Source of the DNA: Microcystis aeruginosa NIES-2549
GTDB lineage: Bacteria; Cyanobacteriota; Cyanobacteriia; Cyanobacteriales; Microcystaceae
DNA: 32,000 bases
Reading direction: 5' to 3'
Assembly (NCBI RefSeq): GCF_000981785.2
Contig: NZ_CP011304.1
Coordinates: 300,001-332,000, forward strand
The notes under the pieces are model-generated. The model saw only the letters and a list, made by a program, of their open reading frames with translations. It was not told where the DNA came from and did no database searches. Position 1 is the first letter of the stretch; the number at the start of each line of letters is the position of its first letter. The position numbers and the translations under genes were made by a program. This document shows positions 1 to 32,000 of this stretch, piece after piece.

Positions 1-245
1 CTCGGTTTTCCCCGTTCACTGTAGATAAACTCGATTTTTTCGGGACTTATCGCCAAATATGACCCTAAAATCTCGCGTAAACACCCCCTAGCCGCCAAAA
101 AACGCCGCTTGTGTTCGGGAAAATGGTAACGATTAGCTCTAATTATTTCATCTTCCGAGAGCAAAGAAGCCAGTTTTTCTAGTCTATCCCCAGAGGGATC
201 AAGACTGATAAAATAGAGATGAACCTCATCGGTAGATATAAACAT
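1..245 (-). CDS. 4'-phosphopantetheinyl transferase (Sfp/HetI type). Only the N-terminal part is present; the gene runs off the left edge.
   Basis: My own minus-strand translation from the ATG at 245 gives MFISTDEVHLYFISLDPSGDRLEKLASLLSEDEIIRANRYHFPEHKRRFLAARGCLREILGSYLAISPEKIEFIYSERGKP. The LS-x-DE-x-x-RA-x-R[YF]-x-F...R-x-RF...R-x-x-LR-x-IL...GKP pattern is the conserved N-terminal half of Sfp-type PPTases. The ORF track omits it because the window edge truncates it. Confidence 0.7.
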   Translation of the reverse strand, partial: MFISTDEVHLYFISLDPSGDRLEKLASLLSEDEIIRANRYHFPEHKRRFLAARGCLREILGSYLAISPEKIEFIYSERGKP

Positions 246-355
246 TAAACTCAGAAGCTCTCAAATAATTAATTATCGGTAAATTTTACCGTAAAATGAG
301 AATTGCCGATTCAAGAATTTATCCACCTTCTAACTCTTGACTTTGCAGCACACCT

Positions 356-1297
356 ATGAACTTTTTTCATACTGAAGACCATCTCCAACAGTTCGGTACA
401 GATATTTTAGAAACAACTTGGCGAGAATTTCCCCAATTAGCTCAAGAACAAATTGCCCTAACTTGGATAGTATATGATCCTCCCGTTGTCGTCAACACGG
501 GGGGAGCAATTTCTCACGAAGAATTCTGGAAATATTCCCCCCGCGGATTTAGTTATCGCGGACAAGAAAGAACCTATCCTGCCAGTTTAGTTAAATTATT
601 TTATCTAGTAGCAATTCATGAGTGGTTAGAGGGGGGAATGATTCCCGAAAGCACCGAATTAAATCGCGCCATTCGTGACATGATTTTTGACTCTAGTAAT
701 GATGCTACCAGTTTAGTTGTAGATCTGGTTACAGGAACCACTAGCGGTCCAGAAATTGCCGCCAGTCCCTTTGAAACTTGGAAGCAACAACGCAACATAG
801 TTAATCGTTATTTTCAATCCTTAAATTGGCCGGAATTAGCGACAATTAACGTTAATCAAAAAACTTGGTCTGACGGTCCCTATGGACGTGAACGCGCTTT
901 TTTAGGGGAATTAATGGAGAATCGCAATATGTTAACTAGCAATGCAGTGGCGCGTTTAATTCATACTATTATCGGGGGGATTGCGGTTTCTTCCCAACGT
1001 TCCCAGATGATGATGTCTTTACTAAAACGAAGTCTTAATCCTGCTGATTGGACAAGTCAAGGAGATGATACACAAATCTTAGGATTTTTGGGGCAAGGAT
1101 TACCAGAAAATAGTCAAATTTGGTCAAAAGCTGGTTGGACAAGTCAAGTACGTCACGATGCAGCCTATATTGAAATTCCCCATCATACTCCCTATCTCTT
1201 GGTGGTATTTACCGAGGGAAAAGATAACAGTCAAAATCGCTCAATTTTACCTTTTATTTCCCAGAAAGTAGCCGAGAAAATTATGCAGTTTAATTAA
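356..1297 (+). CDS. Class-A beta-lactamase-related serine hydrolase
   Basis: 313-aa ORF carrying the three serine-hydrolase motifs in order: SxxK (PASLVK), SxN (DSSNDATS, like SDNTAAN) and K[TSA]G (SKAGWT). The S-to-SxN spacing is shorter than in canonical class A enzymes. Confidence 0.6.
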   Translation: MNFFHTEDHLQQFGTDILETTWREFPQLAQEQIALTWIVYDPPVVVNTGGAISHEEFWKYSPRGFSYRGQERTYPASLVKLFYLVAIHEWLEGGMIPESTELNRAIRDMIFDSSNDATSLVVDLVTGTTSGPEIAASPFETWKQQRNIVNRYFQSLNWPELATINVNQKTWSDGPYGRERAFLGELMENRNMLTSNAVARLIHTIIGGIAVSSQRSQMMMSLLKRSLNPADWTSQGDDTQILGFLGQGLPENSQIWSKAGWTSQVRHDAAYIEIPHHTPYLLVVFTEGKDNSQNRSILPFISQKVAEKIMQFN

Positions 1298-1537
1298 TTT
1301 AAGCTGTAAGTAGGATGGTTTTCTCTGTCATTGTCAAAAGTGCTAGATAAACATCCTACTGCCATAAACCCTTAAATTTACTGATATTCATCTCAATATA
1401 TAGCTTTTCTGGGATAGATGGGGTTTGTTCTTGCCGCTGAAATACTTGATTAAGTTTAGTCTGTGCTTTACCTTGACGGGAAGGGCTATCACCATTTAAA
1501 CTAACAATAAGTTGTTTTTAAGTATTTCCTCAAATAT

Positions 1538-2887
1538 GTGACTTTCAACCCTCACCATTGTCATAACGAAAGGGAAGTGGAGAGTAAATTAATTGTCCAG
1601 TATTTACTCCCCAAACTAGGCTACAATCCTGAACATTGGTATCAACAAGTTAGCTTCGGTAAAGTCCGCCTAGATTTCCTTGTTTCCGCTCAAAAACCTA
1701 TCAACAAAAAGCAGTTTTTACCCTCTCACTGTCTAATCATCGAGGCTAAAAACCCCAGAGAAAAGCTCATCAATCATTGTCACCGCTTAGGTTATTATCT
1801 CAACTACTTTAAAGTGCAGTGGGGATTATTAACCAATGGTGATGAGATTCAACTTTATCGAAGAAAACCCGATAAAATTTATTTAGTTTTTAGATGTTCT
1901 GGGTTAGAAATTGCCTCTCACTTAGAACAGTTAAAATCTCTGATTGGCTACGAAACTTTATCCCTGGGTATTCCACCGCTTAATTCTCCAACAATCAACC
2001 ACAAAAATCCCATGAAAACCATCGCAATTTATCATCATAAAGGTGGTGTTGGTAAAACCACCGTCGCTACCAATCTAGCGGCAGCCTTGAGTAAAAAAGG
2101 TAAGCGAGTTTTATTAATTGATATTGATGCTCAAGCTAACAGTACTTTTGCCGTTGGTTTAATTAAGTTTCAATTCGATGATGACGATGATTTAAAAGAT
2201 AAAAATGTCTTTCATTTGCTAGATAACAGTAACCGCATTTTTATTGAGAATATCGTCAGAAAGTCTCAAGGATTCAATCATCCCGAAATTGATGTTATTC
2301 CCTCTCACATATCTTTAATTGCTAACCAAGCTAAAATTAAAGATAATGCAGCGGTATTTGCTAGATTGGCAAGAAAATTAGAGAAAGTAAATAATCAATA
2401 CGATATTGTAATTATTGATGCACCTCCCGCACTTGATTTATATGCACGCATTGCTTTAATTGCAGCTGACTATCTAATAATTCCTTCAGATCTTAAACCA
2501 TTTTCTAATCAAGGATTAGATAGCGTTAAAAACTTTGTTCAAGAGGAAATAAATGAAAGTCGTGGAGATTTGGGTAAACCAACCCTACAAATTTTAGGCG
2601 TTTTACCTTCCAAAATTTCCACCCACGCTCAATACTTAAAATATAATTTCCCCAAACAAAAACAAGTGATTCCAGACAAGTATGGTTTACCCTTGATGGA
2701 ATCAATTATCTCGGAAAGAATGCCTTTATCTCGCTGTATAAATCAATACGTTACCGTGGGAGATTTAGAAATTCCTGCTCCCCAATCTATAATCGATTAT
2801 GCGGAACATCAAGCTGATGCGGGAGTATCAGCAGCAGAATTTGAAGCCTTAGCACTGGAAGTTTTAGCTAAAATAGGAGTTAAATAA
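1538..2887 (+). CDS. Fusion protein: N-terminal HsdR_N-like PD-(D/E)XK domain plus C-terminal ParA/Soj-type deviant Walker ATPase
   Basis: 449-aa ORF with a GTG start. Residues 1-~125 (nt 1538-1912) match the type I restriction enzyme R N-terminal pattern: E-x-x-V-x-x-x-L-I-x-x-L-L-x-x-LGY, D46 in RLDF, E69-A-K71 in IIEAK, and LLTNGDEIQLY. Residues 159-449 (nt 2012-2884) are ParA-like: MKTIAIYHHKGGVGKTTVATNLAAAL (KGGxGKT deviant Walker A), LLIDIDAQANST and VIIDAPP (Walker B). Confidence 0.8.
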   Translation: MTFNPHHCHNEREVESKLIVQYLLPKLGYNPEHWYQQVSFGKVRLDFLVSAQKPINKKQFLPSHCLIIEAKNPREKLINHCHRLGYYLNYFKVQWGLLTNGDEIQLYRRKPDKIYLVFRCSGLEIASHLEQLKSLIGYETLSLGIPPLNSPTINHKNPMKTIAIYHHKGGVGKTTVATNLAAALSKKGKRVLLIDIDAQANSTFAVGLIKFQFDDDDDLKDKNVFHLLDNSNRIFIENIVRKSQGFNHPEIDVIPSHISLIANQAKIKDNAAVFARLARKLEKVNNQYDIVIIDAPPALDLYARIALIAADYLIIPSDLKPFSNQGLDSVKNFVQEEINESRGDLGKPTLQILGVLPSKISTHAQYLKYNFPKQKQVIPDKYGLPLMESIISERMPLSRCINQYVTVGDLEIPAPQSIIDYAEHQADAGVSAAEFEALALEVLAKIGVK

Positions 2888-3571
2888 ATGTGTAAATTTT
2901 TACGAGTCGATATTACTGATATTAATCCTTCTCTTCCCAGAGAAACCTTCTCTGAAACTGAATTGGAGAATTTAGCCAATCTTATTATTGAAATGGGTGG
3001 ACTTATTCGCCCTGCTATTCTCAAAAAAGCTGATAATAAAAAAGTTGATGAACGTTATAATATTATCAGTGGAGATTTAGAATATTATGCTTCTGTCATC
3101 GCCAATCAGAAAGTTCCTGACATCGAGATGATTAACGCTTTTGTAGTTGATAAAGAAGCGGAGAATATCGCTTTAAAGCAAATAAAGTTATTATCTCCTT
3201 CTCCTGGGTTAATTACCACGCCTGAAAAAACAGATAATCCTCTAGAATTGAGGGTGAGTAATCTTGAAAAACGATTAGAAACCCAGTTACAAGCAATCCG
3301 AGAGGAGTACCAAAAAGAAATCAAAAGACTGGAAGAAAAAATTATTATTTCTCCTCCTCCTCCTGCTTCTCCTCCTTCTAAGTCGATTTTAGAGCTTTTG
3401 AATAGCTGTGATGCTAATCAACTTAAAAAAGCGGGAATAAATAAAACAGTTACTGGAAATTTTCTAAAGGAGAAGCCCTTTATTTCTCTTAATGATATCA
3501 CTGATCGAGTAGATAAAATGGGAGAAAAAACTTTGATCAAATTAATGGATTATTTGCTGACTTCTAATTGA
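2888..3571 (+). CDS. Atypical ParB N-terminal-domain protein with coiled coil, Pro-rich linker and C-terminal ComEA-like helix-hairpin-helix
   Basis: The ATG directly abuts the upstream TAA (taaATG). The N-terminal stretch VDITDINPSLPRETFSETELENLANLIIEMGGLIRPAIL...YNIISGDLEYYASVIA follows the ParB/Srx N-domain pattern, but the GERRxRA arginine patch is replaced by GDLEYYA. Residues 118-155 are heptad-like (LEKRLETQLQAIREEYQKEIKRLEEK), followed by PPPPASPPS. The C-terminal LNSCDANQLKKAGINKTV...LNDITDRVDKMGEKTLIKLMDYL resembles tandem HhH (ComEA-type). Confidence 0.65.
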   Translation: MCKFLRVDITDINPSLPRETFSETELENLANLIIEMGGLIRPAILKKADNKKVDERYNIISGDLEYYASVIANQKVPDIEMINAFVVDKEAENIALKQIKLLSPSPGLITTPEKTDNPLELRVSNLEKRLETQLQAIREEYQKEIKRLEEKIIISPPPPASPPSKSILELLNSCDANQLKKAGINKTVTGNFLKEKPFISLNDITDRVDKMGEKTLIKLMDYLLTSN

Positions 3572-3697
3572 TTTTTGTGGGTGTGTTGAGCTACTTTAAC
3601 ACACCCTACCGATGGATGTTATAATAATGGAAGATTAGGAAAAAATTCTGATCCGATAGTGGGCAAAAATTAACTAGAGGGTGAAAAGAGAAAACTT

Positions 3698-4390
3698 ATG
3701 ACAACTACCCCAGTAATAGCTGATTCTTTAACAATTCCTCCCCTAGAAAACGGCGATAAATTAACTCGATGGGAATTTGAACGACGTTATCAAGGGATGC
3801 CCCATCTCAAAAAAGCGGAATTAATTGAAGGAATTGTTTATATGGCATCTCCCTTGAGAATTACCCAACATGGTGAACCCCACGCGCATATTATGTTATG
3901 GTTGGGTTTTTATAAAGCTTTTACCCCCTATCTGCAATTAGGGGATAATTGCACCGTGAGATTAGATATTGATAACGAACCCCAACCGGATGCCCTATTA
4001 AGAATTGATAAGGGAGGACAATCGACAATTAGTCAAGATGATTATGTAGAAGGCGCGCCGGAATTAATTGTCGAAATTGCCGCTTCCAGTGCTTCCTACG
4101 ATGTTCATCAAAAATTAAATGTTTACCGTCGCAATCAAGTCCAAGAATATCTAGTCTGGCGGTTTTATGAACAAGAAATTGATTGGTTTCGGCTACAGGC
4201 AGGAGAATATATTCAACTAGAACCCCATAGTGATGCCATAATGCGCTCCCAAATCTTCCCCGGTTTATGGCTGGATAAAAACGCTTTATTAATGGGCGAC
4301 TTAGGAAAAGTTTTAGTTATTTTGCAGCGGGGGTTAGAGACAACAGAACATCGAGATTTTGTCAATAAATTAACTGCCAATCACAGCTAA
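3698..4390 (+). CDS. Uma2-family (DUF820) PD-(D/E)XK endonuclease
   Basis: 230-aa ORF with the Uma2 pattern: AELIEGIVYMASP, QPDALLRI, APELIVEIAASSASYD..K...Y....V.EYLVW. This family is highly expanded in cyanobacteria. Confidence 0.8.
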   Translation: MTTTPVIADSLTIPPLENGDKLTRWEFERRYQGMPHLKKAELIEGIVYMASPLRITQHGEPHAHIMLWLGFYKAFTPYLQLGDNCTVRLDIDNEPQPDALLRIDKGGQSTISQDDYVEGAPELIVEIAASSASYDVHQKLNVYRRNQVQEYLVWRFYEQEIDWFRLQAGEYIQLEPHSDAIMRSQIFPGLWLDKNALLMGDLGKVLVILQRGLETTEHRDFVNKLTANHS

Positions 4391-4456
4391 ATTTTAAAAT
4401 TAGACAATTATTCTTGCTCCCCTCTCCTAAGTAGATAGGTGTTAAAAATTGTCACA

Positions 4457-4650
4457 TCCCCCTTATTAAGGCGGGATTAAGGGGGCAGGGGAGGATCGAA
4501 ACCAAAATCTATCTTCAATTTAATTGAAACCACTTACTTAATACCATGTATGACACACTTTTTGAAAAATGGTATAAGCCAACACAGATTTAGACATTTT
4601 AAACCAGTGAAAAGCCACCCTTGATAAGGGGCTTTGATCCTCCCAACCCC
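4457..4650. repeat. Small dispersed-repeat / MITE-like block in a convergent intergenic region
   Basis: Short palindromic G/C-capped units (cccccttattaagg..ttaaggggg at 4457-4485; cccttgataaggg at 4617-4630). There is also an imperfect inverted pair, gggggcaggggaggatcgaaa (4481-4501) versus ctttgatcctcccaacccc (4632-4650). It resembles the small mobile repeats described in cyanobacterial genomes. No ORF is present. Confidence 0.3.
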
Positions 4651-4678
4651 GGCTGCCGCAAATACGGCGGCGAGGATG

Positions 4679-6196
4679 TTAGGTCTTACTCCACTCGATT
4701 AAAGCGCTAGTCAATCCTTCTAGGGTGTATTCTTGCGCCTCGATATCAACACGACCAAATAACTCTTGACAGGTTTTTGAAGTTTGCGGACCAATAGAAG
4801 CCAGACAAACTTTTTCTAAGAGGGAATTAACCGATAATTCTGCCGTTTCTTGTCGCAATAACTGATAAAAATTCTGGACGGTTTTGGAACTGGCAAAGGT
4901 GACTATATCGACTTTCCCATCTCGAAACGCTTCCCAGATGCCACTATCCATGCGTGCCGGACATCCGGAATAATATGCGGCCACTTCCGTCACCTGACCG
5001 GCTTTGGCCGTTAATTCCTTAACTAATATCTCTCTGCCTCCCGTTTCCACGCGAGGAAAGAGGAATTTTTGCCCCCTAATCGGGTCGGGAAACTCGTTTA
5101 CCAAGGCATCGGCGACAAAATCCCCCGGGATAAAATCCGCTTTTAATCCCCGTGAGTGCAAAACTTGGCTGGTTTTTTTGCCCACCACGGCGATTTTTAC
5201 GGTCGCTAAAGCCCTAGCATCTTTTCCCCAAAATGTCAAGCGATCGAAGAAAAAATTAACAGCATTGGCAGAAGTTAAAATCAGCCAATCAAACTCTTTT
5301 AACTGAGCGATGGCATCGTCTAAACCTTGCCAACTGTCGGGGGGACGAATCTCTAAAGCGGGCATTTCCAGGACTTCTGCGCCTTGATTTTGCAAAATTT
5401 CGCTAAATTGACTCGTTTGCTCGGCGGCACGGGTAATAACAATAGTTTTACCGCCTAGGGGTGGGGGAGAAGACATAATCGCCAGATCCACAACTTGACC
5501 AATGACCATAATAGAGGGTGAGAGGGACACCCCGGCGGTTTGAGCGAGAATATTTTCTAAAGTGCCGCGCCAAATTTTTTGATCCTTGCGTCCCGCCTGA
5601 CGGATAATAGCGATCGAGTCGTCAATATTCCGCCCATTTTGGTATAATTTCTCGATAATTTGCCCTAAAGACTGACCGGCCATCAATAGCACAAGTGTAT
5701 CAATTTTAGCTAAGGCTGACCAATCGAGAGACTCGGTATCGTGAGCGCTCAAGACCGCAAAACAGCGACTAATATCCTTTTCGGTCAGGGGAATTCCGGC
5801 CAATAAAGGAGCGGCTAAAGCGGAGGAAATACCGGTTATCAGTTCAAAATCACAGCCAGCCTGCTTTAAGGCTAACATTTCAGGATATACTCGCCCAAAA
5901 ACCCCCGGATCACCACTTTTAAGCCGAATAACTCGTTTTCCCTCTTGACAATAATTAACCAGTATCCGATTAATCTGATTCTGCTCGGCCCCGGGTTGTC
6001 CCCCCCGTTTGCCTACATCGACTAAAACACAGGTTTTTGGCACTAGGGAGAAGATTTGACTATCCACTAGGGCATCGTACAGCAAAACCTCGGCCGTGGC
6101 TAAAATTGCTCGCGCTTGCAGGGTGAGAAAACTGCTCTGACCGATTCCCGCACCGAGAAGATAAACTTTACCCCGGGGATGGACGACTGCTGACAT
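4679..6196 (-). CDS. cobA: Bifunctional uroporphyrinogen-III C-methyltransferase / uroporphyrinogen-III synthase (CobA-HemD fusion)
   Basis: 505 aa. The N-terminal ~245 aa are SUMT-like (VYLLGAGIGQSSFLTLQA...VLLYDALV, RLKSGDPGVFGR). The C-terminal ~250 aa are HemD-like (GKTIVITRA...DWLILTSANAV...IAVVGKKT...ASIGPQT). Confidence 0.85.
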   Translation of the reverse strand: MSAVVHPRGKVYLLGAGIGQSSFLTLQARAILATAEVLLYDALVDSQIFSLVPKTCVLVDVGKRGGQPGAEQNQINRILVNYCQEGKRVIRLKSGDPGVFGRVYPEMLALKQAGCDFELITGISSALAAPLLAGIPLTEKDISRCFAVLSAHDTESLDWSALAKIDTLVLLMAGQSLGQIIEKLYQNGRNIDDSIAIIRQAGRKDQKIWRGTLENILAQTAGVSLSPSIMVIGQVVDLAIMSSPPPLGGKTIVITRAAEQTSQFSEILQNQGAEVLEMPALEIRPPDSWQGLDDAIAQLKEFDWLILTSANAVNFFFDRLTFWGKDARALATVKIAVVGKKTSQVLHSRGLKADFIPGDFVADALVNEFPDPIRGQKFLFPRVETGGREILVKELTAKAGQVTEVAAYYSGCPARMDSGIWEAFRDGKVDIVTFASSKTVQNFYQLLRQETAELSVNSLLEKVCLASIGPQTSKTCQELFGRVDIEAQEYTLEGLTSALIEWSKT

Positions 6197-6249
6197 AATC
6201 GCAAATTTGGGTTTAATCTTTAATCTAGCACTGGAGAAGATACAAATTA

Positions 6250-7167
6250 CTAGCGCAACAAGGGCAGCAGTAAAGTGACGAAATAATATACTAGGGGAGC
6301 GGTGAACACATAACTATCAGTGCGATCGAGTATACCACCGTGACCGGGGATTAACTGCCCGGAATCCTTGACCCCGGCATCGCGTTTCATCATCGATTCG
6401 GTCAAATCGCCCAATAAACTGACAATACCAATTAATAAGCCTAAAATTAAGCCCGTCAGCTGCCAATAGGGCCAATCTAAATACCAAGCACCCAAATCGG
6501 CCACCGCTATACTGCCTAAAATGCCAAAAAAGGAACCTTCCACGGTTTTTTTGGGACTAATCAGCGATAAAATGGTTTTCCCTAACCATTTTCCCATGAT
6601 ATAGGCTCCGATATCGGCGGCCCAAATGCAACCGAAAGCTAGAAAAGTCACCGTCAAAGCGGCCGGGAATAATTTCGGTTCCATCCAGGATTCCGGCCAA
6701 TATCCCATCAGGGGTAAGTTACTGGCCATAGCCACGGGACCACTTTCGGGAGAAAAACCGACGCGTAAACGAATCCAATAACTGGGTAAGTAACCACCGT
6801 AAAACAGACCGAGAATTGAGGTGGAAATATCGGCAATTGTCGCCATTTTTGGCTGAAAGAGCAGATAAAAACAAATTAACGCCCCAGCCAGGGGAAACAT
6901 GGCATCGGTGAGGGGGGCTGCCATAGTTGCCGTCAGCAGTAATAATTGTGAAACTACAAGAGTGGTTTTAGCGGCCGGTTCAATGCCTTTAGCGCGAACT
7001 AAGCGAAAATACTCTAATTGTCCCAAAAAGACGATAACACCGATGCCGAGGGTGAAATACCAACCCCCAACGATAATAATTCCCAGTGCGAAGGCAATAG
7101 CAAAAATAGCGCTGACAATGCGTGGCCAAGGCATGGTTAATCCAGAGAAGTTAGGCGGCATTGTCAT
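6250..7167 (-). CDS. cdsA: Phosphatidate cytidylyltransferase
   Basis: Polytopic membrane ORF with the CdsA signature SMMKRDAGVKDSGQLIPGHGGILDRTDS. The start is uncertain. The ORF is open to 7209, and in-frame ATGs lie at 7167, 7161 and 7134 (the last gives MPWPRIVSAI, which resembles homologue N-termini). Confidence 0.85.
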   Translation of the reverse strand: MTMPPNFSGLTMPWPRIVSAIFAIAFALGIIIVGGWYFTLGIGVIVFLGQLEYFRLVRAKGIEPAAKTTLVVSQLLLLTATMAAPLTDAMFPLAGALICFYLLFQPKMATIADISTSILGLFYGGYLPSYWIRLRVGFSPESGPVAMASNLPLMGYWPESWMEPKLFPAALTVTFLAFGCIWAADIGAYIMGKWLGKTILSLISPKKTVEGSFFGILGSIAVADLGAWYLDWPYWQLTGLILGLLIGIVSLLGDLTESMMKRDAGVKDSGQLIPGHGGILDRTDSYVFTAPLVYYFVTLLLPLLR

Positions 7168-7209
7168 AATTATATAGATTAAGAAAACTTTATGGAAGGT
7201 TATCCACAA

Positions 7210-7800
7210 TTAAAGTTTATCGCCGCTCAGGATAAACATGGGATCAACGGCGGCAAAAACTTGGTGAATACCCCTAGTTTCTAGGCGATTTACTGCCGCT
7301 TGGACAATCTCGATATTACGCGCCTGTAAATTAGAAAAGCCTTCGGAAAATTGATAGAGGGTTTCTAAATTATTGGCCGTAGCCACGATGCGGCCGTTGG
7401 GTTTCAGGTATTGCCACACTTCTTGCAGAACCGATTTAATCGGTTTGCCGCCCTCGATACAGACGCGATCGGGTGCGAGGGATATATTGGGCAGACAATC
7501 GGGTGCGCTGCCTTCAAAAACCGTAACATTTTTTACCCCAAAGCGATCGCAATTACGGCGGATTAAACTGGCCACTTCTTCATCCCTTTCAATAGCAATA
7601 ATCGGACTATTGGGGCATAATAAGCCAATTTCAACGGGAATAGTGCCGGTTCCTGCGCCTATATCCCAGAAAACCCCCCCATCACCTAACCGCAAAGCGG
7701 AAATCATCAATAATCTCACCTCGCGTTTACTCAGGGGAATCCCGGGCAAACGTTCAAACAATTCATCGGGAATACCGGGGGTTTTATATAACCAAGTCAT
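7210..7800 (-). CDS. cbiT: Precorrin-6Y C5,15-methyltransferase (decarboxylating), CbiT subunit
   Basis: 196 aa. PGIPDELFERLPGIPLSKREVRLL at the N-terminus and the SAM-binding DIGAGTGTIPVE motif are typical of stand-alone CbiT. Confidence 0.8.
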   Translation of the reverse strand: MTWLYKTPGIPDELFERLPGIPLSKREVRLLMISALRLGDGGVFWDIGAGTGTIPVEIGLLCPNSPIIAIERDEEVASLIRRNCDRFGVKNVTVFEGSAPDCLPNISLAPDRVCIEGGKPIKSVLQEVWQYLKPNGRIVATANNLETLYQFSEGFSNLQARNIEIVQAAVNRLETRGIHQVFAAVDPMFILSGDKL

Positions 7801-7903
7801 GGGGAATCAATTATCGAGAAGCTTCACTAGCAAGCATTATTATATAAGTCTGTCAAATTTTCTTTATTAAGTAAACAGGGACTTTTCTCGGCATAAAACC
7901 CTG

Positions 7904-7934
7904 ATTATAGCTCTAAAAAGCTATTGTCTGTCAA
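7904..7934 (-). promoter_or_regulatory. Candidate sigma70-type promoter for cbiT
   Basis: The minus strand reads TTGACA (7934-7929), a 19-nt spacer, then TATAAT (7909-7904), about 100 nt upstream of the cbiT ATG. Both hexamers are perfect but the spacer is long. Confidence 0.25.
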
Positions 7935-8306
7935 TAAGCTAAGACGTATTTTAACCCCCGATCCTTAGATTAGGTCAATCTCTCCCAATCCTTTTACTGT
8001 TGCAAGACTGCCACAGTCCCTCATCTCAACAAGCAATTTAAATAGGCGGGCAGCTGATCTTAATGATGAGATAGGAAGTTTTTGTTTTGGTGGGTCAGTC
8101 CTCCGTCGTCAACACCAAATTACGTTACACTTCATCTTTATGAGAAAGGCCGTCATGATCCTTTTTCTTAAGCATAGATTTTCCTAATCAATTTCTTTGG
8201 GTATTGTCTATCAAATGTTACTAAATACTCTGGCTATTCAACCTTCTTAGCATCTGTCAGCCAAAAACCATAGACTAACTCCTGTTTGAGCAACTATAAC
8301 TCTATC

Positions 8307-9071
8307 ATGTCTAATATCTATCGTCTTGCCCAGGGCCATTTAAACCTATTGGAAACCTGTCCACCGAGATTTCAAAAAGTCTATCTAGAGCAACTTAACA
8401 CACCGGCTGACCCCGGGCAATTGCAGCGGCAAGAATGGGGCAGTCAGTTTCACCTATTATTACAGCAGCGGGAATTAGGGCTGCCGATCACGTCCCTATT
8501 ACGCGAAAATGAACAGTTAGAACATTGTTTAACGGCCCTATTAAAGGCCGCCCCGGCAATTGCCCAAAATCCGGGAGAAGCTAATCGAGAAGCAGAACAT
8601 TGTCGCAGTTTAACTGTGGGTAATTATTTATTAACGGTTATCTATGATTTAATTTTACTAGAGAGCGATCGAGCGGTAATTTTTGACTGGAAAACCTACT
8701 TAAAACCTATCGATGCCGACAAACTAGCCAAAAATTGGCAGACGAGACTTTATCTGTATGTTTTGGCAGAAACTTCTGCTTATCCTCTTGATAGTTTATC
8801 GATGACCTATTGGTTTGTGCAGTTACCCCGCAGCCCCGAACAAATTACTTTTAACTATAATCGCAAACTACACCAACGGACAGGACGGGATTTACGCCGT
8901 TTATTGAAGGATCTCGATCTCTATCTATCAGCATACCAAAATGATTTAGTCGATTTTCCCCATCGTCCCGATTGTCAGCTTCATTGTCCCTATTATCTTA
9001 GACAAGAGCGATCGGGCCAAATAGACTTACCCTCGATCGAGGATATCCCTGAAATCAATCCTTTTGTCTAA
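8307..9071 (+). CDS. PD-(D/E)XK (RecB/Cas4-like) nuclease family protein
   Basis: N-terminal LLETCPPRFQKVYL (CPRxF-type motif), a D...IFDWKT (D/ExK, DYKT-like) core, and C-terminal cysteines PDCQLHCPYY. The track ORF opens at a TTG at 8286; the first ATG is at 8307. Confidence 0.65.
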   Translation: MSNIYRLAQGHLNLLETCPPRFQKVYLEQLNTPADPGQLQRQEWGSQFHLLLQQRELGLPITSLLRENEQLEHCLTALLKAAPAIAQNPGEANREAEHCRSLTVGNYLLTVIYDLILLESDRAVIFDWKTYLKPIDADKLAKNWQTRLYLYVLAETSAYPLDSLSMTYWFVQLPRSPEQITFNYNRKLHQRTGRDLRRLLKDLDLYLSAYQNDLVDFPHRPDCQLHCPYYLRQERSGQIDLPSIEDIPEINPFV

Positions 9072-9128
9072 TTATTGCCAATTTTGTCAGTATTCTCAAT
9101 TCAGAATTCTGAAGATTATTTTTATTTA

Positions 9129-9180
9129 TTCTCCCTTCTCCCCCTCTCCCCCTCCCTTCTCCCCAATTCATAATTCATAC
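9129..9180. repeat. Polypyrimidine 7-nt periodic tract (YYCTCCC) followed by (AATTCAT)x2
   Basis: Read directly from the sequence: ttctccc cctctcc ccctccc ttctccc, then aattcat aattcat. Confidence 0.8.
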
Positions 9181-9573
9181 TTTGTGCTTTTTGTCAAAAC
9201 AACTTTTTCTTTGTAATAAAACTAAACAAAAAAAAGATCATCGTTGTGGGTGAAATTGACTAATTTACCCGTCTTAATTAGGATTACCTTGTAGGTGTGG
9301 CAAGGGTTTCAACCCTTGCCACCCAAAAAAGCACAGAATAACCCACTATGAAATTCTATCAAATCGCTGTAACCATTGTAAAATCGTTGTTAAATAAAAA
9401 TCTTTCTCAATTAATTCTTAAGAATTTATAAATATTGCGGAATGTTAATTTAAATATTCTCAAGTTTTTTGGGTCAATATATAACTTTTGCTTATCTTTG
9501 GCAAACATTGGGTTAGAAGTCAGAAGTCGGGAGTCAGAAGTCAGTATTCAGGAAACAGGAGATTATTTTTATG
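9175..9573 (+). repeat. Copy 1 of a ~400-bp dispersed non-coding element, ending in AGGAG-N9-ATG
   Basis: Aligns end to end with 13689-14112. By eye roughly nine of ten positions are identical, and copy 2 carries a ~40-nt insertion. Contents: a 12-bp-stem hairpin gtggcaagggtt/aacccttgccac (intact in this copy only), a perfect 14-bp palindrome AATTCTTAAGAATT (9413-9426), an AGAAGTC-type heptamer array (9515-9560), and caggagattatttttATG. Confidence 0.9.
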
Positions 9574-9580
9574 TATTCTT

Positions 9581-9620
9581 CCCACACCCCACACCCCACA
9601 CCCCACACCCCACACCCCAC
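9581..9620. repeat. Heptanucleotide STRR array (CCCACAC) x ~5.7
   Basis: Direct reading: cccacac x5 plus cccac. It lies immediately after the ATG at 9571. Confidence 0.95.
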
Positions 9621-9702
9621 TTTCCCACTCTCGACAATTCCCCTTCTCTGCCGCGTTAACCATGGTCGATAATAACAAAAGACAGATCGATCGCTTGCGC
9701 TC

Positions 9703-10392
9703 ATGACCGGCAACCACTACCAAACCTTAGAAATTAGCCATAAATCGACCCCTGAGGAGATTAAACGGGCTTATCGGCGTTTAGCCAGACAATTCCATCC
9801 CGATAGTCAAAACGATAGTGCCAGTCACGATAAAATCGTCGCTATTAACGCCGCCTACGAGATTTTAAGCGATCCGAGACTAAGAAAGGACTACGATAAC
9901 CAACTAATCGCCAATTCTCCCGAAAAACGCGCCCAACGCACCGCCACCGCCCAAGCAAATTATCATCGTTACAAAGAAACGGTCCAGGAAGACGAGGCCC
10001 TAGTCAAACAGTGGTATAACCAGACCTATAGCCCGATTAATCGCCTGATCGGTCAAATTATCCGGCCCCTCAAAGGTCAGATCGATCACCTATCCGCGGA
10101 TCCCTTCGATGATCGGTTAATGGCTGTTTTTCAAGACTATCTAGAAACCTGTCGCCAAAATCTCGATCGAGCCAAAACCCTCTTTTCCCAACGGCCTAAT
10201 CCTGCCAAAATGGCTAAAGTGGCCGCTTCTCTCTACTACTGTCTCAATCATCTCACTGACGGACTAGAAGAATTAGAAACCTTTACCCTTAACTACGATG
10301 ATCGCTCTCTCCACACTGGTCAAGAAATGTTTCGTATGGCCCAGCGTTTACAGGTAGAAGCTAAACAGATAGCCAGTCAGTGCCAAAATTAA
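9703..10392 (+). CDS. J-domain (DnaJ-like) protein with an uncharacterised C-terminal domain
   Basis: The N-terminal YQTLEISHKSTPEEIKRAYRRLARQFHPDSQ...AYEILSDPRLRKDYD is a canonical J domain with the HPD tripeptide. It has no Gly/Phe region or zinc finger. Confidence 0.8.
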   Translation: MTGNHYQTLEISHKSTPEEIKRAYRRLARQFHPDSQNDSASHDKIVAINAAYEILSDPRLRKDYDNQLIANSPEKRAQRTATAQANYHRYKETVQEDEALVKQWYNQTYSPINRLIGQIIRPLKGQIDHLSADPFDDRLMAVFQDYLETCRQNLDRAKTLFSQRPNPAKMAKVAASLYYCLNHLTDGLEELETFTLNYDDRSLHTGQEMFRMAQRLQVEAKQIASQCQN

Positions 10393-10466
10393 ATCTCTAG
10401 CCATGGGCAAAAAAAAAGACGAAAATAGATCAGGACTAGATTTACCCAATCCCTAGCTTAACCCCG

Positions 10467-11078
10467 ATGAGAGACAAACAATCAGAAATTACCAATATAT
10501 CCACCCCTAGAGATTCTGATCTTTATTCCTTGCCTCCCGCCGTCCAACGGGCTGCTAATATCCTTTTACGTCAGGGAAGAATCGGTTTTTGGACGCAGAT
10601 TGTCCTAGGCGTAATTTCAGGGGTTTTATTACTCATTGCTACCGCTAGTTTATTAGGGACGAGACAACGCACTTCCGGTATTGAAATCGGTGTTTTATGT
10701 GCCATTGGTGGGGCTGGTTTCTTGGTGGTTGCCATTTTCTTTTCCTCTCGTTACATGAAAATCGCCCGTCAAATGTTGAGGGGTGATCAAGATAGTCGCC
10801 CGAAAAAATCCGATACTATTCAATTAATCCGTCAGGGTTTAATCGCTAATATTATCGGGATGTTTTTAACGATTTTGGGAGCGCAAGCCTTGGCGGGAAT
10901 CGTCTTAATTAAATCCCTCAATGTTCCCCAAGGTACTTTTAATGTTGCCTCTAACCCCAGTCAATTTGTTAATTCTGTTGACCTGTTAATTGTGCAGGCT
11001 AATACTAATACAATTCTCGCTCACTTTACTGGTATTGTTACCTCTTTGTGGCTTCTTAATCGTATTACTTCTAAATAA
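10467..11078 (+). CDS. Conserved cyanobacterial/plastid-type membrane protein (DUF3611-like, about 4 TM)
   Basis: 203-aa ORF with four hydrophobic segments. The family assignment is from memory of the sequence pattern and has not been verified. Confidence 0.5.
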   Translation: MRDKQSEITNISTPRDSDLYSLPPAVQRAANILLRQGRIGFWTQIVLGVISGVLLLIATASLLGTRQRTSGIEIGVLCAIGGAGFLVVAIFFSSRYMKIARQMLRGDQDSRPKKSDTIQLIRQGLIANIIGMFLTILGAQALAGIVLIKSLNVPQGTFNVASNPSQFVNSVDLLIVQANTNTILAHFTGIVTSLWLLNRITSK

Positions 11079-11080
11079 AT

Positions 11081-11422
11081 ATGACCATGCAACGCACCCG
11101 TTTAAGTACGCTGGCTAATGTCACCAGCAGTCGATTTAATAGCTTTTTTGGTAATCCTTGGCGGCGGATTTCCCTCCAGATAATTTGTGTTTTATTTGGA
11201 GTTTTTTCTGGTCAAGCAATTGTCACTACTGCTGGTCAAACTGCTCAATGGGATGTCACCGCTGCCGGTTTATTGCTGCTGTTTACGGAGGCGACTAGCC
11301 GGATTGTTTATCGAAAAAGTTCCCAGGCTAAACCAGCACCGATTCTGCGAGAATCTCTCAATTTACTAAAAATTGGTATCACCTATAGTTTATTTCTAGA
11401 AGCCTTTAAAATTGGCTCTTAA
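11081..11422 (+). CDS. Ycf20-like (DUF565) small membrane protein
   Basis: 113 aa, starting 2 nt after the upstream stop. Two TM segments flank GQTAQWDVTAAGLLLLFTE, which resembles the Ycf20 GQTGDWD core. Confidence 0.5.
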   Translation: MTMQRTRLSTLANVTSSRFNSFFGNPWRRISLQIICVLFGVFSGQAIVTTAGQTAQWDVTAAGLLLLFTEATSRIVYRKSSQAKPAPILRESLNLLKIGITYSLFLEAFKIGS

Positions 11423-11513
11423 ATCCCCAATTGAAAAATGAAACGCACAACTCCTTAAGAGTTGACAGAGAAAGTCTCATCAGGTTTTGTCCGATTAATA
11501 CAACAACAACTAA

Positions 11514-11897
11514 CATAGAACCAAGAAACTTGCTCTACCAACTTGGCCAAGAGGGAAATTTATTGACTATAAACTACAGAATAAAGGCGGTTTATTGATG
11601 GAGATTGATAGATTTTTCCCTAGCTCTAAAACCTGTTCTTATTGTCTCTATCAAATGTTTGATATGCCGTTAGAAGTTAGAAAATGGACTTGTCCAAGCT
11701 ATGGTACACATCACGATAGAGACGAAAATGCAGCTAAAAAAATAAGAGCAGAAGGCATCAGACAATTATTGGTCTCAGGAACTCGGACCACTGCTCAAAG
11801 AGGAGAAGTAAGTCAAAAAGGTGGATGTAAATCTGTCTTGAGGCATTCCCCTGTAAATTCCGAAGTCTTGACAACTGCGCCTAGGGAGTCGAGGTAG
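11514..11897 (+). pseudogene. tnpB: 3' relic of an IS200/IS605-family tnpB (RNA-guided nuclease) gene
   Basis: The in-frame translation from 11514 reads ..PTWPRGKFIDYKLQNKGGLLMEIDRFFPSSKTCSYCLYQMFDMPLEVRKWTCPSYGTHHDRDENAAKKIRAEG... This is the C-terminal RuvC-III/zinc-ribbon region of TnpB. The N-terminal ~270 aa are missing, and the second CxxC is degraded to CPSYG. Confidence 0.75.
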
Positions 11898-11903
11898 TTC
11901 ACT

Positions 11904-13451
11904 ATGTTTCAAAATAGCTCTAGTAAAGTCAATATTCTCCCCATGGACGAACATAATCAAAAATTAGTTAATTATGTTCATCCCGCCGATTGGGTCAATC
12001 CACAACCCCAGGATTGTTATGATTTAGTCGTCATCGGTGCGGGTACTGCGGGTTTAGTCGTAGCGGCGGGGGCGGCGGGTTTAGATATAGGTTTAAAAGT
12101 GGCTTTAGTGGAAAAACACTTAATGGGGGGAGATTGCCTCAATTTCGGTTGTATTCCTTCTAAATGTCTGATTCGTTCCTCTAGAATTATCGGGGAAATT
12201 GAGAAAGCCAAAAAATTAGGAATTGATATTGGGGATACTAGGGTAGATTTTGCCAGAGTCATGACCAGAATGCGGCAAATTCGCGCCGATATTAGCCATA
12301 ATGATTCGGTGCAACGTTTCCAAAAACTAGGTATCGATGTCTTCTTGGGTAGCGCTCGTTTTTTAGGACAAAATGCCGTGGCAGTGGCGGGAAAAACCCT
12401 CGCTTATAAAAAAGCCGTCATTGCCACTGGTACTAGGGCCCTTCATCCCGATATCCCCGGACTAAAAGAAGCGGGATTTTATACCAATGAAACAATTTTT
12501 TCCCTCACAGAATTACCTCCTCGATTAGCTATTATCGGTGGCGGGCCGATTGGTTGTGAATTAGCTCAAGCTTTTCAACGGTTAGGCACGCAAGTGACTT
12601 TATTTCATAATCATTCCCATCTGTTGAATAAAGAAGACCCAGAAGCAGCCGCAATTATTGAGCATACTTTCCTGCGGGAAGGAATGCAGTTGATTCTCTG
12701 CTGCCAAATTGAACGGGTGAGAAAAAATGAGCGGGGTAAAACCATTGAATATACTAGCAACGGTCAAGGAGCAACTATCACCGTTGATGAGATTTTAGTC
12801 GCTGCCGGCCGGGGGCCTAATCTGTCAGGATTAAATTTAGAAGCAGTGGCCGTGGAATACGATACTCGTCGGGGAGTCAAAGTTAATGATTATCTGCAAA
12901 CTACTAACCCGAAAATTTATGCGGCCGGTGATATCTGTATGGATTGGAAATTTACCCATGCTGCCGATGCAGCCGCCCGTATTGTGATTAAAAATACCCT
13001 CTTTTCTCCCTTCGGTTTCGGACGCTATAAGCTCAGTAATTTAGTTATGCCTTGGGTCACTTATACTGACCCAGAAATCGCCCATGTGGGCATGGATGAA
13101 ACCCAGGCACAAGCCCGGGGATTGGCCACTAATACTATTAAAATTCCTTTTAGTATAGTCGATCGAGCTATCGCTGATGGCGAAACGGACGGTTTTTTAA
13201 AAATTATTCACAAACAAGGTTCCGACCAAATTTTAGGAGCCACTATCGTCGCCACCCACGCCGGTGAGATGATTTCTGAAATTACCACCGCTATGGTTGC
13301 TAAAATCGGACTGAGTAAACTCTCTATTGTTATTCATCCCTACCCCACCCAAGCGGAAGCGATTAAAAAGGCCGCCGATGCCTATCGTCGAACTCTCTTG
13401 ACTCCTAATAGTAAAAAATTCTTGGAATTGTTGACTAAATTATCCCGTTAA
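11904..13451 (+). CDS. FAD-dependent pyridine nucleotide-disulfide oxidoreductase (dihydrolipoyl dehydrogenase / mercuric-reductase-like family)
   Basis: Contains GAGTAG (FAD), the redox-active GGDCLNFGCIPSK motif, GGGPIGCELAQ (NAD(P)H), and a C-terminal dimerisation HPYPTQAEA. It lacks the C-terminal Cys-Cys pair of true MerA, so mercuric reductase activity is doubtful. Confidence 0.8.
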   Translation: MFQNSSSKVNILPMDEHNQKLVNYVHPADWVNPQPQDCYDLVVIGAGTAGLVVAAGAAGLDIGLKVALVEKHLMGGDCLNFGCIPSKCLIRSSRIIGEIEKAKKLGIDIGDTRVDFARVMTRMRQIRADISHNDSVQRFQKLGIDVFLGSARFLGQNAVAVAGKTLAYKKAVIATGTRALHPDIPGLKEAGFYTNETIFSLTELPPRLAIIGGGPIGCELAQAFQRLGTQVTLFHNHSHLLNKEDPEAAAIIEHTFLREGMQLILCCQIERVRKNERGKTIEYTSNGQGATITVDEILVAAGRGPNLSGLNLEAVAVEYDTRRGVKVNDYLQTTNPKIYAAGDICMDWKFTHAADAAARIVIKNTLFSPFGFGRYKLSNLVMPWVTYTDPEIAHVGMDETQAQARGLATNTIKIPFSIVDRAIADGETDGFLKIIHKQGSDQILGATIVATHAGEMISEITTAMVAKIGLSKLSIVIHPYPTQAEAIKKAADAYRRTLLTPNSKKFLELLTKLSR

Positions 13452-13453
13452 AA

Positions 13454-13503
13454 TCAGTTATAAGTTATCAGTTATCAGTTATCAGATGTGAGTTATCAGT
13501 TTA
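13454..13503. repeat. Heptanucleotide STRR array (TCAGTTA = TTATCAG family), ~7 units
   Basis: Direct reading. It starts 3 nt after the stop of the oxidoreductase gene. Confidence 0.9.
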
Positions 13504-13544
13504 CAAGGGACGAATCTAAAACCTTTGACTCTTGCCTTCAGAAG

Positions 13545-13626
13545 CTGATTACTGTTTACTATCCACTGAAAAAACTTCCATCAACAGTGTCTCACTGATT
13601 ACTGTTTACTGTTTACTGATTACTGG
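13545..13626. repeat. Two blocks of heptanucleotide repeats (TGATTAC/TGTTTAC)
   Basis: ctgattactgtttact occurs at 13545 and again at 13595, followed by gtttactgattactgg. Confidence 0.85.
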
Positions 13627-13688
13627 AAAAGCTTCCCAACTCCCACTCGGCAATAACTACTGGCAGCCAGAAATACGTTGGCTACATA

Positions 13689-14112
13689 TCATACTTTATG
13701 CTTTTTGTCAAAAAAACTTTTTCTTTGCAATAAAACTACACAAAAAAAAGATCATCGTTGTGGGTGAAATTGACTGATTTACCCGTTTTAATTAGGATCA
13801 TCTTGTAGGTGTGGCAAGGGTTTCAACCATTGCTGCTCAAAAAAGCACAGAATAACCCACTATGAAATTCTATCAAATCGCTGTAACTATTACAACATCG
13901 TTGTTAAATAAAAATCTTTCTCAATTAATTCTTAAGAATTTGTAAATATTGCGAAATGTTAATTTAAATATTCTCAAGTTTTTGGAGTCAATATATAATT
14001 TTTGCTTATCTTTTTTGAAAAATACAACTCCTGCAAAAATCCAACATCTACCATTGGGTTAGAATTCAGAAGTCAGGAGACAGAATTCAGGAGTCAGGAG
14101 ATTATTTTTATG
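13689..14112 (+). repeat. Copy 2 of the ~400-bp dispersed element, ending in AGGAG-N9-ATG
   Basis: Collinear with 9175-9573. The palindrome AATTCTTAAGAATT is conserved (13927-13940), the hairpin is degraded (gtggcaagggtttcaaccattgctgc), and there is a ~40-nt insertion before the heptamer array (14061-14102). The ATG at 14110 opens only a 13-codon ORF. Confidence 0.9.
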
Positions 14113-14248
14113 GTTCTTCGTTACTTGGTATGGTTTGATCGGGTGGCATAAATCGACTAAATCCTTATCTGGCAAGAGACTTAATTGATTAGTTCGTTCT
14201 AGATAGAAAACAATTGACAAAAATTGCATAGCACCAACCGAAGAACCA

Positions 14249-14292
14249 TTCATAATTCATAATTCATAATTCATAATTCATAATTCATAATT
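14249..14292. repeat. Heptanucleotide STRR array (TTCATAA) x6
   Basis: Direct reading. It is the same heptamer family as the AATTCAT x2 units at 9165-9179 and ends 12 nt before the ATG at 14304. Confidence 0.95.
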
Positions 14293-14303
14293 CCCCACTT
14301 CTT

Positions 14304-15638
14304 ATGAGAGATTCCATGTCGGGCTATCTAAGAGTACAACAACACTGCCTCAATCAAGTTAAATTAGCCGTGAAAAAGCAGGGCTTTAGCAGTCAACGTT
14401 CCTTAGCTAAAGAAGCTGAATTTAGTCTGGCTATTGTCAGTAACTTCCTGACTGGTAAACCAGTAGAACAAGCCACTTTTGCACAAATTTGTCGTCGATT
14501 ATGCCTCGACTGGCAAGAAATAGCCGCCCTGAATTTTCAGCTAACAGCACCCCCTCAAGACAAAATTCCGGGTAATTCTGCATCCAAGAGCGAAAAATTG
14601 GACACATTACCCCCCTATCCCAATGGGGCAGTTCCCCTTGGTTCCCCATTTTATTTAGAACGTCTTCCCCTCGAAGAACAGATAAGGCAGGAAATCAAGA
14701 AACCGGGGGCTTTAGTGCGGATAAAAGCCCCGAAAGAAATGGGCAAAACTTCCCTACTTTTGAGAATGCTCGATTTTGCCAAACAGCAAGGCTACCGCAC
14801 GGTGAGTTTGAACTTAGAACAGGTGGACCAGGCGATTTTGGCTGATTTAAACCAATTTTTGCGCTGGTTGTGTGCCAATGCCGCCCGTCAACTACAGTTA
14901 AAACCACAATTAGATGAGTATTGGGATGAGGATTTAGGCAGCAAGATTAGCTGTACGGTTTACATTCAAGACTATCTCCTGGAATCGATTACCGCCCCCA
15001 TTGTCCTCGCTCTCGATGAACTTAATCAGATGTTTGAACATCCCCAAGTGGCCAAGGATTTTTTACCGCTGCTGCGTTCTTGGTACGAGGAAGCCAAAAC
15101 CCTACCTATCTGGCAAAAACTCCGTCTTATCGTTGTCCATTCCACGGAAATTTATGTTCCCCTGCAGCTCAATCAATCCCCCTTTAACGTCGGATTTCCC
15201 GCACAGCTAAGTCATTTTAGTCTTGAGGAAGTATTGCAATTAGCCCAACGTTATCAACTCACCTGGGAAAATCAGGAAAAAGTCAAACAATTGATGGAGT
15301 TAGTGGGAGGACACCCAGCTTTGGTACAAACTGCCCTCTACTATCTCAGTCGGGAGGAAATAACCATGACGCAAATATTAACCAGTGCCACCTCCGTCAC
15401 GGGGATTTATGCCCATCACCTGCGGCGCCATTGGGCGGTATTAGAACAACAGCCTGAACTAGCAAAAGCCCTCGATCGGGTGATGAGCGCCGTGGAACCC
15501 ATACAATTAGACCCAATTCTCGCTTACAAACTCAGCAGTATGGGGCTACTCAAACAATCGGGAGATAAAGTAGTACCCGGCTATGAATTGTATCGACGCT
15601 ATTTTTTAGAGGTGAAATCCTCTATCAGTTATCAGTAA
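14304..15638 (+). CDS. HTH-domain plus AAA-like (AAA_35 / PF14516-type) P-loop NTPase
   Basis: 444 aa. The N-terminal ~75 aa are XRE-like HTH (SQRSLAKEAEFSLAIVSNFLTGKPVEQATFAQICRRLCLDWQEIA). From ~aa 103: GAVPLGSPFYLERL...IKAPKEMGKTSLLLRM (Walker A) ...PIVLALDELN (Walker B) ...SPFNVGFPAQLSHFSLEE...ELYRRYF. This is collinear with the C-terminal 370 aa of the 2050-aa protein downstream. Confidence 0.75.
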   Translation: MRDSMSGYLRVQQHCLNQVKLAVKKQGFSSQRSLAKEAEFSLAIVSNFLTGKPVEQATFAQICRRLCLDWQEIAALNFQLTAPPQDKIPGNSASKSEKLDTLPPYPNGAVPLGSPFYLERLPLEEQIRQEIKKPGALVRIKAPKEMGKTSLLLRMLDFAKQQGYRTVSLNLEQVDQAILADLNQFLRWLCANAARQLQLKPQLDEYWDEDLGSKISCTVYIQDYLLESITAPIVLALDELNQMFEHPQVAKDFLPLLRSWYEEAKTLPIWQKLRLIVVHSTEIYVPLQLNQSPFNVGFPAQLSHFSLEEVLQLAQRYQLTWENQEKVKQLMELVGGHPALVQTALYYLSREEITMTQILTSATSVTGIYAHHLRRHWAVLEQQPELAKALDRVMSAVEPIQLDPILAYKLSSMGLLKQSGDKVVPGYELYRRYFLEVKSSISYQ

Positions 15639-15656
15639 ACAGTTATCAGTTATCAG
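15622..15656. repeat. Heptanucleotide STRR array (TTATCAG family) overlapping the stop codon of the AAA_35 gene
   Basis: ctatcag ttatcag taaacag ttatcag ttatcag. The TAA stop (15636-15638) lies in the third unit. Confidence 0.9.
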
Positions 15657-15741
15657 TGAGGGTGTGGGAAGTGGCGAGAACAAAGCTGCCTTCTGCATGA
15701 GTGCCTTTTGAACCTAGTAAATCAATTTTGTATGATTACTT

Positions 15742-17574
15742 ATGAATAGGTCAATCAAAGATACTGTCCAAAATACTGTCAACGTTAGGAATTTTAGTCG
15801 CTCGCAACTAGGTCAACCGGATGAGAACAATTTATATCAAGCAGTAGCCACAGTTACCGAGGGACATTGGCCAGAAAATCTTTCGGGATACGTTTTTATC
15901 GTCTGTCCTTTTCATCGAAAAAATGACCGTCATTTGTTCTCTGGCGAGGGTGTAATTATTAGATGGGACTTGCAAGGGAAAAATAATCAAGTTAACGTTT
16001 ACAGTAAAAAACTAAAAACTTGGGATAGTTTTTGGCGAAAAGTTTTACCAATATTTAATATTAGTCGAGCCAATTTTCCCGCCGTGATCAGCATTTTAGG
16101 TGCTTCGGAAATAGCGAATACTGCTATGGTTAAACTAGAAAAAGTTGCCGAAGATAAACAACTAGAAGAAACCAGATTAATTCTCACCGCCGATGCTGGA
16201 CGTTACTGGGAAGTGGATCCCGTTTCCCTTGACACTATCACCCCGATTGGTTATTTTGACCAACATATTGTTTCGGTGCCTTTATCTTTTTTACCAGTCC
16301 TAGAAAATACCGCTCACCCCTTCTACGACAAAAAGACCCAAGAATTTATCACCTGTGAATTAAAGCTAAAACTTGTATCGGGTGGTATGTTAAAAGATTT
16401 AGATAAATCGGTGTATATTGTTCTTTGGGATCAACAAAAAAAACTTAAACCCTGGAAACTACAGGGAAGTATCCTCGATGGTAGCCCCCATTCGGTCATC
16501 GTCACCGAAGATTATATCATGATTCCCGATATGCCCTTTCAGATGGGAGTAGCCAAACTATTAGGTATCAGAATTAAGCCTGAAGAAACCTATCCGAAAA
16601 CTCAAATTTATCTGGTTAACCGTCAAGATCTCAAGGAAGAAGAAACCACCGTTCCCTCGCGATTAATTACCTTCAATGGCGACAGTTATCACTTCCTTTG
16701 TAGTTACTATAGTACCAACGGTCAAATTCAGCTTGTGGCCATCCAAAATGCCACTATTAGTTTAACCGAAGCGATCGAAAAAGACGATATCCAACATTTT
16801 ACTGGTCAGGGTTATCCCCCCGAATACCACGGCATTCCTTGGATGTTTTCCTTTGACCCCGGAGTGCTACGCAAAGTGGTTATCGAAGATGCCAGGGTGA
16901 TGAGCGAACAAGCTTTCATCCATCCGGGTTGGTTCTGTACCAGTCTCTACACCGCCGACCCGAGGGAATCGGAACAGGGGTACAGTGCCATTTATCAAAT
17001 TTATCTCGGTTATGTGCGCGAATTAATCTGTCGTCGTCAGTATATGGATTTTCGCGACCAGAGTAATCGCATCCTCAGGGATGCCGAACTTCCCTGTCAT
17101 GACTTGCCCTCGGTATTAGCCAAGGTTCCCTTCGATAGAGATTGGAATCAGTTAAGTCAACAGATTAGCCAAGAAAAAAATGCCAGTGATACTCATGTAT
17201 CACATTTAGGTCGGGGACTACTGGATTTTTATGTTTGTCCCGATGGCTATATTTTAGATAGCATTCAGTTTATTCCCCAAGAACAGGGCTATCTATTGAC
17301 GACGGTTTTAACCCCGACCAAAGTATTAGAAGCTTGGTTATTTAACCCTGACAATCTCAAGGACGGACCGATTGCTAAACTGAGTTTGCCAGAAGATGTT
17401 CACTTTGGTTTTACCTTGCATTCCGAGTATTTCGAGCAGGTGCTGCCTTCTCCCCGTCCTTCCGTCTCACAGGTAAATCAAGTCCTGTCAGCCTTGCGGA
17501 GTCTTGTTTTAGTTCCCGTAGAATTTTTCTTGGGGAGACCCGCAGCCGTTTACAATCGCCGAGTAAAAAAATGA
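15742..17574 (+). CDS. Divergent carotenoid oxygenase (CCD/RPE65/lignostilbene dioxygenase) family protein
   Basis: 610 aa. Collinear CCD landmarks: [30 protein letters not shown] (cf. G.IP..L.G...RNGP..H.FDGDGM), [29 protein letters not shown]. Four candidate iron-ligand His are present in the expected motifs: [34 protein letters not shown] and GFTLHSEYF. The stop overlaps the next gene's start (ATGA at 17571-17574). Confidence 0.65.
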
Positions 17575-20500
17575 TTGTTCTCAAAGGATACGACATTCTT
17601 ACCCAGGTTTACGAAAGCGTTAACTCAGAAGTCTATCGGGCGATTCGCACCGCCGATAATCAACCGGTTATCCTCAAAATCCTCAAGCAAGAATATCCCA
17701 CCGCCCAAGAACTAACCCACTACAAACAGGAGTATAAAACCATCTGCGGTCTGAACTTCGAGGGGGCGATTAAAGCCTATGGTTTAGAAACCTACCGCAG
17801 AACTCCCGTGATTATTTTGGAAGATTTCGGTGGTATATCCTTAAAAAAATGGCTAGGGGGCAAACCTCTGCCCTTAAGGGACTTTTTGAGCCTTACACTC
17901 CGAATAGTGGCTAATTTAGAGAAAATTCACAACGCCAAGGTTATTCACAAAGATATTAATCCTGCCAATATAGTTCTTAACCCCGAAACCGGACAGATTA
18001 AAATCATCGATTTTGGCATTGCCAGCGTCCTGCGGCGGGAAAATCCCGGGCTAAAAAATCCCAACGTCCTGGAGGGGACTTTAGCCTATATTTCTCCCGA
18101 ACAAACCGGACGGATGAATCGCAGTCTCGATTACCGCACGGATTTTTATTCCTTGGGCGTTAGCTTCTACGAACTTCTCACCGGACAATTACCTTTTCGG
18201 GCTAACGATGCTTTGGAATTAGTTCACTGTCATCTGGCAAAACAACCTTTGGAGATTAATAGTCTCGTCAGGGAGGAAATTCCCCCAGTGGTGGAGGCAA
18301 TCATCATGAAACTGATGGCTAAAACCCCCGAGGAACGATACCAAAGTGCCTACGGTATTCGGGCAGATTTAGAAGAATGTTTAAGACAACTAGAAAAAAC
18401 GGCTAAAATTGATGATTTTGTTATCGCTAGGCAAGATCTAGCCAATCAGTTCCAAATTCCCCAAAAACTCTACGGCAGGGAGGCAGAAATCGCCACTCTT
18501 CTCACTGCTTTTCAACGGGTAGCCACGGCGAGTAAAAACTCCTCTCACACCGAACTGATGCTAGTTACGGGTTATTCTGGCATGGGTAAAACCACCTTGG
18601 TTAGGGAAATTTATCAGCCAATTACTGAAAAACGCGGCTTTTTTATCTCCGGTAAATTTGACCAGTTTCAGCGCGATATTCCCTATGCTGCCGTGATTAG
18701 CGCTTTGACTCATCTCGTCAAGCAACTTTTGGGGGAAAGTCTGCCACAACTGGAACTATGGCGACAAAAACTGCTCAAGTCTTTGGGGGCGAATGCACGG
18801 GTTATTATTGATGTGATTCCCCAACTAGAATTAATTATCGGTCCACAACCAGAGGTGTTACAATTAGGAGCGATCGCTACTCAAAATCGCTTTAATTTAG
18901 TCTTTAAAAATTTCATTCGGGTCTTTTGTTCCCCAGAACATCCCTTAGTCATCTTTCTCGATGATTTGCAATGGGCAGACTTGGCTAGTCTCAAGTTAAT
19001 AGAATTAATTATGCTCGATGGCGATACGGACTATTTATTTTTAATTGGCTCCTATCGCAGTAATGAAATTAATTCCACCCATCCCCTAACCGCTACCCTC
19101 GATAAATTAGAGCAGGGGGGCATAATTATCAATCAAGTTATTTTAAAACCTCTGGGGCTTGAACAGGTTAATCAGTTGATTGCTGACACCTTAAACCATT
19201 CACTGGAATATGTGCAATCTTTGTCCACTTTAGTCTGGCAAAAAACCCACGGTAATCCTTTTTTTGTCAATGAATTTCTCAAAACTATCTACTGGGAAAA
19301 TTTGCTATTTTTCCAACTGGAGCAGGAAACAACCACTAAAAGCGACAATAATAGGGGCTATTGGCAATGGCATCTCGGCCAAATTCAAAGGATTGGCAGT
19401 ACCGATAATCTGATTCAATTCATGGTCGGTAAAATGCAGAAATTACCGCACGAAACCCAGGAGGTTTTAAGTTTAGCAGCTTGTTTTGGAGCAGAGTTTA
19501 ATTTATATAGTCTGGCGGTTATCTCTGAAAAATTACCTCTAAAAATTTTACCAATTTTAACTTCTAGTAGCGAAGCTGGTTTAATTATTCCTCTCTCAGA
19601 ATTAGATGAACAATTACTGATTAAAGAATATAAATTCGCTCATGACCGCATTCAACAAGGAGCTTACGCTCTCATCGAAGACAGCAAAAAATCTTTAATT
19701 CATTTAAAAATTGGTCGCCTACTTTGGCAGCATACTTCTGTCAACGAATTATCGGAAAAAATTTTTAAAATAGTCGATCATTTCAATCTTGGTTATCAAC
19801 TAATTAGCGAGGAAAAAGAACGAGAGTTAGTGGCTAACTTGAATTTATTAGCAGCCCAAAAAGCCAAAGCCGCTAATGCCAAAACTGGAGCCTTAAAATA
19901 CATTAAAATCGCTCAAAAACTTCTCAAAAAATCAAGCTGGAAAAATAACTATCAAATGACTTTAAATATTTATTCTGAAGCCACAGAAATTGCCTATTTA
20001 AGTGGGAATTTTGAGCAGATGCAGTGCTGGGCTAATCTCGTATTAAAACAGGCAAAAACCACCCTAGATAAAATCAAAGTTTATGAAGTAATCATCGAAG
20101 CTTATCACGCCCAAAATCAAGAAATAAAAGCGGTACAAATTGGCTTATCTGTCCTAAAAAGCTTAGATTTCGAGATTCCTGAATCCTTACAATCATCAGA
20201 TATACAGGAAGAACTCACTAAAACTAGGCAAAAATTAGCGGGTAAAAATATCGAAGATTTAAGTAATTTGCCGCCGATAAATGAGGAAGAAAAATTAGCA
20301 ATAATGAAGATAGCAAGTGCTATATTTTCTCCTATTTTTATTGCCGCTCCTCATCTTTTACCCATCCTAGTATCAAAACAGGTTAACTTATCAATTGAGT
20401 ACGGCAATAGTTATCTAGCGGCTTTTACTTATGTTAATTATGGCTTAATTCTTTGTGGTCTTTTAGAAGATTGGGAAACGGGTTATCAATTTGGAAAATT

Positions 20501-23500
20501 GGCTTTAAACATTGCCGATAAATTTCATGCCAAAGCCCTGATGCCGAAAATAATTGCCGTCTTTTCCACCACTATTAGTATCTGGAAAGAACCGATTAAA
20601 AATTCCCTGTCCTTGTTAAAATCTTCCTATCAAACCGGTTTAGAAATGGGGGATCTCTACTACGGAACGATCTGCGCCTATCTTTACTGTTTTCATTCCG
20701 CTTTTATCGGACAGGAATTAACCGAATTAGCTGGAGAAATAGCTAACTATGATCTGGCTTTTGTTAAGCTCAAACAAGAAAACCCCCGCAACTATCTAAA
20801 AATCTACGGACAAACAGTTTTAAATCTGCTGGGACGCTCGGAAAATCCCGGTCTTTTAGAAGGACAATACTATCAAGAAACTGTTATGTTACCGTACCAT
20901 CTAGAGGCTAATGATCTCTATGGTCTCTGTGCTTTATTTGTCAATAAATTATACCTTTGTTATCTATTTGGACAGTACAAACAAGCCATTGAAAATGCTA
21001 ATCAAGCCCAAAATTATCTAGGAGGAGCTACCGCCACTTTCTTGATTTCTCTGCATAACTTTTATGATTCTCTCGCCCATTTAGCTATTTATAATCATCT
21101 GGACAATGACCAAAAACAGCAGGCCTTAGAACGAGTGACGAATAATCAGAAAAAGCAACAGGAATGGGCCAATCAAGCCCCCTCTAACTATCTCCATAAA
21201 TTTTATTTAGTGCAAGCGGAAAAAGACCGGGTGCAGCAATCCTATCTAGAAGCCATAGAAAACTACGATCTAGCCATCGCTAAAGCCAAGGAAAATGAAT
21301 ACATTAATGAAGAGGCACTGGCTAACGAACTAGCGGCGAAATTCTATCTCGATTGGGGTAAAGTAAAAATTGCCAAAACCTACATCAATGAAGCTGCTTA
21401 TCTCTATTCTCTTTGGGGAGCAACAGCTAAAGTCAAAGACATAGAAAGCCGCTATTCTCAGTTAATGGTCAATAATTATGGGTCCAATTCCCTGACCGAA
21501 ACTAGGAGAACTACCACCAGAAAAAATTCAGTTAGTCATTCGGGAGAACTGTTAGATTTAGCCACGATTATGAAGGCATCCCAAGCCATTTCTAGCGAGA
21601 TAGTTTTAGATCAATTACTCGCCACCCTGATGAAAATTCTCATCGAAAATGCGGGGGCGCAGCTGGGCTATCTTATCCTAGAAAGCGGCGGACAATTATC
21701 GATCGAGGCCTCCGGTTCAGTGCAGAAAGATGGGGTGACAGTCTTTAAATCTAATGCGATCAAAGAACATCTTCCCGTCTCAATTATTAACTATGTAGCC
21801 CGGAGCGGTCAAACCGTTCTTAATAACGATGCCGCCCATCAGGGCAGTTTCAGCAACGATCCCTATATTAAAACCCATCAAACCAAATCGCTGCTCTGTT
21901 CCCCCCTCCTCGACCAAGGACAACTGCGGGGAATTGTCTATCTAGAAAATAATCTCACCGTCGGGGCTTTTACCCAAGAAAGATTGGAAGTGCTGCAACT
22001 GCTCTCCAGCCAAGCAGCGATCGCAATTACTAACGCCAAACTCTACGCTGAAATCAAAGCCAAACAGAGACAACTAGCGCAATTTTTAGAAGCCATGCCG
22101 GTGGGGGTATTCGTCCTCGATGCTGGCAGTCAACCCTACTACGCCAATCAAACCGCCCAAGAGATTTTGGGAAAAGGGATAGTTAATATCACCACGGCTA
22201 ATCAGTTGGGGGAAACCTATCAGTTATATCAAGCTGGAACCGATCGATTGTATCCCACCGAAAACCAGCCGATTGTCCGGGCCTTAAGGGGGGAAAAAAA
22301 CACGGTGGATGATATAGAAGTTCACCAAGGAGAGAAGATTATTCCCCTAGGAGTGTATGCCACGCCCGTTTTTGACGAAAAAGGAGAAATTATCTATGCT
22401 ATCGCCGCTTTTACCGATATTACCGAACGAAAACAGGCGGAAGCGGAACGGATTCGCTTTACCGAAGAATTGGCCGAGTATAGCCGCACCCTAGAACAGA
22501 AAGTGCAGGAGCGCACCCTGGAACTCAGCCAAACCCTAGAAATTCTCAAGGCCACCCAAGCAGAATTACTGTTTGAAAATGAACTGCTCAGAAGTACCGA
22601 AGAATCTAGCACCTTTGACTACCAAGTGGGGGGCAGTTTACCCATGGATGCCCCCACCTACGTGGTCCGCGCCGCCGACCGTTATCTCTATAAAGCCCTC
22701 AAACGCGGCGATTTTTGCTATGTCCTCAATCCCCGTCAAATGGGCAAGTCTAGTTTAATGGTACGCATGATCGATCACCTCCAACACGAGGGTATCTGTT
22801 GCGCTCCCATTGATTTAACCCGTATCGGCAGCGAAAATGTCACTCCTGACCAATGGTACAAGGGGATAGCCTTCGAGTTAGGACGACGTTTTGGCCTGCT
22901 CAAAAGGGTCAATCTCAAAGCTTGGTGGCAAGAACGGGAAGATGTCTCGGCAGTGCAGCGCTTGGGCGAATTTATCGAAGAGGTGTTATTGCTGGAAGTG
23001 GGGATAGTGGAAGGTTCTCCCCCGAAACCGATCATAATTTTTATCGATGAAATTGATAGCGTTTTGGGCTTAAATTTCGCGGTTAATGACTTTTTTGCCC
23101 TGATTCGTTCCTGCTATAACCAGCGTGGCTTTAACCCGCTCTATCGGCGTTTGACCTTCGCTTTCTTCGGTGTTGTCACCCCCTCCGATTTAATTACCGA
23201 CCACCAAATCACTCCTTTTAATATCGGTCATTCGATTCAATTGGAGGGTTTTAAGGAACACGAAGCCCAGCCTTTACTGCGCGGATTGGCCGAGAAATTT
23301 AGTAACCCGCAAACTGTCTTAAAAGAAGTCTTTGCTTGGACAAACGGTCAACCTTTTCTAACCCAAAAACTCTGTCAGTTAATTCGCACCGCCACCTCGT
23401 CGATTCCCCCCAATGGTGAGGCCTCCTGGATTGAGGACTTGGTACAGAAGAAGATCATTGACAATTGGGAGGCTCAGGATGAACCGGAACATCTGCGGAC

Positions 23501-23723
23501 TATTCGCGATCGGCTCCTCAACAGTCATCGCTCCCAGTTGCTCCTGAGACTCTATGAACGGATTTTAAGGGAAAAGGAGGTAATTGCCGAGGATAGCCCC
23601 CCAGAAAAAGAGTTACTTTTATCGGGGTTAGTGATCAAAGATCAAGGCCGGCTGCGGGTTCATAATCCCATCTATCGGGCAATCTTTCACCTCCATTGGC
23701 TGGGTTGCAGCTCAAATTTGTAG
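17571..23723 (+). CDS. Multidomain Ser/Thr protein kinase - AAA_16 (STAND-like) ATPase - helical/TPR-like repeats - GAF - PAS - coiled coil - AAA_35 NTPase
   Basis: 2050 aa. Kinase at nt ~17589-18390 ([28 protein letters not shown]). AAA_16 has Walker [10 protein letters not shown] (aa 334-342) and Walker [12 protein letters not shown] (~aa 460). The helical repeat region spans ~nt 19700-21480. GAF is at ~21549-22058 and PAS at ~22075-22440 ([13 protein letters not shown]...[11 protein letters not shown]). A coiled coil follows at 22440-22600. AAA_35 is at 22620-23720 ([24 protein letters not shown]...[14 protein letters not shown]...IIIFIDEID...[14 protein letters not shown]...). No HisKA/HATPase module is present. 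Confidence 0.85.
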
Positions 23724-23747
23724 AAATATCCACTAAGGGGCAATTAT

Positions 23748-23846
23748 TGGGACTTAAACGCTCAATAAAGATCAAATCGAGTATAATCGTTGCAGAGTCG
23801 GCACTTGACGTTGAGAGATCGGCGATGACAGAGACAACCCCGGCCG
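23748..23846 (+). repeat. 99-bp direct repeat, copy A (upstream flank of the GT-C gene)
   Basis: tgggacttaaacgctcaataaagatcaaatcgagTATAATcgttgcagagtcggcacTTGACGttgagagatcggcgatgacagagacaaccccggc matches 25569-25667 with about 8 mismatches. It begins 25 nt after the kinase gene stop. Confidence 0.9.
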
Positions 23847-23898
23847 TATCATAGATAAATGAAGCTTGCTTCTATTTTCCTTTCGTAAGATTAGAGCC

Positions 23899-25578
23899 AT
23901 GAACAAAACAGATGTAATAAGTTGGAGCTATTTTAGTCATCAAAAAAAAGCTGATATTGTCAATATTTTAATAATTATTGCGATATGGACTGTGATGGTA
24001 ATTGTCGTCAATCCTTTGGGTAATTTTCCTCTTAATGATGACTGGGTTTATGGACTAGCCGTAAAATCGATTCTGGAGAAAGGTGATTTCAGCTTTCCCA
24101 GTCCAGCTCATGCTAACCTATTTTTTCAAGCCTTTTGGGGAGCCTTATTTTGCCTTCCTTTTGGATTTTCATTTACTGCATTACGCTTCTCAACTTTAAC
24201 ATTAGGATTAATCGGTGCGATTGGTACTTATGGACTGCTTAGAGAGGTTAATGCCAATCAGAAAATCTCTTTGTTGGGCGCTTTGCTGGTAGTGGTTAAT
24301 CCTCTATACTTTGGATTAGCTAACAGCTTTATGACCGACGTTCCTTTTCTGGCTTTAAGTATCCTATCTTTCTATTTTCTGATCAGGGGATTGAAGCGGG
24401 AATCAATAAGTGAAGTTATTCTGGGTCTTTGCTTAGTTTATGTCAATATTTTGATTCGCCAGTACGCAATAGTGATTCTTTTATCATTTGCCCTGGCATA
24501 CTCGTTTAAAAAAAGATTTAAAATAAAGTTTTTGTTTGCTAGTTTTGTCATATTTTCTTCAGGGATTTTACTGCATAGATTTTATCAAAACTGGCTTTAT
24601 TCTACCGGTCGCACTCGCTTAATACCAGAGAATGTGTTAAGTACACGACAATTAGATTTTCGCAACCACATTATCATGATTTCACTGATATACATAGGTT
24701 GTTTTATTTTCCCTATTATAGCGATCTTTTTCGTAAAAAAATTAAAAGAAATATCTCGCCGACAGAAAACCATAACGATCTTGAGTATATCTAGCTTTTT
24801 TGTTGTCGTGATGGGTAGATTGATTTGGCGAGGCCAAACTATGCCATTGATTGGAAATGTCCTAGCTTATTTTGGCTTAGGTCCTTTCACACTTCGATAT
24901 CCTGATCCCTTGAAGGTAAGTTATCCACCCTATTCCCTTGGTTTAAAAATATTTTGGTTGATAATCACGGCTATGGGTGTCCTTGGGGCGCTTTTATTGC
25001 TTTACTACTTATGTTTAGCAATCATTCAAACTTTTTCAGAATCGGAAAAATGGTTAAAAGTACTAATACTTTCAGCAATATTGATATATATTTTTCTTTT
25101 TGGAGTAAGTTATCCCATCGATCGTTACCTTTTGTTTCTTTTACCATTATTTATGGTGCTTTTAGTGATTTCAAATAATTATATTAACGAGCAAGATATT
25201 GGCCAAAAAATAACTGCTTTTGCCTTGACAATGACCTTTATTTGGGGCGGATTTACTATGGCGGCAACCCATGACTACTTAGCCTGGAATCGAACTCGGT
25301 GGCAGGCATTAAATGATTTGATGGAGCAGGGAGTTACTCCTGAATATATTAATGGTGGACACGAATTTAATAGCTGGTATTTAAACGATCCAAAATATCC
25401 GAGGAAGCGGGGTAAAAGTTACTGGTCGGTAAATCGTAATGACTACATGATTTCTTCTGGATTGCTCGAAGGTTATAAAGAAGTCAAACGCTATCCTTTT
25501 GCAAGATGGCTGCTTTTAAAGCAAGATAATGTTTTTGTTCTCCATAAGATTGCTGAAGATAAAACTAATGGGACTTGA
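23899..25578 (+). CDS. GT-C fold membrane glycosyltransferase (ArnT/PMT, GT39/GT83-like)
   Basis: About 13 hydrophobic segments. The first-loop acidic motif is NFPLNDDWVY, followed by a soluble C-terminal ~90 aa. The first ATG is at 23899; the track ORF opens at a TTG at 23866. It is noticeably AT-rich: I counted 18/60 and 23/60 G+C on two sampled lines, against 32/60 on a line of the next gene. Confidence 0.7.
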   Translation: MNKTDVISWSYFSHQKKADIVNILIIIAIWTVMVIVVNPLGNFPLNDDWVYGLAVKSILEKGDFSFPSPAHANLFFQAFWGALFCLPFGFSFTALRFSTLTLGLIGAIGTYGLLREVNANQKISLLGALLVVVNPLYFGLANSFMTDVPFLALSILSFYFLIRGLKRESISEVILGLCLVYVNILIRQYAIVILLSFALAYSFKKRFKIKFLFASFVIFSSGILLHRFYQNWLYSTGRTRLIPENVLSTRQLDFRNHIIMISLIYIGCFIFPIIAIFFVKKLKEISRRQKTITILSISSFFVVVMGRLIWRGQTMPLIGNVLAYFGLGPFTLRYPDPLKVSYPPYSLGLKIFWLIITAMGVLGALLLLYYLCLAIIQTFSESEKWLKVLILSAILIYIFLFGVSYPIDRYLLFLLPLFMVLLVISNNYINEQDIGQKITAFALTMTFIWGGFTMAATHDYLAWNRTRWQALNDLMEQGVTPEYINGGHEFNSWYLNDPKYPRKRGKSYWSVNRNDYMISSGLLEGYKEVKRYPFARWLLLKQDNVFVLHKIAEDKTNGT

Positions 25579-25667
25579 ACGCTCAATACAGATCAAATCG
25601 AGTATAATCGCTGCCGAGTCGGCACTTGACGTTGAGAGAGCGGCGATCAAAGAGACAACCCCGGCGG
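25569..25667 (+). repeat. 99-bp direct repeat, copy B (overlaps the last 3 codons and stop of the GT-C gene)
   Basis: See copy A. The repeat begins inside ...aatgggacttga, which is the end of the GT-C ORF. Confidence 0.9.
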
Positions 25668-25837
25668 CGATGCCTCCTTGCTTTGACCGATGGTGTGGGC
25701 GTTTTGACAATTGAGAAGAAAATTATCTCCATTCCTGTCCATTTTGGTCAAAATAATCAATAATCCTGAATCTTGGTGATTAAAAAAGCGTTAATTGCTT
25801 TTTTATCACTTCTCTCTGCTTGAGAGAGAAAAAATCC

Positions 25838-27916
25838 CTAACCGAGTAGTATTGACGGACCGGCCATCACCCCGGCAATTTGTTGGTCCAACTGTTCTAA
25901 ATTTTCCGCCGGTTCAAGGCAGCATAACCCTTGACAAATTAACCCAAATGTGCTAGGGGGCAAACTGTCATCGACTCGATACACCGCAGTGGGTAAATAG
26001 CGATTTAACAACGGCTCGATCGAGCTTTCCGGGGCGCGCAGACAGAAACCGTGAAGATAGTGATCGAGGGCAACAAATAAACTGGGGCAAGCGGTGGGGG
26101 ACTCTTCTAGGATGATACTAAAAGATTGCAAGGCCTTTTCGGCCCGATCGAGATATTCTAGATTTTCCGTCAATCGCGACAGACGCAATAAATTAGCGAT
26201 CGCAATTCCGTTGGCCGAAGGGGTGGCATTATCCGTATAACCTCGCTCTCGCACGATCAGATCGAGACTATGATCGGACGCAGTATTAAAATATCCCCCC
26301 TCATCCTCGGCCCAAAACCAGCGATCAAATTCCCCCTGTAGATCGATAGCCGCCTCTAACCAGCGAGTTTCTTGGGGTTTAGCGGTTTGCAAGTCCAGTA
26401 AAGCCTTAATAAAATAGGCAAAATCCTCCGATTGGGCCAAAACCGAGGCCTGACCCTGATAATTCAAGCGCTGAAAACGTCCATCTAACCACTGATGCTG
26501 GAGAATAAACTCGGCCGCGACCGTAGCCATTTGCCAGTACAAAGGTTCGCTAAAGACGGCAAAGGCCCGGGCTAAACCGGAAATCATCAAACTATTCCAA
26601 GCGACGATCATTTTCGTATCCGTTACCGCCGGAATGCGTCCCGGCCAAGAGACGGTTTTCGCCTCCTGATTGTCTCTGGCCGGGGGAAAAAGAGCTAATT
26701 GGGCTTGAGAACTGCCATAACGCCGAATAAATAACTTATCGAGCAGATTTTCTATCTCCTTCCCTAATTCTCCCCCTTGCCGACGTTGCAGCACATTACG
26801 ACCCTCAAAATTACCCTCGGCAGTAACGGTAAAATTAGCCTGCAGCAGCCCCAATTCCTCGGTCGAGAGATAATCCCTTAACGACCGATCCGACCAGACA
26901 TAAAAGGCCCCTTCCTCCGGCTCCCTATCCGTGGCCTTCTCAAAACTATCGGCATCTTGGGCCGCATAAAAATAACCTTCTGGGGCGGTCATTTCCCGTT
27001 TTAGCCAGTTAACCGTGCCTTTAATCCCTCTCTCAAAGGCCGCCTCTCGATTACCCGCACTCCACAAATTGGCTAAATATTCGACAATTTGCCCGTTATC
27101 GTAGAGCATTTTTTCAAAATGGGGAACTGTCCATGTCGAATCCACCGTATAACGATGGAATCCTCCCCCCACATGGTCATAGATTCCCCCTAGGGCCAGA
27201 TCTTCCCCCCGTTGATAGGCCGCTTGCCGGAGGGAATCCTCAAAATCGTCACCAAAGCGACTGCCCTGCAAAGCCAGATGAGAATATGGAATCATCGGAA
27301 AACTGGGCCGACCGTAGTTATTGGGATTAACCCGAATCACTGCCGTATTTGTCTCGATTCCTGTGGCTAAAAGGGAAGGATCGGCTAAATTGGTCTCTGC
27401 TCGCGGTAAAATGGCCGATTGACGCAGTGCGCCCAGCATTTCGGCCGTGAATTTGCTTAATTTCTCCTTTTCCTCTTCATAATAGCGACGTACCGATTGC
27501 AACACTTGCAGAAAACCGGGCCGGTTAAAGCGCGGTTGCACGGGAAAATAGGTGCCACCATAGAAGGGAATTAAACTATCGGGTGTTAGGAAGACATTCA
27601 GCGGCCAACCCCCTTGACCGACCATCATCTGCAATGCTTGCATATAGATGCTATCGATGTCCGGTCTTTCCTCGCGATCAACTTTGATCGGCAAAAAATA
27701 CTGATTGAGATAATCGGCAATGGCTCGATCGGAAAAAGCCTCTCCTTCCATAACCGTACACCAATGACAGCTAGAATAACCGATCGAGAGAAAGATCGGT
27801 TTATCTTCTCTCCTGGCAATTTCTAGGGCGCTGTCACACCAATACCACCAATCGATCGGGTTTTCGGCGTGTTTTCGCAGGTAAAGACTTTCAGATTCAG
27901 CCAGATGATTAGCCAT
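25838..27916 (-). CDS. Thioredoxin-domain protein of the DUF255/YyaL (COG1331) family
   Basis: 692 aa. The N-terminal stretch ENPIDWWYWCDSALEIARREDKPIFLSIGYSSCHWCTVME is the family hallmark. The remainder resembles an (alpha/alpha)6 barrel of the N-acylglucosamine-epimerase type. Confidence 0.85.
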   Translation of the reverse strand: MANHLAESESLYLRKHAENPIDWWYWCDSALEIARREDKPIFLSIGYSSCHWCTVMEGEAFSDRAIADYLNQYFLPIKVDREERPDIDSIYMQALQMMVGQGGWPLNVFLTPDSLIPFYGGTYFPVQPRFNRPGFLQVLQSVRRYYEEEKEKLSKFTAEMLGALRQSAILPRAETNLADPSLLATGIETNTAVIRVNPNNYGRPSFPMIPYSHLALQGSRFGDDFEDSLRQAAYQRGEDLALGGIYDHVGGGFHRYTVDSTWTVPHFEKMLYDNGQIVEYLANLWSAGNREAAFERGIKGTVNWLKREMTAPEGYFYAAQDADSFEKATDREPEEGAFYVWSDRSLRDYLSTEELGLLQANFTVTAEGNFEGRNVLQRRQGGELGKEIENLLDKLFIRRYGSSQAQLALFPPARDNQEAKTVSWPGRIPAVTDTKMIVAWNSLMISGLARAFAVFSEPLYWQMATVAAEFILQHQWLDGRFQRLNYQGQASVLAQSEDFAYFIKALLDLQTAKPQETRWLEAAIDLQGEFDRWFWAEDEGGYFNTASDHSLDLIVRERGYTDNATPSANGIAIANLLRLSRLTENLEYLDRAEKALQSFSIILEESPTACPSLFVALDHYLHGFCLRAPESSIEPLLNRYLPTAVYRVDDSLPPSTFGLICQGLCCLEPAENLEQLDQQIAGVMAGPSILLG

Positions 27917-27993
27917 GGGAAAAGGGGTATTTTTGCGCTTGCTGCTTATTAGTTTAAGCTAATTAGAGACTAACCGGAATCAAGCCTCTGCTT

Positions 27994-29591
<1,598 letters not shown>

Positions 29592-29695
29592 TCAAAAATA
29601 AAAAGTAAACAGTAAATAGCTGGTTTTGCTCTAGTTTTTTGCTTAGGAAAAAACCGGGGATAGGACGATCAAATAATCCCGATCCCCCTGAGTAA

Positions 29696-30352
29696 TTAGT
29701 GAAAATCGGGACTATGACGAATCAAACTCATAAACTCTTGACGAGTCTTAGCAGAATCGGCAAAAATACCGCGCACGGCACTCGTAGAAGTCCAAGAACC
29801 GGATTTTTCAACCCCGCGCATTACCATACACATATGAGTCGCTTCAATCACCACAGCCACCCCTTGAGGTTGCAGTAATCCCTGCAAAGCATCGGCAATT
29901 TGTGCGGTTAAACGTTCCTGTACTTGCAGTCGTCTGGCGTACATTTCACAGATGCGGGCAATTTTCGATAAACCGATCACTTTCCCATTAGGAATATAGG
30001 CAACATGAGCGCGGCCGATAATTGGTAAAATATGGTGTTCACAGGAGCTAAAAATATCGATGTCTCGGATTAAAACCATCTCGTTAGCCTCCTCATGAAA
30101 AACTGCCCCATTCAGCAATTCATCGAGGGATTGCTGATAACCAGAAGTGAGAAATTTTAGGGCTTTTACTACTCGTTTAGGAGTGTCTCGTAAACCTTCG
30201 CGATCGGGATCTTCTCCTAATCCTAACAGCAGTGTTCGTACCGCTTGCATCATCTCGGCTTCCGATACCGGCGATTTAGGTTCGGTAATCACTTCGGGAA
30301 AGTGATTGTAGTCATCATTGTCGAAAATTGCTTTGGACTTAGCTAAGGTCAT
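29696..30352 (-). CDS. folE: GTP cyclohydrolase I (type IA, FolE)
   Basis: [10 protein letters not shown] and [11 protein letters not shown] carry the Zn ligands Cys/His/Cys of FolE-IA. The track ORF opens at a TTG at 30373; the first ATG is at 30352. Confidence 0.9.
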
Positions 30353-30650
30353 AGATATTTTTACGGACTCCAATAGTTAATTAATCGGCCAAGTTTTCTG
30401 ATTTTACCAATGTCAATAAATACCCCTTGCTAGAGTATTTATTTTTCTGGGCATCTAGACGATAACTAATGAAAGCTATCGGGTTATTACCTCGTCTTTG
30501 GGGTTATCTCCGGTGCGGAAATCTGGAAAAATTGATTTTCCTAGTCACCGAAAAAGTCTTGAGTATCTCCCTAGTTAATTGAGGGCAGAGTTCCAGCACA
30601 CAATTAATTTATTTTGTCAAGTAGTTCATTTGTTTGCTAAAATAGCCTAC

Positions 30651-30677
30651 CTAGAATGATAATCGTTATCATTCTAG
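30651..30677. promoter_or_regulatory. Fur-family (Fur/Zur-type) operator-like perfect palindrome
   Basis: ctagaatgataa-tcg-ttatcattctag has perfect 12-nt arms. The core TGATAATcGTTATCA is one mismatch from the 7-1-7 Fur-box consensus TGATAATnATTATCA. TTGCTA hexamers flank it on both strands; on the + strand the arrangement is TTGCTA(30634-30639)-N17-TGATAA. Confidence 0.55.
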
Positions 30678-30761
30678 CAAAAAATCTAGCAAAATATACC
30701 AGTTATCCTGGCCGTCGGCTTTTTTTGATCACTTGCCAAAAACCCCACCTTCTCCTGCAAA

Positions 30762-31667
30762 CTAACGCCGTCTCAACAAATTTTTCATCTCTACCCAGAT
30801 AGAAAGTTGACCACCTAGACTAGAGGGATGAGTGAAAATTCCTTGACGGGGACTGAATAAAAAGGCCAACATAAATAGGGTAAAAGCGACAAGCACGATC
30901 GCCGGTCCAGAGGGTAAATTCCAGTAATAACTTAAATACATCCCACTGATACTAGAAATAATACCCACACCCACACCTAAACCCATGACTTGATGAAGAC
31001 GGGTAACTAAAAGATAGGCAGTGGCTGCGGGGGTAATCAAAAGGGACAAAACGAGGATTACTCCCACCGCTTGGAGACTAGCAACGATTGTCAGACCAAT
31101 CAGGAGCATTAAGCCTAAATCTAATAAATTTACTGGTAAACCCGCCGCTTGCGCCCCGATTTTGTCGAAAGTGTAGAATAATAGTTCTTTATACAGGAGC
31201 AAAACGGTTAATAAAACGATAATGGCAATAATTAGGGTATCGCGAATGTCGGCAGCAGTAACACCGAGAATATTGCCGAAGAGAAAGTGATTAAGGTCAA
31301 TTTTGTTGTTTTTTTGGATGAGAGTGATCAGGGTGATGCCAAGGGCAAAAAAAGCCGAGAAAACAATACCCATGGCCGCATCTTCTTTGATTGGGGAACG
31401 ATTACGGATCAAGTTAATCAGTAGGGTACTGACCATTGAGGCTAGTAAAGCACCCAGGAGAAGATTAAAATTACCAATAAAAGCGATCGCTAGTCCGGGT
31501 AGGACCGAGTGACTGATGGCATCGCCCAAGAGGGCCAAACGTTGTACCATCAGGTAGGTTCCCACCACCGCACAGATGATCCCGACGATGATAGCTTCAA
31601 TTAGGGATCTCTGCATGAAACTATACTGCAAGGGTTCGATTAATCCTGTTAATAGATTGTTGCCCAT
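30762..31667 (-). CDS. ABC-3 family metal (Mn/Zn) ABC transporter permease
   Basis: 301 aa, about 8-9 TM segments, with the MntB/ZnuB/TroD-like pattern (MQRSLIEAIIVG...LLGDAISHSVLPG...). No ATPase or substrate-binding gene is adjacent in this window. Confidence 0.85.
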   Translation of the reverse strand: MGNNLLTGLIEPLQYSFMQRSLIEAIIVGIICAVVGTYLMVQRLALLGDAISHSVLPGLAIAFIGNFNLLLGALLASMVSTLLINLIRNRSPIKEDAAMGIVFSAFFALGITLITLIQKNNKIDLNHFLFGNILGVTAADIRDTLIIAIIVLLTVLLLYKELLFYTFDKIGAQAAGLPVNLLDLGLMLLIGLTIVASLQAVGVILVLSLLITPAATAYLLVTRLHQVMGLGVGVGIISSISGMYLSYYWNLPSGPAIVLVAFTLFMLAFLFSPRQGIFTHPSSLGGQLSIWVEMKNLLRRR

Positions 31668-31802
31668 GAATCTGCCTTGGGGTTAAATTTTTCTGATTCT
31701 CGATCGAGGTTTTGCTCCTAGGGTCTATCTTCTAAATCGGGGGAGAAGATAGGTTAGGATAATTAGGATTAATTGTAAGTTTTTTCGCTCCTAACCGCCG
31801 CC

Positions 31803-32000
31803 ATGGATACCCCCGTTCTTTCCTCAACTTTTTTTCTGACTCTCCTGCTCATGGTGGGATTATTCTTTTTTATTCGCGGTTCCGTCAAAGAGCGTATCGA
31901 ACAGCGTGTCTATCTTACCAGTACCAGTGACGACCAACTATTAGAACAACTGCGAAATTATTTTGACCGACGTTCCTATCAAGTCAAGGCGATCGAACCC
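31803..32000 (+). CDS. Conserved small membrane protein, N-terminal part (runs off the right edge). Possibly cofactor-assembly (CCB1-like); unverified.
   Basis: My own translation: MDTPVLSSTFFLTLLLMVGLFFFIRGSVKERIEQRVYLTSTSDDQLLEQLRNYFDRRSYQVKAIEP. The frame is open to the window end, and a TM helix is followed by an [RK]-[GA]-S-x-K-[ED]-R pattern. The family call is from memory only. Confidence 0.4.
   Translation, partial: MDTPVLSSTFFLTLLLMVGLFFFIRGSVKERIEQRVYLTSTSDDQLLEQLRNYFDRRSYQVKAIEP

Follow-up and report, generated by a model that had tools for sequence, protein, structure and literature searches.

On balance, three adjacent genes in the window (the 32,000-nt stretch of Microcystis DNA analysed here) appear to encode a two-protein signalling switch, P1 and P3, that flanks a variable oxidative or biosynthetic cargo and most likely controls it; the cargo here is P2, a divergent protein of the carotenoid cleavage oxygenase fold. 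Elsewhere the same bracket encloses enzymes of peptide natural products, so P1 and P3 probably represent a switch for such gene cassettes that has yet to be described. Both the contact between the P3 C-terminus and P1 and the regulation of the cargo are what we infer from genomics.

In the proposed mechanism, the N-terminal half of P3 would sense a signal, possibly tied to the cargo substrate, product or enzyme, and this signal would switch the C-terminal STAND/ORC-like AAA_35 module. The switched module may recruit the sensor-less P1 or template its oligomerisation, as a sensor NLR nucleates a helper NLR, and the clustered helix-turn-helix (HTH) domains of P1 would then contact DNA to activate or repress the bracketed genes.

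Gene layout and conservation of the trio

The three ORFs and their domains, as called in the initial annotation, were confirmed by exact ORF coordinates and Pfam profiles (Table 1). The ATGA overlap of P2 and P3 is likewise present, and the translational coupling read from it holds for Microcystis, the only genus with the overlap among the compared loci, but not for other genera, where a gap of 39–422 nt or up to 1.9 kb separates the genes. Flanking repeats exist on both sides, with sizes slightly different from those first given (300 nt and 103 nt were found, against 400 bp and 99 bp). The heptamer array over the P1 stop codon forms an inverted pair with 13591–13642 in a repeat search.

Table 1. 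Features of the module and its surroundings (positions in the window).
Feature	Coordinates	Strand	Basis
STRR heptamer array	13453..13501		TRF
STRR heptamer array	13594..13625		TRF
Dispersed repeat, 300 nt, upstream of module; 93% copy at 9175-9474	13689..13988		repeat search
STRR heptamer array, ATTCATA x6.6, directly 5' of P1 start codon	14248..14293		TRF; sequence
P1, 444-aa HTH-AAA_35 protein, small partner of the pair	14304..15638	+	ORF; Pfam
P1 N-terminal XRE/HipB-type HTH, aa 12-73	14337..14522	+	homologue profile; AF2 model
P1 AAA_35 module: NBD, helical lid, winged helix; Walker A EMGKTS, Walker B LALDE	14616..15608	+	Pfam
STRR heptamer array, TATCAGT x5, over P1 stop codon and P1-P2 spacer	15623..15657		TRF
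P2, 610-aa divergent carotenoid-cleavage-oxygenase-fold protein, the cargo	15742..17574	+	ORF; Pfam; AF2/Foldseek
ATGA stop/start overlap, P2/P3	17571..17574	+	direct sequence reading: ...AAAAAATGATTG
P3, 2050-aa sensor protein: kinase, AAA_16, helical/TPR, GAF, PAS, AAA_35	17571..23723	+	ORF; Pfam
P3 Ser/Thr kinase domain, aa 18-258	17622..18344	+	Pfam Pkinase, E 1e-35
P3 AAA_16 STAND-type NTPase, aa 299-492; Walker A GYSGMGKTT, Walker B FLDDLQWAD	18465..19046	+	Pfam, E 2e-42; invariant columns
P3 helical/TPR-like sensor region	19047..21605	+	identity comparison; TPR_CHK1 matches in relatives
P3 GAF domain, aa 1346-1486	21606..22028	+	Pfam GAF, E 6.5e-16
P3 PAS domain, aa 1506-1622	22086..22436	+	Pfam PAS_4, E 1.6e-11
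P3 C-terminal AAA_35 module, aa 1688-2039; Walker A RQMGKSS, Walker B IFIDEID	22632..23687	+	Pfam, 117 bits; conservation profile
Repeat, 103 nt, just 3' of P3; 91% copy at 25563-25665	23742..23844		repeat search

Across cyanobacteria, the three genes recur as a genuine conserved unit. Beyond the source strain, the trio is kept in Nostoc, Mastigocoleus, Waterburya, Hyella, Xenococcaceae, Hydrococcus, and Pleurocapsa. Every Microcystis locus has the kinase gene directly 3' of P2, as do 21 of the 27 informative loci from outside Microcystis, and P1 lies at most 10 kb away in 15 of those 21; within Microcystis, the flanks vary and the trio remains together. Since this order recurs in many cyanobacterial genera, it is not due to chance, and the three-gene module has withstood the comparison outside this strain on which the initial annotation had staked it.

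Genomic pairing of P1 with the C-terminal end of P3

The AAA_35 module of P1 (aa 105–435, 494.6 bits in Pfam) carries G147/K148/T149/S150 and D238 as invariant residues in an alignment of homologues; P1 has more than 4,400 homologues, mostly 65–72% identical and cyanobacterial. Foldseek matches of the module include Avs3, NRC4, ORC/Cdc6, Avs4, CED-4, and MalT (E 3e-7 to 6e-5), and the modelled AAA_35 fold is STAND/ORC-like. A Pfam search with the P1 N-terminus as a single sequence gave no match; a profile of 14 homologues matched the HipB XRE-type HTH at positions 12–65 (E 7e-4). The AF2 model displays a 4–5 helix bundle at aa 13–73, followed by a disordered linker (aa 77–109), the stretch of P1 with the lowest conservation. 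Outside Microcystis, most P1 proteins linked to a dioxygenase have a different N-terminal domain, in which the HTH match was not significant, and a search upstream of P1 and P2 found no conserved operator-like motif.

P3 is built on a cyanobacterial Ser/Thr-kinase/AAA_16/TPR/GAF sensor chassis. Alignment revealed that the catalytic residues of its kinase (K36, H126-K-D128, N133, D147-F-G, and SPE) are intact and invariant; the glycine-rich loop, ESVNSEVY, is non-canonical. The C-terminal slot, filled in relatives by HisKA/HATPase, SpoIIE (PP2C phosphatase), GGDEF or cyclase/cyclase-globin, holds PAS-AAA_35 in P3. In the Nostoc modules, P3 is split into an HstK-type His kinase, a REC protein, and a REC-PAS-AAA_35 protein, the last a widespread response-regulator architecture. 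Because the split form ends in this way, AAA_35 is taken as the output end of P3.

P1 and the C-terminal AAA_35 module of P3 co-evolve as a pair. Of the 23 loci whose kinase ends in AAA_35, 18 have a P1-like gene next to it, against 0 of 41 loci whose kinase has another C-terminal domain (His-kinase, GGDEF, SpoIIE or cyclase; Fisher p = 9e-12); these counts take in related lineages, about 10 of them independent. The five remaining AAA_35-type loci are without P1 in the available sequence, which in two of them (L066 and L105) reaches ~6–10 kb 5' of the kinase gene and 4–7 kb past its end. Across 22 loci, the distance matrices of the P1 and P3 C-terminal NODs correlated at r = 0.92, against 0.50–0.59 for P1 with the P3 kinase, AAA_16 or TPR; the partial correlation given AAA_16 was 0.89, and the reverse was -0.12.

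Aligned with each other, the AAA_35 modules of P1 and P3 are collinear and share 22% identity over 305 aa (E 2e-19), which makes them distant members of one family and not close paralogues. The initial annotation was thus correct in assigning both to one collinear family, but the special closeness it assumed is absent; the modules are of different subtypes, so closeness is no argument for a partnership. Its proposal of a working partnership between the HTH-AAA_35 protein and the AAA_35 end of the kinase is instead strongly backed by the co-occurrence counts, the correlation of distances, and the split genes of Nostoc.

The dioxygenase as one cargo among several

The carotenoid-oxygenase fold proposed for P2 was borne out. 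P2 matched the Pfam RPE65/carotenoid oxygenase profile with 88 bits (E 9e-25; cut-off 27), and the top Foldseek match of its AF2 model (pLDDT 67.7, pTM 0.76) was Synechocystis ACO (E 1e-17, TM 0.55/0.68). Four invariant His occur in the expected order in the alignment (H192, H250, H317, and H560), and H192, H250, and H560 align with the ligand-His motifs of lignostilbene dioxygenases. P2 is a predicted Fe(II) dioxygenase that would cleave a C=C bond in a lipophilic substrate. It resembles the carotenoid cleavage oxygenases (Synechocystis ACO, NinaB, RPE65, NOV1/LsdA/CAO1) in its seven-bladed propeller, by model comparison, as well as in its Pfam score and four His. However, it is only 10–16% identical to them in structural alignments, reaches a profile E-value of only ~1e-4 with any solved member, is longer by ~100–130 residues, and belongs to an exclusively cyanobacterial clade. 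Relatives of P2 without the P1/P3 pair exist, for example in Moorena, in Leptolyngbya, and in a 576-aa sub-clade adjoining an alpha/beta hydrolase.

The dioxygenase is one among several interchangeable cargoes. All seven sampled P1 homologues displayed the order P1, enzymes, P3-like protein, and the enzymes bracketed elsewhere comprise YcaO, whose cassettes are the commonest cargo, Amidohydro_2, ThcOx, radical SAM/SPASM, DyP, PhyH, and PatG, together with precursor-like ORFs. The GAF-PAS-AAA_35 end is 53–63% identical between dioxygenase, YcaO, and radical-SAM modules. The TPR-like region of P3 varies most by cargo class (28–45% identity with non-dioxygenase modules, 47–69% within dioxygenase modules), and the dioxygenase-linked kinases form one clade in both the TPR and the AAA_16 tree (neighbour-joining, without bootstrap). 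Given interchangeable cargo and a shared end, the earlier suggestion that P2 makes a ligand for GAF or PAS gains no particular support, and nothing in the data stands behind its extension to beta-cyclocitral and grazing.

Alternative readings and related systems

A rather unlikely alternative is an autoinducer-type circuit, in which the cargo enzyme makes or destroys a small molecule bound by GAF or PAS of P3, and P1/P3 control a wider regulon and not mainly the bracketed genes. The tight adjacency of P2 and P3, overlapping in Microcystis, is consistent with it, as are the ligand-binding folds of GAF and PAS and the grouping by cargo class of the P3 sensor half (kinase, AAA_16, and TPR, carrying GAF), which fits cargo-specific sensing. 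Yet GAF-PAS keeps its 53–63% identity across chemically unrelated cargo while the divergence sits in the TPR-like region, PAS travels with the AAA_35 output and not with the sensor in the Nostoc split form, and P3 is predicted, from its family, to be cytoplasmic. Such a circuit and the two-protein switch are compatible and not mutually exclusive. We also consider it improbable that P1 is merely phosphorylated by the P3 kinase, with the disordered linker of P1 as one candidate site, the common AAA_35 fold incidental and no NOD-NOD assembly. The intact, invariant kinase and the Ser/Thr in the linker would suit this, but the same kinase with other outputs never adjoins P1, P1 co-varies with the C-terminal AAA_35 and not with the kinase (r 0.92 versus 0.59; partial r with AAA_16 -0.12), and the linker is poorly conserved.

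The likeness to conflict systems seen in the initial annotation holds only at the level of fold, with Avs3/Avs4 and plant and animal NLRs among the best AAA_35 structural matches. In addition, several PADLOC models for kinases, PD-T4-6 and mad6 among them, hit the P3 kinase domain, and some related loci lie amid transposases, integrases, and toxin-antitoxin genes. Still, a STAND-based anti-phage system, whose NTPase modules sense an invader and whose kinase and adjacent enzymes are effectors, has little chance of being the correct reading. PADLOC matched no known defence system, gave no model for P1 or P2, and hit P3 only in its generic kinase domain; the P1 "effector" position holds an HTH and no nuclease, TIR or pore former; the cargo consists of biosynthetic tailoring enzymes and precursor-like ORFs; and the P3 chassis is common to ordinary signalling proteins.

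The two-protein switch has several partial parallels. STAND regulators (MalT, LAL-family, AfsR/SARP-type) couple a P-loop NOD and winged-helix lid to a DNA-binding domain and lie beside biosynthetic genes, LAL and SARP regulators being cluster-situated; MalT is itself a Foldseek match of P1. In P1/P3, however, sensor and DNA-binding function are divided between two proteins that each carry an AAA_35 NOD, and P1 lacks sensor repeats and has an N-terminal HTH that belongs to the XRE and not to the LuxR or SARP type. Product-sensing two-component systems beside RiPP clusters, such as NisK/NisR of nisin, resemble P1/P3 as a sensor/regulator pair beside peptide-modifying enzymes, and the Nostoc form has a real His-Asp relay, but the final transmitter/receiver step of P1/P3 would be AAA_35 to AAA_35 instead of His to Asp, and the P3 sensor has no domain suggestive of extracellular sensing. 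Sensor/helper NLR pairs (NAIP-NLRC4; plant sensor NLRs with NRC helpers) may share the proposed principle that a signal-competent NOD nucleates a paralogous, effector-bearing NOD. NRC4, NRC2, CED-4, and RPP1 are among the AAA_35 structural matches (Foldseek); the parallel is an analogy of mechanism for the proposed assembly, not sequence membership, and the effector would be an HTH.

Another parallel is with the TOMM-system kinase/cyclase fusion (TIGR03903) and the large Ser/Thr kinases found alongside TOMM/NHLP clusters (Haft et al. 2010, PMC2887384), since P1/P3 brackets with YcaO cargo likewise place a large kinase-STAND protein beside YcaO-type RiPP enzymes. P3 aa 299–800 matched TIGR03903 (E 2.7e-30), but the score of 105 falls below the cut-off of 705.75 and P3 is therefore outside the family; it lacks the cyclase domain, ends differently at the C-terminus, and has a dedicated partner. 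The cyanobacterial dual Ser/Thr-His kinases of the HstK family, such as Pkn41/Pkn42 and Pkn30/Pkn44 in Anabaena PCC 7120, with HstK-like genes in Microcystis (PMC2442094), have the chassis of N-terminal Ser/Thr kinase, AAA_16, TPR, and GAF in common with P3, whose N-terminus is 49–66% identical to metagenomic relatives ending in HisKA/HATPase_c. P3 differs in having PAS-AAA_35 in place of HisKA or HATPase_c and in being partnered by an HTH-AAA_35 protein instead of a response regulator. The Nostoc versions of the module use a true HstK-type protein.

Conservation of the trio and the predicted P2 dioxygenase

All three ORFs have exactly the coordinates given in the initial annotation and are on the plus strand, and Pfam recovered every domain named there. 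P1, the HTH-AAA_35 protein, matches AAA_35 with 494.6 bits, and P3 comprises Pkinase, AAA_16, GAF, PAS and a C-terminal AAA_35 module (P3C; 117 bits). Aligned over their full length, the two AAA_35 modules are just 22% identical (E 2e-19). P2, the carotenoid-oxygenase-fold protein, is identical to a gene on the Microcystis aeruginosa chromosome CP012375.1, which has the same neighbours there. These neighbours are functionally unrelated, as had been described: DnaJ, DUF3611, DUF565, a pyridine-nucleotide disulphide oxidoreductase, a PMT_2 glycosyltransferase, and a DsbH-like thioredoxin.

Repeats do flank the cluster, with sizes slightly different from those given initially: a 300-nt element, 103-nt repeats, and heptamer STRR arrays, one of the arrays lying directly 5' of the P1 start and another spanning the P1 stop. 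The 300-nt dispersed element has two copies of 93% identity, one of them just 5' of the module, and each is followed after ~70 nt by a related 55-nt GTCAG-rich segment. The 103-nt direct repeats (91% identical) flank the PMT_2-like glycosyltransferase gene. Around the P1 gene, heptamer STRRs make up a pair of 52-nt inverted arms that are 77% complementary, and a perfect ATTCATA x6.6 array stops 10 nt 5' of the P1 start codon. Directly upstream of the oxidoreductase gene, a 100-aa ORF whose sole match is the Cas12f1-like/TnpB TNB domain looks like the remnant of an IS605-family TnpB gene.

Positions of the features discussed; window coordinates unless a comparison locus (L, with its own coordinates) is named
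Feature	Position	Strand
P1, ORF, 444 aa	14304-15638	+
XRE-type N-terminus of P1	14304-14615	
P2, ORF, 610 aa	15742-17574	+
P3, ORF, 2050 aa	17571-23723	+
P3 aa 12-22	17604-17636	
PMT_2-like glycosyltransferase gene, after P3	23866-25578	
300-nt dispersed element	9175-9474; 13689-13988	
55-nt GTCAG-rich segment	9519-9573; 14058-14112	
103-nt direct repeats	23742-23844; 25563-25665	
52-nt STRR inverted arms	13591-13642; 15609-15660	
100-aa ORF, TNB match	11595-11897	
Insertion, Microcystis	L011:4316-5684	
Insertion, Hydrococcus MAG	L042:3558-5450	
Alpha/beta hydrolase before 576-aa P2 relative	L025:2019-2837; L029:9024-9830	
164-211-aa ORF of YcaO/amidohydrolase-type brackets	L130:11352-11846; L131:11362-11856; L073:5279-5848; L047:14986-15612; L086:6716-7351	
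560-620-aa gene adjoining P1	L023:8017-9804; L028:8093-9784; L038:7502-9292	
560-620-aa gene adjoining P1	L017:19523-21205; L037:19594-21456; L041:5439-7136	-
N-terminus of P1-type protein, compared with that of P1	L023:6339-6620; L073:3133-3420	
N-terminus of P1-type protein, compared with that of P1	L086:16059-15780	-
Split gene 1, HstK-type protein, ~1,800 aa	L073:10001-15460	
Split gene 2, single-domain REC protein, 122 aa	L073:15457-15825	
Split gene 3, REC-PAS-AAA_35 protein, ~730 aa	L073:15829-18030	
OmpR-type response regulator	L054:7903-9942	
HstK-type kinase with two PAS domains	L054:9998-16096	
Stand-alone P3-type AAA_35 protein, 398 aa	L054:17002-18198	

When one genome per species was scanned, 45 loci encoding a P2 relative were recovered, and P1 and P3 pieces were mapped onto these. 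All Microcystis loci have P2 followed by P3, with P1 upstream wherever the contig extends that far, and the trio is kept whole among Microcystis genomes while its flanking genes vary. Outside Microcystis, a kinase directly follows P2 in 21 of the 27 loci with enough downstream sequence, including Nostoc, Mastigocoleus, Waterburya, Hyella, Xenococcaceae, Hydrococcus, and Pleurocapsa-like MAGs; 15 of these 21 also carry a P1-type gene, for the most part upstream in the same orientation, although some loci have it downstream or upstream on the opposite strand. The trio is thus conserved outside the strain, in many cyanobacterial genera. The ATGA overlap of the P2 stop and P3 start, taken initially as translational coupling, is present in Microcystis and does not extend elsewhere, where the spacer is 39-422 nt. 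Two loci carry insertions of 1.4-1.9 kb at the P2-kinase junction: one Microcystis genome (1.37 kb, at the ATGA site) and a Hydrococcus MAG (1.9 kb). P2 relatives also occur without the pair in Moorena and a Leptolyngbya MAG (full 10-kb flanks each) and in a Prochloraceae MAG (3.2 kb of downstream sequence covered).

P2 passes the threshold of PF03055 with 88.1 bits against a cut-off of 27 (E 9e-25, profile positions 13-467 of 469). The top 50 Foldseek matches of its AF2 model, which is of moderate confidence (pTM 0.76, pLDDT 67.7), are all CCOs, the best being ACO 5kjb (E 1.3e-17, TM 0.55/0.68); NinaB, CAO1, NOV1, and RPE65 are matched as well. This agreement of the predicted model with CCOs bears out the seven-bladed beta-propeller expected initially; by profile score and model, P2 is a genuine if highly diverged protein of the carotenoid-oxygenase fold. 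The family is compact and cyanobacteria-only, with 77 clusters that share at least 46% identity. Among 16 diverse homologues, seven His residues are invariant, four of which (H192, H250, H317, and H560) follow the order expected for iron ligands. The family profile, which reached solved dioxygenases at E ~1e-4 at best, aligned H192 (TAHP), H250, and H560 (C-terminal LHS) with their counterpart motifs, and H317 is placed as a candidate ligand by order and motif only. We flag this clade of very divergent, predicted 4-His dioxygenases, which occurs in the bloom-former Microcystis.

In a 576-aa sub-clade from Allocoleopsis and Chroococcales MAGs, an alpha/beta hydrolase precedes the P2 relative. 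Neither locus (L025, L029) has a P1-type gene upstream, and no kinase was found in the 1.0 kb that follows the P2 relative in L029; the L025 sequence stops 385 nt past the gene. This suggests that part of the P2 family sits in a different, purely metabolic context.

Variable enzymes bracketed by an AAA_35 pair

The object of interest is larger than the trio noticed initially: a widespread sensor/HTH pair joined by AAA_35 brackets variable enzymes of natural-product type, and the Microcystis dioxygenase trio is one variant. The P1 family returned more than 4,400 matches. The best 120 are almost all full-length and 64-77% identical, with a few longer proteins at ~50% and many annotated as XRE-family regulators. 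We sampled seven homologues for context, with a long contig as the sole selection criterion, and in all seven a P1-like gene is followed by enzymes and then by a ~1,900-2,080-aa protein of P3 architecture, or its split form. The bracketed enzymes include PatD-like YcaO cyclodehydratases, one to three Amidohydro_2 proteins, ThcOx-type oxidases, radical SAM/SPASM proteins, and DyP-like and PhyH-like oxygenases, with PatG-type proteases and precursor-like small ORFs on the opposite strand. Scanning metagenomes with the P3 N-terminus as seed added a bracket with FAD monooxygenases and a nitric-oxide synthase downstream, and a locus in which P1 directly adjoins P3. P2 is just one kind of cargo among several.

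Two further genes accompany particular bracket types. An ORF of 164-211 aa, with no Pfam match and no equivalent in dioxygenase modules, is conserved in YcaO/amidohydrolase-type brackets and could be a substrate or scaffold protein of the cassette. Six Pleurocapsales dioxygenase loci have an extra 560-620-aa gene next to P1, absent from the Microcystis window. This gene has no Pfam match and was unrelated to P2 on comparison, which led us to reject a second dioxygenase; its motifs RLRPE, YPGGHSA, and RDGAGMHWRTD suggest a possible vanadium haloperoxidase or PAP2-type acid phosphatase.

P1-type proteins have two unrelated types of N-terminal domain. A profile of the P1 N-terminus matched the XRE-type HTH of HipB (E 7e-4, 54 residues), and the P1 model has a helical bundle there; as a single sequence, this region falls below Pfam detection. 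We therefore describe it as a putative XRE-family (Cro/C1-type) HTH, common to Microcystis P1 and the YcaO/PatG-type modules. Outside Microcystis, eight P1 proteins linked to a dioxygenase were examined, and all have instead a type-B domain of ~85 aa with the pattern 'MNLDRLLEIV...YS.GYF..VVAPELY.RLS.LIG.RVTKKN'; tried as an HTH, this domain gave no PDB profile match and only sub-threshold Pfam hints. Given this distribution, the Microcystis module looks chimeric, with a dioxygenase-type sensor half and a P1/AAA_35 pair taken from a different module class. No shared operator motif emerged when the 250 nt 5' of P1 at 25 loci and of P2 at 17 loci were searched for common k-mers; the words recovered were all A/T-rich or close to the start codon.

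Exclusive pairing of P1 with P3C and the output position of AAA_35

The metagenome scan revealed the kinase/AAA_16/TPR/GAF chassis as a general sensor platform, whose C-termini in relatives include HisKA/HATPase (HstK family), hybrid kinase with REC, SpoIIE, GGDEF, and cyclase-globin; in P3 this output slot is occupied by PAS-AAA_35. A P1-type gene accompanies 18 of 23 loci with an AAA_35-ending kinase and 0 of 41 with other endings (Fisher p = 9e-12, kinship ignored); removal of near-duplicates leaves about ten independent lineages. This exclusivity is matched by co-evolution. Neighbour-joining trees of the P1 AAA_35 and of P3C, made without support values, mirror each other, and the distance matrices of 22 loci correlate at r = 0.92, against just 0.50-0.59 for P1 versus the kinase, AAA_16, or TPR of the same P3. 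Controlling for AAA_16 leaves a partial correlation of 0.89 between P1 and P3C, and the reverse control gives -0.12.

The two halves of P3 have different relatives. Trees of AAA_16 and TPR, built in the same way, place the dioxygenase-linked kinases in one clade and mix AAA_35-ending kinases among His-kinase and GGDEF types, whereas AAA_35 trees group the Microcystis module with YcaO/PatG-type modules, and the Nostoc dioxygenase modules with a YcaO module; the sensor half therefore tracks the cargo, and the AAA_35 end tracks P1. When only dioxygenase modules are compared, all distances follow species phylogeny and their correlations cannot tell the P3 domains apart, so that the tracking of cargo by the sensor is drawn from the between-class trees and identity values.

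Which way the signal travels is indicated by split genes. Nostoc-type modules with dioxygenase or YcaO cargo (L015, L016, L036, L066, L073) have three genes in place of the single P3: an HstK-type protein ending in HisKA/HATPase_c, a single-domain REC protein, and a REC-PAS-AAA_35 protein. The last is also the dominant architecture among close P3C relatives in Nostocales. Together these observations place AAA_35 downstream of a phosphorelay, in an output or transducer position, and in Microcystis and Pleurocapsales direct fusion appears to have replaced the relay. L080 shows another split, into kinase-AAA_16-TPR and GAF-AAA_35. At L054, an OmpR-type response regulator with Hpt and extra REC domains precedes an HstK-type kinase, a stand-alone P3-type AAA_35 protein follows ~0.9 kb downstream of the kinase, and the P1 gene is absent; this locus may represent an alternative circuit built from these components.

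The P1 model (pLDDT 77.7) matches Avs3/Avs4, NRC4, CED-4, RPP1, MalT, and ORC/Cdc6, by which AAA_35 is predicted to be a NBD/helical/winged-helix (NOD) module of the STAND and initiator-clade type. Walker A (GKTS) and Walker B (LALDE) of P1 are intact and invariant, and those of P3C (GKSS, IDEID) are intact and at least 95% conserved. The C-terminal repeat/sensor domain of STAND proteins is missing from the same polypeptide, as P1, which has no sensor domain of its own, ends right after AAA_35 and P3C lies at the extreme C-terminus. The P3-subtype AAA_35 comprises 9,369 representative clusters and is often in tandem or N-terminal to long extensions, the latter judged from protein lengths.

Proposed mechanism, alternatives and known systems

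From comparative genomics, we consider it fairly probable that the signal passes from P3 through P3C and P1 to the bracketed genes. The N-terminal half of P3 would sense a signal and switch the C-terminal NOD, which would engage the sensor-less P1 NOD in the way that a sensor NLR nucleates its helper, and the HTH domains of P1, once assembled, would in turn control the bracketed genes. The regulated enzyme here would be P2, which is perhaps the source of the sensed signal too. The observation behind the initial annotation was confirmed and its interpretation supported in part: the autoinducer circuit it envisaged, with a dioxygenase-made ligand, is compatible with this mechanism, although we judge it rather unlikely. 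A pure kinase-substrate relation between P3 and P1 is contradicted by the absence of P1 from all 41 loci with other kinase endings and by the partial correlations, which makes it quite improbable. We consider a conflict system similarly remote and rejected defence as the main explanation after a PADLOC 2.0 scan, in which P1 and P2 had no match and those of P3 were confined to its generic kinase domain; moreover, the cargo is biosynthetic.

Signalling from P3C to P1 can be set in a wider reading, which we offer tentatively as a possibility. The AAA_35 modules could be an unrecognised transmitter/receiver pair, in which a sensor-borne STAND/ORC-like NTPase, fused to a kinase-STAND-GAF-PAS sensor or placed behind a His-Asp relay as REC-PAS-AAA_35, acts on a cognate sensor-less HTH-AAA_35 protein by hetero-oligomerisation, with wide cyanobacterial use as a cluster-situated regulator. 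This bacterial 'sensor NLR/helper NLR' would serve as a transcription switch for RiPP-like and oxidative natural-product cassettes, including the unexplored 4-His dioxygenase clade. If true, it would be a new output type for kinase-STAND-GAF sensors and for response regulators, REC-PAS-AAA_35 being widespread in Nostocales, and a bacterial, genetically tractable case of one NOD protein activating a paralogous one. To our knowledge, few cluster-situated regulators have been described for natural-product genes in cyanobacteria, and the pair could for this reason be a handle to switch on silent cyanobactin-like and other cassettes.

Comparison with known systems disclosed partial likenesses. HstK dual kinases and P3 have the same N-terminal order of Ser/Thr kinase, AAA_16, TPR, and GAF, and this part of P3 is 49-66% identical to HisKA-ending relatives. 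However, Pfam found neither HisKA nor HATPase_c in P3, which has PAS-AAA_35 there, while the Nostoc counterparts have both; P3 is thus not a strict HstK member because the defining His-kinase end is missing. The large kinase next to TOMM clusters is TIGR03903 (PMC2887384), which P3 resembles only below threshold (105 bits against an equivalog cut-off of 705.75, no cyclase domain). MalT, LAL, and SARP regulators resemble the pair in architecture, in that a NOD is linked to a DNA-binding function next to biosynthetic genes, but here the functions are divided over two proteins. A literature search on AAA_35/PF14516 and cyanobacterial cyanobactin/YcaO kinase topics, incomplete in coverage and thus giving absence of evidence, returned no description of the pair.

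Two features of the kinases deserve mention. In the dioxygenase-linked kinases of L022 and L038, the TPR-like region shares only 47-50% identity with that of the window, against 58-69% for the closest relatives, with the other domains as conserved as usual; this region may be an alternative sensor allele. In the P3 kinase, Lys36, HKD, Asn133, and DFG are invariant, and residues 12-22 hold a conserved ESxNSxVY without the canonical glycine-rich loop, such that nucleotide binding may be atypical.
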